Source of the DNA: Clostridiales bacterium
Lineage (GTDB): Bacteria; Bacillota; Clostridia; Christensenellales; CAG-138
Length of the DNA stretch: 64,000 bases
Assembly: GCA_004558825.1 (NCBI GenBank)
Contig: SFDB01000001.1
Span: forward strand, 137,427-201,426
Reading direction: 5' to 3'
The translations under genes and the position numbers were made by a program. Positions 1-64,000 of this stretch are shown piece by piece. Within the stretch, counting starts at the first letter, position 1. Each line of letters starts with the position of its first letter. The notes beneath the pieces were generated by a model. That model worked only from the letters and a program-made list of their open reading frames with translations, was not told the DNA's origin and did no database searches.

Positions 1-863
1 CCCGTTCTCGGATGCGTCAGCTCAAGGCGGACGGCGTGAAGCATCTGGCCGTCTGTCTTAAAGCGACAGGTTCGCGCTCCGTATACGTCGTCGCCGGTTA
101 CGGGATGCTTTATATACGCCATGTGTACGCGTATCTGATGAGTGCGGCCCGTTTCGAGCTTCACCTTCAAAAGCGTATAGTCGCCGAATCTATGCAGCAC
201 GCTCCAGTGCGTCACCGCCTCCCTGCCGCTTCCGTCGTCAACTACGGCCATTCGCTTTCTGTCCGTCCTGTGGCGGCCTATCGGCGCATCGATAGTACCG
301 CAGTCCTCCTTCAGGTTGCCGTCGACGAGCGCTACATACGTCCTGTACGCCGAGTGCTCCTTTATCTGCGCGGCAAGCGAATTGTGCGCAAAGTCATTCT
401 TCGCTATCACAATAAGCCCCGACGTAAGCTTGTCTATTCTATGAACTATGCCCGGACGCAGCTCTCCTCCTATACCCGAAAGGTCTTTCACATGATACAT
501 CAGAGCGTTCACGAGCGTCCCCGAGGGATTGCCCGGCGCAGGATGAACAACCATGCTCTTCGGCTTGTCGATGACAGCTATATCGGCATCCTGATACACT
601 ATAGACAGCGGTATGTCTTCGGCGGCAAGCTCCGTCACCGCAGGCGGCGGCAGCACTATCTCGACGCAGTCGCCCTGTCGCAGCTTCGTGTTCGCCTTGC
701 CGACAGACCCGTTCACGAGCACATCGCCCTGCGCTATCCGCTTCTGCATAAACGAGCGCGTGTTTCCGCCTACGCGTGCGCAAAACACATCGAGCCGCTC
801 ACCCGATGTGTCCGCCTCCACCTCTAATCGCTCATAAAGCTCGTTATCCTCTGCCGCTGTCAC
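1..863 (-). CDS. rluD: RluD-family 23S rRNA pseudouridine synthase (3' end runs off the window)
   Basis: Absent from the ORF track because there is no stop inside the window. The reverse-strand frame whose last full codon ends at nt 3 reads ..VEADTSGERLDVF..VIDKPKSMVVHPAPG..GIVHRIDKLTSGLIVIAKN..LETGRTHQIRVHMA..LHAVRLELTHPRTG. Probable GTG start at 861-863, overlapping the lspA 3' end. The + ORF 12..827 is its antisense shadow. Confidence 0.85.
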   Translation of the reverse strand, partial: MTAAEDNELYERLEVEADTSGERLDVFCARVGGNTRSFMQKRIAQGDVLVNGSVGKANTKLRQGDCVEIVLPPPAVTELAAEDIPLSIVYQDADIAVIDKPKSMVVHPAPGNPSGTLVNALMYHVKDLSGIGGELRPGIVHRIDKLTSGLIVIAKNDFAHNSLAAQIKEHSAYRTYVALVDGNLKEDCGTIDAPIGRHRTDRKRMAVVDDGSGREAVTHWSVLHRFGDYTLLKVKLETGRTHQIRVHMAYIKHPVTGDDVYGARTCRFKTDGQMLHAVRLELTHPRT

Positions 864-1413
864 CGTTTCCGCTTTCCCTGTCGGCGGAGTCCTTACCGCC
901 GTTCCTCTTTTTCTTTTCTCGTTCCCCGTCAATCGAGTCAAAATATTCCTTGCCCTTTTTTGTGAAAAGCAGGCTTATTCCCGTAAGCGCCGCGCCTATG
1001 CAGACCGCACTGTCCGCTATGTTGAACACGGCGAAGTTTATGAGCGTAAAGCTAAGCATGTCGCGGACATAGCCGAGCCATATTCTGTCTATCATGTTGC
1101 CCACCGCGCCCGCAAGTATGAGCGCTATGCCCGCCCGCGCGAGCACAGGCATGGCTACGGGTTTGCGCTTACGCTGCGATATGAGCAGCCATATCATGAG
1201 CACAATGGATATAGACGTTATAACCAAAAAAACTATGCGTTTGTTCTGAAGCATTCCAAACGCTGCGCCCCTGTTTTCAACATATGTAAAATGGAACACG
1301 CCCTCCCAAAGCGGGTAGGTGCTGTCCGCAAGCGTAGGAAGTATCTTAGCCGCAATCGCCTTTGTTGCCTGATCTGCCGCGATGACAAGCACGACTATCA
1401 GTATTTCGAGCAT
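844..1413 (-). CDS. lspA: Lipoprotein signal peptidase II
   Basis: MLEILIVVLVIAADQATK..FTYVENRGAAFGML..GNMIDR..NFAVFNIADS are LspA hallmarks. I prefer the internal ATG at 1413 (GGAGA 5 nt upstream) over the track start at 1467. The C-terminal tail is unusual, Lys/Gly/Asp-rich. Confidence 0.9.
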   Translation of the reverse strand: MLEILIVVLVIAADQATKAIAAKILPTLADSTYPLWEGVFHFTYVENRGAAFGMLQNKRIVFLVITSISIVLMIWLLISQRKRKPVAMPVLARAGIALILAGAVGNMIDRIWLGYVRDMLSFTLINFAVFNIADSAVCIGAALTGISLLFTKKGKEYFDSIDGEREKKKRNGGKDSADRESGNGDSGRG

Positions 1414-1592
1414 ATAATGTCTCCTTGCGTTGATTTGCGTAATTATACCATACTTTCGCAGCGTCAAAAACCCTCGTATATGAACAAAGCGTCAAATATG
1501 CATCCGCGCGGCGCTTTAAGTTGTAATTCGAGCATGATTTTGTTATCATAATCTTATAAGACGCTCCGTTCTCGGGGCAAAAAGAGGTAATC

Positions 1593-4166
1593 ATGAAAAA
1601 GCTTATCGCCATAGACGGCAACAGCCTTATGTACCGCGCTTTCTACGCCATAAAGGAGATGAGCACGCGCGACGGAAAAGCCACGAACGCGCTTCACGGC
1701 TTCCTGAGCATGCTCTTAAAGCTCGCCGCAGAAAACCCCGACTACATGGCCGTTGCGTTTGATGTGCGCGGGAAGACCTTCCGCCACGACAGCTTTTCGG
1801 AATACAAGGCGACGCGAAAACCCATGCCCGACGAGCTCGCGGAGCAGATGCAGGCCATAAAGCCGATACTCCGCGCAATGAACATATGTATTTGCGAATG
1901 CCCCGGCTTTGAGGGCGATGATGTTCTCGGCACTCTTTCGCGGATTGCAGAAAAAAACGGAACCGCTACGCTTATAGTAACGGGCGACAGAGATGCGCTT
2001 CAGTTGATAAACGAGCATACGCATGTGCTCATGACGAGAAAGGGCATAACCGACACGACCGAGTTTGACGAGGCAGCGCTCCTCGAGCAATACGGTGTGA
2101 CGCCATCGGGCATAATCGACCTGAAAGGGCTCATGGGCGACAGCTCCGACAATATACCCGGAATACCGGGCGTCGGCGAAAAAACAGCGTTAAAGCTTAT
2201 AAATAAATACGGTTCTCTCGAGTCTGTGCTCGAACACTGCGACGACGAAAAGGGCGCCCTGCGTCAAAAGCTTAACGATAACGCAGAGCTTGCGCGCATA
2301 TCGTACAGGCTTGCAACAATAGATACAAACGCCCCAATAACCGTAACGCTCGACGACTGCGCGTTCGACACGGCAAAAATGCGCGGCGCAATACCGCTCC
2401 TTTCAAAATATGAGCTGAAAAGCATAATCTCGCGTCTCCCGAGCGGCGACAGCCCCGACGGTTCGGCCGCCGAATGCGAACCTGCGGCGGAGCGTATTGT
2501 TATTCGTTCCTCCGACGAGCTTTCAGCTTTCGCCGTCATGCTTTCAAAATCCGAAGCGTTTGCCGTTCATATAAGTGAAGAGCTTACGATTGCGTGCGAT
2601 GACAGCCATGTCTACGCCGTATCCTTCGCCGCAACACTGTTGGAGCAGGGACTTAATGAGGACGAGGTTTTCGCTGCGCTCAAGCCTGCGTTTGAGTCCG
2701 CCACCATCAAAAAGCTCACCTTTGACGCTAAGCGGCTTATGCACATATTGTCGCGATATAGCATAGAGCTTGGAGGCGTAGCTTTCGACGCAATGATTGC
2801 CGACTACCTGCTTCACGCAACGCGCCCCTCTGCGACGCTAAAGGCGCTTTGCGCGGACACATGGGGCGAAGTCTCCCAATGCGACGCCCACTCGATCTTT
2901 GTCCTTTATCCGCTTATGATGAAGCAGCTTGAAGAGAAGGCGCTGATGAATCTTTACACCGATATCGAGCTGCCGCTAATAGGCGTGCTGTACGACATGG
3001 AGCGCACGGGCTTCAAGGTCGACACAGACATGCTCTCAAGTCTGGGCGGCGACATGTCGGCACGCATAGGCGAGCTTGAAGCCCGGATTTACGACCTCGC
3101 GGGAGGCAAGTTTTCCATACTCTCCACAAAGCAGCTCGGCGACGTGCTTTTCGTAAAGCTCGGCCTGCCTCCCGTCAGGAAAACAAAAACCGGCTTCTCT
3201 ACCGATTCCGACACTCTCGAAGCGCTGGCAGACAAGCATCCGATTGTTCCACTTATAATGGAATACCGCTTTCTTACAAAGCTGAAAAGCACTTTCATAG
3301 ATGGGCTAATCGCACTTGTAAAGCGCGACACGCATCGCGTGCATACAAGCTTTAACCAGAACGTAACGGCCACGGGACGCATTTCGAGCACCGAACCGAA
3401 TCTCCAGAACATACCCGTAAGAACGAGCATGGGCCGTGAAATACGCAAGGCTTTCATTGCAAGCGACGGGTGCGTACTCGTAGGCGCAGACTATTCACAG
3501 ATAGAGCTTCGTCTGCTCGCACATATAGCCGACGATGATATCATGATACGCGCTTTCTGTAACAACGAGGATATACACAGGCGCACGGCCGCCGAAGTTT
3601 TCTCCGTACCCCCCGAAGAAGTTACGGGCGAACAGCGCTCCGCCGCCAAAGCCGTCAACTTCGGCATCGTGTACGGAATAAGCGATTTCGGGCTTGCGCG
3701 AAACCTCGGCATTAGCCGTTATCGCGCAAACGAATATATAAACATGTATAAAGAACGATATAAAGGCGTGAGCACATATATGAAGCAAAGCGTTGAAACC
3801 GCAAGGAAAAACGGCTATGCGGTCACGCTTTTCGGGAGGCGGCGCGATTTGCCGGAGCTTAAATCGTCTAACTTCAATACTCGCTCTTTCGGCGAACGCG
3901 TCGCAATGAATATGCCCATTCAGGGCTCCGCAGCAGACATTATAAAGCTTGCGATGGTGCGCGTCGCAAAGGCGCTGCGCGATGAGGGCCTCCATGCAAG
4001 GCTTGTGCTTCAAATACACGACGAGCTTATAATCGACTGTCCCGTTGACGAAGCGGAGCGCGTCGCGTGCATACTGCGCGACTGTATGCAGCACGCCGCC
4101 TCGCTAAAGGTTCCCCTCATAGCAGACGTCGCCAAAGGCAGAAGCTGGTACGACACGAAAGGATAA
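1593..4166 (+). CDS. polA: DNA polymerase I
   Basis: 857 aa. 5'-nuclease N-terminus (IDGNSLMYRAFYA..GDRDALQL), helix-hairpin-helix segment (GIPGVGEKTALKLI) and polymerase motifs (DYSQIELR..QIHDEL). AAGAGG RBS. Confidence 0.97.
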   Translation: MKKLIAIDGNSLMYRAFYAIKEMSTRDGKATNALHGFLSMLLKLAAENPDYMAVAFDVRGKTFRHDSFSEYKATRKPMPDELAEQMQAIKPILRAMNICICECPGFEGDDVLGTLSRIAEKNGTATLIVTGDRDALQLINEHTHVLMTRKGITDTTEFDEAALLEQYGVTPSGIIDLKGLMGDSSDNIPGIPGVGEKTALKLINKYGSLESVLEHCDDEKGALRQKLNDNAELARISYRLATIDTNAPITVTLDDCAFDTAKMRGAIPLLSKYELKSIISRLPSGDSPDGSAAECEPAAERIVIRSSDELSAFAVMLSKSEAFAVHISEELTIACDDSHVYAVSFAATLLEQGLNEDEVFAALKPAFESATIKKLTFDAKRLMHILSRYSIELGGVAFDAMIADYLLHATRPSATLKALCADTWGEVSQCDAHSIFVLYPLMMKQLEEKALMNLYTDIELPLIGVLYDMERTGFKVDTDMLSSLGGDMSARIGELEARIYDLAGGKFSILSTKQLGDVLFVKLGLPPVRKTKTGFSTDSDTLEALADKHPIVPLIMEYRFLTKLKSTFIDGLIALVKRDTHRVHTSFNQNVTATGRISSTEPNLQNIPVRTSMGREIRKAFIASDGCVLVGADYSQIELRLLAHIADDDIMIRAFCNNEDIHRRTAAEVFSVPPEEVTGEQRSAAKAVNFGIVYGISDFGLARNLGISRYRANEYINMYKERYKGVSTYMKQSVETARKNGYAVTLFGRRRDLPELKSSNFNTRSFGERVAMNMPIQGSAADIIKLAMVRVAKALRDEGLHARLVLQIHDELIIDCPVDEAERVACILRDCMQHAASLKVPLIADVAKGRSWYDTKG

Positions 4167-4169
4167 CAT

Positions 4170-4781
4170 ATGGCCGTATACGGATTGACCGGCGGAATTG
4201 CCTCGGGTAAATCATGCGTTTCAAGGCGGCTCGCCGAGCTCGGCGCGATTATTATCGACGCCGACAAGATATCCCATGAAATAATGCGCTTTGACCGCGG
4301 CGCAGTATCGGCGGTACGCAAAGCTTTTGGGAACGGCGTTATCACTCCGCACGGCGATATCGACAGGCGCGCGCTCGGCGCGCTCGTATTCGCAGACAAA
4401 AGCAAGCTGGAGCTGCTCAATTCGATAATGCACCCGCTCATAACGGACGCCGTACTCTCTGAGCTCGCCAAAGCAAAAAAAAGCGGGGCGATCGTGATAG
4501 TTGATGCTCCGCTCCTGATACAAACGGGGCTTGATAAGCACACCGACGGCGTTATAGTCGTGTACGCCGACGTTGAGAACCGAGTAAAGCGCATAATAAA
4601 GCGCGACAATATTTCAGACGCCCGTGCGCGGGAGCGTATCGCATCACAGGAGAGCGATGATTTTCTTTTGAGTCACGCTTCGTTTGCGATCGAAAACAAC
4701 GGCTCGCTCGACGAGCTCATCAAAAAGACTGACGGGCTGTATGCTCTGCTCATGGAAAAGGCGGTAAATAATGATGAATAA
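4170..4781 (+). CDS. coaE: Dephospho-CoA kinase
   Basis: GLTGGIASGKS P-loop at the N-terminus, about 200 aa, in the classic position immediately after polA. Confidence 0.93.
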   Translation: MAVYGLTGGIASGKSCVSRRLAELGAIIIDADKISHEIMRFDRGAVSAVRKAFGNGVITPHGDIDRRALGALVFADKSKLELLNSIMHPLITDAVLSELAKAKKSGAIVIVDAPLLIQTGLDKHTDGVIVVYADVENRVKRIIKRDNISDARARERIASQESDDFLLSHASFAIENNGSLDELIKKTDGLYALLMEKAVNNDE

Positions 4782-6408
4782 AAATACATTTGCAAGGCTT
4801 ATCGCGTCGCTGCTCATTGCATCCGCGCTCATCGGCTGCATTGGATGCGCCGCAGACCGTTCGGGCGCCGAGCCGACGGCAACGCCGCTCCTTATGCCCA
4901 CCCCTACCCCGCAGATACAGCCCGTACCCGGCGGCGAACTCATAATGCCCATACCCGCCAACGCCGAAGCTCACAACCCGCTCACCGTTTCAAACAGGGA
5001 AATGCTTAACATGTATTCGCTCATATTCGAGGGGCTTGTTTATCTTGACGAAAGTGGAATACTTGCGCCGATGCTCGCGGAAAACTGGTCGTGCGACGAA
5101 ACGGGGCGCGTGTGGACTTTTAACATTCGCCGGGGCGTCAAATGGCACAGACTTGCCTCCGAGCTTACAGCCGATGACATAATTTATACCGTCAATATAA
5201 TCAAAAATATGGACGGCGGATCGTACTACAGCTATAACGTATCAAAAATAGAAAGCATCGAAAAAGCAGACGCATACACCGTCCGCATGACGATGACGCA
5301 CGCCGGCATAAGCCCCGTTACGCTTTTAACTTTCCCGATAATATGCGCGCAAAGCAGCATGGACGATATGCCCGTCGGTACCGGCCCCTACGCGATAACC
5401 TCACAAAGCGGAGACACTATAACGCTTGAAGCCAATAAGCTTTGGTGGAAACAGACGCCGTATCTTGAGAGGATAACGCTAAAGGAGCGTGACAACACCG
5501 AGAGCGAGCTTGCTTCCTTTGCGGCGGGACAGCTTAACATGGTTTTCACATCGGTGCTGCACGCAGGACGCTATCGCGACGAAGGCAAAACAAGCGTTAT
5601 CGATATAATGACGCAGACTATGGAAACGCTTCTTATAAACCATTCATCGACCATACTTGCTTCGCAGGATGTCCGCAAGGCGCTCGCCTACGGGATAGAC
5701 AGAAGCGACATAATTTCAAACGTCTACATGAATAAAGCCGTCGCATGCGACGTACCGATAGCGCCCGACTCCTACGCATACGATTCCAAATACAAAAAGT
5801 ACGACTTTAACCGTTCGTATGCACTGTCGCTGCTGTCGCATCTTGGCTGGGAAGACGTAGACGACGACGGCATACTTGAAAACAAAGCCGCGCAGTCTGC
5901 CGAGCTCAAGCTCAAGCTCCTCGTAAGCACGTCGGCCGACAACACGCTCCGTGCCGATGCGGCAAAGAGGATTGCGGCGCAGCTTCTCGAAATGGGCATA
6001 GAGGTTGAGATAAAAGAAGTGCCGTTCGCCACGGAGGCGGCGGACGATGAGGACTTTATATCGCTCCTCGCGGACGGGGACTTCGACCTCGCGCTTGCCG
6101 GGTTCAATCTCGGGCGTGATCTCGACCTGACGCAGTATGTCTCGTCGCTCGGTGCGCTCAATTACGGCAAGTACTACGGCGTCAAGCTCGACGCGCTTGC
6201 AAAGGATCTCGCTCAGGCGGCCGACCAGACGGCGGCGCGCGATGCGGCGGCTCTGTTTCAGGAGGAATTTATCGATTCGCTCCCGTTCATAGTGCTTTAT
6301 TTCAGGCAGAGCAGCGTAATCTATTCTTCTAAAATCAAGGGTGTTTCCTCGCTCCGAGAGCCTGACGTCATGCTCAACGCATATAAATGGTATACAAATT
6401 GGAAGTAA
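4771..6408 (+). CDS. ABC transporter substrate-binding lipoprotein, family 5 (peptide/nickel type), orphan
   Basis: Signal peptide with lipobox (LIASALIGC), Pro/Thr linker, then a family-5 SBP-like body (..MLNMYSLIFEGLVYLDESG..LAENW..). The start overlaps the coaE stop by 11 nt. No permease or ATPase gene is adjacent. Confidence 0.85.
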   Translation: MMNKNTFARLIASLLIASALIGCIGCAADRSGAEPTATPLLMPTPTPQIQPVPGGELIMPIPANAEAHNPLTVSNREMLNMYSLIFEGLVYLDESGILAPMLAENWSCDETGRVWTFNIRRGVKWHRLASELTADDIIYTVNIIKNMDGGSYYSYNVSKIESIEKADAYTVRMTMTHAGISPVTLLTFPIICAQSSMDDMPVGTGPYAITSQSGDTITLEANKLWWKQTPYLERITLKERDNTESELASFAAGQLNMVFTSVLHAGRYRDEGKTSVIDIMTQTMETLLINHSSTILASQDVRKALAYGIDRSDIISNVYMNKAVACDVPIAPDSYAYDSKYKKYDFNRSYALSLLSHLGWEDVDDDGILENKAAQSAELKLKLLVSTSADNTLRADAAKRIAAQLLEMGIEVEIKEVPFATEAADDEDFISLLADGDFDLALAGFNLGRDLDLTQYVSSLGALNYGKYYGVKLDALAKDLAQAADQTAARDAAALFQEEFIDSLPFIVLYFRQSSVIYSSKIKGVSSLREPDVMLNAYKWYTNWK

Positions 6409-6457
6409 CGCCCAATTTCGTATAGAACATCCGCATCGCCCTTTTTCAGTCGAGGCT

Positions 6458-7339
6458 TCACAATATCGATTTGGCTATATGCATAAAATATCCTTCCATG
6501 CCGTCGCTGTCTGCGGCATGGATTTCTTTTGCGCCTATTACACGCATTTCATACGCAAGTATCGCCGCGCCGCATATTATTACGTCGTGGCGCTTTACAA
6601 GCAGCGGATGATGTCTGCGCTTTTCTCCCATCCTGTCAAGCTCTTCAATAAGCCCCTCGAGAGAATCCGGTGTTATCACAGCATCCTTTATACGCTCCGG
6701 GTCATACGATTCCATGCCGAGCGAAAGCGCCGCAAGCGTCGTTATCGTTCCTCCGACGCCTGTCCAACGGTCTTCATCAAGCTTCGGCAGCTTCAGCATA
6801 CATTCGAGGGCGTCTTCTATGTTCGTGCGCAATTCGGAAAGGCTTGCGGCCCCCTTCGTCAAGTCTCGGGCGCGCACGCAGCCCATGGGCGCACTCGTGC
6901 AGAAGCTTTGCGTTGTTATCTGCGTAGAGCCGCCGCCTATGTCTATAAGCCCGCCGCCCGCATCGCCGACGGCTCCGTCGTATGCGTACCTCGCCTCACG
7001 TTCGCCCGAAAGCACATCTACGGACGCACCCGTTGCAGCAGCAAGCGTTTTCACAAATTCTCCGCCGTTTGAAGCGTCGCGTACGGCGCTCGTCGCATAT
7101 GCAAACACGCGTATGCCGCATTCGTCTGCCTCCTTGGCAAACGTCGCCGCCGCGTCGAGCGTGTCGCGCATAGCGCGTTCATTCAGCACTCCGCTCTCTA
7201 TAAGCCCTTCGCCCAGGCGCGTCGTTATAAGCTTCTTTGGCGACGACGAATAGCTCTCGCCGTCAAAAGCATATAGGGCGCATCGAATTGAGTTGCTGCC
7301 GATATCTATCACGGCGGCACGCTTTATGTTGTCCGTCAC
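6458..7339 (-). CDS. Ppx/GppA-family phosphatase (actin-like ATPase fold, short form without HD domain)
   Basis: AAVIDIGSNSIRCALY N-terminal motif, ..GLIDIGGGSTQ.. second phosphate motif, 293 aa. Confidence 0.85.
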   Translation of the reverse strand: MTDNIKRAAVIDIGSNSIRCALYAFDGESYSSSPKKLITTRLGEGLIESGVLNERAMRDTLDAAATFAKEADECGIRVFAYATSAVRDASNGGEFVKTLAAATGASVDVLSGEREARYAYDGAVGDAGGGLIDIGGGSTQITTQSFCTSAPMGCVRARDLTKGAASLSELRTNIEDALECMLKLPKLDEDRWTGVGGTITTLAALSLGMESYDPERIKDAVITPDSLEGLIEELDRMGEKRRHHPLLVKRHDVIICGAAILAYEMRVIGAKEIHAADSDGMEGYFMHIAKSIL

Positions 7340-7341
7340 GA

Positions 7342-7644
7342 TTATTCTCCGGATGTGTCGAAAATTATGTCGTCGGGAAGCACATAGCCAAAACGCTCAC
7401 GCGCCTGCTGCTCAAGATACTCCTTGCTGCCCGAGTATTCTATCATAAATTCAAGGCGCTGTTCATCACGAAGCATTTCGTTATATCTCTGTTCGAGCGC
7501 ATCATACTCGGAGTTTATCTCGCCAAGCTTATTCATTTGCCGCACGGCGTTAACGGCAACGAAACAGGTCGCCGCCGCCAAGACGACGGTGACTGCCAGC
7601 GCAAATATCAAAAACCGTTTTTTTCTCATTCTGATGCTTTGCAC
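7342..7644 (-). CDS. Septum formation initiator (FtsB/DivIC family)
   Basis: 100 aa. Basic N-terminus, one TM (FLIFALAVTVVLAAATCFVAV), a coiled-coil, and a C-terminal ..YLEQQARERFGYVLPDDIIF motif typical of the family. GTG start with GGAGG 6 nt upstream. Confidence 0.75.
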   Translation of the reverse strand: MQSIRMRKKRFLIFALAVTVVLAAATCFVAVNAVRQMNKLGEINSEYDALEQRYNEMLRDEQRLEFMIEYSGSKEYLEQQARERFGYVLPDDIIFDTSGE

Positions 7645-7780
7645 GGATTGCCTCCGGGTATATGTATAGATATATTTAGTTTATTTCACAATTTCTGTTT
7701 TTGCAATATCTTTTGCAAATATTCTTTGCTTTTGCGAAAAATCGCAGTAATTCTCATGAGCCGCTTTCCGTCCTTACGGC

Positions 7781-7816
7781 ATTCAAAATCCACCGAAGAG
7801 AAACTCTGCGGTGGAT
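7781..7816 (-). terminator. Rho-independent terminator after the ABC permease gene
   Basis: Stem ATCCACCG (7788-7795) pairs with CGGTGGAT (7809-7816). On the minus strand it is followed by TTTTGAAT. Confidence 0.6.
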
Positions 7817-7837
7817 TCCGTACAGATTCAGATTCAG

Positions 7838-9139
7838 TTAGTCGTTCCTTATCGCCGTCAACGGTGAAAGGCGCATCGCCCTAAGCGCGGGATAAATGCC
7901 CGACGCAAGAGCCACAAGTATCGAGAACGCAACCGCGCCGAACGCAAGATACGGCGGAATTATACTCTTAAAACCGACATCGCCTATGAACTTATTCAGT
8001 ACGCCCGACAAAAGGTAGCTCAAGCCTATGCCCGCCGCGCCCCCGAAAAGGCCAATGAACGAGGCCTCGGAGAGAAACAGCCCCGCGATGTTCGACATTC
8101 TGCAGCCGAGCACCTTGATTATGCCTATCTCCTTCGTGCGCTCATATATACTCATCATCATCGTATTCATTATGCCTATTGCCGCAACAAGCAGCGATAC
8201 GCCGCCAATCGCGCCAAGCAGATACTGTATCTGCTTCATATTCTTTTCAGCCGCATCGAGCGCATCCTGAAGGCTGTTCGTGCCGTAGCCCATGGCGTCA
8301 ATGGCGTCTTTAACATCCTTAACGGATTTGGCGTCGGCGCATTTTACCGTAACCTGCTGATACTTGCTCGTATCTATAGATATAAACGTGCTGTTTTCCT
8401 TGGCGAGCTTTTTAAGCGCCTCAAGGTCCATCAGACAGTACCAGCTGAAGTCGTTATTGCTTTCATCCAGAATGCCCACCGGGTTTATCCTGTAAAGCTT
8501 GCCTTTCTGCACGGCTTCGCCATCAGTGCCGTAGCCGCCTTCACCATACATATTGTTATAATCAAACGTAAGCTGTATGCGCGTGTCCTTCGTCACCTTT
8601 GGATTCCCGTCTCTGTCGACGGCCGGTTTCCACGTTTTAGGGTCATAAAAGTTGCTGAGCGTCTGGCTGCCGAGCACAAGCTCATACGTCGTGCCTCCCT
8701 TATACTGCGGGTACTCACCCTCGCTGAGCGTTATGCCGAACTTATCGGCAACGTCGGAGTCTATGCCGAGTATCGATATATCCGCATAGTATTTCCCGCA
8801 TTTGAGTATGCCCCATGCCTCGATTCGCGGCATCACTGCGACAACTCCCGGAAGCTGCTTGAACGCCTCAACGCTCTTTTTATCGAGCCTTACCTCTGTC
8901 GATGTGCCGCCCATACCGTCCGGCGACTCCGTCCATTTGTAGGACATGACGGTTATGTTCGTAAGGCTCCCTATGCTCGCATACGAGTCTATGGTAGCCT
9001 GCCTTATGCCTACTCCGAGTGAAACCATTACAACTATCGACGTTGTACCTATAACCATGCCGAGTACGGTCAAGAACGCACGGAGCTTTCTGCGCCATAG
9101 ATTCAGCAGCGCAGTACGCAGCATGTCAAAGAATCTCAT
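7838..9139 (-). CDS. ABC transporter permease, MacB/FtsX type (4 TM with large extracytoplasmic domain)
   Basis: 433 aa. N-terminus MLRTALLNLWRRKLRAFLTVLGMVIGTTSIV, long extracytoplasmic domain, and a C-terminal FtsX-like three-TM bundle (..ERTKEIGIIKVLG..). Confidence 0.9.
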   Translation of the reverse strand: MRFFDMLRTALLNLWRRKLRAFLTVLGMVIGTTSIVVMVSLGVGIRQATIDSYASIGSLTNITVMSYKWTESPDGMGGTSTEVRLDKKSVEAFKQLPGVVAVMPRIEAWGILKCGKYYADISILGIDSDVADKFGITLSEGEYPQYKGGTTYELVLGSQTLSNFYDPKTWKPAVDRDGNPKVTKDTRIQLTFDYNNMYGEGGYGTDGEAVQKGKLYRINPVGILDESNNDFSWYCLMDLEALKKLAKENSTFISIDTSKYQQVTVKCADAKSVKDVKDAIDAMGYGTNSLQDALDAAEKNMKQIQYLLGAIGGVSLLVAAIGIMNTMMMSIYERTKEIGIIKVLGCRMSNIAGLFLSEASFIGLFGGAAGIGLSYLLSGVLNKFIGDVGFKSIIPPYLAFGAVAFSILVALASGIYPALRAMRLSPLTAIRND

Positions 9140-10839
9140 ACATCCTCCAATCGCCTTTCACGACGCTTGCGGAGTACGACAATAAGCACGGACGCCGCGC
9201 CGATAAATGCGGCGCCAATTATAACCCATGCCCACCACGGAAAAGCTCCGCCTGTATCTTCAGGTATATCGGGCACAATCGGGTCAAACGTCGGATCGTA
9301 CGGCTGTTCCTCGTTTACAAACAGGTTGAACGGAAGTTCTTCGGTTATGGTTTCGCCGAAAACATCCTCGTATGTAATTATAACCTTGCCCGCTATATCT
9401 CCGCCGATGCTCGGAATGACGACAAAATCCGCCCGCATCTCGGAGCCGCCCGGTATGTTTCCGCCAAAGTAGTTTTCCTCCATAGCAAGGCCCTCGCCCT
9501 CGACGGTGACCATGCAGTTATATATAGACGACCTTCCAAGATTATAGAGAGCAAATGACATCGACACGCCCTGGCCTACCCATGCATCGTCATATATCGT
9601 AAGAGTATCGAGCTTAGTCCTTATGTGCTGCGATACGGATAGCGTCAGCGTTTCGCTCGGCGTGTATGTATGTTTGCTCGACGAGCCTTCATAGCTGAAC
9701 TCAACGTTCATCGTATACGTCCTGGCTTCCGCATCGGACGGCGTCTGGAGCGTCATTGTGACCGTCTTTGTTTCGCCCTTTGCTATCTTATCGATATATA
9801 TCGTGTTCGAGCCGGAGTTTGCAGGAAGAACGACGTTATTCGGGTCGGTTATCCTAAGCTGGAGATTCTGTATTGCTTCCTCGGAAGACGTATTCTTCAG
9901 GTTAAGCGTTATGTCAAACTCGTCGCCCGCATATATCCTGTCTACACTCGTTGCGAACGATTCGATTATAAGCTTTGGCATCGATACGAGCGCATCGGGA
10001 TCTGTCGCCGTACCCGCCATGCCGTTCTTGACCGTCACAAATACGCTTACGGTGCATTCTTTTATGGCGTTAGTTCCGTCTCTGTATGAAACCTTGAAAT
10101 CGACCTGTTTTACGCCGTTGGTCGCCTCCTTGCTGAGCTTGAGGTTATAAACAAATTCAACAATATAGTTCGGATACAGCGTGCCGTAGCAGCTCTGGGT
10201 GTAGTCGATCTCTTCTATCACAAACGGGAACGATTCAAGGCTTGTCGAGATGACGGGCGTAACTTTTATGTCATAGGCAAGCCCCTTGCGGCACATAAGC
10301 GGAAGGCGTATGTTAATCCGCTTGCCCGCATCTCCCTCGGGAGCGGGAACGGGTTTGCCGGACGTGTCGACCGGGCTTATCATTATCTGCGACTCGGTAT
10401 CGGGGTCAGACGGATCAACGACAGGCTCGCTTGTCTTTTGAATCGATACTTTAACGCTTTTGGGCATCGACGCCTCTTCGAAAAAGAGCTGAAGCGTTTC
10501 GGAATACGTGCCCTGCATTGCGCTGCCGATTACCGAGGCCGTAACAAGTATCCACGAAGTCTTGTTAGGTTCAATGGTCGTGTTGCCGTTCACCGAATCG
10601 ACCTTGGCAAGCACGTTGCAGGTGCTTGCGGGAACTATATGCGCAAGAGTCACGGGCGTATCGCCTTTGTTTGTTATATAAAGCTGCATTTCGACGGAAC
10701 CTCCGACCTCCTTGAATATCCCGTCGGCAGCTACGTCGATCTTATCGACTGTTACGGCCTCGCCCATGGCAGGCAGAAGCAAAAGACACATTGCAAGCGC
10801 AAGCGCCATCGTCGTCATGCGTCTGAAAAAACTTTTCAT
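9136..10839 (-). CDS. Exported Ig-like/CARDB-like repeat protein with C-terminal membrane anchor (function unknown)
   Basis: 567 aa. Signal peptide MTTMALALAMCLLLLPAMGEA. Repeated beta-sandwich hallmarks (VEMQLYITNKGDTPV, FDITLNLKNTSSEEA, VSMSFALYNLGRSSI). C-terminal TM WWAWVIIGAAFIGAASVLIVVL followed by RKRRERR. The ATGA overlap with the permease gene indicates translational coupling. Confidence 0.8.
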   Translation of the reverse strand: MKSFFRRMTTMALALAMCLLLLPAMGEAVTVDKIDVAADGIFKEVGGSVEMQLYITNKGDTPVTLAHIVPASTCNVLAKVDSVNGNTTIEPNKTSWILVTASVIGSAMQGTYSETLQLFFEEASMPKSVKVSIQKTSEPVVDPSDPDTESQIMISPVDTSGKPVPAPEGDAGKRINIRLPLMCRKGLAYDIKVTPVISTSLESFPFVIEEIDYTQSCYGTLYPNYIVEFVYNLKLSKEATNGVKQVDFKVSYRDGTNAIKECTVSVFVTVKNGMAGTATDPDALVSMPKLIIESFATSVDRIYAGDEFDITLNLKNTSSEEAIQNLQLRITDPNNVVLPANSGSNTIYIDKIAKGETKTVTMTLQTPSDAEARTYTMNVEFSYEGSSSKHTYTPSETLTLSVSQHIRTKLDTLTIYDDAWVGQGVSMSFALYNLGRSSIYNCMVTVEGEGLAMEENYFGGNIPGGSEMRADFVVIPSIGGDIAGKVIITYEDVFGETITEELPFNLFVNEEQPYDPTFDPIVPDIPEDTGGAFPWWAWVIIGAAFIGAASVLIVVLRKRRERRLEDV

Positions 10840-10860
10840 ACGTTTATTCCCCCTAAAGCT

Positions 10861-11574
10861 TTACTGTTTGTTTTCGATTTTAACAATCCGTCCGTCAAGC
10901 AAATGTATCACCCTATCGGCATACTCCGCCATATTCGGATCATGCGTTACCATTACGAGTGTCCTGTTATGCTTGCGCAGCGTATCGACTATCATATGCA
11001 TTACCTCATCCGAAGTGCTTGAGTCAAGGTTGCCCGTCGGCTCGTCCGCAAATACAATATCGGGATTCGTCACAAGCGCCCTGGCTATACCCACGCGCTG
11101 CTGCTGTCCTCCGCTCATCTGCGTCGGTTTATGGTTCATGTGCGACTCAAGTCCCACCTCCTTGAGCATTTCGCGCGCAAGCTTATTGCGCTTGTTCGGC
11201 AGAACGCCCCTAAACGACAGTGGAAAAGCCACATTTTCAACGGCAGTATAGTATGGCAGCAGATTGAACGACTGGAATATGAACCCGACGTGCTTCTGCC
11301 GAAACACGATAAGCTCGCTCTGCGTCATACGCTCCATATGTTTGTTGGCAATAACTATTTCGCCGCTCGTTACCGGCTCAAGCCCTGCCATGACATTCAA
11401 AAGCGTCGATTTGCCCGAGCCGGAGCGCCCTACTATGCAGCAAATCTCGCCCTGCTCTATTTTAAGGCTTACGCCGCGCAGGGCGTTCACCTCCACGCTT
11501 CCGACTTTATATACTTTTGTAACATTTCGTATGTCTATAGCAGGTACAGCGTCGCTTTTTCTAATGGCCTCCAT
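10861..11574 (-). CDS. ABC transporter ATP-binding protein (MacB/LolD-like)
   Basis: Walker A GRSGSGKST, Q-loop, signature MSGGQQQRVGIARA, Walker B IVFADEPTGNLD. I prefer the start at MEAIRK (11574), which has a GGGGGTG RBS. The track start 11628 sits right behind an extended -10 (TGTTATAAT). Confidence 0.92.
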   Translation of the reverse strand: MEAIRKSDAVPAIDIRNVTKVYKVGSVEVNALRGVSLKIEQGEICCIVGRSGSGKSTLLNVMAGLEPVTSGEIVIANKHMERMTQSELIVFRQKHVGFIFQSFNLLPYYTAVENVAFPLSFRGVLPNKRNKLAREMLKEVGLESHMNHKPTQMSGGQQQRVGIARALVTNPDIVFADEPTGNLDSSTSDEVMHMIVDTLRKHNRTLVMVTHDPNMAEYADRVIHLLDGRIVKIENKQ

Positions 11575-11845
11575 CGATGCATCACCCCCGATTCTTCCCC
11601 CTCGCGGAGTTATTTTGACAACAGCCATTATTTTTCATTATAACATTTAACGTGTATAAAGCCTATCAGGTTCCATAATGTTTACATATTAGTTACAAGT
11701 AAAGTTGGATATTTTTATATTGCTTGAGCTATTGACTTTTTTGTGTTATCATCAAATAGACGTATTGATTTTGTGTCTGCTTGCATCTACGGTTTCACGG
11801 CCAAAACGCCTTGGAATTAAAATAAAATACGGAGGAAAATAAAAA

Positions 11846-12667
11846 ATGAAACGAACATTATCTATCATCACGGCGCTGCTCATCGCATCTATGCTCATTT
11901 TCGTATACGGTTGCGAAAGCGCGACGCAAAACAACGACGACACTCCGGGCAAAAATATGACGGAGTACGATTCTTCCGCCGAAAACGCCGACGTAGCATT
12001 CGGAAAAGCCGAAACGCTCGCAACGCTTGCGCTCGACGCATCGACATATGAGGCGGTCAAGGCAGAAGTCGACGCAATTGACAAACAGAACGCAAACGGC
12101 TTCATAACCACTAATGCCATCGAGCTTCTTTACGCAAACGGAAATGACAGCATATTCGTCGCCGATGATAAGCTCGCAAAGGCTTTTATCGTATTTGAAA
12201 ACGGCGAAACGCGCAGCCTGCCGTACACCGACGATACGCGGGATTCGGTTCGCGCCGAAATAAGCGATTACACTACGGCAGCCGCATACGACTTTATTGT
12301 CAAAACCACGCAAAGCGACGGCGCATTTCACCTTAACGTTTCCGACAAATCCGGCAGGTCGTGGACGATTGACGACAAGGCAATAATCGCACCAAGCAAT
12401 TACAAGGTTCTTTTCGGCGACGGCAGCGGCAACCTCTACATAATGTATACGGGCGGAAGCGATCCGAACCCCGATTTTTACCGCTACATAGCCCGTTATT
12501 CGTCAGGCGGAGCTCTGCTGACGGGCAAATTCTCGTATAAGCTTCTTGCCGATATGGACGGCGTGGCGGCTTTCTCCGAGTCGCAGATTGTTGACGCCGA
12601 AAACGTATGCATCTACACGCTTGCCGCAGCAAGCGACGGAATACGCATAATCAGAATCGCGCTGTAA
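11846..12667 (+). CDS. Hypothetical lipoprotein
   Basis: Signal peptide with lipobox (LIASMLIFVYGC), GGAGGA RBS, 273 aa. I recognise no family. Confidence 0.7.
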   Translation: MKRTLSIITALLIASMLIFVYGCESATQNNDDTPGKNMTEYDSSAENADVAFGKAETLATLALDASTYEAVKAEVDAIDKQNANGFITTNAIELLYANGNDSIFVADDKLAKAFIVFENGETRSLPYTDDTRDSVRAEISDYTTAAAYDFIVKTTQSDGAFHLNVSDKSGRSWTIDDKAIIAPSNYKVLFGDGSGNLYIMYTGGSDPNPDFYRYIARYSSGGALLTGKFSYKLLADMDGVAAFSESQIVDAENVCIYTLAAASDGIRIIRIAL

Positions 12668-12785
12668 TCCGCAGTATTTTTGAAGCCAAGACCTTAAAGC
12701 GCTGCCTTTAGTGCCTTGGCTTTTTGATGTTCAAAACGCTCCGCTTCTGTTATTGAAACGCATTTCGTTGTGCCTGTTTATTGCA

Positions 12786-12817
12786 CGAAAAACGGCCGAC
12801 GCATTACTGCGCCGGCC
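12786..12817 (-). terminator. Terminator after gdhA
   Basis: GGCCGACGC (12794-12802) pairs with GCGCCGGCC (12809-12817) with one mismatch. On the minus strand it is followed by a TTTTT run. Confidence 0.55.
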
Positions 12818-12852
12818 GCCATGTTATTCTACGCTATTAAGCTTTCCTGTTA

Positions 12853-14199
12853 TCAGACCAAGCCCTGAGCTATCATAGCGTCAGCAACCTTCTTGAAGCC
12901 TGCGATATTGCCGCCTGCTACGAGGTTGTAGCCGAGGCCGTATTCTTCCGCAGCATCGGCGCTCATCTTGTGGATGTTTACCATGATGTTCTTGAGCTTT
13001 GCGTCAACCTCTTCCTCGCTCCAGCTCAGACGCTCTGCGTTCTGGCTCATCTCGAGTGCGGACGTTGCAACGCCGCCGGCGTTAACAGCCTTGGACGGAG
13101 CAACAACGAGACCCTTGCTCATGAGGAACTTGAGGGCATCGTTCGATGTCGGCATGTTGGCAACCTCGATGTAGTACTTGATGCCGTTTGCGACGATCTT
13201 CTCTGCGGACTCCATGAGTACGTCGTTCTGCATTGCGCACGGCATAACGATATCAACCTTGCGGCCAAACGGCTTCTCGCCCGGGAAGAATTCTACGCCG
13301 AACTTGTCCGCATAATCCTGTACACGGTTGCGGCGGCTTGCGTTCATCTCGAGCATATAGTTAATCTTCTCTTCCGTTACAACGCCATCGGGATCATAGA
13401 TGTAGCCGTCAGGGCCGGAGAGGGTGACTACCTTACCGCCGAGCTCGGCAACCTTCTTTGTTACGCCCCAAGCAACATTACCGAAGCCTGATACGGCAAC
13501 GGTCTTGCCCTCAATGGTGTCGTTCTCATGCTTGAGAACTTCGCACAGATAATAAACAGCGCCGTAGCCCGTTGCTTCCGGACGGATAAGGCTGCCGCCG
13601 TAAGAAAGGCCCTTGCCCGTGAGAACGCCGTTCTCATAGGCGCCGCGAATGCGCTTATACTGGCCGAAGAGATAGCCTATCTCTCTTGCGCCTACGCCCA
13701 TGTCGCCTGCCGGAACGTCGATAGACGGACCGATATGACGCTGGAGCTCTGTCATGAAGGCCTGGCAGAAACGCATGATTTCTGCATCGCTCTTGCCCTT
13801 GGGATCAAAGTCCGCGCCGCCCTTGCCGCCGCCGATGGGGAGCGATGTAAGGCTGTTTTTGAATGTCTGCTCGAAGCCGAGGAACTTCATAACGCTGAGG
13901 TTTACGTTAGGCTGGAAGCGGAGACCGCCCTTGTACGGCCCGATAGCGCTGTTGAACTGTACGCGGAAACCACGGTTTACATGCGGCTGACCATTGTCGT
14001 CTACCCATGTTACACGGAACTCGATCGTCCTTTCAGGCTCGACCATGCGCTCCAAAAGGGCCATGTTCTGATACTCGGGATGGCGATCAACAACGACCTC
14101 GAGGGAAGAAAAAACTTCTTCAACCGTCTGAAGGAATTCGGGTTCATTAGCGTCGCGCTTCTTTACCTTTTCCAACACTTCTTGAATATAAGCGTTCAT
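12853..14199 (-). CDS. gdhA: NADP-specific glutamate dehydrogenase
   Basis: 448 aa. ..RVTWVDDNGQPHVNRGFRVQFNSAIGPYKGGLRF.. and the GGGKGG catalytic region. Full-length Glu/Leu/Phe/Val dehydrogenase architecture. Confidence 0.97.
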   Translation of the reverse strand: MNAYIQEVLEKVKKRDANEPEFLQTVEEVFSSLEVVVDRHPEYQNMALLERMVEPERTIEFRVTWVDDNGQPHVNRGFRVQFNSAIGPYKGGLRFQPNVNLSVMKFLGFEQTFKNSLTSLPIGGGKGGADFDPKGKSDAEIMRFCQAFMTELQRHIGPSIDVPAGDMGVGAREIGYLFGQYKRIRGAYENGVLTGKGLSYGGSLIRPEATGYGAVYYLCEVLKHENDTIEGKTVAVSGFGNVAWGVTKKVAELGGKVVTLSGPDGYIYDPDGVVTEEKINYMLEMNASRRNRVQDYADKFGVEFFPGEKPFGRKVDIVMPCAMQNDVLMESAEKIVANGIKYYIEVANMPTSNDALKFLMSKGLVVAPSKAVNAGGVATSALEMSQNAERLSWSEEEVDAKLKNIMVNIHKMSADAAEEYGLGYNLVAGGNIAGFKKVADAMIAQGLV

Positions 14200-14478
14200 G
14201 AGATACCTCCGAAGAAAATAATTTCATTTTTCTCATTTTCATGAGAAATACAACGATTTATCGTTGCTAAGGTTATCTTATTCCCCATATATGGCATTGT
14301 CAATACATAGAAAAGAATATAATCTTCATAATTCAGCATTCCTTGTCACTTCATGGCGCTCGCTCACGGCCATATGCGGCAGGCGTAAATTTATATCGGT
14401 ATATATAAGCAAAGTTGTGGTTAAATACGGGCGATTGTGCTATGCTAACATTAGCTTACACCATTCTTCGGAGGAAAT

Positions 14479-16458
14479 ATGAACACGATAGATAAGCTGT
14501 CGATAGACACTATAAGGATTTTGTCCGCGGAAGCGATACAAAAGGCAAACAGCGGCCATCCGGGTATGCCCATCGGCGCCGCACCCATTGCGTACGCAAT
14601 ATGGAAAAACATGAATCATAATCCTAAGGATCCGTCATGGCGCGGAAGGGACAGGTTCATTCTTTCCGCAGGACATGCCTCTATGCTCGAATACTCGCTT
14701 CTCCACCTCTATGGCTACGACGTATCGATGGACGACATAAAGCAGTTCCGTCAGCTCGGCAGCAAGACGCCCGGCCATCCCGAATTCGGCCATACATGCG
14801 GCGTCGAAGCAACAACAGGCCCGCTCGGTCAAGGCTTCGCAATGGCTGTGGGTATGGCTATTGCCGAATCGCACCTTGCGGCGAAATTCAACCGCGCCGG
14901 CTTTAATGTCGTCGATAATTATACATATGTCCTCACAGGCGACGGCTGCATGGAGGAAGGCGTTTCGGGCGAAGCCGCATCTCTCGCCGGCACGCTCAAG
15001 CTTAATAAGCTTATCGCCGTATACGACCGCAACCGTATAACCATTGAAGGCAGCACCGACCTTGCATTCAGCGAAAACGTAGCGGCACGCTTCGGCGCCT
15101 ACGGCTGGCAGGTCATAACGGTAGACGACGGAAACGACCTCGATTCCATCGAAAACGCTCTGCATCTTGCAAAGCGTCAGGATAAGCCCACGCTCATAAT
15201 TGTTGACACCAAGATAGCATACGGTTCGCCAAAGGAGGGTATGAACAGCGCCCACGGCTCGCCGCTCGGCGAAGAGAATATAAGGCTCATGAAGCAAAAG
15301 CTCGGCTTTGATTACGACGAGCCCTTCACCGTCCCCGCGCAAGTATACGCTAATTTCTCACGTCTCGCCGAAAAATGCGCCGAGCCGCAGTCAGCGCATG
15401 CACAGCTCATGAAGGCCTATAAGACGGCCTTCCCGGCGCTTTACAAGGAATGGGAAGAATACCACGCGCCCGTCGACGTCGAGTCGCTCATAAATGACAG
15501 GGAATTTGCGGAGTTCGATGAAAAAGTCGCTACGCGGGCCGCCTCGGGCAAGATACTCAACCTGCTCGCGAGGCATATCCCCAACATGTTCGGCGGCTCT
15601 GCCGATCTTGCGCCGTCGAACGTGACCGAAATAAAGGGCGAAGGCTATTACAGCCCCGATTCGCCCAAAAACCGCAACATCCATTTCGGCATACGCGAGT
15701 TTGCAATGGCGGCCATATGCAACGGCATCATGCTATACGGCGGACTCCATGCATACTGCGCAACGTTCCTCGTGTTCGCTGACTATCTTAAGCCTGCCCT
15801 GCGTCTGAGCGCCCTGATGAAGCTGCCCGTCATATACGTCCTCACGCACGACAGCATAGGCGTAGGTGAAGACGGCCCGACGCATCAGCCCATAGAGCAG
15901 CTTGCTTCACTTCGCGCAACGCCCAATACGCGCGTATTCAGGCCGGCCGATGGCAAGGAGACCTCCGCCGCATATATGAGCGCGCTCAACGCCGACTGCC
16001 CGACTGTTCTCGCGCTCTCGAGGCAGGGACTTCCGACACTTGAGGCGACAAGCTTTGAGGCAATGCGCGGCGGATATGTTATAAAGGCTGCGGACGGCGC
16101 TCCCGATGTGATACTCATAGCTTCCGGCTCCGAGGTCGAGCTGGCCCTTAAAGCCGCGCCGGTGCTTGAAGAAAAAGGCATCCGCACGCAGGTCGTAAGC
16201 ATGCCCTGCACGGAGCTTTTCGATGCCCAGAGCGATGAATACAAGGAAAGCGTACTGCCCAAGGCGGTCAGAGCGCGCGTTTCGATTGAAGCCGCTTCAA
16301 GCTTCGGCTGGCAAAAGTATACGGGCCTTGACGGCGCAAACGTTTCGCTCGACACGTTCGGCGCTTCGGCTCCGGCAGGCAAGCTGTTCGAGCTTTTCGG
16401 GTTCACCGTTCAAAACGTCGTCGACACGGCAATCCGTACAGTCGATTCGTTAAAATAA
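14479..16458 (+). CDS. tkt: Transketolase
   Basis: 659 aa. ..[14 protein letters not shown].., the thiamine-diphosphate motif [13 protein letters not shown], and ..[16 protein letters not shown].. Confidence 0.97.
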
Positions 16459-16482
16459 TCCGCGGCATAAGCAAATTCACCG

Positions 16483-16518
16483 AAAAGCGCCCGCATATCA
16501 AACACTCGGGCGCTTTTT
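16483..16518. terminator. Bidirectional terminator between convergent tkt and flippase genes
   Basis: AAAAGCGCCCG (16483-16493) pairs with CGGGCGCTTTT (16507-16517). A/T runs lie on both sides. Confidence 0.65.
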
Positions 16519-17832
16519 AAGCGTCCTTCTCATAATTATGGCCGCATTCATGGCAAGCCGCAGCCCATCGCCTATTATCATACCAAGCATGTAACCGTAG
16601 ACGTTGAGCGCCGGCATTGCAGTCAGCGCCCATATCAGCAAGAATTGAATCGCTTCCCCGCAAACGGCATTAAGAAGCACGCGCTTATGCTCATATATGC
16701 CGTTCATAACGCTTACAGTTACGGCAAGAAAATACCCTACTATCGTTTTTATGCCTATCAGTGCCGCAAGCTTCGGCGTCAGTGTTTCTGAAAACAGTAT
16801 CTCGCAAAGCCTCGGCGCGAACGGTATCACCGCCGCCGTCAGCAGCCCGAAGGCCCCGGCAGTCAAAAAAGCTTTGCGGACGCGATTCCTTATGCACCGT
16901 ATATCGCCGTTTTCATGGCTTGCCGATATTTCGGGCATAAGCACCGCGCAAAGCGCACCCACGAACGCCGCGGGCAAACACATAAGCGGCTCGGCCATGC
17001 CCGATATCCTCCCTAACATTCCTACGGCGCTTTCAGCGGAAAATCCCGCTTTTTTAAGCCTTGCCGGAAATACTACCGTTGACGCCGACGACAGAAGCGT
17101 CGCAGAAGCTGACGTTGCCACGGACGGAGCGGCTATCGCCATAAAACGCTTCCTTGAAAAGACCTTTTGCGAACAAAGACGGCTTTTTTCCGTTCTCAGT
17201 GCCTTCATGTACGACACAGTCAAAAACGAAACGCTGAATATTTCACTGAGCGTCATCCCGAGCATTATCAAAAATGCCGACAGCCTATGCTCTCCAATTC
17301 CAAAGCTTAAAAGCAGAAGTATCACGAGCGAGTATCTTATCGTTTGCTCTATAAACTCGGACAGTGACGCGATTTTCACCCTGTTCATGCCGAAAAGCGC
17401 CGATTTCATCACGTTTTCAACACCCGTAAGCAATATGCATATAGGTATCAGCCAAAGAGCGTCGGCCGTTCTCATGTCGCAAAGCACGTCGGCGGCAATC
17501 TGCTCGCGCAGCGCAAGCACCCCAAGCGCAAGCGGCAGCAGCAGCGACATCAGCACGCACAGCGCAAACCTTACCACCGAATCTACGCCCGCTACGCCGC
17601 GCTTCACATACACGCGAGCGCTCATACCTGTCACGGCGACGGATATGCCGGAAACGCAGACCGAATACAGCACCGAATATACCTGCATCGCGAGCGCGCT
17701 CACACCCATGCCTTCCGCCCCTGCAAGCCGGCCGAGCGCTATTCTGTACGCAAAGCCCATCAGCTGCAGCCCCATATTCGATGCCGACAGCATGAGCCAG
17801 CGCTTTGTAAGGGAATTATGCTTGTTGCGCAT
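16498..17832 (-). CDS. MOP-superfamily polysaccharide/lipid-II flippase (SpoVB/MurJ-like)
   Basis: About 12-14 TM polytopic protein with N-terminus ..GLQLMGFAYRIALGRLAGAEGMGV.. typical of SpoVB/Wzx-type flippases. Start at MRNKHNS (GGAG 8 nt upstream). Confidence 0.8.
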   Translation of the reverse strand: MRNKHNSLTKRWLMLSASNMGLQLMGFAYRIALGRLAGAEGMGVSALAMQVYSVLYSVCVSGISVAVTGMSARVYVKRGVAGVDSVVRFALCVLMSLLLPLALGVLALREQIAADVLCDMRTADALWLIPICILLTGVENVMKSALFGMNRVKIASLSEFIEQTIRYSLVILLLLSFGIGEHRLSAFLIMLGMTLSEIFSVSFLTVSYMKALRTEKSRLCSQKVFSRKRFMAIAAPSVATSASATLLSSASTVVFPARLKKAGFSAESAVGMLGRISGMAEPLMCLPAAFVGALCAVLMPEISASHENGDIRCIRNRVRKAFLTAGAFGLLTAAVIPFAPRLCEILFSETLTPKLAALIGIKTIVGYFLAVTVSVMNGIYEHKRVLLNAVCGEAIQFLLIWALTAMPALNVYGYMLGMIIGDGLRLAMNAAIIMRRTLKKRPSV

Positions 17833-17972
17833 ATTAAGACTCCGATTCGTGCAAACCATTTACGTTTATATGTTTATCTATATTTGCTCCGTCACCCTAT
17901 AATGACGGCAAAAATCCGTGCTTTTTCGTCAACGCCTCCGCAGATCCGCAACATCATAAATTGATTTTTCTG

Positions 17973-18001
17973 TTGACCTGAATGAATTTTGACTATATAC
18001 T
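17973..18001 (+). promoter_or_regulatory. Sigma-A-type promoter for the oadB leader
   Basis: TTGACC (17973-17978), 17-nt spacer, TATACT (17996-18001). Confidence 0.55.
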
Positions 18002-18199
18002 CTTTAGCGTGAGAGGGAGTAACAGGCATGCCGCGTGAACGGCGTGCGGCATACAGCGTCATGACGGCGCAAGCCCGCTGTATGCCCAGGAAACGCTTGC
18101 GGTTCTGCGGTAAGACTTTTGCTTTGTTTATGCATCGCAAAAAGTCTTTTTTTGTAATGTATACTTTCTCGCCGCCATCAAAAATACACTGAATAAGAG
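18002..18199 (+). promoter_or_regulatory. Structured 5' leader (candidate riboswitch/attenuator) upstream of oadB
   Basis: Hairpins ATGCCGC/GCGGCAT (18028-34 / 18046-52) and ACAGCG/CGCTGT (18053-58 / 18076-81), followed by an intrinsic terminator before the start codon. Confidence 0.45.
18112..18153 (+). terminator. Leader (attenuator) terminator upstream of oadB
   Basis: AAGACTTTTGC (18112-22) pairs with GCAAAAAGTCTT (18137-48) with one bulge, followed by a run of T to 18153. It lies about 50 nt upstream of the oadB start. Confidence 0.65.
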
Positions 18200-19318
18200 G
18201 TGATTTATTTGCAAGATTTTCTCGGGCTCTTTTCAAATGTCACGAACTTTACATGGCAGCAGGGGCTTATGATACTTGTCGGCGCAACGCTCATTTATCT
18301 TGCCATTAAGAAAGAGATGGAACCCGCTCTGCTTCTCCCCATGGGGTTCGGCGCGATACTCGTGAACCTGCCTTTCGTTAACACTGAAGCCATCGAAACG
18401 CTTTTTAACGCAGGCATAGCAAATGAACTGTTTCCGCTGCTTCTTTTCATAGGGATAGGCGCAATGATTGACTTCGGTCCGCTGCTCTCTAATCCGAAAA
18501 TGCTCCTTTTCGGCGCTGCGGCACAGTTCGGCATATTCTTTACGCTGATAATGGCGCGGCTTATCGGCTTCGAGATTAACGATGCAGCCTCTATCGCCAT
18601 CATAGGCGCCGCCGACGGCCCAACGTCGATATACGCCGCAAATTATCTAAAGTCGAATTACAGCGGCGCAATAATGGTCGCGGCCTATTCGTACATGGCG
18701 CTTGTCCCGATAATACAGCCGCCCGTTATACGCATGCTTACGACTAAAAAAGAGCGGCTTATCCGTATGCCGTATAAGCCGAGCGCCGTCTCGTCAACAA
18801 CGCGCATACTTTTCCCGATAATCGTAACCATACTCGCGGGAGTGGTCGCCCCTAAGTCCGCCGAATTGATAGGCTTCCTCATGTTCGGCAACCTCATAAG
18901 GGAATGCGGCGTTCTGAAATCGCTCAGCGAAAGCGCACAGAACCAGCTTGCGAACCTTGTCACGCTCATGCTCGGAATATCGGTCGCTTTCAAGATGCAG
19001 GCGGAGATGTTTGTGCGCATCGAAACGCTCGCAATAATCGCGCTCGGCCTCGTCGCGTTCGTCTTCGACACGGCGGGCGGCGTGCTTTTCGCCAAGCTTA
19101 TAAATATTTTCGCTAAAACAAAGGTTAATCCCATGATTGGCGCTGCGGGCATATCCGCATTCCCGATGTCGTCGCGCGTAGTGCATAAGATTGGACTTAA
19201 AGAGGATCCGAATAATTTCCTGCTCATGCATGCGGCAGGCGCGAATGTCAGCGGCCAGATCGCTTCCGTCATCGCAGGCGGGTTGCTTATATCGCTCGTG
19301 GAATCCATGATTGGCTGA
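18200..19318 (+). CDS. oadB: Na+-translocating decarboxylase beta subunit (OadB/GcdB/MmdB family)
   Basis: 372 aa polytopic protein; ..LIYLAIKKEMEPALLLPMGFGAILVNLP.. matches the family N-terminus. The true start may be TTG at 18209 (AAGAGG 8 nt upstream). Confidence 0.92.
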   Translation: MIYLQDFLGLFSNVTNFTWQQGLMILVGATLIYLAIKKEMEPALLLPMGFGAILVNLPFVNTEAIETLFNAGIANELFPLLLFIGIGAMIDFGPLLSNPKMLLFGAAAQFGIFFTLIMARLIGFEINDAASIAIIGAADGPTSIYAANYLKSNYSGAIMVAAYSYMALVPIIQPPVIRMLTTKKERLIRMPYKPSAVSSTTRILFPIIVTILAGVVAPKSAELIGFLMFGNLIRECGVLKSLSESAQNQLANLVTLMLGISVAFKMQAEMFVRIETLAIIALGLVAFVFDTAGGVLFAKLINIFAKTKVNPMIGAAGISAFPMSSRVVHKIGLKEDPNNFLLMHAAGANVSGQIASVIAGGLLISLVESMIG

Positions 19319-19329
19319 GGAGGCGGAAC

Positions 19330-19560
19330 ATGAACATTTTAGACAGATTGTCGCTCAATGAAAGCGAAGAGCTCACCGCACCTGCGGATGAGACAAGTGC
19401 GACCGCATCGATAGAACTCGAATGGAAACCTGACACGCTTCAGGATTCGCTCATAATGACGGGTAAAGGCATGATGGGAGTATTCGTAGTCATAGGCGCG
19501 ATATCCCTTATGATATTCATAATGAATAAGCTGTTCAAGGGCAAGCGCGGCAAAGCATAA
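19330..19560 (+). CDS. OadG-family small membrane subunit of the Na+-decarboxylase
   Basis: 76 aa. Acidic N-terminus, then one TM (GKGMMGVFVVIGAISLMIFIMNKLF) resembling the OadG/gamma-subunit helix. Begins 11 nt after oadB. Confidence 0.7.
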   Translation: MNILDRLSLNESEELTAPADETSATASIELEWKPDTLQDSLIMTGKGMMGVFVVIGAISLMIFIMNKLFKGKRGKA

Positions 19561-19578
19561 TGCACCGACACGATGCAC

Positions 19579-19618
19579 GCGCAAAACCCGCCGAGGATAT
19601 CCTCGGCGGGTTTTGCGC
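19579..19618. terminator. Terminator after oadG (perfect 18-bp palindromic stem)
   Basis: GCGCAAAACCCGCCGAGG, loop ATAT, CCTCGGCGGGTTTTGCGC. The GC core is followed by TTTT, and the symmetry could let it act in both directions. Confidence 0.8.
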
Positions 19619-19774
19619 AACAAAAAAACAAAAAGGACCGCTTCTCTCGAAGCAGCCCTTCTTTTTAGCAGTATCGGTTGAAAGGGGGGATAACCACTGC
19701 TTTTCACTTGCAGCTTTAGTATAGCACCCGTTTCACGCCTATATATCACAGAATTGTTACAATATACTTAAACT

Positions 19775-20644
19775 TTAATTATTTTTTGTTTGCGAAACGC
19801 ATTTAAGCTCGACGCAAACGATGTTCGGCCTGTTAAACAGCCTTATTGGGCATACGCTGTTTCCAAGCCCGCGGCTCACAACAAGAGTCGTGCCGTTCAC
19901 CTGATACGCCCCCGCCGTATACTTTGGGAAAAAGCCCTGGTTCGGCGCAAACAATCCGCCTATCCACGGCAGTCTGAATTGTCCGCCATGCGCGTGGCCG
20001 CTGAACACCACATTTATGCCGAACCTCGCATACGAGTCTATCAGCTCGGGACGATGCGCAAGCAGCATCTTAAAATTGCTCGACCCATCGCCTATCGCAC
20101 GTTTTATATGAAATTCGGCCAATCCCGAATGATAGTCAGCCGTCTGAGTCTCGCCTCGCGGATCCGAAATACCTATAAGATCTGTCGTGTCGCCGTTGCG
20201 TTCGATTGTTGTCACTGCATTCTCGAGCATCGTCACGCCAATATCGAGCATTTGCGCGCTCAGCGCTTCGTATTTATCCGGTACGCTCATCTCGTGGTTG
20301 CCGCTGACATAGTACACCGGCGCAAGCTTCACCGCTCCGCGCACGAACTCCATCGCCTTTTCAATATTCGTGTGTCTGGCATCAATAAGGTCGCCCGTGA
20401 TCACGATAATATCCGGCCGCAAGTCGCATACGGCGTCAAGCAGCCTTGACTGCCCCTTGCCGAAGCGCTTGTTGTGCAAATCGGATATATGCACTATCCT
20501 GAAGCCGTCGAAGCCGTCAGGTACGTCTTGACTCGCATATTCAATGGATGTTACCGTCAAATCGTTGGCCTGCCAACAAACGAACACAGCCGATGCTGCA
20601 ATCAACGCGGCGATCGCAGAAATGATCATTGTCCCCTTCCTCAT
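19775..20644 (-). CDS. Membrane-anchored metallophosphoesterase (calcineurin-like, YkuE-like)
   Basis: N-terminal TM, then motifs ..IVHISDLH.., ..ITGDLID.., ..GNHE.., ..SGHAHGG.. Confidence 0.88.
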   Translation of the reverse strand: MRKGTMIISAIAALIAASAVFVCWQANDLTVTSIEYASQDVPDGFDGFRIVHISDLHNKRFGKGQSRLLDAVCDLRPDIIVITGDLIDARHTNIEKAMEFVRGAVKLAPVYYVSGNHEMSVPDKYEALSAQMLDIGVTMLENAVTTIERNGDTTDLIGISDPRGETQTADYHSGLAEFHIKRAIGDGSSNFKMLLAHRPELIDSYARFGINVVFSGHAHGGQFRLPWIGGLFAPNQGFFPKYTAGAYQVNGTTLVVSRGLGNSVCPIRLFNRPNIVCVELKCVSQTKNN

Positions 20645-20662
20645 TTGCTTTATCGCCGTGCG

Positions 20663-22546
20663 TCAGTTTTTCCCTCCCGGGGGTTCGGGCATCTCGCTTG
20701 GATTCGGCATTCCTTCGGGATGCTCGGGCATTCCGCCATGTCCGCCTTGTCTGCCGGGCGTCCCGAATCCGCCTTCGCGCGTCACGTTATCCGAAACAGT
20801 ATTGTCGAGACTAATCTCCGTAACCTGTTCGCCATCGATTTTTATCGAATACGTTTTACCCGTTTCAAGCCCGGCGGCCGATATTGTCATCGAATTAAAC
20901 GCGTCTTTCGCTTCATAAGACAGCACGGCTTTCCCGTCGCTGTCTATTAGCTCAATTTCTGCTCCCGAGCTGAAGCTCTTTCCAAGCGTCAGGCAAATTG
21001 AATGCTGTTTTGACGCATTGGCAGGCGTCTCAAGCATTGAACATCCGCCTATCGCTACCACCCTGCCGCCGTCAATCAGACACGCGCCGTTAGTGTCGAG
21101 CGGCACATCAGGGTCGTTGATTCCGCCGTCAATAACGAGTTCTCCGCCGGTTATCCATATATATCCGTTGGAATCAATACCGTCGCCTTTCGCGTTGATG
21201 TCTATCTTTCCGCCGTCTATATGTACAATGGCGTTGTTCTGTGCGGAAAACTTATCGTCACGTCCCCATGCGTCCGACGCCTCATCATTTTTATCGCTGC
21301 CGCCTGCAACGTTTATTCCGTCGTCATGAGCGGTCAGTTTTATCACGCCGCCGCTTATAAGCGCTCCCGTTCCTTCGATACCCTCATAGCACTTTGCCAC
21401 GCTTATATCGCCGCCCTTTATAATCATCTGCGCGTCTGCGTGAAAGGCGTCGTCGCCCGTGCTTATCTCAAAGCTGCCGCCCGCAACATAGATATTCGAA
21501 TTTGAGTGAATCGAATCATCAGAGGAATCGATTTTTAGCGTGCCGCCGAGTATTATTACATCCGCTTCGGCACTTATTCCCTTGCCGATCTTATCTCCAC
21601 GCGCCTGTCCGCGGCCGCCGAACGTCACCGCACCGCTTCCGCCGCCGCAGCTAAGCGTTATATCGCCATTCTCGATGTAAGCAATCGTCTTGGCCGCTAT
21701 TCCGCCGCCGCCCGACGTTATGCTCACCTCGCCGCCGCATATGTAGACATAGCCCTTTTCAGCGCTCTTGTCATTCGTCGATTTTATGCCCTTGCCCGCA
21801 GCGTCTACGCTTATTCTGCCGCCGCCTATCAGAACCGCGTCGCGTCCTATAATTCCGTCGTCAACGGAGCTGATGATGACAGCGCCGTCAAAGATTTTCA
21901 GCTTATCCTTCGAGACTATGCCGTTGTTGAACTTGCCTGTCACGGTAAGCTTTCCGCTGCCGTTTATCGAAAGGTCGCCTTGGCTGAACACCGCTGCATC
22001 GGGCTCATTCGCATCGCCGGCGTAAAGCTCGTTCCTTTCACCGTCGGATATAAAGTTCTCCGTGCCGTCGGCAAGCGTGATTATGAGCTTTTTACACTCG
22101 CGCGCATATATTGCAGAGCCGTTTCCGCATGAGAGGTTCACGCCGTTGAGCACCAGCCTCACCGTATCGTCGGCCGCGCAATCTATAAGTATGCTCGCAT
22201 TTTCGTTTTTGCCGCTCAGCACATAAACGCCGCCGCTTTTTATCTCGTATATGCCGTCTATTTCAGATACGTCCTTCTTCGTCGCCTCGGCATCGTTCCA
22301 TTCGGACGTCTTATCCTTTGTTTTGAACTCGCCAAGTTTGCGTCCGCTCATTATGCCTTCGAGTGTGATAAATTCATAGCCTTGCACCGTGTCGCGCATC
22401 TTATCTTCGGCTTGTGCATCGTTCTGCGGTGTCTGCGCGCCGGGCGTCGCGTTTACGCCGTCAGGATTGCCGCCGTTTTGCAGTCCGCACGCACATATCA
22501 TCAGCGCTGCCATAATGCAGACGAGCGCGATAAGTTTATTTTTCAT
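20663..22546 (-). CDS. Cthe_2159-family carbohydrate-binding beta-helix lipoprotein
   Basis: Start at MKNKLIAL (AAGGAGG RBS), lipobox LMICAC. Body of repeated beta-helix rungs (..LVLNGVNLSCGNGSAIYA..LTVTGKFNNGIVSKDKLKI..VDDGIIGRD..GDDAFHADAQMIIKGGDISV..). Pro/Gly/Met-rich C-terminal tail. Confidence 0.8.
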   Translation of the reverse strand: MKNKLIALVCIMAALMICACGLQNGGNPDGVNATPGAQTPQNDAQAEDKMRDTVQGYEFITLEGIMSGRKLGEFKTKDKTSEWNDAEATKKDVSEIDGIYEIKSGGVYVLSGKNENASILIDCAADDTVRLVLNGVNLSCGNGSAIYARECKKLIITLADGTENFISDGERNELYAGDANEPDAAVFSQGDLSINGSGKLTVTGKFNNGIVSKDKLKIFDGAVIISSVDDGIIGRDAVLIGGGRISVDAAGKGIKSTNDKSAEKGYVYICGGEVSITSGGGGIAAKTIAYIENGDITLSCGGGSGAVTFGGRGQARGDKIGKGISAEADVIILGGTLKIDSSDDSIHSNSNIYVAGGSFEISTGDDAFHADAQMIIKGGDISVAKCYEGIEGTGALISGGVIKLTAHDDGINVAGGSDKNDEASDAWGRDDKFSAQNNAIVHIDGGKIDINAKGDGIDSNGYIWITGGELVIDGGINDPDVPLDTNGACLIDGGRVVAIGGCSMLETPANASKQHSICLTLGKSFSSGAEIELIDSDGKAVLSYEAKDAFNSMTISAAGLETGKTYSIKIDGEQVTEISLDNTVSDNVTREGGFGTPGRQGGHGGMPEHPEGMPNPSEMPEPPGGKN

Positions 22547-22576
22547 GATATACCTCCTTAGATATAACAAATTTGC

Positions 22577-23416
22577 TCATTTGGTCAACATCTTGTGTTC
22601 GCGGCGTCGCATTATCTCCGATGCTGTTTTGTCGAGCAGCTTTGACGGCTCGCAGCTCATGCCGACCGTCACATTCGGCCTGTTTGCGCCGTGGAAATCG
22701 CTGCCGCATGTCGCTCTCAGCCCGTTTTGCGCAGCAATCGATATAAAAAGCTCTTTCTGGCCCTGCGTTGACGACGGATAGAATGCCTCTACGCCCCATA
22801 GCCCCGCATCCGCGAGCTTTGCTATTGCCGCATGAGGATTGCCGTGCATCTTGCAAGGGTGCGCAATGACCGAGATTCCGCCCGCGCCGTTTATAAGGCG
22901 TATTGCCTCTTCCGAGTCTATCCGTTCGAAATCGGCATACGCGGGTTTCCCTGCGCCGATGAGACGCTTGAACGCATCGCTTCTGTCGGTCGCAAAGCCG
23001 TTTTTTACAAGCAGGTTTGCTATCGTCAGGCGCGTCATCGTTCCCCTGCAGGACAGTTCGCTTTGCGAAACATCGTACCCGAGGGCGCGCAGCTTTTTAA
23101 TTATCGCCGCAGTTCGCTCCGCTCGTTTCTCCATCTGCCGCCGCAGCGCCTCGCAAAGCTCTGCGTTCTCCATATCAAAATCGAGCCCGAGCATGTGAAT
23201 CTCTTCCTCGCCGTTCCATGTGTCTATCTCTATGCCGCTTATCACGGTCACCCCAAGCTTTTTTCCCTCATCCGCCGCTTCGAGGCAGCCCGCGAACGAG
23301 TCATGGTCCGTCAGCGCCAGAAGCTCAACGCCCGCATCGTGCGCCGCTCGAACAACCTCGCGCGGCGAAAGCGTCCCGTCGGACATATAGGAATGTGTAT
23401 GCAGATCGGCTTTCAT
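22577..23416 (-). CDS. PHP-domain phosphoesterase (TrpH/YciV-like)
   Basis: MKADLHTHSYMSDGTLSP..LALTDHDS.. N-terminal PHP motifs, 279 aa. Confidence 0.88.
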   Translation of the reverse strand: MKADLHTHSYMSDGTLSPREVVRAAHDAGVELLALTDHDSFAGCLEAADEGKKLGVTVISGIEIDTWNGEEEIHMLGLDFDMENAELCEALRRQMEKRAERTAAIIKKLRALGYDVSQSELSCRGTMTRLTIANLLVKNGFATDRSDAFKRLIGAGKPAYADFERIDSEEAIRLINGAGGISVIAHPCKMHGNPHAAIAKLADAGLWGVEAFYPSSTQGQKELFISIAAQNGLRATCGSDFHGANRPNVTVGMSCEPSKLLDKTASEIMRRREHKMLTK

Positions 23417-23473
23417 AGTATTCTCCTTTGAAAATGCCGTACACCATCACGGCGTACGGCATTTTGCGTTTTG

Positions 23474-25528
23474 TTATTGGCCGGAGCTTCCGCCGTCCTT
23501 CGGAATGCCGCCGTCGGCTTCCCTCAGACGCACCAGCGCTTCAAGGTCATCCGCATCGCGTCTTTGCTTCGGCTCGTTCTCCTTCTTCGAGCTTTCTTCG
23601 CGCTCCTTGCGCTCCTGCTCGCGTTTTTCCATCTTCTCGCGATACGGAACAAGCTCAAGCTCTTCTCCCTCGTATATCTTTCTGAATTCGTCGCCCGTCA
23701 TGCGCTCATACTCAATGAGCTTGTTCGAAACCCTTTCGAGCGCCTCCATATCGGAAGAAATTATATCCTTTGCCCGATTATACTGCTCTTCGATTATGCG
23801 GTATATCGCCGCATCAATTTTTGCCGACATATTTTCAGAGCAGTTGTTTGTATGTCCGAGCTCCTTGCCTATAAAGACCTCCGTTTGGCCGCCGAGGAAC
23901 ACGGGCCCTATCTCTTCACTCATACCGAATTCCACAACCATACGCCTTGCAAGTGTGCTCGCGCGCTGCAAATCGTTATATGCGCCCGCGCTTATATCGG
24001 GCAGCGCTATCTCCTCCGCCGCCCTTCCGCCAAGCAGCATCGCTATCTCGTCGAGCAGCTTACACTTTGTAAGATGGTTGCTTTCCCTGTCGGGCAGCGT
24101 CATTGTGTAGCCGTTCGCCATGCCGCGAGGTATTATCGTAACCTCATGAACGGGGTCGCAGCCCTTGAGCTTCAACGATACTATTGCGTGTCCCGACTCG
24201 TGATACGCCGTTATGCGCTTATCCTCTTCGGTTATTATACGGCTCTTTTTCTCGGGCCCCATCATGACGCGTGTTATAGCCTCCTCGAGCTCATCCATCG
24301 TTATTTTATCCTTGCTGAAGCGCGCCGCAAGTATAGCGGCCTCATTAAGCACGTTTTCGAGATCGGCGCCGGTGAAACCGGGCGTACGCTTTGCAAGAAC
24401 GCTTAAATCGACATCGTCAGCAAACGGTTTGCCCTTGGCATGCACCTTGAGTATGGCCTCCCTGCCTTCAACGTCGGGATAGTTGACGACTATCTGCCTG
24501 TCAAATCTGCCCGGCCTTAAGAGCGCAGGATCGAGTATGTCCGCCCTGTTCGTCGCGGCTATGACTATTATGCCCTCGTTCGCAACGAATCCGTCCATTT
24601 CAACGAGCAGTTGGTTAAGCGTCTGCTCGCGCTCATCATGGCCGCCGCCAAGACCGGTTCCGCGTTGGCGTCCCACGGCGTCAATTTCGTCTATAAACAC
24701 TATCGCAGGAGCACATTTTTTCGCCGTCGCAAATAAATCTCTCACGCGGCTCGCGCCCACGCCAACAAACATTTCCACAAAATCGGAACCCGATATCGAA
24801 AAGAAAGGCACGTTGGCTTCGCCTGCAGCGGCTTTCGCAAGAAGCGTTTTACCCGTGCCGGGAGGGCCGACGAGCAGCACGCCCTTCGGTATCCTTGCTC
24901 CCATCTTTATGAAGCGCTTTGGGGCTCGGAGAAACTCTACAACCTCCTGCAGCTCCTGCTTCTCCTCCTCGGCGCCCGCAACGTTTGCGAACGTTATCTT
25001 ATCCGGGTTGCCCATCGTCACCTTGGCGCGGCTCTTCGAGAAGTTCGTCATTTGCTTGCCGCCGCCCTGCGCCCTTATCATGACTATGAATAGCACAACG
25101 AGAAGTATCATCGGCAGCGAATATGTCAGTATGGTAAAAAACGACACATCGCTCACGACCATGACGCGATATTCAAACGGATAGTCGGCTGTCGTTACCT
25201 TGTCCGTATCAATCCCCTTAAGCTTTGCGGTCAGCACGGCCATATCGGTCGAAAACTGCTCTACCGACGGCACGACCGTAAAAAAGTCACACTTTCCCTT
25301 TTTGAAAAAGTCCTTATCTGTGCTGTATTCCGAATTTTTATATATTCCGTATACCGTATCCTTTTGAAGCTGAAGCGCCGCGACTTTATCGTCCCGAACA
25401 AGCTCCAGAAACTCCTTGTAGCGTATTTCTTCGGGCTGCTTGGATAATAACCCCAGACTGCTCGAGAATATCAGAATTATAACGGCGAGCATTACTATGA
25501 AAATTATCGTTCCGCCAAATTTTTTCAA
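23474..25528 (-). CDS. ftsH: ATP-dependent zinc metalloprotease FtsH
   Basis: Two N-terminal TMs, AAA+ Walker [14 protein letters not shown], the second region of homology (SRH), and zinc site HESGHAI. 684 aa with a charged C-terminal tail. Confidence 0.97.
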
Positions 25529-25660
25529 AGCACATCCTCCTGCGCATTCTTACTGTGTTTATTATGCTATAGTATCATAAAAAGCTGCGCCGTTCAAACG
25601 CGGCCGCGTTTTTTTTATGTTTACCGCGTGAAAAGTTTGTGAACTTGCGATTTTTGACGC

Positions 25661-26575
25661 TCAGCACGCCGACGCAAGGCTGACTGCTATTTTCGCCGCA
25701 AGCTCGACATTATTTTTCACAAGCCGTATGTTTGTTTCCAAGCTTTCGCCGCCCGTCAGCCGCTGTATCCTGTCAAGCAGGAACGGCGTTATCGCTTTGC
25801 CGTTTATTCCGCTCGCATCTGCTTCGCGCAGCGCTTCGTTTATCGCGCGATCTATCGTCTCGCCGTCCATCTCATATTCTTCGGGAACAGGGTTTCCTAT
25901 AACCATGCCGCCGTCAAGACCTATTCTGCTGCGAGCGGCAATTATGCGGGCGATTTCCTCGGCGCTCGACGACATATAAGGCGCCATGAACCCGCTGCTT
26001 CTTGTGTAAAACGCGGGGAATTCTTCCGTTCCGTACGATATTACCGGAACGCCCTTAGTCTCAAGATACTCAAGTGTTAGGCCTATATCGAGTATACTTT
26101 TTGCGCCGGAGCATACGACGGCCACATTCGTGCGCGCAAGCTCCTCAAGGTCTGCCGATATATCCATTGTTTTTTCGGCTCCGCGATGTACGCCGCCTAT
26201 GCCGCCCGTCGCAAACACGCTTATGCCGGCCGCCGCCGCGATTGTCATGGTGCCCGCTACAGTGGTCGCACCGTCAAGCTTTCGCGCCGCAATTATGGGA
26301 ATATCCCGCCGCGACACCTTAGTGACGCGCGTCCCCGCCTTTCCAAGATACTCTATCTCATCCCGTGTGAGACCTGCGCAGAGCTCGCCGCCTATTATCG
26401 CGCATGTCGCGGGAACTGCCCCGTTATTTCTCGCCGTTTCCTCACATTCAAGCGCCGTGACTACGTTCTTCGGATACGGCATTCCGTGCGAAATTATCGT
26501 GCTCTCGAGCGCAACAACGGGTTTTCCCTCCGAAATCGCCTCGCTGACTTCTTTTGAAAGCTTTACGTTCATCAT
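25661..26575 (-). CDS. psuG: Pseudouridine-5'-phosphate glycosidase
   Basis: ..VVALESTIISHGMPYPKN.. and the overall roughly 300-aa IndA/PsuG pattern. Start at MMNVKL (GGAGGA RBS). ATGA-type overlap with the upstream MATE gene. Confidence 0.9.
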   Translation of the reverse strand: MMNVKLSKEVSEAISEGKPVVALESTIISHGMPYPKNVVTALECEETARNNGAVPATCAIIGGELCAGLTRDEIEYLGKAGTRVTKVSRRDIPIIAARKLDGATTVAGTMTIAAAAGISVFATGGIGGVHRGAEKTMDISADLEELARTNVAVVCSGAKSILDIGLTLEYLETKGVPVISYGTEEFPAFYTRSSGFMAPYMSSSAEEIARIIAARSRIGLDGGMVIGNPVPEEYEMDGETIDRAINEALREADASGINGKAITPFLLDRIQRLTGGESLETNIRLVKNNVELAAKIAVSLASAC

Positions 26576-27963
26576 GATTCCTCCATATTCTCGACAGCCA
26601 CGACGGGCTGTATCCATTTCATGCTTCTAAATCTTTGTATGCACATTATGTTTTTGGGTATATCCTCACAAAGCAGCATCACCGTATAGACTATCAGGAA
26701 GTCTATCTTAAATACCAGCCCTAAAATCGCCGTTACAGGCAGCGCAAAAAGCCAAAGACACATCAGGTCGAATTTCATGCCCGTTTTCGTGTCTCCACCT
26801 GCCCTGAAAATGCCGACAATGCTTATGTAGGGTATGTTTCTCACGCCCATCTCTATGCCGTATATCATAAGAAGCGCGGCGGCTGTCGTTTTGACGTAAG
26901 CGTCACTGTTAAAGAGCGTAAGTATCGGACCGCGCAGCGCTATCACGCCCGCGCCGATTATGACCGCCATCACCGGCACTATTACCATGAAGCGCCCGGC
27001 ATATGTCTTAGCTTTATCGATATCGCCCGCGCCTATGCTTTTCGCAACGATGACGTTACAGGCGTTGCAGACGCCAACGAAAAACACGAACGATATGTTC
27101 TCGACCGTTCTGAATATAGTTAGCGCCGCATAATTATCCGTACCCATATGACCGAACACCGCGTTATAGCACATCACGCCGAGCGCCCAGAGCGACTCGT
27201 TCGCAAGCACGGGAAGCGATTTTTTGAAGAAGCTCTTCGCAAAATCCTTCGATATTCTGAATCCCGCTCGGAAATTGGACGCAACCGCGTTTTTCTTTGC
27301 GCGCGACATTATAAGCAGCAGCACCGGCGCGATAAGCGCCGCTATCGACGTCGCATATGCCGCGCCGTCAACACCGAGCTGTGGGCAGCCGAATTTGCCG
27401 AAGATAAGTGCGTAGTTAAGCACAGTGTTTATGGCTACCGACAGGGCGCTCGTAATAAACGGCAGCTTTACCTCCTCAACCGAACGCAGCACAATGGAGC
27501 ACGTCTGGCTGAGCGCCACGCCGAGATATGATATGCACGCTATCCTTATATAGCTCGCCCCAACCGCTATTACGTCCGCATCGTTTGTGAATAAACCAAT
27601 CAGCGTTCCGGGCATTGCAAACGCCGCCGCAATAAACAAAAGCGCTATCGGTATATTACAAAGAAGCATCATGACATACGCGCGCGAAATGCCGTCCTTA
27701 TCGCCGTTTCCCCAATACTGCGCGACAAACACGGCGCCTCCCGAGGCAATGCCGAACATGACAATATTACAGAAAAAGGATATCTGCGAGCCTATGCCTA
27801 CAGCGGCTATCGCCGTATCGCCGAGCCTTCCGACCATAAGCGTATCAATCAGCGACAGCGACGTTGTCAAAAGGTTTTGAAGCGCTATCGGCAGCGCAAG
27901 CCGCAGCAGCGCCTTCCAAAACACTTTGTCATGAAAAACGTTCTTTTTCATATAAAACCCCAT
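26572..27963 (-). CDS. MATE-family efflux transporter
   Basis: 463 aa, 12 TM. N-terminus ..FWKALLRLALPIALQNLLTTSLSLIDTLMVGRLG.. is a typical MatE signature. Confidence 0.9.
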   Translation of the reverse strand: MGFYMKKNVFHDKVFWKALLRLALPIALQNLLTTSLSLIDTLMVGRLGDTAIAAVGIGSQISFFCNIVMFGIASGGAVFVAQYWGNGDKDGISRAYVMMLLCNIPIALLFIAAAFAMPGTLIGLFTNDADVIAVGASYIRIACISYLGVALSQTCSIVLRSVEEVKLPFITSALSVAINTVLNYALIFGKFGCPQLGVDGAAYATSIAALIAPVLLLIMSRAKKNAVASNFRAGFRISKDFAKSFFKKSLPVLANESLWALGVMCYNAVFGHMGTDNYAALTIFRTVENISFVFFVGVCNACNVIVAKSIGAGDIDKAKTYAGRFMVIVPVMAVIIGAGVIALRGPILTLFNSDAYVKTTAAALLMIYGIEMGVRNIPYISIVGIFRAGGDTKTGMKFDLMCLWLFALPVTAILGLVFKIDFLIVYTVMLLCEDIPKNIMCIQRFRSMKWIQPVVAVENMEES

Positions 27964-28089
27964 TCTTAACTATGCAGCAATCATACCACCGCCGCACTTA
28001 TTTTACAAGCGCATACGACGCCCTTATTGCCATAACATTGTGCGCAGATGTATAATCCATATAATATTTGGATGTAGGAGGATCTATCC

Positions 28090-29793
28090 GTGAAATTTAA
28101 TGATATGCCGTATTCACGGCCAAACGTCGACGATATCTGTGCAAAGCTCGGCGCGCTTTCGGAGCGCATGAAAAATGCCGCGACCTTCGATGAAGCCAAT
28201 GATATTTTCGTTGAGTATGAGCAGCTTAACACAGAAGTCGATACCATGTTCTCGCTCGCGTATGTAAGGCATTCGATTGACACCGAGGATAAATTTTACG
28301 ATGCCGAGGCCGAATTTATGGATGAGGCGTCGCCCGTTATCACCGAGCCTGCGCAGGCATTTAAGCTTGCATTGCTCAGCTCTCCCTTCCGGAAACAATT
28401 TGAAGAGCGCTACGGCGACCTCATGTTCAAAAACATCGAGATATCGCTTAAATCCTTCTCGCCCGAGATTATTCCCGAGCTTCAGGAGGAAAACAAGCTC
28501 GTCACCGAATACGACAAGCTCATCGCTTCAGCGCAGATACCCTACGAAGGCGGCGTATACACTCTCTCGCAGCTCACCCCGTATATGCAGGTCACAGACG
28601 ACGAAAAGCGTCTTGCCGCATGGAAGGCAAACGGCTCATTCTTCACCGAAAACGCACAGAAGCTGGACGAAATATACGACAAGCTCACGCACCTTCGCGA
28701 TACTATGGGTAAAAAGCTCGGCTATGACGGCTATACGCAGCTCGGCTATTACCGCATGAACCGCAACAGCTATACGGCGCAGGATGTGTGCAGATTCCGC
28801 GAGGCCGTTAAGAAGTATATAGTCCCCGTCGCCGACAGGCTCTACAGAGAGCAGGCCGTGCGCATAGGGGCGAAATATCCGATGAACCACTCCGACATGG
28901 CGCTGACATTCAGAAGCGGTAACCCCGTCCCGAAGGGAACGCCCGAGGAGATACTCGCGCACGGAAAGCGGTTTTATCATGAGCTTTCGCCTGAAACCGC
29001 GGGATTCATTGACTTTATGTACGACAACGAGCTTCTCGACGTGCTAAGCCGCAAAGGCAAGCAGGGCGGCGGCTACTGCACAAGTTTTCCCAAATACAAG
29101 GCCCCGTTCATATTCGCCAACTTCAACGGCACTCAGCATGACGTAGAAGTCATAACACATGAAGCCGGCCATGCATTCGCAGGCTACATCGCAAGGGATG
29201 TATTCCCGCTTGAAAACCAGAGTCCGACGCTTGAAAGCTGTGAAATACATTCCATGAGCATGGAATTCTTCGCGTGGCCGTGGGCGGAGGGATGGTTCAG
29301 GGACGATACGACAAAGTTCTATTACAACCATCTTTCTGGCGCAATTACGTTCATACCGTACGGCACAATGGTAGACCATTTCCAGCATATCGTATACGAA
29401 AAGCCCGACATGACGCCCGCGCAGCGCCATGAAGCATGGCAGGCGCTTATGAAGGAATACATGCCTTGGGTACGGTGCGACAGCGGTATACCGTTCTACG
29501 GCGAGGGCAAAAACTGGCAGCGGCAATCGCATATCTATGAGACGCCGTTCTACTACATCGACTACTGCCTTGCGCAGACCGTCGCGCTTCAGTTCTGGGC
29601 TCTCATGCAAAAAGACAGAGACGACGCCTGGAGGCGCTACATGGCGCTCGTAACGAACGCCGGCAAAAAGACTTTCGACGGACTTGTGGCTTCAGCAGGT
29701 CTTGCGACGCCATTCGGCGACACAGCGCTTAAAGAAGTGGCCGACGCCGCAGTCAAGTGGCTCGATAGCGTTGACATGAGCAAAATCAAGTAA
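28090..29793 (+). CDS. M3-family oligoendopeptidase
   Basis: 567 aa. Zinc motif HEAGHAF with a downstream Glu (..CEIHSMSMEF..). GTG start with GGAGGA RBS. Confidence 0.9.
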   Translation: MKFNDMPYSRPNVDDICAKLGALSERMKNAATFDEANDIFVEYEQLNTEVDTMFSLAYVRHSIDTEDKFYDAEAEFMDEASPVITEPAQAFKLALLSSPFRKQFEERYGDLMFKNIEISLKSFSPEIIPELQEENKLVTEYDKLIASAQIPYEGGVYTLSQLTPYMQVTDDEKRLAAWKANGSFFTENAQKLDEIYDKLTHLRDTMGKKLGYDGYTQLGYYRMNRNSYTAQDVCRFREAVKKYIVPVADRLYREQAVRIGAKYPMNHSDMALTFRSGNPVPKGTPEEILAHGKRFYHELSPETAGFIDFMYDNELLDVLSRKGKQGGGYCTSFPKYKAPFIFANFNGTQHDVEVITHEAGHAFAGYIARDVFPLENQSPTLESCEIHSMSMEFFAWPWAEGWFRDDTTKFYYNHLSGAITFIPYGTMVDHFQHIVYEKPDMTPAQRHEAWQALMKEYMPWVRCDSGIPFYGEGKNWQRQSHIYETPFYYIDYCLAQTVALQFWALMQKDRDDAWRRYMALVTNAGKKTFDGLVASAGLATPFGDTALKEVADAAVKWLDSVDMSKIK

Positions 29794-29845
29794 AAGTGCT
29801 ATCTGACGAATCATGCGAAAGGCCGCCGCAATCGGCGGCCTGAGA

Positions 29846-30037
29846 CTGTCGAAAAAGTGGCTAAACGCCACTTTTTCGAGTTTTTACGGGTTTCGCCTCT
29901 CGCATTCGCTCCCGGGCGGCAAAACCCGCAAAGTACGAAAACCTCCGGGTTTTCATCCGTTCTTACGCACATGCCGTCAGAGCCGGATTCAACATAAGGG
30001 GCTGTGGCCCCTTAACAGCCCCGGAGTTTTTCGACAG
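29846..30037. repeat. 192-bp structured intergenic element, copy A (perfect 11-bp terminal inverted repeats; MITE-like)
   Basis: CTGTCGAAAAA (29846-56) and TTTTTCGACAG (30027-37). Left-end 12-bp hairpin CGAAAAAGTGGC/GCCACTTTTTCG. A 39-nt core (29895-29933) is identical to 56771-56809. Further hairpins GAAAACC/GGTTTTC and AAGGGGC/GCCCCTT. Confidence 0.8.
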
Positions 30038-30063
30038 CCCCGTCCGTATTGACGATTATTCGT

Positions 30064-31827
30064 TTACTTGTTGAGTGCAAGACGCTCGAACTCGTCTACG
30101 CGCTCTTCATATGAGCGCAGGCTCATACGCCAAAACTCCTTATCTGTCAGGTCGATTCCCGCTATCTTTGCCGTGTCCTCAACGCTGTTTACAGTAGTTG
30201 CCTTGAGCAGCTCCTTATACTTTGATATAAACGAAGCGCCTTCGTTTACATATTTGGTATAAAGCCCTCTTGCGAACAGGCCGCCAAACGCATATGGGAA
30301 GTTGTAGAAGCTTGTGCCGCTGCTGTAATAGTGCGACTTGCAAAGCCACATGTAAGGATGCCTAAACTCCCTGTCAAGTCCGTCGCCATATGCCTCGTCC
30401 TGCGCCTTGAGCATCATCTCGCACAAAGTATCGGGGAACATGAACGATTCTTCGCGGTTCGCAAACACCTGCGTTTCAAAATAATAGCGAGAATAGATGT
30501 CGCATATTATCTGCGTCGTGTCCATGAGCTGGCCCTCTATAAGCGCAAGCTTTTCCTGCGGGTCGGCAGCGTTTTTTATGGCGGCGTCCATTATCACATG
30601 CTCATTGAATGTCGACGCGGTCTCGGCGACGGGCATTGAGTAGTCACGGTTAAGCGGCCTGTGGCTTTCGATATTGAGATTGTGGAAAGCATGGCCGAGC
30701 TCATGCGCAAGCGTAACGACGTCGCTGAACGAGCCGTCGAAATTTGTCAGCACACGGCTTTGACCATATGATGGCAGGCCTAAGCAGAAGGCCCCTCCTA
30801 CCTTGCCCTCATGCGGGTAAAAATCAATCCAGCTCTCATTGAACGCCCTTTCGACCATATCATGGAGTTCCTTATCGAAATTGCCGAATATATTGAGCAG
30901 ATAGTCGCGCGCCTCTTCGGTCGTATAAGTTTTATCGCACTTACCCATCGGCGCAAAAAGATCGTACCACGGCAAACCGTTTTCGTGTCCGAGCGCTTTT
31001 GCCTTAATCTTTAGATAGCGGCGGAAAAGCGGCATATATTCATGCATCGCCTCCATAAGCGCGTCAAGCGTTTCGCGCTTCATGCGCGCGTCTTGCAGCG
31101 TCTTGTCGAGCGGCGAAGCGTAACCGCGCAGCCTGCTTTCGTTTATAACTTGGAGCTTAATGCTGTTAAGCGACGCGGCAACCGAGTCTTTTATCTTGTC
31201 ATAGCATGCAAGCTCTGCTTCGTATGCTTCGCGTCTCACAGCGGGATCGGGGTCGTACGCCTTATTGCGTATTGACGACAGGTTTAGTTTTTCTCCCCTG
31301 AAATCAGCCGTCACAGACGATGTTAGCGAGCTTTGCAGATCGCTCCACGCACTGCCGCCGCTTATGTCGTAAAGCGCCATTATTTCTTCGGCTTCCTCGC
31401 TCAAGAGATATTTGTTATCCTTGACTATGTTATTAAGCAGATACTCGTAACTCTTTAGCAGCTCATCTCCGGCGATAAGCTCGTCAAGGTTTTCCGTTGA
31501 AGCGATGTACTTACGGAACGATGTCGTTGCCTTTGTCGTAGCGCTCATTTTAGCCATAAGCTGACCCATGTACGACGCCGCCTGCGCGTCGCGCGTGTTC
31601 ACGCTCATATTGAGGTTGCAAAACGCACCAAGGCCAAAGGCAAGCTCGTTAAAGTTCTCGTTGAGTGCAAGATAGTCATGTATCGCTTGAGCGGGGGACA
31701 TCTTCTCCTTTGAATCGGACAGCTCGTTCAGGCGCTTTATCAGGCCGTCGACGGCTTCCATATCAGCTTTGAATTTTGGATCGTCATATCCGTGATACAA
31801 AAAATCAAGAGACCATTCTTTGTTCAT
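30064..31827 (-). CDS. pepF: Oligoendopeptidase F (M3B family)
   Basis: Zinc motif HELGHAFH, about 590 aa. Start at MNKEWSL (GGAGGA RBS); the track start is 18 nt further upstream. Confidence 0.9.
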   Translation of the reverse strand: MNKEWSLDFLYHGYDDPKFKADMEAVDGLIKRLNELSDSKEKMSPAQAIHDYLALNENFNELAFGLGAFCNLNMSVNTRDAQAASYMGQLMAKMSATTKATTSFRKYIASTENLDELIAGDELLKSYEYLLNNIVKDNKYLLSEEAEEIMALYDISGGSAWSDLQSSLTSSVTADFRGEKLNLSSIRNKAYDPDPAVRREAYEAELACYDKIKDSVAASLNSIKLQVINESRLRGYASPLDKTLQDARMKRETLDALMEAMHEYMPLFRRYLKIKAKALGHENGLPWYDLFAPMGKCDKTYTTEEARDYLLNIFGNFDKELHDMVERAFNESWIDFYPHEGKVGGAFCLGLPSYGQSRVLTNFDGSFSDVVTLAHELGHAFHNLNIESHRPLNRDYSMPVAETASTFNEHVIMDAAIKNAADPQEKLALIEGQLMDTTQIICDIYSRYYFETQVFANREESFMFPDTLCEMMLKAQDEAYGDGLDREFRHPYMWLCKSHYYSSGTSFYNFPYAFGGLFARGLYTKYVNEGASFISKYKELLKATTVNSVEDTAKIAGIDLTDKEFWRMSLRSYEERVDEFERLALNK

Positions 31828-32020
31828 TTTATTCCTCCGTTGCAAAAAGCAATTTATTGGCTATATTATATCAAATCACCTTTCCCCTGTCCACACACCC
31901 GAGCACAAGTTTTCGGCAAAATCGGCTGAGCACGCCCGACGCGCAGCACTCTCTGCCGCTTCTTAATCAAAAGCTGCGTGCGCGGGTGCAAAAAGACTTC
32001 GAAAATCATATTCTGTAATC

Positions 32021-32656
32021 ATGACAAAGCTTATTATATACGATAACAAGGCCGATTCGTTTATATGCATCGACGACATGCAGCGTCCGCTGCCTTTTGC
32101 ACCGTTCTGTGCCCCGCCGCTTCATAGCTTTCTGCGCCTTTGCCATGCGGAAACCGTCTGGACGGACAGAAGAGCTATCGAAGCGCTCGACGCTACATCG
32201 AGAACATGGGGGGCGCCGCTCGACGCAAGGCTTGCTTTCAAATGCTTTTCGCCCGATGCCGTGCCGTCCCCGCAAATGCTCGGGCTGACATTGAAGCTGA
32301 ATCTTGCGGGGCTTAATCCGTCCGAACGCTGTGAGCTGAAGCGCCTTATGATAAGCATGAACGATTTTGAAAAAGTGTCTGAATCATATGAATCCGCGGG
32401 CGTTTTGACAGCAACAAAGCGCATCTCATGCTCATGCGGAACTCCTCTTTGCTTTCCCGAAGCGTCCGTAGGCAGCAGGGGTGTTTACGCCCTCCTGCTT
32501 CAATCGGCGCTTGCGGCGCTCGGCGAACCCTGCTGCATTACGGGAACGCTGTCGTGCTCCGATGTGGCGGCATCATTGCGTGCCGCAAAAAAACTCGGCG
32601 TCGAAGGCTGTTCGCGTATCGACTGCCGCGTGCTTAAAAGCATCTTCGGCCGCTAA
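32021..32656 (+). CDS. Hypothetical Cys-rich protein with peptidoglycan-binding-like C-terminus
   Basis: 211 aa with 13 Cys. The C-terminal approximately 60 aa (GSRGVYALLLQSALAALG..ITGTLSCSDVAASLRAAKKLGVEG..IDCRVLKSI) fits the three-helix PG_binding_1 pattern. The N-terminal part is unrecognised. Confidence 0.5.
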   Translation: MTKLIIYDNKADSFICIDDMQRPLPFAPFCAPPLHSFLRLCHAETVWTDRRAIEALDATSRTWGAPLDARLAFKCFSPDAVPSPQMLGLTLKLNLAGLNPSERCELKRLMISMNDFEKVSESYESAGVLTATKRISCSCGTPLCFPEASVGSRGVYALLLQSALAALGEPCCITGTLSCSDVAASLRAAKKLGVEGCSRIDCRVLKSIFGR

Positions 32657-32944
32657 GACATACGCTTAGCAGGCTCCGCTATTTCGCTGAGCGATATTAT
32701 ATCGTGCTCCGTTTTCGTTTCAATGCAGCGCGCAATTTGGAAGGCTGAAAATCAAGCGCACATCCGCTTCGGGCAAAAAGCCTCTCATAAAGCCGCTTCA
32801 TGGCCATTTTGCTCCGATTGTTTCAGATAAGCCGCGCGCCGTTTTGACGGGAGCGTCCGCTGTATGACGCATCAAGGCATTTCTTTTCGCCCGACTCGGT
32901 AATTTGGCCTTGTCTTTACAGGCTGCGGCACATATAATTGAATC

Positions 32945-33427
32945 ATGAGTGACAACATTTCTACTGTCGGCATTATTCCGATACGCGACGCTGTATGCGG
33001 CACGGCATTAAAACCTCCCTTACAGCAAAGCCCGCTTGTTTTAGCATACATCGGCGATACGGTGTATGACCTTTTTGTGCGTGCTTCGCTCGTATGCTCT
33101 ACAGACAATACGGCGCACGCACTGCACATGCTTGCGACAAAATATGTGCGTGCAAGCGCCCAGTCGTATGCCTACCGCGCCATTGAGGACATGCTTACGG
33201 ACGACGAAAAGTATATATTCAGGCGCGGGCGAAACGCACACCCGGCAACCGTACCGAAAAATGCCGACGTAGGCGATTACCGCACCGCAACGGGCTTTGA
33301 GGCACTGCTCGGATATCTTTATCTTTCCGGCGAAAACGAAAGGCTCTGTGAAATAGCGCAGCGCGCAATAAAACGCATTGAAGAATCTATGAAAGACGGA
33401 GAAAAAAATGGCTTACGGAAACAATAA
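32945..33427 (+). CDS. mrnC: Mini-ribonuclease III
   Basis: ..LVLAYIGDTVYDLFVR.. RNase III-like signature and ..TGFEALLGYLYLSG... Sits in the conserved position before rlmB. The start may be internal. Confidence 0.85.
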   Translation: MSDNISTVGIIPIRDAVCGTALKPPLQQSPLVLAYIGDTVYDLFVRASLVCSTDNTAHALHMLATKYVRASAQSYAYRAIEDMLTDDEKYIFRRGRNAHPATVPKNADVGDYRTATGFEALLGYLYLSGENERLCEIAQRAIKRIEESMKDGEKNGLRKQ

Positions 33428-34541
33428 AAGCGGCGACTACGGGCGCGGCAAGGGAAAAAACGACTACAGCGGCTCAAAGGTTCGCTATAACGAAAAGGAA
33501 GGCACGTTCGAATCGGGCTGCCGCTATAACGGCAGCAAGGGCGGCTTCAGCGACGGCAATGCGAAAAAAGGCGCTCGCAGCAGCGGCGGAGGCATGAACC
33601 CCCGCGCAGACCTCCGTAATGGAGGTCATCAGGTATATGAGCGCCATAACAGCGGCAAAAAACCATACAATGAGCGCTGCGGCCGATATGATGAGCGCGG
33701 ACAGAAACGCTTATACGAACGCGGCGGCGACGTTACCGCGCCCTTCGTCCCCGGAATGAGCGCAGCTCAAAACGCGCCTGCAAGCGAAGACGCACTCCCG
33801 AACATACTCATGGGCAGAAACGCCGTCAAGGAAGCCGTAAAATCAGGAACGAGCATAGATAAGCTTCTCGTAAGCCGTGAACAGGACGGTTCGCTCCGCG
33901 AAATAATCAGCCTTGCCCGCGACAGGAACATAATAATACACGAGGTCGCGCGCCAAAAACTCGACGAAATATGTATGCCGTTCGGCCATGGCCAAAAGAC
34001 CGGCAACCATCAGGGTATAGTCGCATATGTCCCCGGCATTGATTATTGCGACATCTCAGATATACTCAATCTCGCTCAAGAGCGCGGCGAAAAGCCGTTC
34101 ATATTGCTGCTCGACGGCATAGAGGATCCGCACAATATGGGTTCGATAATCAGGAGCGCCGTTTGCGCCGGCGTCCACGGCGTTGTCATTCCAAAGCGAC
34201 GCAGCGTTTCAATAACCGCCGCCGTTTCAAAAACCTCGGCCGGCGCCGTGTCGCACATGCTGATATCGCGCGTTTCCAATCTCGGCGGAGTCATTGACAG
34301 GCTCAAGGGCGAGGGACTTTGGATCGCAGGCGCCGATATGGCGGGTACATCGATGTACGAAACCGACCTTCGCGGAGCTATAGCGCTCGTCATCGGCAGC
34401 GAGGGCGAGGGGCTCGGCAGACTCATAAAAGAAAAATGCGATTTTCTCGTGTCTATACCAATGTTCTCTGAGCTTGATTCGCTAAACGCGTCCGTCGCCG
34501 CCGGCATACTCATGTTCGAAAAAAAGCGCCGCGACAGATAA
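33408..34541 (+). CDS. rlmB: 23S rRNA (guanosine-2'-O)-methyltransferase RlmB with an approximately 130-aa Gly/Lys/Arg-rich N-terminal extension
   Basis: The C-terminal approximately 245 aa form a SpoU/TrmH body (..GRNAVKEAVKSG..LLLDGIEDPHNMGSIIRSA..LVIGSEGEGL..SLNASVAAGILMFE). The upstream in-frame 130 codons are low-complexity. GGAG RBS; overlaps mrnC by 20 nt. Confidence 0.85.
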   Translation: MAYGNNKSGDYGRGKGKNDYSGSKVRYNEKEGTFESGCRYNGSKGGFSDGNAKKGARSSGGGMNPRADLRNGGHQVYERHNSGKKPYNERCGRYDERGQKRLYERGGDVTAPFVPGMSAAQNAPASEDALPNILMGRNAVKEAVKSGTSIDKLLVSREQDGSLREIISLARDRNIIIHEVARQKLDEICMPFGHGQKTGNHQGIVAYVPGIDYCDISDILNLAQERGEKPFILLLDGIEDPHNMGSIIRSAVCAGVHGVVIPKRRSVSITAAVSKTSAGAVSHMLISRVSNLGGVIDRLKGEGLWIAGADMAGTSMYETDLRGAIALVIGSEGEGLGRLIKEKCDFLVSIPMFSELDSLNASVAAGILMFEKKRRDR

Positions 34542-34543
34542 AA

Positions 34544-35053
34544 ATGGATGTCATAATCGTTGACGGGTATAACGTCATTAACGCCTCGAAAAAGCTTATG
34601 CGGCTTGATCTCGCTCACGCACGCGACGAGCTTTTCGATATGCTCAGGAATTACTCGGGCTTCACGGCGTCAAAGATAATGCTCGTTTTCGATGCTCACA
34701 AGCAGAACACACCCGAAAACATCGAAGGAACGCTCGATACAGGTATGCTCGTTTACACGGGCGCAGGCGAAACGGCGGACATGTTCATCGAGCGCACGGT
34801 GCGCCTCATATCGCCGCAGATTGACCGCATAAGAGTCGTCACAAGCGATAACCTCGAACAGGTCATGATAATGGGCTACGCCGAAAGAATGAGCTCGCGC
34901 GAGCTGCTCGCCGAGATAGAGCGCGCGGAGCAGGAATACGAAAAAACTTACCTTCAAAAGCATGATACGCTTCACACGCGCAACATGCTCGAAGGCCGTT
35001 TGGGCGAAGCCATGCGCGATTCGCTCGAACGCATGAGACGCGGAGGACGATAA
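34544..35053 (+). CDS. yacP: NYN-domain ribonuclease YacP/Rae1
   Basis: MDVIIVDGYNVINA.. N-terminus, 169 aa. Sits in the conserved position between rlmB and sigH. Confidence 0.88.
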   Translation: MDVIIVDGYNVINASKKLMRLDLAHARDELFDMLRNYSGFTASKIMLVFDAHKQNTPENIEGTLDTGMLVYTGAGETADMFIERTVRLISPQIDRIRVVTSDNLEQVMIMGYAERMSSRELLAEIERAEQEYEKTYLQKHDTLHTRNMLEGRLGEAMRDSLERMRRGGR

Positions 35054-35689
35054 ATGCATTCAAAACGCGGAGAGCTCGATTACAAGTCAATGACCGATGA
35101 GCAGCTCGTGGATATGTTCAAGCGCGGCGACGAAATTGCCGCGGCGGAAATATACACGCGCTACAAAAACACCGTTCGCCTCAAGTCGCGCCCATATTTT
35201 ATACTCGGCGCGGACAGAGACGATATAGTTCAGGAGGGAATGATCGGCCTTTTCAAGGCCATGCGCGACTACTCCCCCGACAAGCAGACCGTTTTTCACA
35301 CGTTCGCAGAGCTATGCATAACGCGCCAAATAATCACAGCAATACAAAACGCGACGCGCCAAAAGCATGCGCCGCTTAATTCCTATATATCTCTCAGCCG
35401 TCCGCTGCAAAACGACGACCCCGACAGGCAGCTCATAGACGTTTTGCCCGCTCACGGCAAAAGCAATCCTGAGGAGCTTGTAATAAGCATGGAGACGTTC
35501 GAGTCGATGATTTCTTTCATAAAAAGTGATCTGACGCCGCTCGAATACGATACTCTCGCGCTCTTCATGGAAGGCAGAAGCTATCAGCAGATAGCCGACA
35601 AGCTCGGCTGCGGCACAAAAAGCGTAGACAATGCGCTCCAGCGCATAAAGCGCAAGGTGCAAAAGCAAATGAACGAACAAGGAGAATAA
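35054..35689 (+). CDS. sigH: RNA polymerase sporulation sigma factor SigH
   Basis: ..YFILGADRDDIVQEGMIGLFKAMRDY..FAELCITRQIITAIQNATRQKHAPLNSY.. closely parallels Bacillus SigH. Confidence 0.93.
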   Translation: MHSKRGELDYKSMTDEQLVDMFKRGDEIAAAEIYTRYKNTVRLKSRPYFILGADRDDIVQEGMIGLFKAMRDYSPDKQTVFHTFAELCITRQIITAIQNATRQKHAPLNSYISLSRPLQNDDPDRQLIDVLPAHGKSNPEELVISMETFESMISFIKSDLTPLEYDTLALFMEGRSYQQIADKLGCGTKSVDNALQRIKRKVQKQMNEQGE

Positions 35690-35690
35690 A

Positions 35691-36521
35691 ATGGCTTACG
35701 CTGACGAAGTATTTATCGCAAACTGTAAGGATATACTCGAAAACGGCGTCCGGGACGACGACCTTGACGTGCGCCCAAGATGGGAAGACGGTACTCCCGC
35801 CCACACGATAAAGCGGTTTTGCATCGTAAACCGCTATGACCTGTCAAAAGAGTTTCCCGCGCTCACTCTGCGCCGCACATACCTCAGGAACGCCGTGGAT
35901 GAGCTTTTATGGATATGGCAAAAGCGCTCGAACAACGTCAACGACCTGAACAGCTCAATATGGGACGCATGGGCCGATGAGGACGGCTCTATCGGCAAGG
36001 CTTACGGATATCAGCTCGCAATCGAGCATGAATACAAGGAGGGTATGTTCAATCAGGTGGACAGGGTTCTTTTCGACCTGAAGCATAACCCGCAAAGCCG
36101 CCGAATACTGACAAACATGTACAATCATGCCGACCTTCACGAAATGAACCTCTATCCTTGCGCGTACGGCATGACATTCAACGTTGCAGGCGACAAGCTT
36201 AACGCAATCTTAAACCAGCGCTCGCAGGACATGCTCGCGGCGAACACATGGAACGTATGCCAATATGCCGTACTCGTCCACATGTTCGCGCAGGTATCGG
36301 GGCTCAAGGTCGGAGAGCTCGTGCATGTAATAGCCGACGCTCATATATACGACAGGCATATCCCGATAATCGAGGAGCTTATAAAACGCGAGCCGCGCGA
36401 AGCTCCGACGTTCATAATCGACACAAGCATAACCGACTTTTACGCTTTCACTCCGCAAAGCGTAAAGCTCACGGATTATCACCCGCACCCGTTTGATGTT
36501 AAGTATCCTATTGCAATCTGA
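35691..36521 (+). CDS. thyA: Thymidylate synthase
   Basis: 276 aa. ..RRILTNMYNHADLHEMNLYPCAY..NQRSQDM.. contains the ThyA active-site Cys region. Confidence 0.93.
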   Translation: MAYADEVFIANCKDILENGVRDDDLDVRPRWEDGTPAHTIKRFCIVNRYDLSKEFPALTLRRTYLRNAVDELLWIWQKRSNNVNDLNSSIWDAWADEDGSIGKAYGYQLAIEHEYKEGMFNQVDRVLFDLKHNPQSRRILTNMYNHADLHEMNLYPCAYGMTFNVAGDKLNAILNQRSQDMLAANTWNVCQYAVLVHMFAQVSGLKVGELVHVIADAHIYDRHIPIIEELIKREPREAPTFIIDTSITDFYAFTPQSVKLTDYHPHPFDVKYPIAI

Positions 36522-36593
36522 TGCACCCCTGTTGAATCGGGCATAGCGAATAAGCGATTAAAATTTTATAAACGAACAACGCTATTATTAAAG

Positions 36594-36625
36594 CGAACCC
36601 GCGACAATTTGCGCGGGTTCGTTTC
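36594..36625. terminator. Bidirectional terminator between convergent thyA and jag
   Basis: CGAACCCGCG (36594-603) pairs with CGCGGGTTCG (36612-21), followed by TTT. An A-rich run lies upstream. Confidence 0.7.
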
Positions 36626-36651
36626 CAAGCTTCGCGTAATAAATTTGCCGC

Positions 36652-37779
36652 TTATCTTTTCCTGTGCTTCGGAGCGACTATGACGCGCCTGTTAGGCTCC
36701 TCGCCCTCGCTGTGCGTCGTAACGTATGGATTGCCCTGGAGCGCCGAATGCATAACCCTGCGCTCATACGGATTCATGGGCTCAAGCGCGCGCTGTCTGC
36801 CTGTCGCCTTGACCTGCGCGGCAACCTTGCGTGCAAGGCGGATTAACGTCTCCTCCCGCTTGCACCTGTAGCCCTCCGTATCAACCATAACTCGCTTATA
36901 GCCGTCCTCTTTACGGTTCTTGTTCACATACAGCGAAGCAAGATACTGTATCGCATCGAGCGTCTCTCCCCTGCGGCCGATAAGCACACCCTGCGTTTTG
37001 CCGTCTATGCGCATCATCACCTCGTCGTCGTTCGAGCAGGCAAGCACGTCTGCTTCTATGCCCATATGTCTGACAAGGTCGAGCACGAACTGTGCTCCGG
37101 GCTCGTTTTGCGCAGCTTCCTTCGTATAGTCGATACTCTCGTTGTTGCGCATCAGCTTAAGCTCCTGCCGCTCCCTGCGCCGCGCTCTTACAGGGCGCTC
37201 ACGCTCTTCACCGCTCATCACCTGCTCTGCATCTCCGCTCGGCTCCGCTGCGTTTATCTCAACAGGCGTCGGCACCTTTTCTGCAACAGCACCGGCGTTT
37301 TCCGCTTTAAGCGCGGTCACATCGTTTTCAGGCTCTTCCGTTTTCTTCGGTGCCTCGGGCGATTCGCATCTGTCGCGTTTGAAGCCGTCCTTTGTTTTCT
37401 CGGCACGCGCGGGCCTTTCTCTGCGTTCCTGTATTTCGGGCCTTTCGCATTTGTCCCCGCGCTCGGGGCGTTCGGGCTTTTCTCGCCTGTCGCGCCTTTC
37501 GCCTCTGTCGCCGCTGCGCTCGCGCCTGTCGCGCTGTCTTCCTGCGTCGCCTCTGTCTCGGCGCGCAAGTTCCTTGAAGTCGGGGACTACGACATCCTCG
37601 GGCTCCTTCTGTGTAAGGCGCACCTTTGCGGGCTTCGCGCCTATGCCGAGTATGCCGCTCGTCTCATGCTGCAATACCTCTATTGTTACCTCGTCTATCG
37701 AAATTTCAAGCTGCTTCAAGCCGTTAAATACAGCAGCATCAACGGACTTGCCTGTTGCCTCTATTGTCTTTAGCGTCAT
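36652..37779 (-). CDS. jag: Jag/KhpB (EloR) RNA-binding protein with expanded Arg/Glu/Asp-rich linker
   Basis: Jag_N (MTLKTIEATGKSVDAAV..), then a C-terminal KH (..GVLIGRRGETLDAIQYL..) and R3H (..LEPMNPYERRVMHSAL..). An approximately 150-aa RDRRE/ERPE repeat linker lies between them. Overlaps the yidC stop. Confidence 0.9.
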   Translation of the reverse strand: MTLKTIEATGKSVDAAVFNGLKQLEISIDEVTIEVLQHETSGILGIGAKPAKVRLTQKEPEDVVVPDFKELARRDRGDAGRQRDRRERSGDRGERRDRREKPERPERGDKCERPEIQERRERPARAEKTKDGFKRDRCESPEAPKKTEEPENDVTALKAENAGAVAEKVPTPVEINAAEPSGDAEQVMSGEERERPVRARRRERQELKLMRNNESIDYTKEAAQNEPGAQFVLDLVRHMGIEADVLACSNDDEVMMRIDGKTQGVLIGRRGETLDAIQYLASLYVNKNRKEDGYKRVMVDTEGYRCKREETLIRLARKVAAQVKATGRQRALEPMNPYERRVMHSALQGNPYVTTHSEGEEPNRRVIVAPKHRKR

Positions 37780-38798
37780 TTTTTCTCCCCCGAAGCACCT
37801 GCGGCGTCAGGCGCTACGCGCGGATACTTCTTATTCAAAATCAAGTTGATAACTATCATGCAAACGTTGCTGATCGACCAATATATTGCGAAAGCCGCAT
37901 TCGAGCTTAAGCACGCGATAAAGCTGACGATCGGGAACATGTACATCATTAGTTTGTTCGTCTGCTCCTGCTGCGACGCCGCGTTGCCGGCGCTTGCCGA
38001 TTTATCCTTCGGCTTTTTGGGCTGCTGAAGCTTAGATGCAAGGAACATGAGTCCGCCTGCGATGAGCGGCCATATGAACCAACCGTTGTTATGGCCTGCA
38101 TACATCTCTTTGAACGGCGCCGTAAGCGTATTATATGTTGCTATCGCGGAATCACTCGTCAGGAACGTCCAAACCGTCTTAACTTCACCGCCGACAACCA
38201 TCTTGCTCTGTATCGCAAGGCCGAGCTGCTCAAACGTCAGCAGTGCGTCCGGATTATGCTTAAAGAAAAGAAGGTGCGAAAGATTTTTCGTCGACAGGAA
38301 TGATACGGCGTCCATAACGACGGGCTTAAAGCCGTTATCCGCCTGCCAGATGTTGTTTACCCAAAGGAACTTGTAGCTAGCGAAAAGCTTCGTCGCTTCG
38401 GCGGCATCCCTGTTCGCCGTCAGAAGAAGCTCTATCATTTGCTCGTTTGCCCAGTATCTGAACGCCTCAAAGAAGCAGATAAACAACGGGAATGTTATAA
38501 GAAGCGGCAGGCAGCTCGACCACATGCTCACGCCGCCCTCTTTCATCAGCTTTTTATGCTCTATCTGAAGTTTTTGCGGATTGTCTTTGTATTTTTTTTG
38601 CAGCCGTTCAAGTTCGGGCTGTATGAGCGCCATCTTCGCGCTTGACTTGCGCGTCTTTATATCGCTGAAAATCGTGACGCATCTTAACAGGACCGTGCAT
38701 ACCACAATGGTAAGCACCGTGTTCTCAAGCGCTATGTTCGAGTAAACCCACTTCATAGCCTCAAGAAACCAATTCGATAGGAAAAACGCTCCCTCCAC
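37776..38798 (-). CDS. yidC: YidC/Oxa1-family membrane protein insertase
   Basis: 340 aa polytopic protein. ..PELERLQKKYKDNPQKLQIEHKKLMKEGGV.. is the conserved YidC amphipathic loop. GTG start with GAGGGG RBS. Confidence 0.9.
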   Translation of the reverse strand: MEGAFFLSNWFLEAMKWVYSNIALENTVLTIVVCTVLLRCVTIFSDIKTRKSSAKMALIQPELERLQKKYKDNPQKLQIEHKKLMKEGGVSMWSSCLPLLITFPLFICFFEAFRYWANEQMIELLLTANRDAAEATKLFASYKFLWVNNIWQADNGFKPVVMDAVSFLSTKNLSHLLFFKHNPDALLTFEQLGLAIQSKMVVGGEVKTVWTFLTSDSAIATYNTLTAPFKEMYAGHNNGWFIWPLIAGGLMFLASKLQQPKKPKDKSASAGNAASQQEQTNKLMMYMFPIVSFIACLSSNAAFAIYWSISNVCMIVINLILNKKYPRVAPDAAGASGEKK

Positions 38799-38807
38799 GG
38801 ATGCCCC

Positions 38808-39059
38808 TCACTTTCGTTCGTAAGTTTTCTTTTTTCGTGTCGGATACTCGTCCGGCACAGGATCATAGCCGCCCTGTGCAAAAGGGTTGCAGCGCAAAAG
38901 CCTTCGCATGGCAAGCAAAAATCCCCTTCGCGCCCCAAAGCGCTTCACGGCTTCGAGCGCATATTGAGAGCAGGTCGGAATGTAGCGGCACGAAGCCGGC
39001 AGAAGCGGCGAAACAAATCGCCTGTAGCCTTCGATCAGTCCAAGAATTATGCCCTTCAT
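38808..39059 (-). CDS. yidD: Membrane protein insertion efficiency factor YidD
   Basis: 83 aa. ..[30 protein letters not shown]...R...C.P is the YidD signature. Confidence 0.92.
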
Positions 39060-39409
39060 CGCTTTGCGCCCGGCTCCGCGATAAGGTTCGCTTTTTCCAA
39101 AAGTCCGCTTACATCGCTCACGAGCAGCTCAAACCGCTCGTCCTTAGCTTTTTCTCGCGCAATAAAAACAAGATTCCAGCCATGCGCGATCCTGTCGAAA
39201 TTGCAGTCTATCGCAGCCCTCAGCCGCCGTTTTATCCTGTTTCGCGCAACGCTGTTTCCAAGCCTTTTGCTCACCGAAATGCCGACCCTCAGCGAATCAT
39301 GACGGCCGCGTGTGTAAAGGAGAACCGCCGAGCGGCACTTTTGCGCCTTGCCCGCCCTGTATACGCGCTTGAACTCCTTATTGCGTTTCAGTGAAAAACA
39401 GCGTTTCAA
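39056..39409 (-). CDS. rnpA: Ribonuclease P protein component
   Basis: 117 aa, basic. ..[23 protein letters not shown].. is the RNR motif. Lies between rpmH and yidD. Confidence 0.92.
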
Positions 39410-39516
39410 ATCTTACCTCATCGCGTTTTTAAGCGCCTCAAGGGGTGAGCTTTCCCCACCCCATAACAGCATCGCTTTATTCAGAGGCATCAAAAACGCC
39501 ATAGCGCACTCAAGGC

Positions 39517-39651
39517 TTACGCCGAGAGCCTTTTTCTGCCCTTAAGCCTTCTGCGGGCCAGCACGTTCCTTCCGTTAGCGGTCTTCATGCGCTGACGGAA
39601 GCCGTGTACCTTTTTCCTCTGCCTTTTCTTAGGCTGGTAGGTCTGTAGCAT
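39517..39651 (-). CDS. rpmH: 50S ribosomal protein L34
   Basis: Not in the ORF track (44 aa). The reverse strand reads [44 protein letters not shown]. Confidence 0.95.
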
Positions 39652-39947
39652 TTCAAGCACCTCACTTCAAGTAATACTAATTATGAAAGAGATCTGCCCT
39701 CGCATTTTGCCCCGGGCGCGTCTCGTTCCAATCGCTGCGCACAATGCGCCATACCAAGCTATTATATCTGCGATATCAAAAACCGTCAAGGGGTGAAACC
39801 CTTCAATTATGTATTCTTTTGCTCGGTTCAAATCGAGTAAAAGCCTCAACGCCTGCTTTATCATATTTTGCCAATCTGCATCTCGGCGGCCGAGTTCAAC
39901 AATCGTGGATTTTTGTATTATCGTCATTAACATTTCTTTGAATGGGC

Positions 39948-39975
39948 TTGCATTTTCTCGCTTTCGTGTTAAAAT
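39948..39975 (+). promoter_or_regulatory. Sigma-A-type promoter (extended -10) for the ferredoxin gene
   Basis: TTGCAT (39948-53), 16 nt, TGtTAAAAT (-10 hexamer at 39970-75). Confidence 0.55.
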
Positions 39976-40006
39976 GATTGTGAAACAATAAACGGAGGTA
40001 ATTATC

Positions 40007-40177
40007 ATGGCATACGTAATCAATGACACCTGCATTTGCTGCGGCGCTTGCGCTGCCGAATGCCCCGTCGGCGCTATCAGCGAAGGCGATGGCCGCTTTG
40101 TCATCGATCCCGACACTTGCATCGAATGCGGCGCTTGCGCAGGCACATGCCCCGTCGGCGCACCGAACGCTCAGTAA
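40007..40177 (+). CDS. fdx: 2x[4Fe-4S] clostridial-type ferredoxin
   Basis: Not in the ORF track (56 aa): MAYVINDTCICCGACAAECPVGAISEGDGRFVIDPDTCIECGACAGTCPVGAPNAQ*. Two CxxCxxCxxxCP motifs. GGAGG RBS. Confidence 0.93.
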   Translation: MAYVINDTCICCGACAAECPVGAISEGDGRFVIDPDTCIECGACAGTCPVGAPNAQ

Positions 40178-40192
40178 TCGTTAAGCACCGTA

Positions 40193-40229
40193 AAGCCCAC
40201 CGAGGAGTTTTCTTTTCGGTGGGTTTTTA
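40193..40229 (+). terminator. Terminator after the ferredoxin gene
   Basis: CCCACCGA (40196-203) pairs with TCGGTGGG (40216-223), followed by TTTTT. Confidence 0.75.
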
Positions 40230-40252
40230 TTCTTCGGAGGTGAAAGGATAAA

Positions 40253-41134
40253 ATGCGAAGCGAGAAAGAAATGTTTGAGCTCATACTCGGCGTTGCGGAA
40301 CGCGACGACAGGATACGCGCGGTTTTTATGAACGGCTCCCGCGCGGACGCAAACTCACGGAAAGATATATTTCAGGACTACGACATTGTATACGTCGTAA
40401 CCGATACCGCTCCGTTCTTGTCCGACCCGTCTTTTACCGATGTATTCGGAGAAAAGCTCATTTCTGAGGAGCCGGACAAGCTTGACCGCTCCGTAGGCAT
40501 GGACATAGACTTTGCCGACGGCTACACATATCTCATGCAGTTTACCGACGGAAACAGGATAGATCTGCATCTTTCGCCGCTGAAAAACGCCGAACGGGAC
40601 TTCCTTAGCGATCCGCCCATGGTAAAGCTGCTCGACAAGGACGGCCTGCTGCCGCCCGTGCCTGAATCGGCGAACGCGAAATACATCGTCGCCCGCCCCA
40701 CCGCCGAGCAGGTAAACGCCTGCTGCGTCGATTTCTGGTGGACCGCCCCGTACTGTGCAAAAGGGCTTTGGCGCGACGAGCTGCTCTATGCAAACAAAAT
40801 CCTTTCCTCATGCGTCCGTGAGCACCTCGTCGAAATGCTCGATTGGCTTGTGGGCGTTAGCTCCGATTTTACCGTAAGCACGGGAAAGGCAAGCAAATAT
40901 CTAAAGCTTCTCCTGAGCGCCGATGATTACGGGGCGCTTTTGAAAACATTTTCGTCATCAAGCGTGCAGGATGCGTGGGAAGCGCTGCTTTGCGCGTGCC
41001 GCCTTTTCGACAGCGCCGCGCGCCGTGTTTGCTCTGCTCTTGGGCTTGCCTATGACGAAAAAAGCGCCGCTTCAAGCATGTCCTTTATAAAGCATATCAA
41101 GGAATTGCCCGGCAGCGCAAAGGAAATATATTGA
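40253..41134 (+). CDS. aadK: Aminoglycoside 6-adenylyltransferase, ANT(6)/AadK family
   Basis: MRSEKEMFELILGVAERDDRIRAVFMNGSRA..FQDYDIVYVVTD..GNRIDLHL..FWWTAPYCAKGLWRDELLYA parallels B. subtilis AadK along its full length. Confidence 0.88.
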   Translation: MRSEKEMFELILGVAERDDRIRAVFMNGSRADANSRKDIFQDYDIVYVVTDTAPFLSDPSFTDVFGEKLISEEPDKLDRSVGMDIDFADGYTYLMQFTDGNRIDLHLSPLKNAERDFLSDPPMVKLLDKDGLLPPVPESANAKYIVARPTAEQVNACCVDFWWTAPYCAKGLWRDELLYANKILSSCVREHLVEMLDWLVGVSSDFTVSTGKASKYLKLLLSADDYGALLKTFSSSSVQDAWEALLCACRLFDSAARRVCSALGLAYDEKSAASSMSFIKHIKELPGSAKEIY

Positions 41135-41150
41135 CAATAAACCGCCGCGG

Positions 41151-42110
41151 CTATGCCTCGTAATCGCCGTAAAACCGCGCGGCGCGTTCATGCACAAGCC
41201 CGCTTCGGAGGCTTTTGTTGACAGCGTCCATGCTTTCGATTGCGAACGATGATGCGGCGCAGGCGAACCGGGCTGCTTTTTTCGCCGAAAACCCGCATGA
41301 ATATGCATACGCAAGCGCGGCCGTCAGGCAATCGCCCGCTCCCGTAAGGCTCTTTATTTCAGCAGGCACGGCTTCGACACAAAACGATTCGACCGAGTCG
41401 GCGAACGCAACCCCGTTCCTGCCGTCGGCAACAAACGCGCTTTTTACGCCCGATTTTACGAGCGCTTTCGCTTCATCAAGCGCCGTCGGAAGCCGCTTTT
41501 TCATCAACGCCTCCGCCTCGATACGGTTCGGACGCAGCACATCTATATGCCCGAGTGCCCGCTCAAGCCTCATCGCTTTTTTCGTTGATACAGGGTCTAC
41601 AAAAAGCTTTGTTCCGCAGTTTTCCGCAAGCCAAAGCATCGATTCCGCGCTTATGTTGGCGTCGGCGACGCATACTCTTGCGCCCTTTATAAGCGAGGCC
41701 GCGATTTCAAGCCGCCGCGGAGTTATAAGAGCGCATATTTCCATGTCCGACACGGCAAGTCGCATGTCTCCGTCGCTGTCGGCAATAAAAAGATAAACAG
41801 ACGTGGGCGTTTCATCCGAGAAAACGCAGTACGATGTATCGATATCGAGTTTTTTGCATATTTCTGCGAGCCTTTCGCCATGAGCATCGTTGCCGATAGC
41901 GGCAATAAAATATGTTTTCAACCCAAGCAGGCTTAGATTTGAAGCAATATTCAGCCCAACGCCGCCCGCAGACAGCGTTACACTTCCCGGATTCGAGTCG
42001 CGCTCAACGAGAGGCCTATGCGATATGCCGCATATATCCATATTCGCGCCGCCTATGACGACGGCATACGGCTCATTTGAGCCGTTCATTGATTGATTCG
42101 GCATTTTCAT
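41151..42110 (-). CDS. psuK: PfkB-family kinase, pseudouridine kinase-like
   Basis: ..VVIGGANMDICGISHRPLVERDSNPGSVTLSAGGVGLNIASNLSLLG..LRPNRIEAEAL..TGAGDCLTAAL.. parallels E. coli YeiC/PsuK. The start is more likely ATG at 42104 (GGAAGG 6 nt upstream). Overlaps the DMT gene end. Confidence 0.8.
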   Translation of the reverse strand: MKMPNQSMNGSNEPYAVVIGGANMDICGISHRPLVERDSNPGSVTLSAGGVGLNIASNLSLLGLKTYFIAAIGNDAHGERLAEICKKLDIDTSYCVFSDETPTSVYLFIADSDGDMRLAVSDMEICALITPRRLEIAASLIKGARVCVADANISAESMLWLAENCGTKLFVDPVSTKKAMRLERALGHIDVLRPNRIEAEALMKKRLPTALDEAKALVKSGVKSAFVADGRNGVAFADSVESFCVEAVPAEIKSLTGAGDCLTAALAYAYSCGFSAKKAARFACAASSFAIESMDAVNKSLRSGLVHERAARFYGDYEA

Positions 42111-43023
42111 CCTTCCCCACGGGAGCGGCTAAGCGTTTTTTTGTTATTCCGCACACAACCACGCCGCCCACTATCAACACGGCGCCTATTACGGCCATCC
42201 AGGATATCTTTTCGTTGAGAAATATGCGCGCCATCACAAGCGTCACGAACGGCCCGACATACACATAATTATTCGTTACCACAACGCCGAGCTTTTTTGT
42301 CGCAACATTCCACGTCGCATAGCATACACCGCTCGCAAGTATACCGAGAAACAATATGCAAAACCACGACCCGGCAGTTCCGAACGCTTCCATACGGAGC
42401 GGCCTATTCTCGATAAGCGCCGCGGGAAGCGTCGTAATCAGGCCGTAGAATACAACCTTTCGAGATAAAACAATGCTGTCGTACCTGTCGACATAGCGCT
42501 TCAATATAACCGCGTATATCGCCCAGCATGCAGCCGCGCACACCGAAAGCACATCTCCCACGGGGTTAAGCTTCAGCATCACCGTTCCGTTAAAAACGAC
42601 GAGCGCCACGCCCGTTATCGCTATAAGCGATCCCCAAACCGTGTTCAGCCGCAGCTTCTCATCCTTCGTGAAAAAGTGCGCAAGCACCGCCGTGAATATG
42701 GGCGCCGAAGCGACAAGTATGCTCACATTCGACGCAAGCGTAAACGTAAGCGCGAAATTTTCGGCCAAAAAATACGCCGTGCACCCGAAAAGCCCCATCA
42801 GAAAGCATCCGAGTTCGTCGCGCCACACCGGCCTGCTCCATTTTGGCCTGATCGCCCACAGCGCCGCATACGCAAGAATGAAACGCATCACCATCATTTG
42901 CGGCGGCGTAAAGAAGCTCAGCATATGCTTGCTGACGACGTATGTGCTTCCCCAGACGGTTATCGTAAAAAGGGCTATTGCGTGGCCGCTCAGCTTATCC
43001 TTATTGATATTTATTTTTTTCAT
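42073..43023 (-). CDS. DMT-superfamily (EamA) transporter
   Basis: 10 TM, two EamA halves. Start at MKKININKD (43023). The track's 43-codon N-terminal extension is unlikely, since it overlaps the upstream DUF2087 gene. Confidence 0.85.
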   Translation of the reverse strand: MKKININKDKLSGHAIALFTITVWGSTYVVSKHMLSFFTPPQMMVMRFILAYAALWAIRPKWSRPVWRDELGCFLMGLFGCTAYFLAENFALTFTLASNVSILVASAPIFTAVLAHFFTKDEKLRLNTVWGSLIAITGVALVVFNGTVMLKLNPVGDVLSVCAAACWAIYAVILKRYVDRYDSIVLSRKVVFYGLITTLPAALIENRPLRMEAFGTAGSWFCILFLGILASGVCYATWNVATKKLGVVVTNNYVYVGPFVTLVMARIFLNEKISWMAVIGAVLIVGGVVVCGITKKRLAAPVGKDENAESINERLK

Positions 43024-43313
43024 TACTGCGCATCCGTCTCGGTGTTTTCGCGTTTTACGCGCATGTACTCGCTCCCGTCGCGTTTGCGGCTCAAAAAGCC
43101 GAAATCGACAAGCGCACGTCGCAATATCACATGGTCGCCCGTAGTGCTCCACCTTTTGAGCAGCTCGTTCACCTCGCGCTCCGCATACACCTTGTCAAAC
43201 TCAAACTTTTCGCTTAAATACTCATATATGTCCATGCGTATCCCGTGCTTTGAGGGAAGCTGCCTAAGCCTGCCCTCCTCGTCAAGAAAACGCATATATC
43301 TCGTGTCGGTCAT
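43023..43313 (-). CDS. DUF2087-domain protein
   Basis: 96 aa. ..LPSKHGIRMDIYEYLSEKFEFDKVYAEREVNELLKRW..DHVILRRALVDFGFLSR fits the DUF2087 pattern. Its stop overlaps the DMT start. Confidence 0.7.
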   Translation of the reverse strand: MTDTRYMRFLDEEGRLRQLPSKHGIRMDIYEYLSEKFEFDKVYAEREVNELLKRWSTTGDHVILRRALVDFGFLSRKRDGSEYMRVKRENTETDAQ

Positions 43314-43396
43314 CGTCTTTCTCCGTCAGGAATATTTTTCGATACATTCATACACCAAATGCGGAGAATAGTCAATCATATGTTAAAACAAATGCC

Positions 43397-44341
43397 CTAA
43401 AATGACCTGAACAACATGGCCGCGCCGACCGCGCCCGCATCGTTGCCCATCTCCGAGACGGTTATTTCGCACGGCGAATCAAAAAAGCACATCTTTTTTA
43501 CTCTTTCTCCGAGCGGCTTGAGCAGGGCGTCGCCCGCGCCGCTTATTCCTCCGCCTATGGCTATCACTTCAGGATCGAACACATTTATTATCGATACCGT
43601 AAATGCGGCAAGCGCATCCATATATTCATCGAAAGCGCTCTTTGCGGGTTCGTCCCCAAGCAGCGCGCAGCCGACAATCTCCTTTGCGTTAATGCTGCCG
43701 TCTTTTTCTATTATTTCCGCCATCATGCCGCCGCAGCCGTTTTGCACGCGCCTTAAGGCGCCTTTAATCAAGGCGGAGGCGCTTATAAGCGTTTCCGCGC
43801 AGCCGAGCGTGCCGCAGGTGCATCTTTCGCCCCGAAAATCAAGCACCGCGTGACCAAGCTCCACTCCGTTGCCGCGTCCTCCGTTAAAAAGCTTGCCGCC
43901 CATTATTATACCGCCGCCTACGCCCGTGCCGAGCGTCACGAGCACGGCGCACGAACGCCCCTTAAACACGCCCTTGTAAAGCTCCGCAAGCGCCGCCGCG
44001 TTCGCATCGTTCACCATGTTCACGGGTATCCCCTTAAAATGCTCCTGAGCATATCGTCTGAGCGGCACATTCCGAAACCCGAGATTATAAGCGTCCTTAA
44101 CGACTTCGCCGTCGCGGCTTATGCTGCCCGGAACGGCAATGCCGGCGCTTCTGACGCCGTTCATGCTTTCGCCGCAGCCGCGCATAAGCTCTGCAGCCAT
44201 ATCGTAAAGCATCTTAGCGACAAATCGGCCGTCCCTTCCCTTCGGAAACGGACACGAAATCTTTCCTGCAATGCCTGAATCTTCGTCGGCGGCAACCGCG
44301 GCTATCTTCGTTCCGCCTATATCAAAGCCAATATCCAACAT
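43397..44341 (-). CDS. ROK-family sugar kinase (glucokinase-like)
   Basis: ..GFDIGGTKIAAV.., ..NDANAAALAE.., and the Zn motif ..GHAVLDFRGERCTCGTLGCAE... The start is ambiguous (44341 or 44386). Confidence 0.88.
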   Translation of the reverse strand: MLDIGFDIGGTKIAAVAADEDSGIAGKISCPFPKGRDGRFVAKMLYDMAAELMRGCGESMNGVRSAGIAVPGSISRDGEVVKDAYNLGFRNVPLRRYAQEHFKGIPVNMVNDANAAALAELYKGVFKGRSCAVLVTLGTGVGGGIIMGGKLFNGGRGNGVELGHAVLDFRGERCTCGTLGCAETLISASALIKGALRRVQNGCGGMMAEIIEKDGSINAKEIVGCALLGDEPAKSAFDEYMDALAAFTVSIINVFDPEVIAIGGGISGAGDALLKPLGERVKKMCFFDSPCEITVSEMGNDAGAVGAAMLFRSF

Positions 44342-44349
44342 ACTTACAT

Positions 44350-44985
44350 TTACGAAAACAGTCTGAATACGTTTTGATTGAACCATTCAAAGCCAAGGTC
44401 AAAGTGCGGCAGCACGTTCATGCTGACAAGCAGACCGAGTATCACCCATACGCCGCAAAGAATTATCACCGACAGAAGCGTTATTGCAAGCGCCGTAAGA
44501 AAGCCGTGCTTTTTCTTCTTGGGCATTTCCTCCTCAAGGTCAATGCCGCAGACAGCCGAAGGCGCCGCCTGCGCCGTGCAGGATGTGCGTTCATCATCGC
44601 ATATCCCCCCCGTCTCGGGCTTTATCACGGTTATGCTTTCGCTGAGACGGCACGTCTCCTTTGTCGAGCACTCGCTCTTCACCTCGCGCACTATGTCGGC
44701 CCACACGGAGGATATGTCGTTGTTCGCGCGAATGACCTGCATGGAATGAGCGTCCGTTATCGCCTCGATAAGAAGGACGGTCATGTCCGCGTCGGGCGCT
44801 TTTTTCATACGCGCGTAAAGATCCGAGAATACCTCTTTGACCACCTCCTGCGCGACTCCCCTGTTATTCGTTCTGTCGAGCACCCTTTTATATACGCTTT
44901 TGCCGTAGCGCTTGAATACCGACTCGAAGGCGCTCATTGCACGCTCGTCATTCAGCGTACGCGCCGCGTAACATGTGTTTTCCAT
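44350..44985 (-). CDS. Membrane-anchored protein with sigma-70 region-2-like N-terminal domain (no region 4)
   Basis: FESVFKRYGKSVYKRVLDRTNNRGVAQEVVKEVFSDLY resembles ECF sigma region 2. It is followed by a Cys/acidic linker, KKKKH, and one TM (FLTALAITLLSVIILCGVWVILGLLV). Confidence 0.6.
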   Translation of the reverse strand: MENTCYAARTLNDERAMSAFESVFKRYGKSVYKRVLDRTNNRGVAQEVVKEVFSDLYARMKKAPDADMTVLLIEAITDAHSMQVIRANNDISSVWADIVREVKSECSTKETCRLSESITVIKPETGGICDDERTSCTAQAAPSAVCGIDLEEEMPKKKKHGFLTALAITLLSVIILCGVWVILGLLVSMNVLPHFDLGFEWFNQNVFRLFS

Positions 44986-45138
44986 GCTGCCTCCTCCGCA
45001 TCTTAGGGATTTTCTATATGATACAGCATCATTCCGCTTTATGCAATTTGCCCGTATGCGCGAACATGCACTTTTTTTGTGTTATTTAAGGCGATTATGC
45101 TATAATGGCTTATTATATCCGAAAAGGAAGTATCGAAT

Positions 45139-46365
45139 ATGGAGAACAAGCTTTACGAATACGCGCGGCTTCTCGTAGAGATAGGCGCAAACGTTCAAAA
45201 GGGTCAGACCCTTATAATCTCTTCACCCATCGAGTGCGCCCCGTTCGCCCGCATGTGCGCAGGCGCGGCTTACGACGTCGACTGCCGTGAGGTCGTCATG
45301 AACTGGACAGACGACTTTTTGACGCGCGAAAAATATATGCGCGCCGATGACGCGGTGTTCGACGAGGTACCCGAATGGAAGGTAAGATTTTTCACGGACT
45401 ATGCAAACCAAAACGCGGCGTTCCTGCATATATACGCGTCAGATCCCGAGAACCTCAAGGGTGTCGACCCGTCAAGACCCGCGCGTGCGAGCATGGCGGG
45501 AGGCAATGCGATGAAGGATTATTACCGTATGCAGTCCGCAAGCGAGTTTGCCTGGTGCATAGGCTCTATACCCATAAAAGCGTGGGCAAAAAACGTTTTC
45601 CCGCACATGAGCTGCGAGAAGGCCGTCGACGCGCTTTGGAACGCGATATTCGACGCTGTGCGCATAACGGGCGACGGAAACGCCGTTAAGCGTTGGCGCG
45701 AGCATCTCGGCAAGCTCTCCGAAAGAAAGCAGAAGCTCAACGAATTCAACTTCAAATACCTCAAATACTCGAACTCGTTAGGCACCGATCTCACAATCGA
45801 GCTCCCAGAAAACCATGTTTGGGAGGCGGGCGCCGACATATCGCGTATAGGCGTCGATTTTGTGGCCAACATGCCTACGGAGGAAGTATTCACCGCTCCC
45901 AGGCGCGACGGCGTAAACGGAATCGTTTTCGCGTCACGTCCGCTTGTACATGACGGCAACATAATCGATAAATTCAGCATGACGTTCAAAGACGGCAGGA
46001 TAACCGAAGTACACGCCGAAAAGGGCGAGGACGTGCTGCGCGCCGCTGTGGCCGTCGACGAGGGCGCCTCTTATCTTGGCGAGGTCGCGCTCGTTCCGTA
46101 CGATTCGCCCATTTCAAACTCAAAGATACTTTTCTATAATACGCTCTTCGACGAGAACGCATCGTGCCACCTTGCTTTCGGCGAGGCGTATCCGTGCATA
46201 AAGGGCGGCGCTCAAATGAGCCGCGAAGAGCTCCTAAGGCACGGGCTTAACGACTCGAATACGCATGTTGACTTCATGGTCGGAACAAGCGACATGAGCA
46301 TAATCGGCGTCACCCACGACGGCAGGGAAATACCCGTTTTCGTAAACGGCAACTTCGCCGTCTGA
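45139..46365 (+). CDS. M29-family aminopeptidase (AmpS/PepS-like)
   Basis: 408 aa. N-terminus ..YARLLVEIGANVQKGQTLIISSP.. and C-terminus ..NTLFDENASCHLAFGEAY..HVDFMVG.. are typical of thermophilic metalloprotease M29. Confidence 0.88.
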   Translation: MENKLYEYARLLVEIGANVQKGQTLIISSPIECAPFARMCAGAAYDVDCREVVMNWTDDFLTREKYMRADDAVFDEVPEWKVRFFTDYANQNAAFLHIYASDPENLKGVDPSRPARASMAGGNAMKDYYRMQSASEFAWCIGSIPIKAWAKNVFPHMSCEKAVDALWNAIFDAVRITGDGNAVKRWREHLGKLSERKQKLNEFNFKYLKYSNSLGTDLTIELPENHVWEAGADISRIGVDFVANMPTEEVFTAPRRDGVNGIVFASRPLVHDGNIIDKFSMTFKDGRITEVHAEKGEDVLRAAVAVDEGASYLGEVALVPYDSPISNSKILFYNTLFDENASCHLAFGEAYPCIKGGAQMSREELLRHGLNDSNTHVDFMVGTSDMSIIGVTHDGREIPVFVNGNFAV

Positions 46366-46389
46366 AAAGCACGACCGGTAAAGATTCGG

Positions 46390-46426
46390 TTTTCGGAAGC
46401 GGTCGACTGCCGCTTCCGAAAATCTT
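46390..46426 (+). terminator. Probable terminator after the aminopeptidase gene
   Basis: TTTTCGGAAGCGG (46390-402) pairs with CCGCTTCCGAAAA (46410-22). The T tract after it is weak. Confidence 0.5.
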
Positions 46427-46646
46427 ATACCCTTTCAAGGCTCCTGAGGCGGGCATTAAAGTGCCAAGCCCATCGCGCTTCACCTGATTTTGCACTTTTC
46501 CGGCGGCGCCTCGGCTTTGTTCTTGCCTGCGCAGGCTGTACATTTGTTAAATTTTTATGGCGATTGGAATATGCCGCGTTAGTGTGTTATACTATTCTAA
46601 GCAGTTGTTCGACTGTGTTTTATGATATATAAAGGATGGTGCGCTG

Positions 46647-49574
46647 GTGAAAAAAATCGGCAAAATTCTTTTGGCTATATTGATGCTGGCTCTCTTCGCG
46701 GTGATGATCGTCATAATCGTGAAGGTCAACGGCAACACAAATACAAGCGTTTCAAACGCCGTGTCGCTCAACGAGGTTATGACCTCCAACAAGGGCGCCG
46801 TTCCCGATGAAAACGGCGAATTCTTCGATTGGGTGGAGCTCCGTAACTCTTCCTCGAGCGCCGTAGACATTTCGGGCTGGGGTCTCAGCGACAGCATACT
46901 GGAGCTTGCAAAATTTGTTTTCCCGTCGGGCACCGTTATCGCTCCCGACGGCTACATGGTCGTCTATTGCTGCGGTGAGACAAAGGGCGGCCTTTATGCG
47001 CCGTTCAAGCTCTCCGCAGACGATGATCTCGTGCTGCTCGACTCGACCGGACGCATCGTCGAAAGTATATCGCTTAAACCCGTATCGAAAAACGCGACGC
47101 TCGGCAAGGATCCTTCGACGGGTCTTTGGAACGAGTTTTCAATGCCCTCACCCGGATATCCGAATACCGACGAGGGCGTTGCCGCGTATCAGGAGAACAA
47201 GCACACGGCAAACACGGTCGAGGGCCTTTATATCAACGAATTTATGGCTTCCAACGCCTCCGTCTGCTACGATGAGAACGGCGTATACTCCGACTGGATA
47301 GAACTCTACAACGCTAACGACACGGCGCTCGACATAAGCGGCTTCTATATTTCGGACGATCTCACAAAACCCATGAAGTACGCATTCCCCGAAGGAACTA
47401 CGATAGAGGCGCACGGATGCCTGCTCGTATTCTGTTCAAAGACGGAAACGGTCGAAGGCAGCAATGAAATACACGCCCCGTTCGGACTGCTTACATATAA
47501 GGAGGACGTCGTGCTTTCAATGCCAACCGGCGCAATAATCGACAGCTACTCCTACAGTGAACAGACGACTGACGTCTCCATGGCGCGTACGCCCGACGGA
47601 ACGGGTGATTTCGTTCCGTGCAACAAGCCTTCCCCCGGATTCCCGAACACAGACGAAGGCTACAATCAGGCGGCCGCGAAATATGCGTTCGCTCCATCCG
47701 ACATCTATATCTCCGAAATGATGGGCGCAAATTACGCCTTTCTAAAGCAGTCCAACGGCGACTTTCCCGACTGGCTGGAAATACATAACACGGGCAGTGA
47801 AGCCGTCAGTCTTGGCGGCTATTCCCTCTCGGACAATCCGAAAAACCCCGCCAAATGGCGTTTTCCCGACATAACGCTCGCCCCCGGACAGTACCTCGTG
47901 GTGCTTGCCACGGGGCGCGACATACGCGAAGGCTCGCAGCTTGAAACGAATTTCAAAATATCCGCGAACGGTGAGACCGTTTTTTTGTTTAACCCCGAAG
48001 CGAAGCCCATAAGCAAGTTGTCCTGCCCCAAATTCCATGCCGATGAAAGTGTAGGCTGCGACGACGCCGGTCATATGCGTGTCTACACGACGCCAACACC
48101 CGGCTCAGCAAACGGCGAGGGTACGTCGGGGTACGCTCAGACGCCCGAATTTTCGCTTATTTCGGGCGCATACAGCGGAAGTCAGCAGGTGTCGATATCC
48201 GTTCCCGAAGGCTGTACGGTACGCTATACGCTCAACGGCTCGGAACCGACTTCATCGAGCGCGCTGTACGACGGCACGCCCATAACCATATCTAAGACGG
48301 GCGTTGTCCGAGCCGCCGCATTCAGAGACGGCTACAGCCGAAGCGATATTGCGACCGCCGCCTACCTTATCGACAGCCCGCATACGCTCAGCGTCATAAT
48401 GATAGCCACCGATAAGGCCGAGTTCGACAACATCTACCAAAACTATAATCAGGAAATCGAGATACCCGCGCATTTCGATCTAATAAACGAAAACGGCGAA
48501 AAGGAATTCGACAGCGACGCTGTCATACGAATATTCGGGGCATATTCACGCCAAAAGGAGCAAAAGGGCATCGCCGTCATTGCGCGCGCAGGCTACGGCA
48601 GCTCTCGCTTTGATAACCCCTTCTTCTCAAGCCGCGACTTTGATTCCTACAAGGCGTTCATACTTCGCGCCTCGGGTCAGGAAAGCACGATTTCACGCAT
48701 GAGGGACGTGCTTATAACGAGCCTTGTCGACGAAGGCACAGACCTTGCCGTACAAGCCTACAGGCAGTGCGTCGTATACATCAACGGCGATTACCGCGGC
48801 GTGTACAACATGCGCGAAAAGGTAAACAAGCACTACCTCGCGCAGCATTACAATATAGATGATCCCGATTCCATCAATCTGCTCGTCGGCAACGGCAACA
48901 AGTCGGGCTACGTCCTCAACGGCACCAACGAGGAGTATATGTCGCTCGTAGATTACGCCGTATCGCACGATATGCGCGTTCAGGAGAATTACGACTATAT
49001 GTGCAGGTATATCGACACGGCAAATCTCGCCGAGTATACCGCCATGCAGATATACGTCGGCAACACCGACACCGGCAACATCAAATATTGGTCTGCGCCC
49101 AACCACAAATGGCAATGGATAGTCTACGACTTCTGCTGGGCGATGAACTCGTCCGTAGGCGGCACAAAGGGCTATGAATGGAACGCAATCGAAAAATATT
49201 TCAGCGAAAAGGGCCATGGCGTCGGCAGCATGTTCTCAAACAAGCTAATAAAATCTCTGCTGAATAACCCCGATTTCAAAGAAATGTTTCTTCAGTCCTG
49301 CGCAAAAATGGCCAACGAAGTATTTGAAGAAAGCAAAGTCATAGCGCGCGTCGACGAGCTTGAGGCCAAAATCGACGACGAAATGAAGCGCGATGTGCTT
49401 CTGTGGAGCGACATGTCGTATGAAGGATGGAAGCGCTCCGTAAACCGTCTGCGCGAATTCGCCACGAACAGAAAAGGCTACTTCGTATACCAGCTCAAGA
49501 CGTATTTCGGCCTTTCGAGCGAAAAATGCATGGAGCTTTTCGGAATAAGCGGCAGCAATCCCAAGGCATCATAA
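46647..49574 (+). CDS. cotH: CotH-family kinase with N-terminal signal anchor, three lamin-tail-like (LTD) repeats and a chitobiase/hexosaminidase-C-like domain
   Basis: GTG start. TM ILLAILMLALFAVMIVIIV. Three LTD-like repeats (..FFDWVELRNSSSSAVDISGWGLSD / YSDWIELYNANDTALDISGFYISDD / FPDWLEIHNTGSEAVSLGGYSLSDN). The C-terminal approximately 400 aa are CotH-like (..YRQCVVYINGDYRGVYNMREKVNKHYL..). Confidence 0.88.
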   Translation: MKKIGKILLAILMLALFAVMIVIIVKVNGNTNTSVSNAVSLNEVMTSNKGAVPDENGEFFDWVELRNSSSSAVDISGWGLSDSILELAKFVFPSGTVIAPDGYMVVYCCGETKGGLYAPFKLSADDDLVLLDSTGRIVESISLKPVSKNATLGKDPSTGLWNEFSMPSPGYPNTDEGVAAYQENKHTANTVEGLYINEFMASNASVCYDENGVYSDWIELYNANDTALDISGFYISDDLTKPMKYAFPEGTTIEAHGCLLVFCSKTETVEGSNEIHAPFGLLTYKEDVVLSMPTGAIIDSYSYSEQTTDVSMARTPDGTGDFVPCNKPSPGFPNTDEGYNQAAAKYAFAPSDIYISEMMGANYAFLKQSNGDFPDWLEIHNTGSEAVSLGGYSLSDNPKNPAKWRFPDITLAPGQYLVVLATGRDIREGSQLETNFKISANGETVFLFNPEAKPISKLSCPKFHADESVGCDDAGHMRVYTTPTPGSANGEGTSGYAQTPEFSLISGAYSGSQQVSISVPEGCTVRYTLNGSEPTSSSALYDGTPITISKTGVVRAAAFRDGYSRSDIATAAYLIDSPHTLSVIMIATDKAEFDNIYQNYNQEIEIPAHFDLINENGEKEFDSDAVIRIFGAYSRQKEQKGIAVIARAGYGSSRFDNPFFSSRDFDSYKAFILRASGQESTISRMRDVLITSLVDEGTDLAVQAYRQCVVYINGDYRGVYNMREKVNKHYLAQHYNIDDPDSINLLVGNGNKSGYVLNGTNEEYMSLVDYAVSHDMRVQENYDYMCRYIDTANLAEYTAMQIYVGNTDTGNIKYWSAPNHKWQWIVYDFCWAMNSSVGGTKGYEWNAIEKYFSEKGHGVGSMFSNKLIKSLLNNPDFKEMFLQSCAKMANEVFEESKVIARVDELEAKIDDEMKRDVLLWSDMSYEGWKRSVNRLREFATNRKGYFVYQLKTYFGLSSEKCMELFGISGSNPKAS

Positions 49575-49586
49575 GGAGGTATATCA

Positions 49587-50288
49587 TTGAAAAGCAAGAA
49601 ATATAAAAAAAGCTATCGCCACGAGCTTAAATACTTCATAAATCAGGGCGACTACATGCTCCTCTCGAACGCTCTGAGGCGCACAATGGATGCCGACGAA
49701 AATGCCGACGGCTATGGCGAATACCATATCCGCAGCCTTTATTTCGACGATCCCTTCAACACTGCGTTTGCCGAAAAATTCTCGGGCGTCGACCATCGCT
49801 TCAAAGTGAGGATACGCATATACGGGCTTAGCGACAGCGTTATAAAGCTCGAACGCAAGGAAAAGGACAACGGCTTCATCTCAAAACAGTCTATAAAGCT
49901 CTCGCGCAATGAATGCGACATGCTCATAGCGGGCGATTACGAATTCCTGCTCAACCGCCCCGAGCCGTTCGCCCATGAGATGTTCCGCGAATTCGCAACA
50001 AACCTTTTGAAGCCGTGCGTCATTGTCGACTATGTGCGCGAAGCATATACGTTTCCCGTCGAGGACGTACGCATAACGTTCGATAAGGATATCCGCACCG
50101 CATTCAGAAGCACCGATATATTTAACAAGCACTTACCGACATACCCCGCGCTGAGCGGCTTCGACATGGTGCTTGAGGTCAAGTATAACCGCTTTCTGCC
50201 TGTACACATACGCTCTCTGATACAAATTGCCTCGCCCATACGAAGCGCGGCAAGCAAATATGTGTATTGCAGAAGATACGAGCTGTAG
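49587..50288 (+). CDS. VTC-domain protein (polyphosphate polymerase / triphosphate-tunnel domain)
   Basis: TTG start with AGGAGG RBS, 12 nt after cotH. ..SYRHELKYFIN..YHIRSLYFDD..FKVRIRIYG..IKLERKEKDNG..LEVKY.. shows the alternating charged beta-strand pattern of the VTC/CYTH tunnel. No TM or signal peptide. Confidence 0.82.
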   Translation: MKSKKYKKSYRHELKYFINQGDYMLLSNALRRTMDADENADGYGEYHIRSLYFDDPFNTAFAEKFSGVDHRFKVRIRIYGLSDSVIKLERKEKDNGFISKQSIKLSRNECDMLIAGDYEFLLNRPEPFAHEMFREFATNLLKPCVIVDYVREAYTFPVEDVRITFDKDIRTAFRSTDIFNKHLPTYPALSGFDMVLEVKYNRFLPVHIRSLIQIASPIRSAASKYVYCRRYEL

Positions 50289-50365
50289 CGCTCGCCGCCA
50301 TACGCTTCACGTTGACGGCACAATATGAAATGATGTAAAATACCGTCTGATAGGAGGATGAATAA

Positions 50366-51055
50366 ATGCTTTTTTTCAATCTGCTGAATGCACCCGAGTC
50401 GTCGGGATTCGACCTTTCCAACATATTCAATGCCACCATGAGTCCGCTTGAGGTAGTCGTTTCGCTTCTCATCGCGCTCGGCGTGGGAATATTTATATTC
50501 TTCATCTATAAGGTTACGTTTGCGGGCGTTATGTACTCAAGAAGCTTCAACGTCGGCCTCATAATGCTGACGCTTGTCACTTCACTGATGCTTATGCTCA
50601 TAAACAACAATCTCTCTCTCAGCCTCGGCATGGTCGGCGCGCTGTCGATAATTCGTTTCAGGACGGCCGTCAAGGACCCCATTGACACAGTGTTCATGTT
50701 CTGGGCAGTGGGCGAAGGCATAGCCATAGGCACCCATTACTATGACATCGCAATAATCTCGGCGATAGCGATAGGCGTTTTCCTTGTAATCATAAGCGCC
50801 GTCAAGATAAAAAGCTCAATGCCTTATCTTCTCGTTATACACTATAACGAATCGGCATCTCCCGTCATAAAGACGTTCATTCAGAAGCTCCCCAAATCGA
50901 AGCTCAAGAGCAAAACCGTCCGGCGCGACGGCATAGAGCTTACGCTGGAGCTTAGGCTCAAGGATAATGAAACGGGCTTCGTAGATAAGCTCGTTAAGGT
51001 CGACGGCGTTTACGACGCCACGCTTATAAGCCATCAGGGCGATCTCGTCTCCTGA
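50366..51055 (+). CDS. DUF4956-domain membrane protein
   Basis: 3-4 TM N-terminal half with ..GALSIIRFRTAVKDPIDTVFMFWAV.. (the conserved family motif) and a soluble C-terminal approximately 80 aa. GGAGGA RBS. Confidence 0.82.
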   Translation: MLFFNLLNAPESSGFDLSNIFNATMSPLEVVVSLLIALGVGIFIFFIYKVTFAGVMYSRSFNVGLIMLTLVTSLMLMLINNNLSLSLGMVGALSIIRFRTAVKDPIDTVFMFWAVGEGIAIGTHYYDIAIISAIAIGVFLVIISAVKIKSSMPYLLVIHYNESASPVIKTFIQKLPKSKLKSKTVRRDGIELTLELRLKDNETGFVDKLVKVDGVYDATLISHQGDLVS

Positions 51056-51072
51056 TGCACCGTTAAAATCTG

Positions 51073-51103
51073 CGGGGGGCGTTTTTTCGCCCCCGATTTA
51101 TAT
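51073..51103 (+). terminator. Terminator closing the cotH-VTC-DUF4956 unit
   Basis: CGGGGGGCG / CGCCCCCG stem with a T-rich loop, followed by ATTTATATTT. Confidence 0.7.
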
Positions 51104-51123
51104 TTATAGCGGAAGGATATCCT

Positions 51124-51711
51124 ATGGACGCCAAACAAAAATCTCCTGCCGAGCCGCGCCGTGAAAAGCTCATTACGCTGTTTGCGACTTTTGCAAAAAT
51201 AGGCGTACTTACGTTCGGAGGCGGCTACGCAATGCTCCCAATGCTCGAACGTGAATGCGTAGAAACACATAAGTGGACTACAAGCGAAGAGCTGCTCGAT
51301 TACTTCGCCATAGGCCAATGCACGCCCGGCGTCATTGCCGTAAACACAGCCACGATAATCGGCGGCAAGCTTCGCGGCTTTCTCGGCTCTGCGGCAGCAA
51401 CGCTTGGCGTCGTCACGCCATCTTTGGTTATCATTACTATCATCGCAGCCGTGCTCTCAAGCTTTGCCGACATTCCGGCCGTTCAATATGCGTTTTGCGG
51501 CATAAGGGTTGCCGTTGCGGCGCTGATAGTCAACACCGTCATAAAGCTCATAAAGCAAAACGTAAAGAACGCCGCGGGCATCGTAATTTGCTCGCTCGCT
51601 TTTGTAATAGTCGCCATATTCGGCGCTTCGCCCATATTCGTGGTAATAGGCGCGGGCATTTATGGGCTTGTCACGGGTCTCGCGTTTAAGAAAAGGACGG
51701 CCGAAAAATGA
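51124..51711 (+). CDS. chrA: Chromate transporter, short-chain ChrA (half 1)
   Basis: 195 aa. ..FAKIGVLTFGGGYAMLPMLERE.. is the CHR family motif. Confidence 0.88.
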   Translation: MDAKQKSPAEPRREKLITLFATFAKIGVLTFGGGYAMLPMLERECVETHKWTTSEELLDYFAIGQCTPGVIAVNTATIIGGKLRGFLGSAAATLGVVTPSLVIITIIAAVLSSFADIPAVQYAFCGIRVAVAALIVNTVIKLIKQNVKNAAGIVICSLAFVIVAIFGASPIFVVIGAGIYGLVTGLAFKKRTAEK

Positions 51712-52292
51712 TCTACCTTACGCTCTTTTACGAATTTTTCAAGGTCGGCCTGTTCTCCGTCGGCGGAGGCGTTGCCACGATACCCTTCTATATGGAGCTG
51801 GCGGATAAATACGACTGGCTCACAACGCAGATGCTGACCGATATGATAGCCGTCTCGGAATCCACCCCCGGCCCTATCGGTATAAATCTCGCCACATACG
51901 CAGGCTTCCGGGCCGCAGGCATACCGGGCGCGCTCGTTGCCACGTTCAGCGAGGTGCTGCCCTCGTTCATCATACTTGTGCTTATTGCGAAGGCGCTCGA
52001 GCGATATAAGGAAAACACACTCGTCTCAAGCGCTTTTTCAGGTATAAGGCCAGCCGTCGCAGGGCTCATCGCAGCAGCAGGCTGGTCTGTCATGCGCGTC
52101 GCGCTCTTTACCGCTCCGAGCGGCTCGTCGCTTTTTACAATGCTCCTTTCGTGCGACATAAAGTGGCTTGTACTGTTTTGCGCACTGCTCGCGCTCATGC
52201 AGATAAAGCCGCTCAAAAAGCTCCACCCCATCGTGTATATTGTTTTTTCCGCCGTCGTCGGCATCGGCGCAGGTTTTCTTGGGTTTATTTAA
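51708..52292 (+). CDS. chrA: Chromate transporter, short-chain ChrA (half 2)
   Basis: 194 aa. ..FFKVGLFSVGGGVATIPFY.. is the CHR motif. A 4-nt overlap with half 1 matches the known paired short-CHR arrangement. Confidence 0.88.
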   Translation: MIYLTLFYEFFKVGLFSVGGGVATIPFYMELADKYDWLTTQMLTDMIAVSESTPGPIGINLATYAGFRAAGIPGALVATFSEVLPSFIILVLIAKALERYKENTLVSSAFSGIRPAVAGLIAAAGWSVMRVALFTAPSGSSLFTMLLSCDIKWLVLFCALLALMQIKPLKKLHPIVYIVFSAVVGIGAGFLGFI

Positions 52293-52311
52293 AAAATATA
52301 TCAGCCGTTAA

Positions 52312-52340
52312 TTGTTAAATTCAGCGTATTGTTATATAAT
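52312..52340 (+). promoter_or_regulatory. Sigma-A-type promoter for the gcv operon
   Basis: TTGTTA (52312-17), 17 nt, TATAAT (52335-40). Confidence 0.6.
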
Positions 52341-52382
52341 AAGCTCGCAAAGATAGGGTTTTGCCCTAATACATGACGGAGG

Positions 52383-53474
52383 TTGTTAAAATTGGATACG
52401 CTGAAAAAAACGCCCCTTTACGATACGCATGTATCGCTTCACGGAAAGATGGTCGATTTCGGCGGCTGGGCGCTCCCCGTCCAGTACACATCGATAATTG
52501 ACGAGCATAGGGCCGTGCGTGAAAACGTGGGTCTGTTCGATGTATCGCACATGGGCGAGGTAATGGTGGAGGGCAAAGATGCTTTCAGCTACATTCAGGG
52601 TCTCGTCACGAACTGCATCAAGAGCATGACGCCCGGCAGGGTACGCTATTCTCCCGTATGCTATGATGACGGCGGCACCGTCGACGACATACTTATCTAT
52701 AAGCTTGCCGACGAAAAATATCTGCTCGTAATAAATGCGGGCAACACCGACAAGGATTATGACTGGTTCTGCGCCCACAAATTCGGCGATGTTAAGCTCG
52801 AAAACCAGTCCAAGGACTGGGCACAGCTTGCGCTCCAGGGTCCGAAATTCAACGACGTGCTTATGGCGGCAGGTGTTGAGGGCGAACTCCCCACAAAGAA
52901 TTATACATTCGCAAACGGCACGCTTGTTGCAGGCATCCCCTGCCTTGTGTCCGTCACAGGCTACACGGGCGAGCTTGGCGTAGAGCTGTACTGCAAGGCG
53001 GAGGACGGCGCAAGGCTGCACGCAAAGCTTATGGAAGCCGGTAAGCCCTTCGGCCTTATGCCCTGCGGACTCGGCGCAAGGGATTCCCTTAGATTCGAAG
53101 CAGGTATGCCTCTCTACGGACACGAGCTTTCAAAGGATATATCGCCTCTCGAAGCGGGGCTCAGCTTCGCCGTCAAGCTCACAAAGGACAGCTTCATAGG
53201 CAAGGAAGCTCTTCTCAAGCCCATCAAGCGCACGCGCATAGGCCTTAAGCTTCTTGACAAGGGAATACTCCGCGACCATTACGACGTATATGTCGGAGAC
53301 AAGCTCGTCGGCTGTACAACGTCGGGTATGCCCGTACCCACGCTCGACGGCAGCTATGCAATGGCGCTTATTAACATCGATGACTCGGATAACGAAAACT
53401 ATACGGTCGAGATAAGGGGCAGGCGCCTCAATGCCGTAAAGGTCGATATCCCGTTTTATAAAAGAGCAAAATAA
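52383..53474 (+). CDS. gcvT: Glycine cleavage system aminomethyltransferase (T protein)
   Basis: ..KKTPLYDTHVSLHGKMVDFGGWALPVQY..VGLFDVSHMGE... The more likely start is TTG at 52392 (GGAGG 9 nt upstream). Confidence 0.95.
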   Translation: MLKLDTLKKTPLYDTHVSLHGKMVDFGGWALPVQYTSIIDEHRAVRENVGLFDVSHMGEVMVEGKDAFSYIQGLVTNCIKSMTPGRVRYSPVCYDDGGTVDDILIYKLADEKYLLVINAGNTDKDYDWFCAHKFGDVKLENQSKDWAQLALQGPKFNDVLMAAGVEGELPTKNYTFANGTLVAGIPCLVSVTGYTGELGVELYCKAEDGARLHAKLMEAGKPFGLMPCGLGARDSLRFEAGMPLYGHELSKDISPLEAGLSFAVKLTKDSFIGKEALLKPIKRTRIGLKLLDKGILRDHYDVYVGDKLVGCTTSGMPVPTLDGSYAMALINIDDSDNENYTVEIRGRRLNAVKVDIPFYKRAK

Positions 53475-53494
53475 ATTTGTTGGAGGAAAACATA

Positions 53495-53872
53495 ATGATA
53501 CCCAATGACCGTAAGTACACAAAAGAGCATGAATGGCTGCTCATAGAAGGCAACGTCGCCAAAATAGGCATAACGGATCACGCGCAGGACGCGCTCGGCG
53601 ACATCGTTTTCGTAGAGCTTCCCGCTGTAGGCGACGAATTTGCCGTAGGCGATTCCTTTGCGGTAGTTGAGAGCGTAAAGGCCGTTTCCCAGATATATAC
53701 GGAGGCCGCAGGCAAGGTTATTGAAATCAACGAGGAGCTCGACGCCTCGCCCGAGCTGCTTAATTCGGACCCCAACGGCTGCTTCATTGCCGCCATAGAA
53801 TTCACAAACCTCAACGAAGACGCGCTCCTCACAGCCGATGAGTACGCCGAATTCCTTAAATCGGAGGAATAA
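53495..53872 (+). CDS. gcvH: Glycine cleavage system H protein
   Basis: ..YTKEHEWL..GITDHAQDALGDIVFVELP..VESVKAVSQIY (lipoyl-Lys motif). ATG at 53495 has a GGAGGA RBS. Confidence 0.95.
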   Translation: MIPNDRKYTKEHEWLLIEGNVAKIGITDHAQDALGDIVFVELPAVGDEFAVGDSFAVVESVKAVSQIYTEAAGKVIEINEELDASPELLNSDPNGCFIAAIEFTNLNEDALLTADEYAEFLKSEE

Positions 53873-53878
53873 TCAAAA

Positions 53879-55219
53879 ATGAGAAGCTATGTTCCCAACA
53901 CCGAGGGGGAACGTAAGGAAATGCTGTCATCCATGGGGCTCAGCTCCATGGATGAGCTGTTCCGCGACATACCCGACGAGCTTAAGCTCTCAAGGCCGCT
54001 CAATTTGCCCGAAGGCAAGAGCGAAACTGAGATTCGCCGCATATTCCGCGCTTACGCGGAGCGTACAAACGGCTCAATGCCTCTTTTCCGCGGCGCGGGC
54101 GCTTACAGGCATTATATTCCTTCGCTTATCCCTCAGCTTTTGATGCGTTCGGAGTTCTACACGGCATATACGCCCTATCAGGCCGAAATGAGTCAGGGTA
54201 TGCTTCAGGCGATATTTGAGTATCAGACGCTCATGTGCCGCCTCACGGGCATGGACGTTTCAAACGCTTCCGTTTACGATGGCGCGACGGCCGCAGCCGA
54301 AGCAATGCTCATGCTCCGCGACGCAAAGCGCAAGCAGAAAATACTCATAAGCGACGGCCTTAATCCCGACGTCATCGCAGTAATACACACATATGCGCGC
54401 TTTGCCCGCCTTGAGTGCGTATCGATACCGCTCAATTCCGACGGAACGACCGACATGGACGCGCTCTCCGCCAATTCGGACGGCGCAGCGGGTTACATAG
54501 TCGCCAACCCGAACTTCTTCGGCTGTCTCGAAAACATGGACGAAATATCCGCCGCCGTTCACGGCTTCGGCGGACTGCTCGTAAGCTATGTCAACCCCAT
54601 ATCGCTCTCGCTCGTAAAGCGTCCCGGCGACTATGGCGCCGATATAGCCGTCGGCGATGCGCAGCCCCTCGGCCTGCCGCTCAGTTTCGGCGGCCCGTAC
54701 TGCGGCTTCATGTGCTCCACGCAGAAGCTCATAAGAAACCTGCCCGGCAGAATCGCGGGACAGACGAGCGACGCGGAGGGTAACCGCGTATTCGTTCTCA
54801 CGCTTCAGGCGCGCGAGCAGCATATACGCCGTGAAAAGGCTTCATCGAACATCTGCTCTAACCAGATGCTCTGCGCGATAACCGCAAGCATGTACCTGAG
54901 CGTCATGGGACCCGAAGGCATGTACGAGGTTGCAATGCAGAACCTTCAGAAGGCGCATTATCTCCGCGATGGCATAAAGAGCATAAACGGCGCGCGTATT
55001 CGCTACGAAAACACGCCGTTCTTCAACGAGTTTGTAGTCGAATTCGACAAAGATTCCGCCGTTATCAACGCACTGCTCAAAAAGAAGGGCATAGTAGGCG
55101 GCGCGCGCCTTGCCAATTATAAAGACGGCGACAACGGCATTCTCATGTGCGTCACCGAAATGAACACGCGCGAAGAGATTGATGCGCTTATCACGGCATT
55201 GGAGGAGATCACAAAATGA
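53879..55219 (+). CDS. gcvPA: Glycine dehydrogenase (decarboxylating) subunit 1
   Basis: 446 aa. ..[30 protein letters not shown].. is the P-protein alpha pattern. Confidence 0.95.
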
Positions 55220-56661
55220 GAAGCGAATACCCTCTTATATTCGAACGTTCAAAACCCGGCCGCAGAGGCTATGACCTCCCCAAGCTTGATGTGCCCGAGC
55301 TCGACGGACTCATACCTGAGCAGATGCTCAACAAGGAGCCGTTGAAGCTTCCCGAGATAGCCGAGGTCGACCTTGTAAGGCATTACACGAATCTTTCAAA
55401 GCGCAATTTCGGCGTCGACAACGGTTTTTACCCGCTCGGCTCATGCACAATGAAGTATAACCCGAAAATCAACGAGGAAATGCCTGCGCTCTTTAACGAC
55501 CTGCATCCGCTGCTCGACCAGGATATGGCGCAGGGCGCTATAGACATGATGCTCGATCTCGACCGCGCGCTCTGCGAAATAACAGGCATGGACAAGTTCA
55601 CGCTCCAGCCCTCAGCAGGCGCTCACGGCGAATACACGGGACTCATGATAATCAAGGCGTATCACGATATGCGGCAGGATTACGGGCGCAACGTAATGAT
55701 AGTCCCCGATGCGGCGCACGGCACCAACCCCGCATCGGCGGCAATGGCGGGTTATAAAATACGCGAAATAAAATCCGCCCCTGATGGCAGCGTAGACCTC
55801 GACGCGCTTAGAGCTGCGGTCGGCAATGACACAGCGGGTCTCATGCTCACGAACCCCTCGACGCTCGGTCTGTTTGAGCGCAATATAAAGGAAATCGCCG
55901 ATATCGTTCACGAAGCCGGCGGCCTCCTCTATTACGACGGCGCAAACCTCAACGCCATAATGGGCATAGTGCGTCCCGGAGACATGGGCTTTGACTGTAT
56001 GCACATCAATCTCCATAAGACGTTCTCAACTCCTCACGGCGGCGGCGGTCCCGGCTCGGGTCCTGTCGGCGTAAAGAAGGAGCTTATACCTTATCTGCCC
56101 TACCCCGTTGTTATGGGCCATTGCGGCGGCGCGGCAACGCTTGATTACGACCGTCCGCTGTCCATAGGCAAGGTCAAGAGCCTTTACGGAAACTTTGGCG
56201 TTCTTGTTAAAGCATATGCGTACATACTCTCGCTCGGCGGCAAAGGGCTTAAGGAAGCAAGCGAAAACGCTGTGCTCAACGCTAATTATGTGTTTAACCG
56301 CCTTAAGGGCGCATACGGCGTGCCGCATGACAGGATTTGTATGCACGAATGCGTCATAGAGCCTGGTGAGCTCCTCGAAAAAGGCGTGCATACTACGGAC
56401 ATAGCAAAGGCGCTCATCGATCGCGGCTACCACCCGATGACCATCTACTTCCCGCTCATCGTTCACGAAGCCATGATGATCGAACCTACAGAGACGGAAA
56501 GCAGGGAGACGCTCGACGCCTTTGTTGACGCAATGCTTGACATAGCCCGCGTAGCTAAGGAAGATCCCGAATCGCTCCATAAAGCGCCCGTGACAACGCC
56601 CGTCGGAAGACCCGACGAGGTTGCTGCGGCAAGAAAGCCCGTCGTAAAATACGAGGACTGA
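55216..56661 (+). CDS. gcvPB: Glycine dehydrogenase (decarboxylating) subunit 2
   Basis: 481 aa. ..[13 protein letters not shown].. and the PLP-Lys region ..[18 protein letters not shown]... 4-nt overlap with gcvPA. Confidence 0.95.
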
Positions 56662-56690
56662 ATCATAGACGCAGAAACCATGTGATGCAA

Positions 56691-56720
56691 AAATACGGCG
56701 CCTCAAGGCGCCGTATTTGA
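56691..56720 (+). terminator. Terminator after gcvPB
   Basis: AAATACGGCGCC, loop TCAA, GGCGCCGTATTT, then TGA. A perfect 12-bp stem. Confidence 0.8.
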
Positions 56721-56912
56721 GTGTCTAAAAAGTGGCATACTGCCACTTTTTCGAGTTTTTCTCGTGCTTTGCCTCTCGCATTCGCTCCCGGGCGGCAAAA
56801 CCCGCAAAGCACGAAAACCTATGGGGTTTCATACGTTTTGACGCACATGTCGTCAAAGCCGGAATTAACTTAATGTGCTGCAGCCCCTTAACAACCCCGT
56901 TTTTTTCGCAAG
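56721..56912. repeat. 192-bp structured intergenic element, copy B (decayed termini)
   Basis: Collinear with 29846-30037. The 39-nt core 56771-56809 is identical to copy A. The left hairpin AAAAAGTGGC/GCCACTTTTT is retained with a different loop, and the termini differ from copy A at 2 positions each. It fills the gap between the gcvPB terminator and the sigF stop. Confidence 0.75.
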
Positions 56913-56918
56913 CGGATG

Positions 56919-57677
56919 CTAACCCGCAGTCTGCGTATCGCTTTGCGCGGTTTCACGCATTTTTTTCAGTATCTTGCTTTCAAGGCGCGATACCTGCACC
57001 TGTGAAACGCCAATTATCTGAGCCGTCTGGCACTGCGTCTTGCCGCCAAAGAACCTCAGCATAATTATCTGCCTCTCTCTCGGCTCAAGCACGCGGAGCA
57101 GCTCCTTTAGCAGAAGCTTGTTGACGACCTCGCATTCCTCATCTTCATCGCTCGCAACCCTGTCGGCCACGCAGGCATCGGCGTCGTCCGCATAGATGGG
57201 TTCATATATCGACGTATGCGGACGCACGGCATCGAGCGCCATGACTATCTCTTCAGGCTCGCGCGAAAGCTCCTTCGCTATCTCCATTATACCGACATCG
57301 CCGCCCGACGCCATGCTGAGCCGCTCCTTTGCCGCCATTGCCTGCGACGCAAGCTCCTTTAATGAACGGCTCACCTTTATCATGCCATCGTCGCGCAAAA
57401 AGCGTTTTACCTCGCCCGCTATCATTGGCACCGCGTACGTCGAAAAGCGTACGCCAAACGATTCATCGTAATTGCGCACGGCTTTTATGAGCCCGACGCA
57501 GCCTATTTGGAAAAGGTCGTCATATTCAGTGCCGCGGTTCAGATATTTTTTGACTATCGATTTTACGAGCGCGATATTGTGCTCTACGAGTATATCCTGC
57601 GCCTGCGAATCGCCAAGCTTTACCCGTTTTAACAGCCGCAGCGCCTCTTCGTGCTCGAGCGGCGCTCTGTCAATCAT
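56919..57677 (-). CDS. sigF: RNA polymerase sporulation sigma factor SigF
   Basis: Third gene of the spoIIA operon. ..NIALVKSIVKKYLNRGTEYDDLFQIGCVGLIKAVRNYD.. and the region 4 HTH ..QTAQIIGVSQVQVSRLE... Start at MIDRAP (57677). Confidence 0.93.
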   Translation of the reverse strand: MIDRAPLEHEEALRLLKRVKLGDSQAQDILVEHNIALVKSIVKKYLNRGTEYDDLFQIGCVGLIKAVRNYDESFGVRFSTYAVPMIAGEVKRFLRDDGMIKVSRSLKELASQAMAAKERLSMASGGDVGIMEIAKELSREPEEIVMALDAVRPHTSIYEPIYADDADACVADRVASDEDEECEVVNKLLLKELLRVLEPRERQIIMLRFFGGKTQCQTAQIIGVSQVQVSRLESKILKKMRETAQSDTQTAG

Positions 57678-58110
57678 TTTCCTCCACCCGCGCAGATATA
57701 TGCTTTCGCATTGTGACACAGGTGCCTTTACCCACCTCGGACTCGACATCTACACGATCCATGAATGCTTCCATCACCGCAAAACCCATCCCGGATCTGT
57801 CCATTCCTGCCGCCGACGTGTAAAACGGCTGACGTGCAAGCTCCACATCCTCTATTCCCCTGCCTTCGTCGCGTATCGATATCGTTATGCCCTCATCGTC
57901 ACTCGAACAATCCATATATATCGTTCCGCCTCTATTTTCATAGCCATGAATTATGCAGTTCGTAACGGCCTCGCTGACCGCCGTACGTATATCCGTGAGC
58001 TCATCTATCGTAGGATTGAGCTGCGCGGCAAACGCTGCCGCTATCATTCGCGCAAGGCTTTCGTTTTGCGATATCGATAGAAAACTCGTATGCAATTCGT
58101 TCTTATACAT
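57670..58110 (-). CDS. spoIIAB: Anti-sigma F factor (serine kinase) SpoIIAB
   Basis: MYKNELHTSFLSISQNESLARM..AVTNCIIHGY..DEGRGI..SGMGFAVM are GHKL kinase motifs. Start at 58110 (GGGGG RBS). Confidence 0.93.
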   Translation of the reverse strand: MYKNELHTSFLSISQNESLARMIAAAFAAQLNPTIDELTDIRTAVSEAVTNCIIHGYENRGGTIYMDCSSDDEGITISIRDEGRGIEDVELARQPFYTSAAGMDRSGMGFAVMEAFMDRVDVESEVGKGTCVTMRKHISARVEEND

Positions 58111-58124
58111 TGTTATCCCCCTCA

Positions 58125-58430
58125 TTATCTGCGCTCGATAAGCGCATAGACGCCTGCCATTCGCATTATTCTGTCGACGCTTTTGCCTGCGCCCGTTATG
58201 GCCATTTTCCCTCCGCGCGCCGAAACGGTCTTGTAGCGCCCAAGGACGACGCCAAGTCCTGAGCTGTCCATAAACGATACGTTTCGCATATCAAGAATCA
58301 TCTCGTTTATGCTTTCGTCTTTCAAAAGCTCATCGAGAGCCGCACGCGTCCTGTCCGCAGCATGATGGTCAAGCTCACCCTTCAGCTCAACCGTCAGCGT
58401 TTTTCCGACCTTGCTGTTACAAATTTCCAT
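58125..58430 (-). CDS. spoIIAA: Anti-sigma F factor antagonist SpoIIAA (STAS)
   Basis: 101 aa. ..LTVELKGELDHHAA..FMDSSGLGVVLG.. contains the phosphorylatable Ser motif DSSGLG. Confidence 0.93.
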   Translation of the reverse strand: MEICNSKVGKTLTVELKGELDHHAADRTRAALDELLKDESINEMILDMRNVSFMDSSGLGVVLGRYKTVSARGGKMAITGAGKSVDRIMRMAGVYALIERR

Positions 58431-58461
58431 ATTTCATCCTCCTGTATTGGACACATGCTTT

Positions 58462-58488
58462 ATTCGCAGCGCAAAATTTTCATCCTGC
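58462..58488 (-). promoter_or_regulatory. Candidate sigma-H-type promoter of the spoIIA operon
   Basis: The minus strand reads GCAGGATGA, 11 nt, TGCGAAT, compared with the sigma-H consensus RNAGGAWWW-(11-12)-RNNGAAT. It lies about 35 nt upstream of the spoIIAA RBS. Confidence 0.45.
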
Positions 58489-58507
58489 GGCGAATTGCTT
58501 CTACATA

Positions 58508-58514
58508 TGTCGAA
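58508..58514. promoter_or_regulatory. Candidate Spo0A box
   Basis: Exact TGTCGAA on the + strand (TTCGACA on the operon strand), about 20 nt upstream of the putative -35 element. Confidence 0.4.
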
Positions 58515-58777
58515 AGCTGTGTAGTTTTATTGAATGTACATATTATTCCCGTTTTATGCCTGTTTTATACATTTCATACGTATTTTGTAAGCGGTACAAA
58601 TGCGTAGAAACCGAATCTGATAATTTGCAAAGCGAGCCGCAGCGGCAGTTATGCTGCGCATTGAAAGAATACCCCTATTTGCATCCGATGAACGCCATGT
58701 TATGATTCATGCGCCTCTCAGCGTGTTTATTTAGCAACGCGATTGTTTTTTGCCCGCCGATGCGTTAAAGTATTCGT

Positions 58778-60736
58778 ATGAAAGAGAATAAACCGCAGAC
58801 AAATAACAAATGGCTCCCAATGTTCAAATACGAGCTTGACGCGCTCGGTGTCGATATGCTCGACTTTGTGCTCGTTACAGGCGACGCTTATATCGACCAT
58901 CCTTCGTTCGGGGCGGCAATAATCGGCAGAACGCTCGAGGCACACGGCTATACCGTGGGCATAATCGCCCAACCGTCCTGGCAAAACACAGACGATTTTA
59001 CTCGCTTGGGACGTCCGCGGCTCGGCTTTCTCGTCACGGCAGGAAACATCGATTCACTCGTCAACCACTATACATCGGCCAAAAAGCGGCGCAGCGAAGA
59101 CCTGTATTCTCCGGGCGCAAAAAGCGGCCTGCGCCCCGACAGGGCAAGCATAGTCTATTGCAACAGGATACGCGAAGCATATAAACGCGTACCCATAATC
59201 ATAGGCGGCATAGAGGCAAGCCTAAGACGTTTCGCACATTATGACTATTGGGATAATGCCGTGCGCCACAGCATATTGGCGGACAGCGGCGCAGACATTC
59301 TCGTATACGGCATGGGCGAACGCGCCATCGTCGAAATCGCGGACGCGCTTGCCGCAGGCATGAGTGTAGATGAAATAACATACGTTGCAGGCACCTGCTA
59401 TATGGCGTCGACACTCGAGCGCGTTTACGATTATAAGCTCATAGGCTCCTACAATGATGTTAAGAGCGACAAAAAGGAATACGCGCAAACATTTAACACA
59501 ATCTATCGAGAGCAGGACGCCATACGCGGCAGACGCCTCGTACAGCCGCATGAAAAGGGTTTTCTCGTTGCAAATCCTCCATCTATGCCGCTCAGCCAAA
59601 GCGAACTTGACAACGTATATGAGCTGCCATACACGCGCAAGCCGCATCCCTCGTATAAGGAGCATATACCTGCGCTCGATGAGGTAGAGTTTTCGCTCAC
59701 ATCGTGCCGCGGCTGCTTCGGCGCATGTTCATTTTGCGCACTGACCATGCACCAGGGGCGCACGATACAGTCCCGAAGCCACGCTTCTCTCATAAGGGAA
59801 GCGCAGCTTTTGACGCATATGCACACATTCAAGGGATATATTCACGACGTCGGCGGCCCGTCGGCAAATTTCAGGCAGCCCTCGTGCAAAAAACAGCTCA
59901 AAAGCGGCGTCTGCGCAGACAGGCAATGCCTTTCTCCGTCACCCTGCCCCAATCTTGAAGTATCGCACAGTGATTACGTCGCGCTGCTAAAAGAGCTTCG
60001 CGGCATTGAGGGCGTCAAGAAGGTGTTCGTACGCTCGGGCATACGTTACGATTACGTCATGTATGACAAGAGCGACGCTTTCATGCGCGAGCTCATCGCC
60101 TACCACATAAGCGGACAGCTCAAGGTCGCTCCGGAGCACATAGACGACCGTACGCTCGATCTCATGGGCAAGCCGCACGCCGAGCTTTTTAACGCATTCT
60201 GCGAAAAGTATAAGCGCATGAACGCCCAAATGAACAAAGAGCAGTATATCGTGCCATACTTCATGTCATCTCACCCGGGCTCCGACCTCAATTCCGCAAT
60301 AGCGCTTGCGCAGTATCTGAAAAAAACCGGCCTGCGCCCCGAGCAAGTGCAGGACTTTTACCCCACGCCATGCACTCTCTCGACTGCGATGTACTATACG
60401 GGGCTTGATCCGCGAACAATGAAGCCCGTTTATGTGCCGCGCTCGCCCGACGAGAAGGCCATGCAGCGCGCGCTGATGCAGTTTTTCATGCCGCAGTACA
60501 GAAGCCTGGCACGAAAGGCATTAAAAAAGGCCTGCAGGGACGACCTCATCGGCTTCGGCAAAGACGCGCTTGTACCTCCCGAAAATGCTGATAAGCGCGG
60601 CGGCTCGCACCGTGCGCAGACTGCGCGCTCAGCCAAGTCCGACAAAGGCGGCCGCGCACGGCAGGGCCTCGCAGGAAGCCGAAAAAACGCAAAAAGCTCC
60701 GCGCACGCTCCAAATCGTTCAAGACACGGCAAGTAA
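58778..60736 (+). CDS. ygiQ: YgiQ-family radical SAM protein (UPF0313)
   Basis: ..LDFVLVTGDAYIDHPSFGAAIIGR.. N-terminal domain, radical-SAM Cys cluster ..CRGCFGACSFCAL.., and a basic C-terminal tail. Confidence 0.9.
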   Translation: MKENKPQTNNKWLPMFKYELDALGVDMLDFVLVTGDAYIDHPSFGAAIIGRTLEAHGYTVGIIAQPSWQNTDDFTRLGRPRLGFLVTAGNIDSLVNHYTSAKKRRSEDLYSPGAKSGLRPDRASIVYCNRIREAYKRVPIIIGGIEASLRRFAHYDYWDNAVRHSILADSGADILVYGMGERAIVEIADALAAGMSVDEITYVAGTCYMASTLERVYDYKLIGSYNDVKSDKKEYAQTFNTIYREQDAIRGRRLVQPHEKGFLVANPPSMPLSQSELDNVYELPYTRKPHPSYKEHIPALDEVEFSLTSCRGCFGACSFCALTMHQGRTIQSRSHASLIREAQLLTHMHTFKGYIHDVGGPSANFRQPSCKKQLKSGVCADRQCLSPSPCPNLEVSHSDYVALLKELRGIEGVKKVFVRSGIRYDYVMYDKSDAFMRELIAYHISGQLKVAPEHIDDRTLDLMGKPHAELFNAFCEKYKRMNAQMNKEQYIVPYFMSSHPGSDLNSAIALAQYLKKTGLRPEQVQDFYPTPCTLSTAMYYTGLDPRTMKPVYVPRSPDEKAMQRALMQFFMPQYRSLARKALKKACRDDLIGFGKDALVPPENADKRGGSHRAQTARSAKSDKGGRARQGLAGSRKNAKSSAHAPNRSRHGK

Positions 60737-60894
60737 AGTATAAAGCAAAAACCCGGCCGCTGTGCAGTCGGGTTAATTGTATATCGTGTTAGAATACGTT
60801 CCATGAACAATCAAGCACAATCCTCGTACAATTCCGTTGCGAGAAGGTACATACGCATCTCTTGCCGTACGCCTTCAAAAGCAACCAAGTATGA

Positions 60895-61062
60895 TTATTT
60901 GCGCTTTCTTGCCGCCTCAGCCTTCTTCTTGCGCTTTACGCTGGGCTTTTCATAGTGCTCACGCCTGCGAACCTCGGCCAACACGCCGGAGCGGGCGCAT
61001 TTGCGCTTAAAACGCTTCAGAGCGCTCTCCAAAGATTCGTTTTCACCTACGCGAATTTCCAT
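60895..61062 (-). CDS. rpsU: 30S ribosomal protein S21
   Basis: [55 protein letters not shown] (55 aa). The track ORF 60895..61188 carries a spurious 42-codon extension. Confidence 0.93.
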
Positions 61063-61141
61063 TTCCTTATCCCTCCCCTCTGATACAACATCGAGCAACG
61101 TGCCGATGCTTGAACATAAGGAACCGCTTAAACACAAAGGT

Positions 61142-61170
61142 ATTATAATGGCTAAGGAATAATAAGTCAA
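61142..61170 (-). promoter_or_regulatory. Sigma-A-type promoter for rpsU
   Basis: The minus strand reads TTGACT (61170-65), 17 nt, TATAAT (61147-42). Confidence 0.65.
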
Positions 61171-61294
61171 TATTGCTTGCAGATTCAATTTTTGAATTTT
61201 TTACGCTCAATGCTTGTGCCGCCGTTTTGCAGGCCGTCCTCCGTGAAACCTCGTTTTGGCCGAAGCGCAAAAAAACACAAAGGCACGTTATAAT

Positions 61295-61324
61295 CAAAAA
61301 GTGGCGGAAAAGCCACTTTTCGAG
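61295..61324. repeat. Solo copy of the element's left-end hairpin; likely terminator of the mtaB-HIT operon
   Basis: CAAAAAGTGGC-GGAAAA-GCCACTTTTCGAG has the same stem and 3' CGAG as the left ends of copies A and B, with a different loop. On the minus strand the stem is followed by TTTTTGAT, 65 nt after the HIT stop. Confidence 0.65.
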
Positions 61325-61388
61325 CGTCATATGACGCAGCGCCTTGATAAGCGATCAGCATCCTTCCGAAAAATCAGCCTTTGCTCAA

Positions 61389-61724
61389 TCAGCCCGGAGG
61401 CCACTGAAGCGACCTTCCGCCAAGAACATGCATATGAATGTGGTTTACACTCTGACCGCCGTTCTCGCCCGTGTTCATGACGCACCTGAAGCCGTCCTTG
61501 TCAATGCCTGTATTGCGAACTGCCGTCCGCATCGCGTCAAACATGGCGCACAGCGTTTCATTATCGCACTCCGTCACGTTGTCAAAGTGCTTTTTCGGTA
61601 TCACAAGCATATGCACGGGCGCTTGAGGCTCGATATCATTGAAAACGAGAATTTTTTCATTCTCATACACCTTGCTGCTCGGTATTTCACCGCGAGCTAT
61701 TTTGCAAAAAATGCAGTCGTTCAT
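61389..61724 (-). CDS. HIT-family (histidine triad) nucleotide hydrolase
   Basis: MNDCIFCKIARGEIP..VNHIHMHVLGG histidine-triad motif, 111 aa. Confidence 0.92.
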   Translation of the reverse strand: MNDCIFCKIARGEIPSSKVYENEKILVFNDIEPQAPVHMLVIPKKHFDNVTECDNETLCAMFDAMRTAVRNTGIDKDGFRCVMNTGENGGQSVNHIHMHVLGGRSLQWPPG

Positions 61725-63034
61725 GTTTCCTCCTGTTTGTTGTCAATATTTCCCATAAGGTTTGCTCCGTCTATTCCGTTTATCCTTACCGAGATTATCT
61801 TGTTTATATACTCATCGCCATCAGGTTCGAGGACGTTCACGCCAAGGTATGTGTCCGTATGACCGTGCAGGACTCCGTTTTCATACGTTTCGAACAGCAC
61901 GCCGTGCGTTTTCCCGATCTGTCGTTCAAGATACTGCCTTTCCAGCTCGTTTTGCAGCTCAATAAGGCGCCTTGCGCGCTCCTGCTTCACGGCGTTGCTA
62001 AGCTGCCCCGCCATGCCGTACGCAACGGTGCCTTCGCGGCGCGAATACGGAAAAACGTGTATGCGTGAAAAGCCTATTTTTTCCGCGAATTCGAGCGTCT
62101 CATTAAATTCCTGCTCCGTCTCGCCGGCAAACCCCGCAATTATATCCGTCGTAATAGCGCACTCGGGCATCGCCTCGCGCAGCATCTCGACGCATCGCTC
62201 ATATTCCTGCGGCGTATAGCGGCGTTTCATGCGTTCAAGCACCGTTTTGCTGCCGCTTTGCAGCGAAAGATGGAACTGCCTGCAAAGCCTTCCGTTCGCC
62301 GCGAGCGCCTCAATCGTCTCCCGTGTCATAAGCTGCGGTTCAAGCGAGCCAAGCCTTATCCGCTCTATGCCGTCGACGCCGCTCACAACGTCTATCGCTT
62401 CCATAAGTCCCGTTCCGTCGCGAAAATCCTTGCCGTACGACATCAGATGTATGCCCGTCAAGACTATCTCCTTAAAACCTCCCTCGGCTATCGCCTCGGT
62501 TTCGCGCCGTATACTCGCGAGCGTTCTGCTTCGCACATTGCCCCGCACATAAGGTATTATGCAGTATGTGCAAAACCTGTCGCAGCCGTCCTGTATCTTC
62601 AAATACGCACGCGTTCTTCCCTCGCGCGTTGCCGATATGTCCTCAAAACGTCTGCCCGCCGCCGGCACGACGTACGCATGCGGCAGTTCCGGTTCGAATA
62701 TCAGCTTTTCCGTCATCTCGACTATCCTGTCGCGCTGAGCCGTCCCTATTACAAGGTCTACTCCGCCGAGCTTCAGTATCTCGTCTGAAGCCCGCTGCGC
62801 ATAGCAGCCCGTGACCACAACCTTACCGTCAGGCGAAAGCTCCTTCGCCCGCGATATCATTTGCCGCGATTTTTTATCGGCAGTTTGCGTAACGGTGCAT
62901 GTGTTTATGACATATACGTCCGCGCGCTCCGAAAAATCAACCGTCTCATAGCCCGCCGCCTCAAAAAGCTCGCGCATTGCCTGCGTTTCGTATTGGTTTA
63001 CCTTGCAGCCGAGCGTGTAAAATGCAGCTTTCAT
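61721..63034 (-). CDS. mtaB: tRNA methylthiotransferase, MtaB-like (radical SAM, UPF0004 + TRAM)
   Basis: N-terminus ..TLGCKVNQYETQAM.., radical-SAM ..IQDGCDRFCTYCIIPYVRG... Position after rsmE and prmA matches Bacillus yqeV. Confidence 0.88.
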   Translation of the reverse strand: MKAAFYTLGCKVNQYETQAMRELFEAAGYETVDFSERADVYVINTCTVTQTADKKSRQMISRAKELSPDGKVVVTGCYAQRASDEILKLGGVDLVIGTAQRDRIVEMTEKLIFEPELPHAYVVPAAGRRFEDISATREGRTRAYLKIQDGCDRFCTYCIIPYVRGNVRSRTLASIRRETEAIAEGGFKEIVLTGIHLMSYGKDFRDGTGLMEAIDVVSGVDGIERIRLGSLEPQLMTRETIEALAANGRLCRQFHLSLQSGSKTVLERMKRRYTPQEYERCVEMLREAMPECAITTDIIAGFAGETEQEFNETLEFAEKIGFSRIHVFPYSRREGTVAYGMAGQLSNAVKQERARRLIELQNELERQYLERQIGKTHGVLFETYENGVLHGHTDTYLGVNVLEPDGDEYINKIISVRINGIDGANLMGNIDNKQEET

Positions 63035-63035
63035 G

Positions 63036-63761
63036 CTATCCCTCCAGCAGGCAAAGCATCATCGCGGTTGCGGCCATGCCCGCCGTCTCTGTCCTCAGAA
63101 TCCTGTTGCCGAGCGTTATGGTGCGCGCGCCCTTTTTCTCAAGCGCGGCTACCTCTTCCGGCTCAAAGCCGCCCTCGGGTCCGATTATAAGCGCGGCAGA
63201 TTTCGGCCGCTTTTCGTCAAGCGCCGTTTTAAGCGTAAGCTCCCGCTCACATTCATATGCAACGAAAACGTCGTCATAGCTTGAAAAATCGCACCCGTCA
63301 AGCGACGCGACCTCCCGTACGCGCGGTATCCTTCCCCGCTTGGACTGCTTTGCCGCCTCGTAAGCTACGCGGTTATAGCGCTCCATTCGTGCGCCCATGT
63401 CCTTGCCGTCGAGCTTCACCACGCACCTTTTCGAGGTCACGGGAGCTATCTCGTATATACCAAGCTCGACGCATTTCTGTATTATAAGCTCAAGCTTTCC
63501 CGACTTGGGCAAGCACTGGAAAAGCGTTATGCGGCATTCAGGCTCCGCCGTCGATTCGCGGCGCGGCGATACGCTCAGTTCCACCTGCTTCCTGTCGGCA
63601 GACTCTATCGCTGCCGAGTATTCACCGCCCTCTCCGTCACAAAGCTCCACCTCGTCGCCGCGCTCAAGGCGCAGCACACGCGCAATATGCGCCGCATCGT
63701 CGCCCGTCACAACGGCTTTCCCATCGCATATTTGTGATTTATCAACAAAAAACCTGTTCAC
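63036..63761 (-). CDS. rsmE: 16S rRNA (uracil1498-N3)-methyltransferase
   Basis: ..NRFFVDK..HIARVLRL..GDEVELCDG.. N-terminus and C-terminal ..LIIGPEGGFEPEEV..LGNRILRTETAG... Likely GTG start at 63761, abutting the prmA stop. Confidence 0.9.
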   Translation of the reverse strand: MNRFFVDKSQICDGKAVVTGDDAAHIARVLRLERGDEVELCDGEGGEYSAAIESADRKQVELSVSPRRESTAEPECRITLFQCLPKSGKLELIIQKCVELGIYEIAPVTSKRCVVKLDGKDMGARMERYNRVAYEAAKQSKRGRIPRVREVASLDGCDFSSYDDVFVAYECERELTLKTALDEKRPKSAALIIGPEGGFEPEEVAALEKKGARTITLGNRILRTETAGMAATAMMLCLLEG

Positions 63762-64000
63762 TCGCGCTCCTTCACAGCTGTCAGCGCCGACCACTCGTCG
63801 AGCTTTTTCACCTCAAGCACTTTAAGTCCGTTATTTGCAAGCGCGTCCTTCACCTCGTCAAGACGTTCGAGTATTATGCCCGACGCGATGAATACGCCGT
63901 CGTCCTTCAGCAGAGCGGGTATCTGCGGCGCAAGCTTTATTATTACCGACGCGACTATGTTCGCCGTCACTATATCGTAGCGTTGCTTGGAGATTTCCCG
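63758..64000 (-). CDS. prmA: Ribosomal protein L11 methyltransferase (C-terminal part; 5' end off the window)
   Basis: The frame stays open to the window edge: ..REISKQRYDIVTANIVASVIIKLAPQIPALLKDDGVFIASGII..LEVKKLDEWSALTAVK, which is the PrmA C-terminus. Confidence 0.88.
   Translation of the reverse strand, partial: REISKQRYDIVTANIVASVIIKLAPQIPALLKDDGVFIASGIILERLDEVKDALANNGLKVLEVKKLDEWSALTAVKERE

Follow-up and report, generated by a model that had tools for sequence, protein, structure and literature searches.

A dispersed non-coding element with IS1182-type ends at gene 3' ends of gut Clostridia, and its decayed copy between gcvPB and sigF

IS1272 and TnSha1 (IS1182 family) of Staphylococcus insert into terminator hairpins, in either orientation and with no specificity for primary sequence; many of their targets are confirmed terminators located just downstream of genes (PMC4923244, PMC5678879). 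In the cruciform model of Wan et al., an attack at the 3' feet removes the stem-loop. An attack at the 5' feet (pathway b of their Fig 13) would duplicate the stem-loop instead, a pathway that was proposed and not observed (PMC5678879). Small non-coding elements are the other group to be considered, and classical bacterial MITEs are often co-transcribed with their neighbours (PMC10969869).

The locus described here belongs to a 64-kb stretch of DNA (64,000 nucleotides, hereafter the window) of a Clostridiales bacterium. The window contains two copies only, A and B, of a ~199-bp element; they are homologous across ~190 bp (84% identity, E = 4e-53, blastn). In all likelihood copy B is a transposon relic, old and decayed, and not a purpose-built regulatory RNA; the non-coding mobile element from which it stems has relatives that enter terminator hairpins and duplicate them.

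The two copies of the window and their family

Copy B is localized at the meeting point of two convergent operons, i.e., gcvT-H-PA-PB (+ strand) and sigF-spoIIAB-spoIIAA. Beside sigF, on the side away from copy B, are found a HATPase_c gene (spoIIAB-like), then a STAS gene (spoIIAA-like). Copy A is placed between two convergent M3 peptidase genes. An earlier reading of the window, made without database searches (the sequence-only reading), had assigned both neighbours of copy B, gcvPB and sigF, correctly. It had delimited the two copies as 192 bp each (29846-30037 and 56721-56912). These stretches have indeed this length and are homologous, but the true ends, which were set by the family alignment and by the flanking duplications, are located 4 nt further out on each side, for a total of ~199-200 bp. 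Within the 192-bp limits copy B ends 7 nt before the sigF stop, inside the convergent gap, as had been stated; on the family-defined boundary the stop (56919) is 2 nt from the right end.

The terminator hairpin directly after which copy B was said to begin is also found: it is a host hairpin with a 13-bp stem. The comparison of the flanks reveals no second copy of this hairpin on the right side of copy B, and a flanking duplication is absent at both window copies, A and B. The host hairpin is the probable original insertion target of copy B. It is moreover a good predicted terminator for the minus-strand sigF operon. From the geometry, transcription of gcvPB should end at the host hairpin or else at H1 (the first hairpin of the element), and sigF transcripts should cross the whole of copy B before reaching H1 and the host hairpin.

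Table 1. Features of the two element copies and of their surroundings (positions in the window)
Feature	Position	Strand	Basis or remark
Copy B of the ~199-bp element	56717..56916	+	family-defined ends; nhmmer profile match 56719-56907, score 194.5
Left terminal inverted repeat of copy B, degenerate (TTGAGTGTCTAAAAA; consensus CAGAGTGTCRAAAAA)	56717..56731	+	family alignment
H1 (TCTAAAAAGTGGCA-tac-TGCCACTTTTTCGA), A-tract/stem/T-tract	56724..56754	+	inverted-repeat search; covariation in helix 1
H2, conserved inner stem enclosing the core, weakened in copy B	56763..56804	+	consensus helix 2, 4 compensated pairs
Private outer stem of copy B (CGTGCTTTGC 56763-56772 with GCAAAGCACG 56804-56813)	56763..56813	+	inverted-repeat search
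Core identical in A and B, 39 nt (GCCTCTCGCATTCGCTCCCGGGCGGCAAAACCCGCAAAG)	56771..56809	+	loop and 3' arm of H2
H3, GAAAACC/GGTTTTC type	56813..56830	+	helix 3
H4, 13-bp stem, TCCGTTCTGACG.../...CGTCAGAGCCGGA type	56832..56863	+	helix 4
H5 remnant, 5' arm GGGGC to TGTGC	56874..56887	+	alignment, helix 5
Right terminal inverted repeat of copy B, degenerate (TTTTTCGCAAGCGGA; consensus TTTTTYGACAGACTG)	56902..56916	+	family alignment
Host terminator hairpin (predicted) adjoining the left end of copy B (AAATACGGCGCCT-ca-AGGCGCCGTATTT)	56691..56718	.	13-bp stem, A5 before; inverted-repeat search
gcvPB, running toward copy B	55216..56661	+	Pfam GDC-P and GcvP2_C on identical protein; source name GcvPB
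sigF-type sigma factor gene, 252-aa call, convergent	56919..57677	-	Sigma70_r2 and Sigma70_r4
Copy A of the ~199-bp element	29842..30041	+	ends GAGACTGTCGAAAAA and TTTTTCGACAGCCCC; 92.5% to family consensus
Host hairpin adjoining the left end of copy A (AGGCCGCCG-caat-CGGCGGCCT)	29820..29841	.	inverted-repeat search

The family comprises at least ~100 distinct near-full-length copies in at least ~190 loci, from MAGs of gut Clostridia and from metagenomes. An exact 20-mer of the core is present at 69 loci of species-representative genomes; 64 of these are true copies, spread over seven related Clostridia or Christensenella-like bins, and the SFNQ01 genome alone has 26 loci. A profile built from full-length copies detects ~85 copies or fragments within the 64 true loci, and the scan of metagenomes with the left end adds at least 120 loci, the majority of them from the human gut. 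The element is a point at which many contigs break, which is usual for a repeat.

The limits of similarity are identical in every copy, i.e., the copies have sharp common ends (CAGAGTGTCGAAAAAGTGGC...GGGGTTTTTCGACAGACTG, ~199 bp). The terminal inverted repeats have 15 bp, CAG(A/T)(G/C)TGTC(G/A)AAAAA, and 11 nt of them (CTGTCGAAAAA) are perfect in copy A. The 199-bp consensus is small and non-coding: when the consensus and both window copies are read directly, no ORF is conserved between copies, so that a small interior coding ORF was rejected, and the longest frame of the minus strand contains interruptions in both window copies.

The insertion sites are not orthologous between MAGs. The consensus sequences calculated per genome share 82-100% identity; the range is 89.5-100% when the five multi-copy MAGs and one single-copy bin are compared. 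Between those MAGs the identity of orthologous proteins is only 60-78%. Within CAKTYU01 (a Hadza-derived MAG) the copies are 99-99.5% identical to one another, and this near-identity points to recent activity. Besides the 199-bp form there are mini-elements of 43-45 bp, in which the two terminal repeats enclose a GTGGC/GCCAC stem. Sister families have the same ends and H1 with unrelated interiors; they are also localized between duplicated hairpins (up to 38 bp). It must be noted that vestigial end-like sequences are contained in the 199-bp element itself, TTTTTCGAG after H1 and GTACGAAAACC before H3, which suggests that this element arose as a composite.

A direct repeat of 14-30 bp (median 23) adjoins both ends in 56 of the 95 non-redundant full-length copies. 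In a control on the first 46 copies, mismatched flank pairs score 6 at the median and 13 at most. Nearly all duplications (52/56) fold as hairpins, with a median of -14.8 kcal/mol. The foot of the stem is exactly at the edge of the duplication (0 unpaired nt) in 39/56 cases at the 5' side and in 34/56 at the 3' side. An A-run, a T-run or both are found beside 40/56 duplications, as at intrinsic terminators. Two flanking duplications (loci L066 and L027) have an inverted loop. The copies occupy gene 3' ends and may have either orientation: 20 convergent, 13 + 11 tandem and 6 divergent.

The most direct case is a site known in the filled and in the empty state. In the filled site (L168) the element separates a serpin gene from an RsgI-like gene. 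The site is empty in at least 16 other strains of the same species (L307-L326), which contain a single ...ATC AAAAAAGCGGCTTAAAGCCGCTTTTTT GGTTTTGCGG..., while in L168 the 23-bp AAAGCGGCTTAAAGCCGCTTTTT is found before and after an insert of 197 nt, CAGTCTGTC to GACACTCTG. The comparison of the two states shows insertion into a single bidirectional terminator with duplication of its 23-bp stem-loop. The remaining 39/95 copies, A and B included, have mostly a different hairpin on each side, or a hairpin on one side; for these copies a second insertion mode or later recombination is thus needed.

Folding of the family and decay of copy B

The consensus fold corresponds to five consecutive hairpins (H1 to H5), H1 including the left terminal repeat, and is 97.7% paired over 52 copies. 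Among these 52 copies, 12 pairs are changed on both sides vs. 3.4 +/- 1.0 in shuffles (0/500 shuffles reach the observed value), and slid controls of the five-hairpin structure give 3-6 compensated pairs. Independent compensations are observed in diverged copies, e.g., CGCAGAAG/CTTCTGCG and GGGAC/GTCCC. The structural constraint in the five hairpins is therefore real and family-wide. Its source could be selection on the folding of DNA or RNA, or partly the correction of quasi-palindromes. The earlier proposal that selection acts on structure is supported in part, in that the structure of the five hairpins is constrained in the family; its second half, "rather than on primary sequence", is wrong, the primary sequence itself being highly conserved.

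Two other pairings were considered and rejected: (i) a long-range stem between columns 98-111 and 183-196 (the internal end-like sequence and the right end) has no covariation; (ii) a pairing between the two terminal repeats has no covariation beyond a subfamily marker. No gathering-level match was found in Rfam for the window and the sister families. The closest family, TD-2 (RF03162), was rejected with 24.5 and 19 bits vs. a threshold of 48.7; the sub-threshold Rfam matches (TD-2, miRNA-like), which are all that permissive thresholds add, follow the positions of the hairpins. H1 is scored as terminator-like on the + strand in both window copies (match 56727-56751 in copy B), and on the - strand its 5' A-tract gives a terminator-like layout too, as read from the sequence. 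H1 thus looks like a bidirectional terminator, at the level of prediction.

With 82% identity to the family consensus, copy B has the second lowest value of the 52 copies. Its fold has -62.6 kcal/mol (z = -3.3) vs. -85.5 kcal/mol (z = -6.97) for the RNA fold of copy A. Several differences and identities that the sequence-only reading had listed between the copies are found again: the core is the same in both (39 nt), each terminus of copy B departs from copy A at 2 positions, the stem of the left hairpin is retained under another loop, and the GGGGC arm of the right-hand hairpin is lost, the 5' arm being now TGTGC (56874-56878). The right end of copy A, GACAGCCCC, is a normal end variant, not the result of decay. 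Copy B is present in 10/10 strains checked (99.4-99.9% identical to the window). Position 56726, in the left terminal repeat, is T in the window and A or G in 9/10 other strains.

The same reading had claimed that the stem enclosing the core was rebuilt in copy B in a different register, by pairing CGTGCTTTGC (56763-56772) with GCAAAGCACG. Both segments are exactly complementary as claimed, GCAAAGCACG being at 56804-56813 and not at 56805-14, and the minimum-free-energy fold of copy B uses this stem. The covariation check on the aligned copies nevertheless gives 1 pair for the alternative stem vs. 1.5 in shuffles (446/500 shuffles reach the observed value), and pair 51:97 of the stem is unpaired in 50/52 copies. 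In the consensus, 9/10 positions of the stem can already pair, two of them as G-U, and the tenth is a G-A mismatch. This is due to the imperfect tandem formed by the 3' region (GCAAAACCCG / GCAAAGTACG), in which GCAAAGTACG nearly repeats the true H2 3' arm. Three private substitutions make the stem perfect in copy B, namely the two of the 5' arm (G>T at 56765, T>C at 56767) and T>C at 56810; they also damage the conserved inner stem, H2, which is broken by the two 5'-arm changes. Moreover, 56810 is polymorphic (C/T), three of ten strains keeping the ancestral T, and 56812 (C/T) is polymorphic in one of ten strains. The stem is thus private, without family covariation and partly unfixed, in a copy that is decaying; the "register shift" is therefore no evidence of selection for a rebuilt stem.

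These properties lead to the conclusions that: (i) copy B is probably immobile now, with degenerate ends, a broken H5, a privately re-paired H2 and no flanking duplication; (ii) it persists as part of the gcvPB/sigF 3' region; (iii) the description of the element as "functional rather than junk" does not fit, since the element is a miniature transposon that moves and copy B is among the copies that have decayed most.

IS1182-type ends, proposed mechanism and rival explanations

Ends of the IS1182 family were taken from elements on plasmids and viral contigs, and compared with the left end of the 199-bp element, CAGAGTGTC(G/A)AAAAAG, and with the right end of copy A (reverse complement), GGGGCTGTCGAAAAAC. 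The exact tip of an IS1182-family copy on a viral contig (L284) is CAGAGTGTGTAAAAAC vs. CAGAGTGTCAAAAAAG in the element, i.e., 13/16 nt match at the exact terminus. In three other copies (L237, L238 and L242) the end is GGGGCTGTCGCA vs. GGGGCTGTCGAAAAA for the reverse complement of the copy A right end, and the first 10 nt are identical. The corresponding ends are GAGGCTGTGTGAAAAC for the Rhizobium and Enterobacter copies, GAGGCTGTGACATAAG for the L. plantarum copy and GAGTCTGGGACATAAA for IS1272; the element shares the motif GAGnCTGT...GAAAA with these copies and with IS1272. The matches of the terminal tips lead us to file the element as a putative IS1182-type non-autonomous derivative. The Proteobacterial IS1182-family copies examined have 4-bp duplications (GGCC or GACC) and the Firmicute copies examined have none. 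According to ISfinder, direct repeats in the IS1182 family vary from 0 to 60 bp.

The search for a transposase covered the window and ~1.4 Mb of flanking loci. In these sequences, tblastn with seven IS1182 transposases gives no match, no pair of ends 0.26-4.5 kb apart with a flanking duplication is found, and the long direct repeats 0.6-4 kb apart are pairs of element copies only. No multicopy ORF was seen in the family loci. The ORFs bracketed by inverted repeats, considered as transposase candidates, were rejected as host genes (aspartate aminotransferase, RecF-like protein, pckA). Comparison of the 45-nt mini-element with plasmids (blastn) gives chance matches only. A profile protein search for a transposase yielded, among the at least 8000 matches listed, close relatives of the queries only.

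The mechanism that we propose would be the following; the family of the transposase, the attack on a cruciform and the function in termination are inferred. A DDE transposase acting in trans would recognise the 15-bp terminal repeats CAG(A/T)(G/C)TGTC(G/A)AAAAA. In the host DNA the attack would fall on both feet of a stem-loop or cruciform that has been extruded, in most cases from an intrinsic terminator located where genes end. Gap repair would then leave the whole stem-loop duplicated on both sides of the element. With H1 and the duplicated host terminator, insertions at gene 3' ends would be nearly harmless. Several observations do not go in the direction of this mechanism. No transposase with matching ends was found in the window and the ~1.4 Mb of flanking loci. 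Neither window copy is flanked by a duplication, and 39/95 copies have unlike or one-sided hairpins. In IS1272, of the hairpin-targeting relatives the one studied best, the hairpin is deleted instead of duplicated, and the conservation of the interior between genomes goes far beyond what a transposase should need.

This last point, i.e., an interior conserved across genomes whose proteins are 60-78% identical, is also in favour of a rival, i.e., a structured RNA or 3'-UTR module that the host has selected (e.g., as terminator, as insulator or to stabilise mRNA) and that is placed between convergent operons. Its hairpins would be maintained by selection on the transcript, mobility being only its means of arrival. 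The compensatory changes in the five hairpins, the terminator-like H1, the presence of copy B in 10/10 strains and two consensus pairs that are U-G on the + strand are in agreement with such a module. We nevertheless judge it rather unlikely: no Rfam family is reached at threshold, the copies have either orientation relative to genes, and G-U and A-C mismatches are nearly balanced (145 vs. 112), so that no transcribed strand is singled out. Moreover, it is in its structural parts that copy B decays (H5 lost, H2 broken, z -3.3), its private stem is without family support, and other families with the same ends and H1 have unrelated interiors. The host-selected RNA is also the view that had been taken in the sequence-only reading.

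The compensatory changes can be read as mutational too, i.e., as produced by quasi-palindrome template switching or by hairpin/cruciform repair, their counts being multiplied by subfamily inheritance. Most of the double changes are indeed subfamily markers (10:37 G-C/A-U in 19 copies, 50:89 in 10), the inverted loops of the L066 and L027 duplications hint at intra-strand copying, and the three changes of copy B perfect one inverted repeat and harm another. However, singleton compensations occur independently in different helices of diverged copies (L055_5908, L010_4714, L026). The numbers of pairs and of pair types, on which relatedness has the least influence, are moreover higher than in any of the 500 shuffles or of the slid controls; a mutational origin is unlikely on this basis. 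It is very improbable that the element is of the REP/REPIN type, moved by a single-copy RAYT (Y1 HUH), or a palindrome-associated element of IS200/IS605 type. Such systems have no target duplication and no terminal inverted repeats, while both are clear here, and the ends match those of IS1182-family DDE elements. The properties shared with them are the richness in hairpins, the intergenic position, the high copy number, the existence of 43-45 bp palindromic mini-units and the fact that no multicopy transposase was seen.

The preferred reading is thus still that of a mobile element inserted into terminator hairpins. A broader proposal can be made tentatively, with the balance leaning somewhat against it: these elements would be the first well-populated natural record of a structure-directed transposition that duplicates an entire terminator stem-loop (5'-feet pathway), their conserved interior having a second function. 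For the interior, the candidate roles may be (i) a bidirectional terminator or insulator; (ii) an RNA module; (iii) structured DNA for mobilisation by a possibly single-copy transposase.

For annotation, this means that hundreds of intergenic "structured" blocks in abundant gut Clostridia belong to one mobile family and should not be annotated singly as novel RNAs. Dozens of independent insertions, together with the filled/empty pair, correspond to what a DDE-type element picking its target by DNA structure would leave, and such a record makes the proposed cruciform-attack model directly testable. Each insertion doubles one terminator and adds another, and could alter 3' UTRs as well as the read-through from one convergent operon into the other, e.g., at gcvPB and sigF.

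Comparison with known systems

The most distant comparison is that with Cas1-Cas2, in the duplication of CRISPR repeats, and with casposon integration, where staggered attacks duplicate 14-37 bp, often a palindromic unit. This is an analogy only: those systems differ by the Cas1 enzymology, a fixed duplication length and unrelated ends. As for SPRITE, we know of no evidence of their insertion into terminators or of duplication of terminators by them. They resemble the element as small repeats carrying a terminator-like stem-loop (PMC10969869, PMC3049150), but there is no sequence relation between the two.

Classical MITEs (Correia/NEMIS, RUP, ERIC, Chunjie, MITEAba12) are likewise small and non-coding, with terminal inverted repeats, a dispersed intergenic distribution and stable hairpins (PMC10969869). 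They differ by their fixed duplications of 2-9 bp at sequence-defined targets, whereas the duplications observed here are of 14-30 bp, variable and structure-defined. Other IS of the IS1182 family (L284; ISClbu1 is an example) are nearly identical to the element at the exact termini (CAGAGTGTGTAAAAAC, GGGGCTGTCGCA), but encode a DUF772 + DDE_Tnp_1_6 transposase, whereas the element encodes nothing.

IS1272 has a tip, GAGTCTGG..., related to the (C/G)AG(A/T)(C/G)TGTC... of the element, and both have subterminal terminator-like hairpins just inside both ends. IS1272 is autonomous, with 1.9 kb and a transposase of 548-569 aa, in contrast to the 199-bp non-coding element. It deletes or replaces part of the stem-loop with no duplication, whereas the element usually duplicates the whole stem-loop. 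In duplicating whole stem-loops, the 199-bp family thus behaves as pathway b of Wan et al. predicts. It is apparently an undescribed family, i.e., an abundant MITE of gut Clostridia with IS1182-type ends, which would target terminators and duplicate their stem-loops; what is new is this family, not copy B.

Terminal repeats and strain variation in copy B

Closely related strains differ at position 10 of the left terminal repeat of copy B, the decayed MITE copy of the window: five have A, four have G and one shares the T of the window. Three alleles are unusual among strains that are 99.4-99.9% identical.

Over the family, the two ends are not complementary at positions 4-5: read along one strand, both show an identical dinucleotide, AG...AG (columns 4-5 and 200-201 of A2, the alignment of element copies). 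One subfamily has TC at positions 4-5 of both ends; it looks as though the interior had been inverted with respect to the tips.

Two other repeats were observed in the window. One, within long overlapping ORFs, consists of overlapping TCGCGCCTKTCGCC-like repeats with a periodicity of about 9 nt and a 36-nt unit present five times, and is possibly a repetitive coding segment. The other is a pair of 50-nt copies, 82% identical, 87 nt apart and with many TGC codons, which by its sequence looks like a duplicated Cys-rich (ferredoxin-type) motif.

Features and their positions (L-numbers are loci from gut Clostridia MAGs, metagenomes, plasmids or viral contigs)
Feature	Position	Remark
Three-allele site	window 56726	copy B
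End positions 4-5, example copies	L062, L056, L042, L032, L052:5604-5803	alignment A2
9-nt periodic repeats	window 37427-37555	
50-nt pair	window 40025-40074, 40112-40161	
Mini-element	L038:1219-1263	
Mini-element	L054:4952-4996	
Mini-elements, further loci	L155, L160, L164, L169, L183, L208, L213	
Sister-family copies	L125:1605-1830, L138, L205, L208, L147, L078:1118-890	two copies in L147; L078 viral contig
Reverse-complemented flank loop	flanks of L066:128-326 and of L027:5217-5374	
Unlike flanking hairpins	L053, L059:1360-1558, L006:2052-2251, L148, L161, L139	and about 30 others
Host gene between inverted copies	L038:5796-7659, L055:4220-5908, L057:344-2916	L057 is an entire 2.9-kb contig terminating in the element
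IS1182-family element	L284:1040-2790	IMG/VR contig

Flanking stem-loops

At two loci the loop of the right flanking stem-loop is the reverse complement of the left loop (AAA vs. TTT), which is not expected from simple gap-fill duplication. About one third of the copies are flanked by two different strong hairpins instead of one duplicated hairpin. Such unlike flanks may stem from copies recombining with each other, from an insertion that fell between the neighbouring terminators of two convergent genes, or from a second mode of insertion.

Short, sister and related elements

Mini-elements of 43-45 bp consist solely of a GTGGC-loop-GCCAC stem between the two terminal repeats, and no long duplication flanks them. 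They may represent the smallest unit able to move, or else deletion derivatives. Sister MITE families have their left terminal repeat and H1 (the adjacent A-tract/stem/T-tract hairpin) in common with the 199-bp family; their interiors are unrelated and also hairpin-rich. No sister family matched an Rfam family. The host stem-loop is duplicated on both their flanks (38 bp in L125).

At three loci two inverted copies enclose one host gene each (aspartate aminotransferase, RecF-like ATPase and PEP carboxykinase), a layout like that of a composite transposon.

One IS1182-family element has ends that are almost the same as those of the MITE. This element is located within a cluster of REP-like palindromes and its duplication is 4 bp (GGCC), which shows that, in a Proteobacteria-like host, MITE-type ends can go with a duplication that is short.
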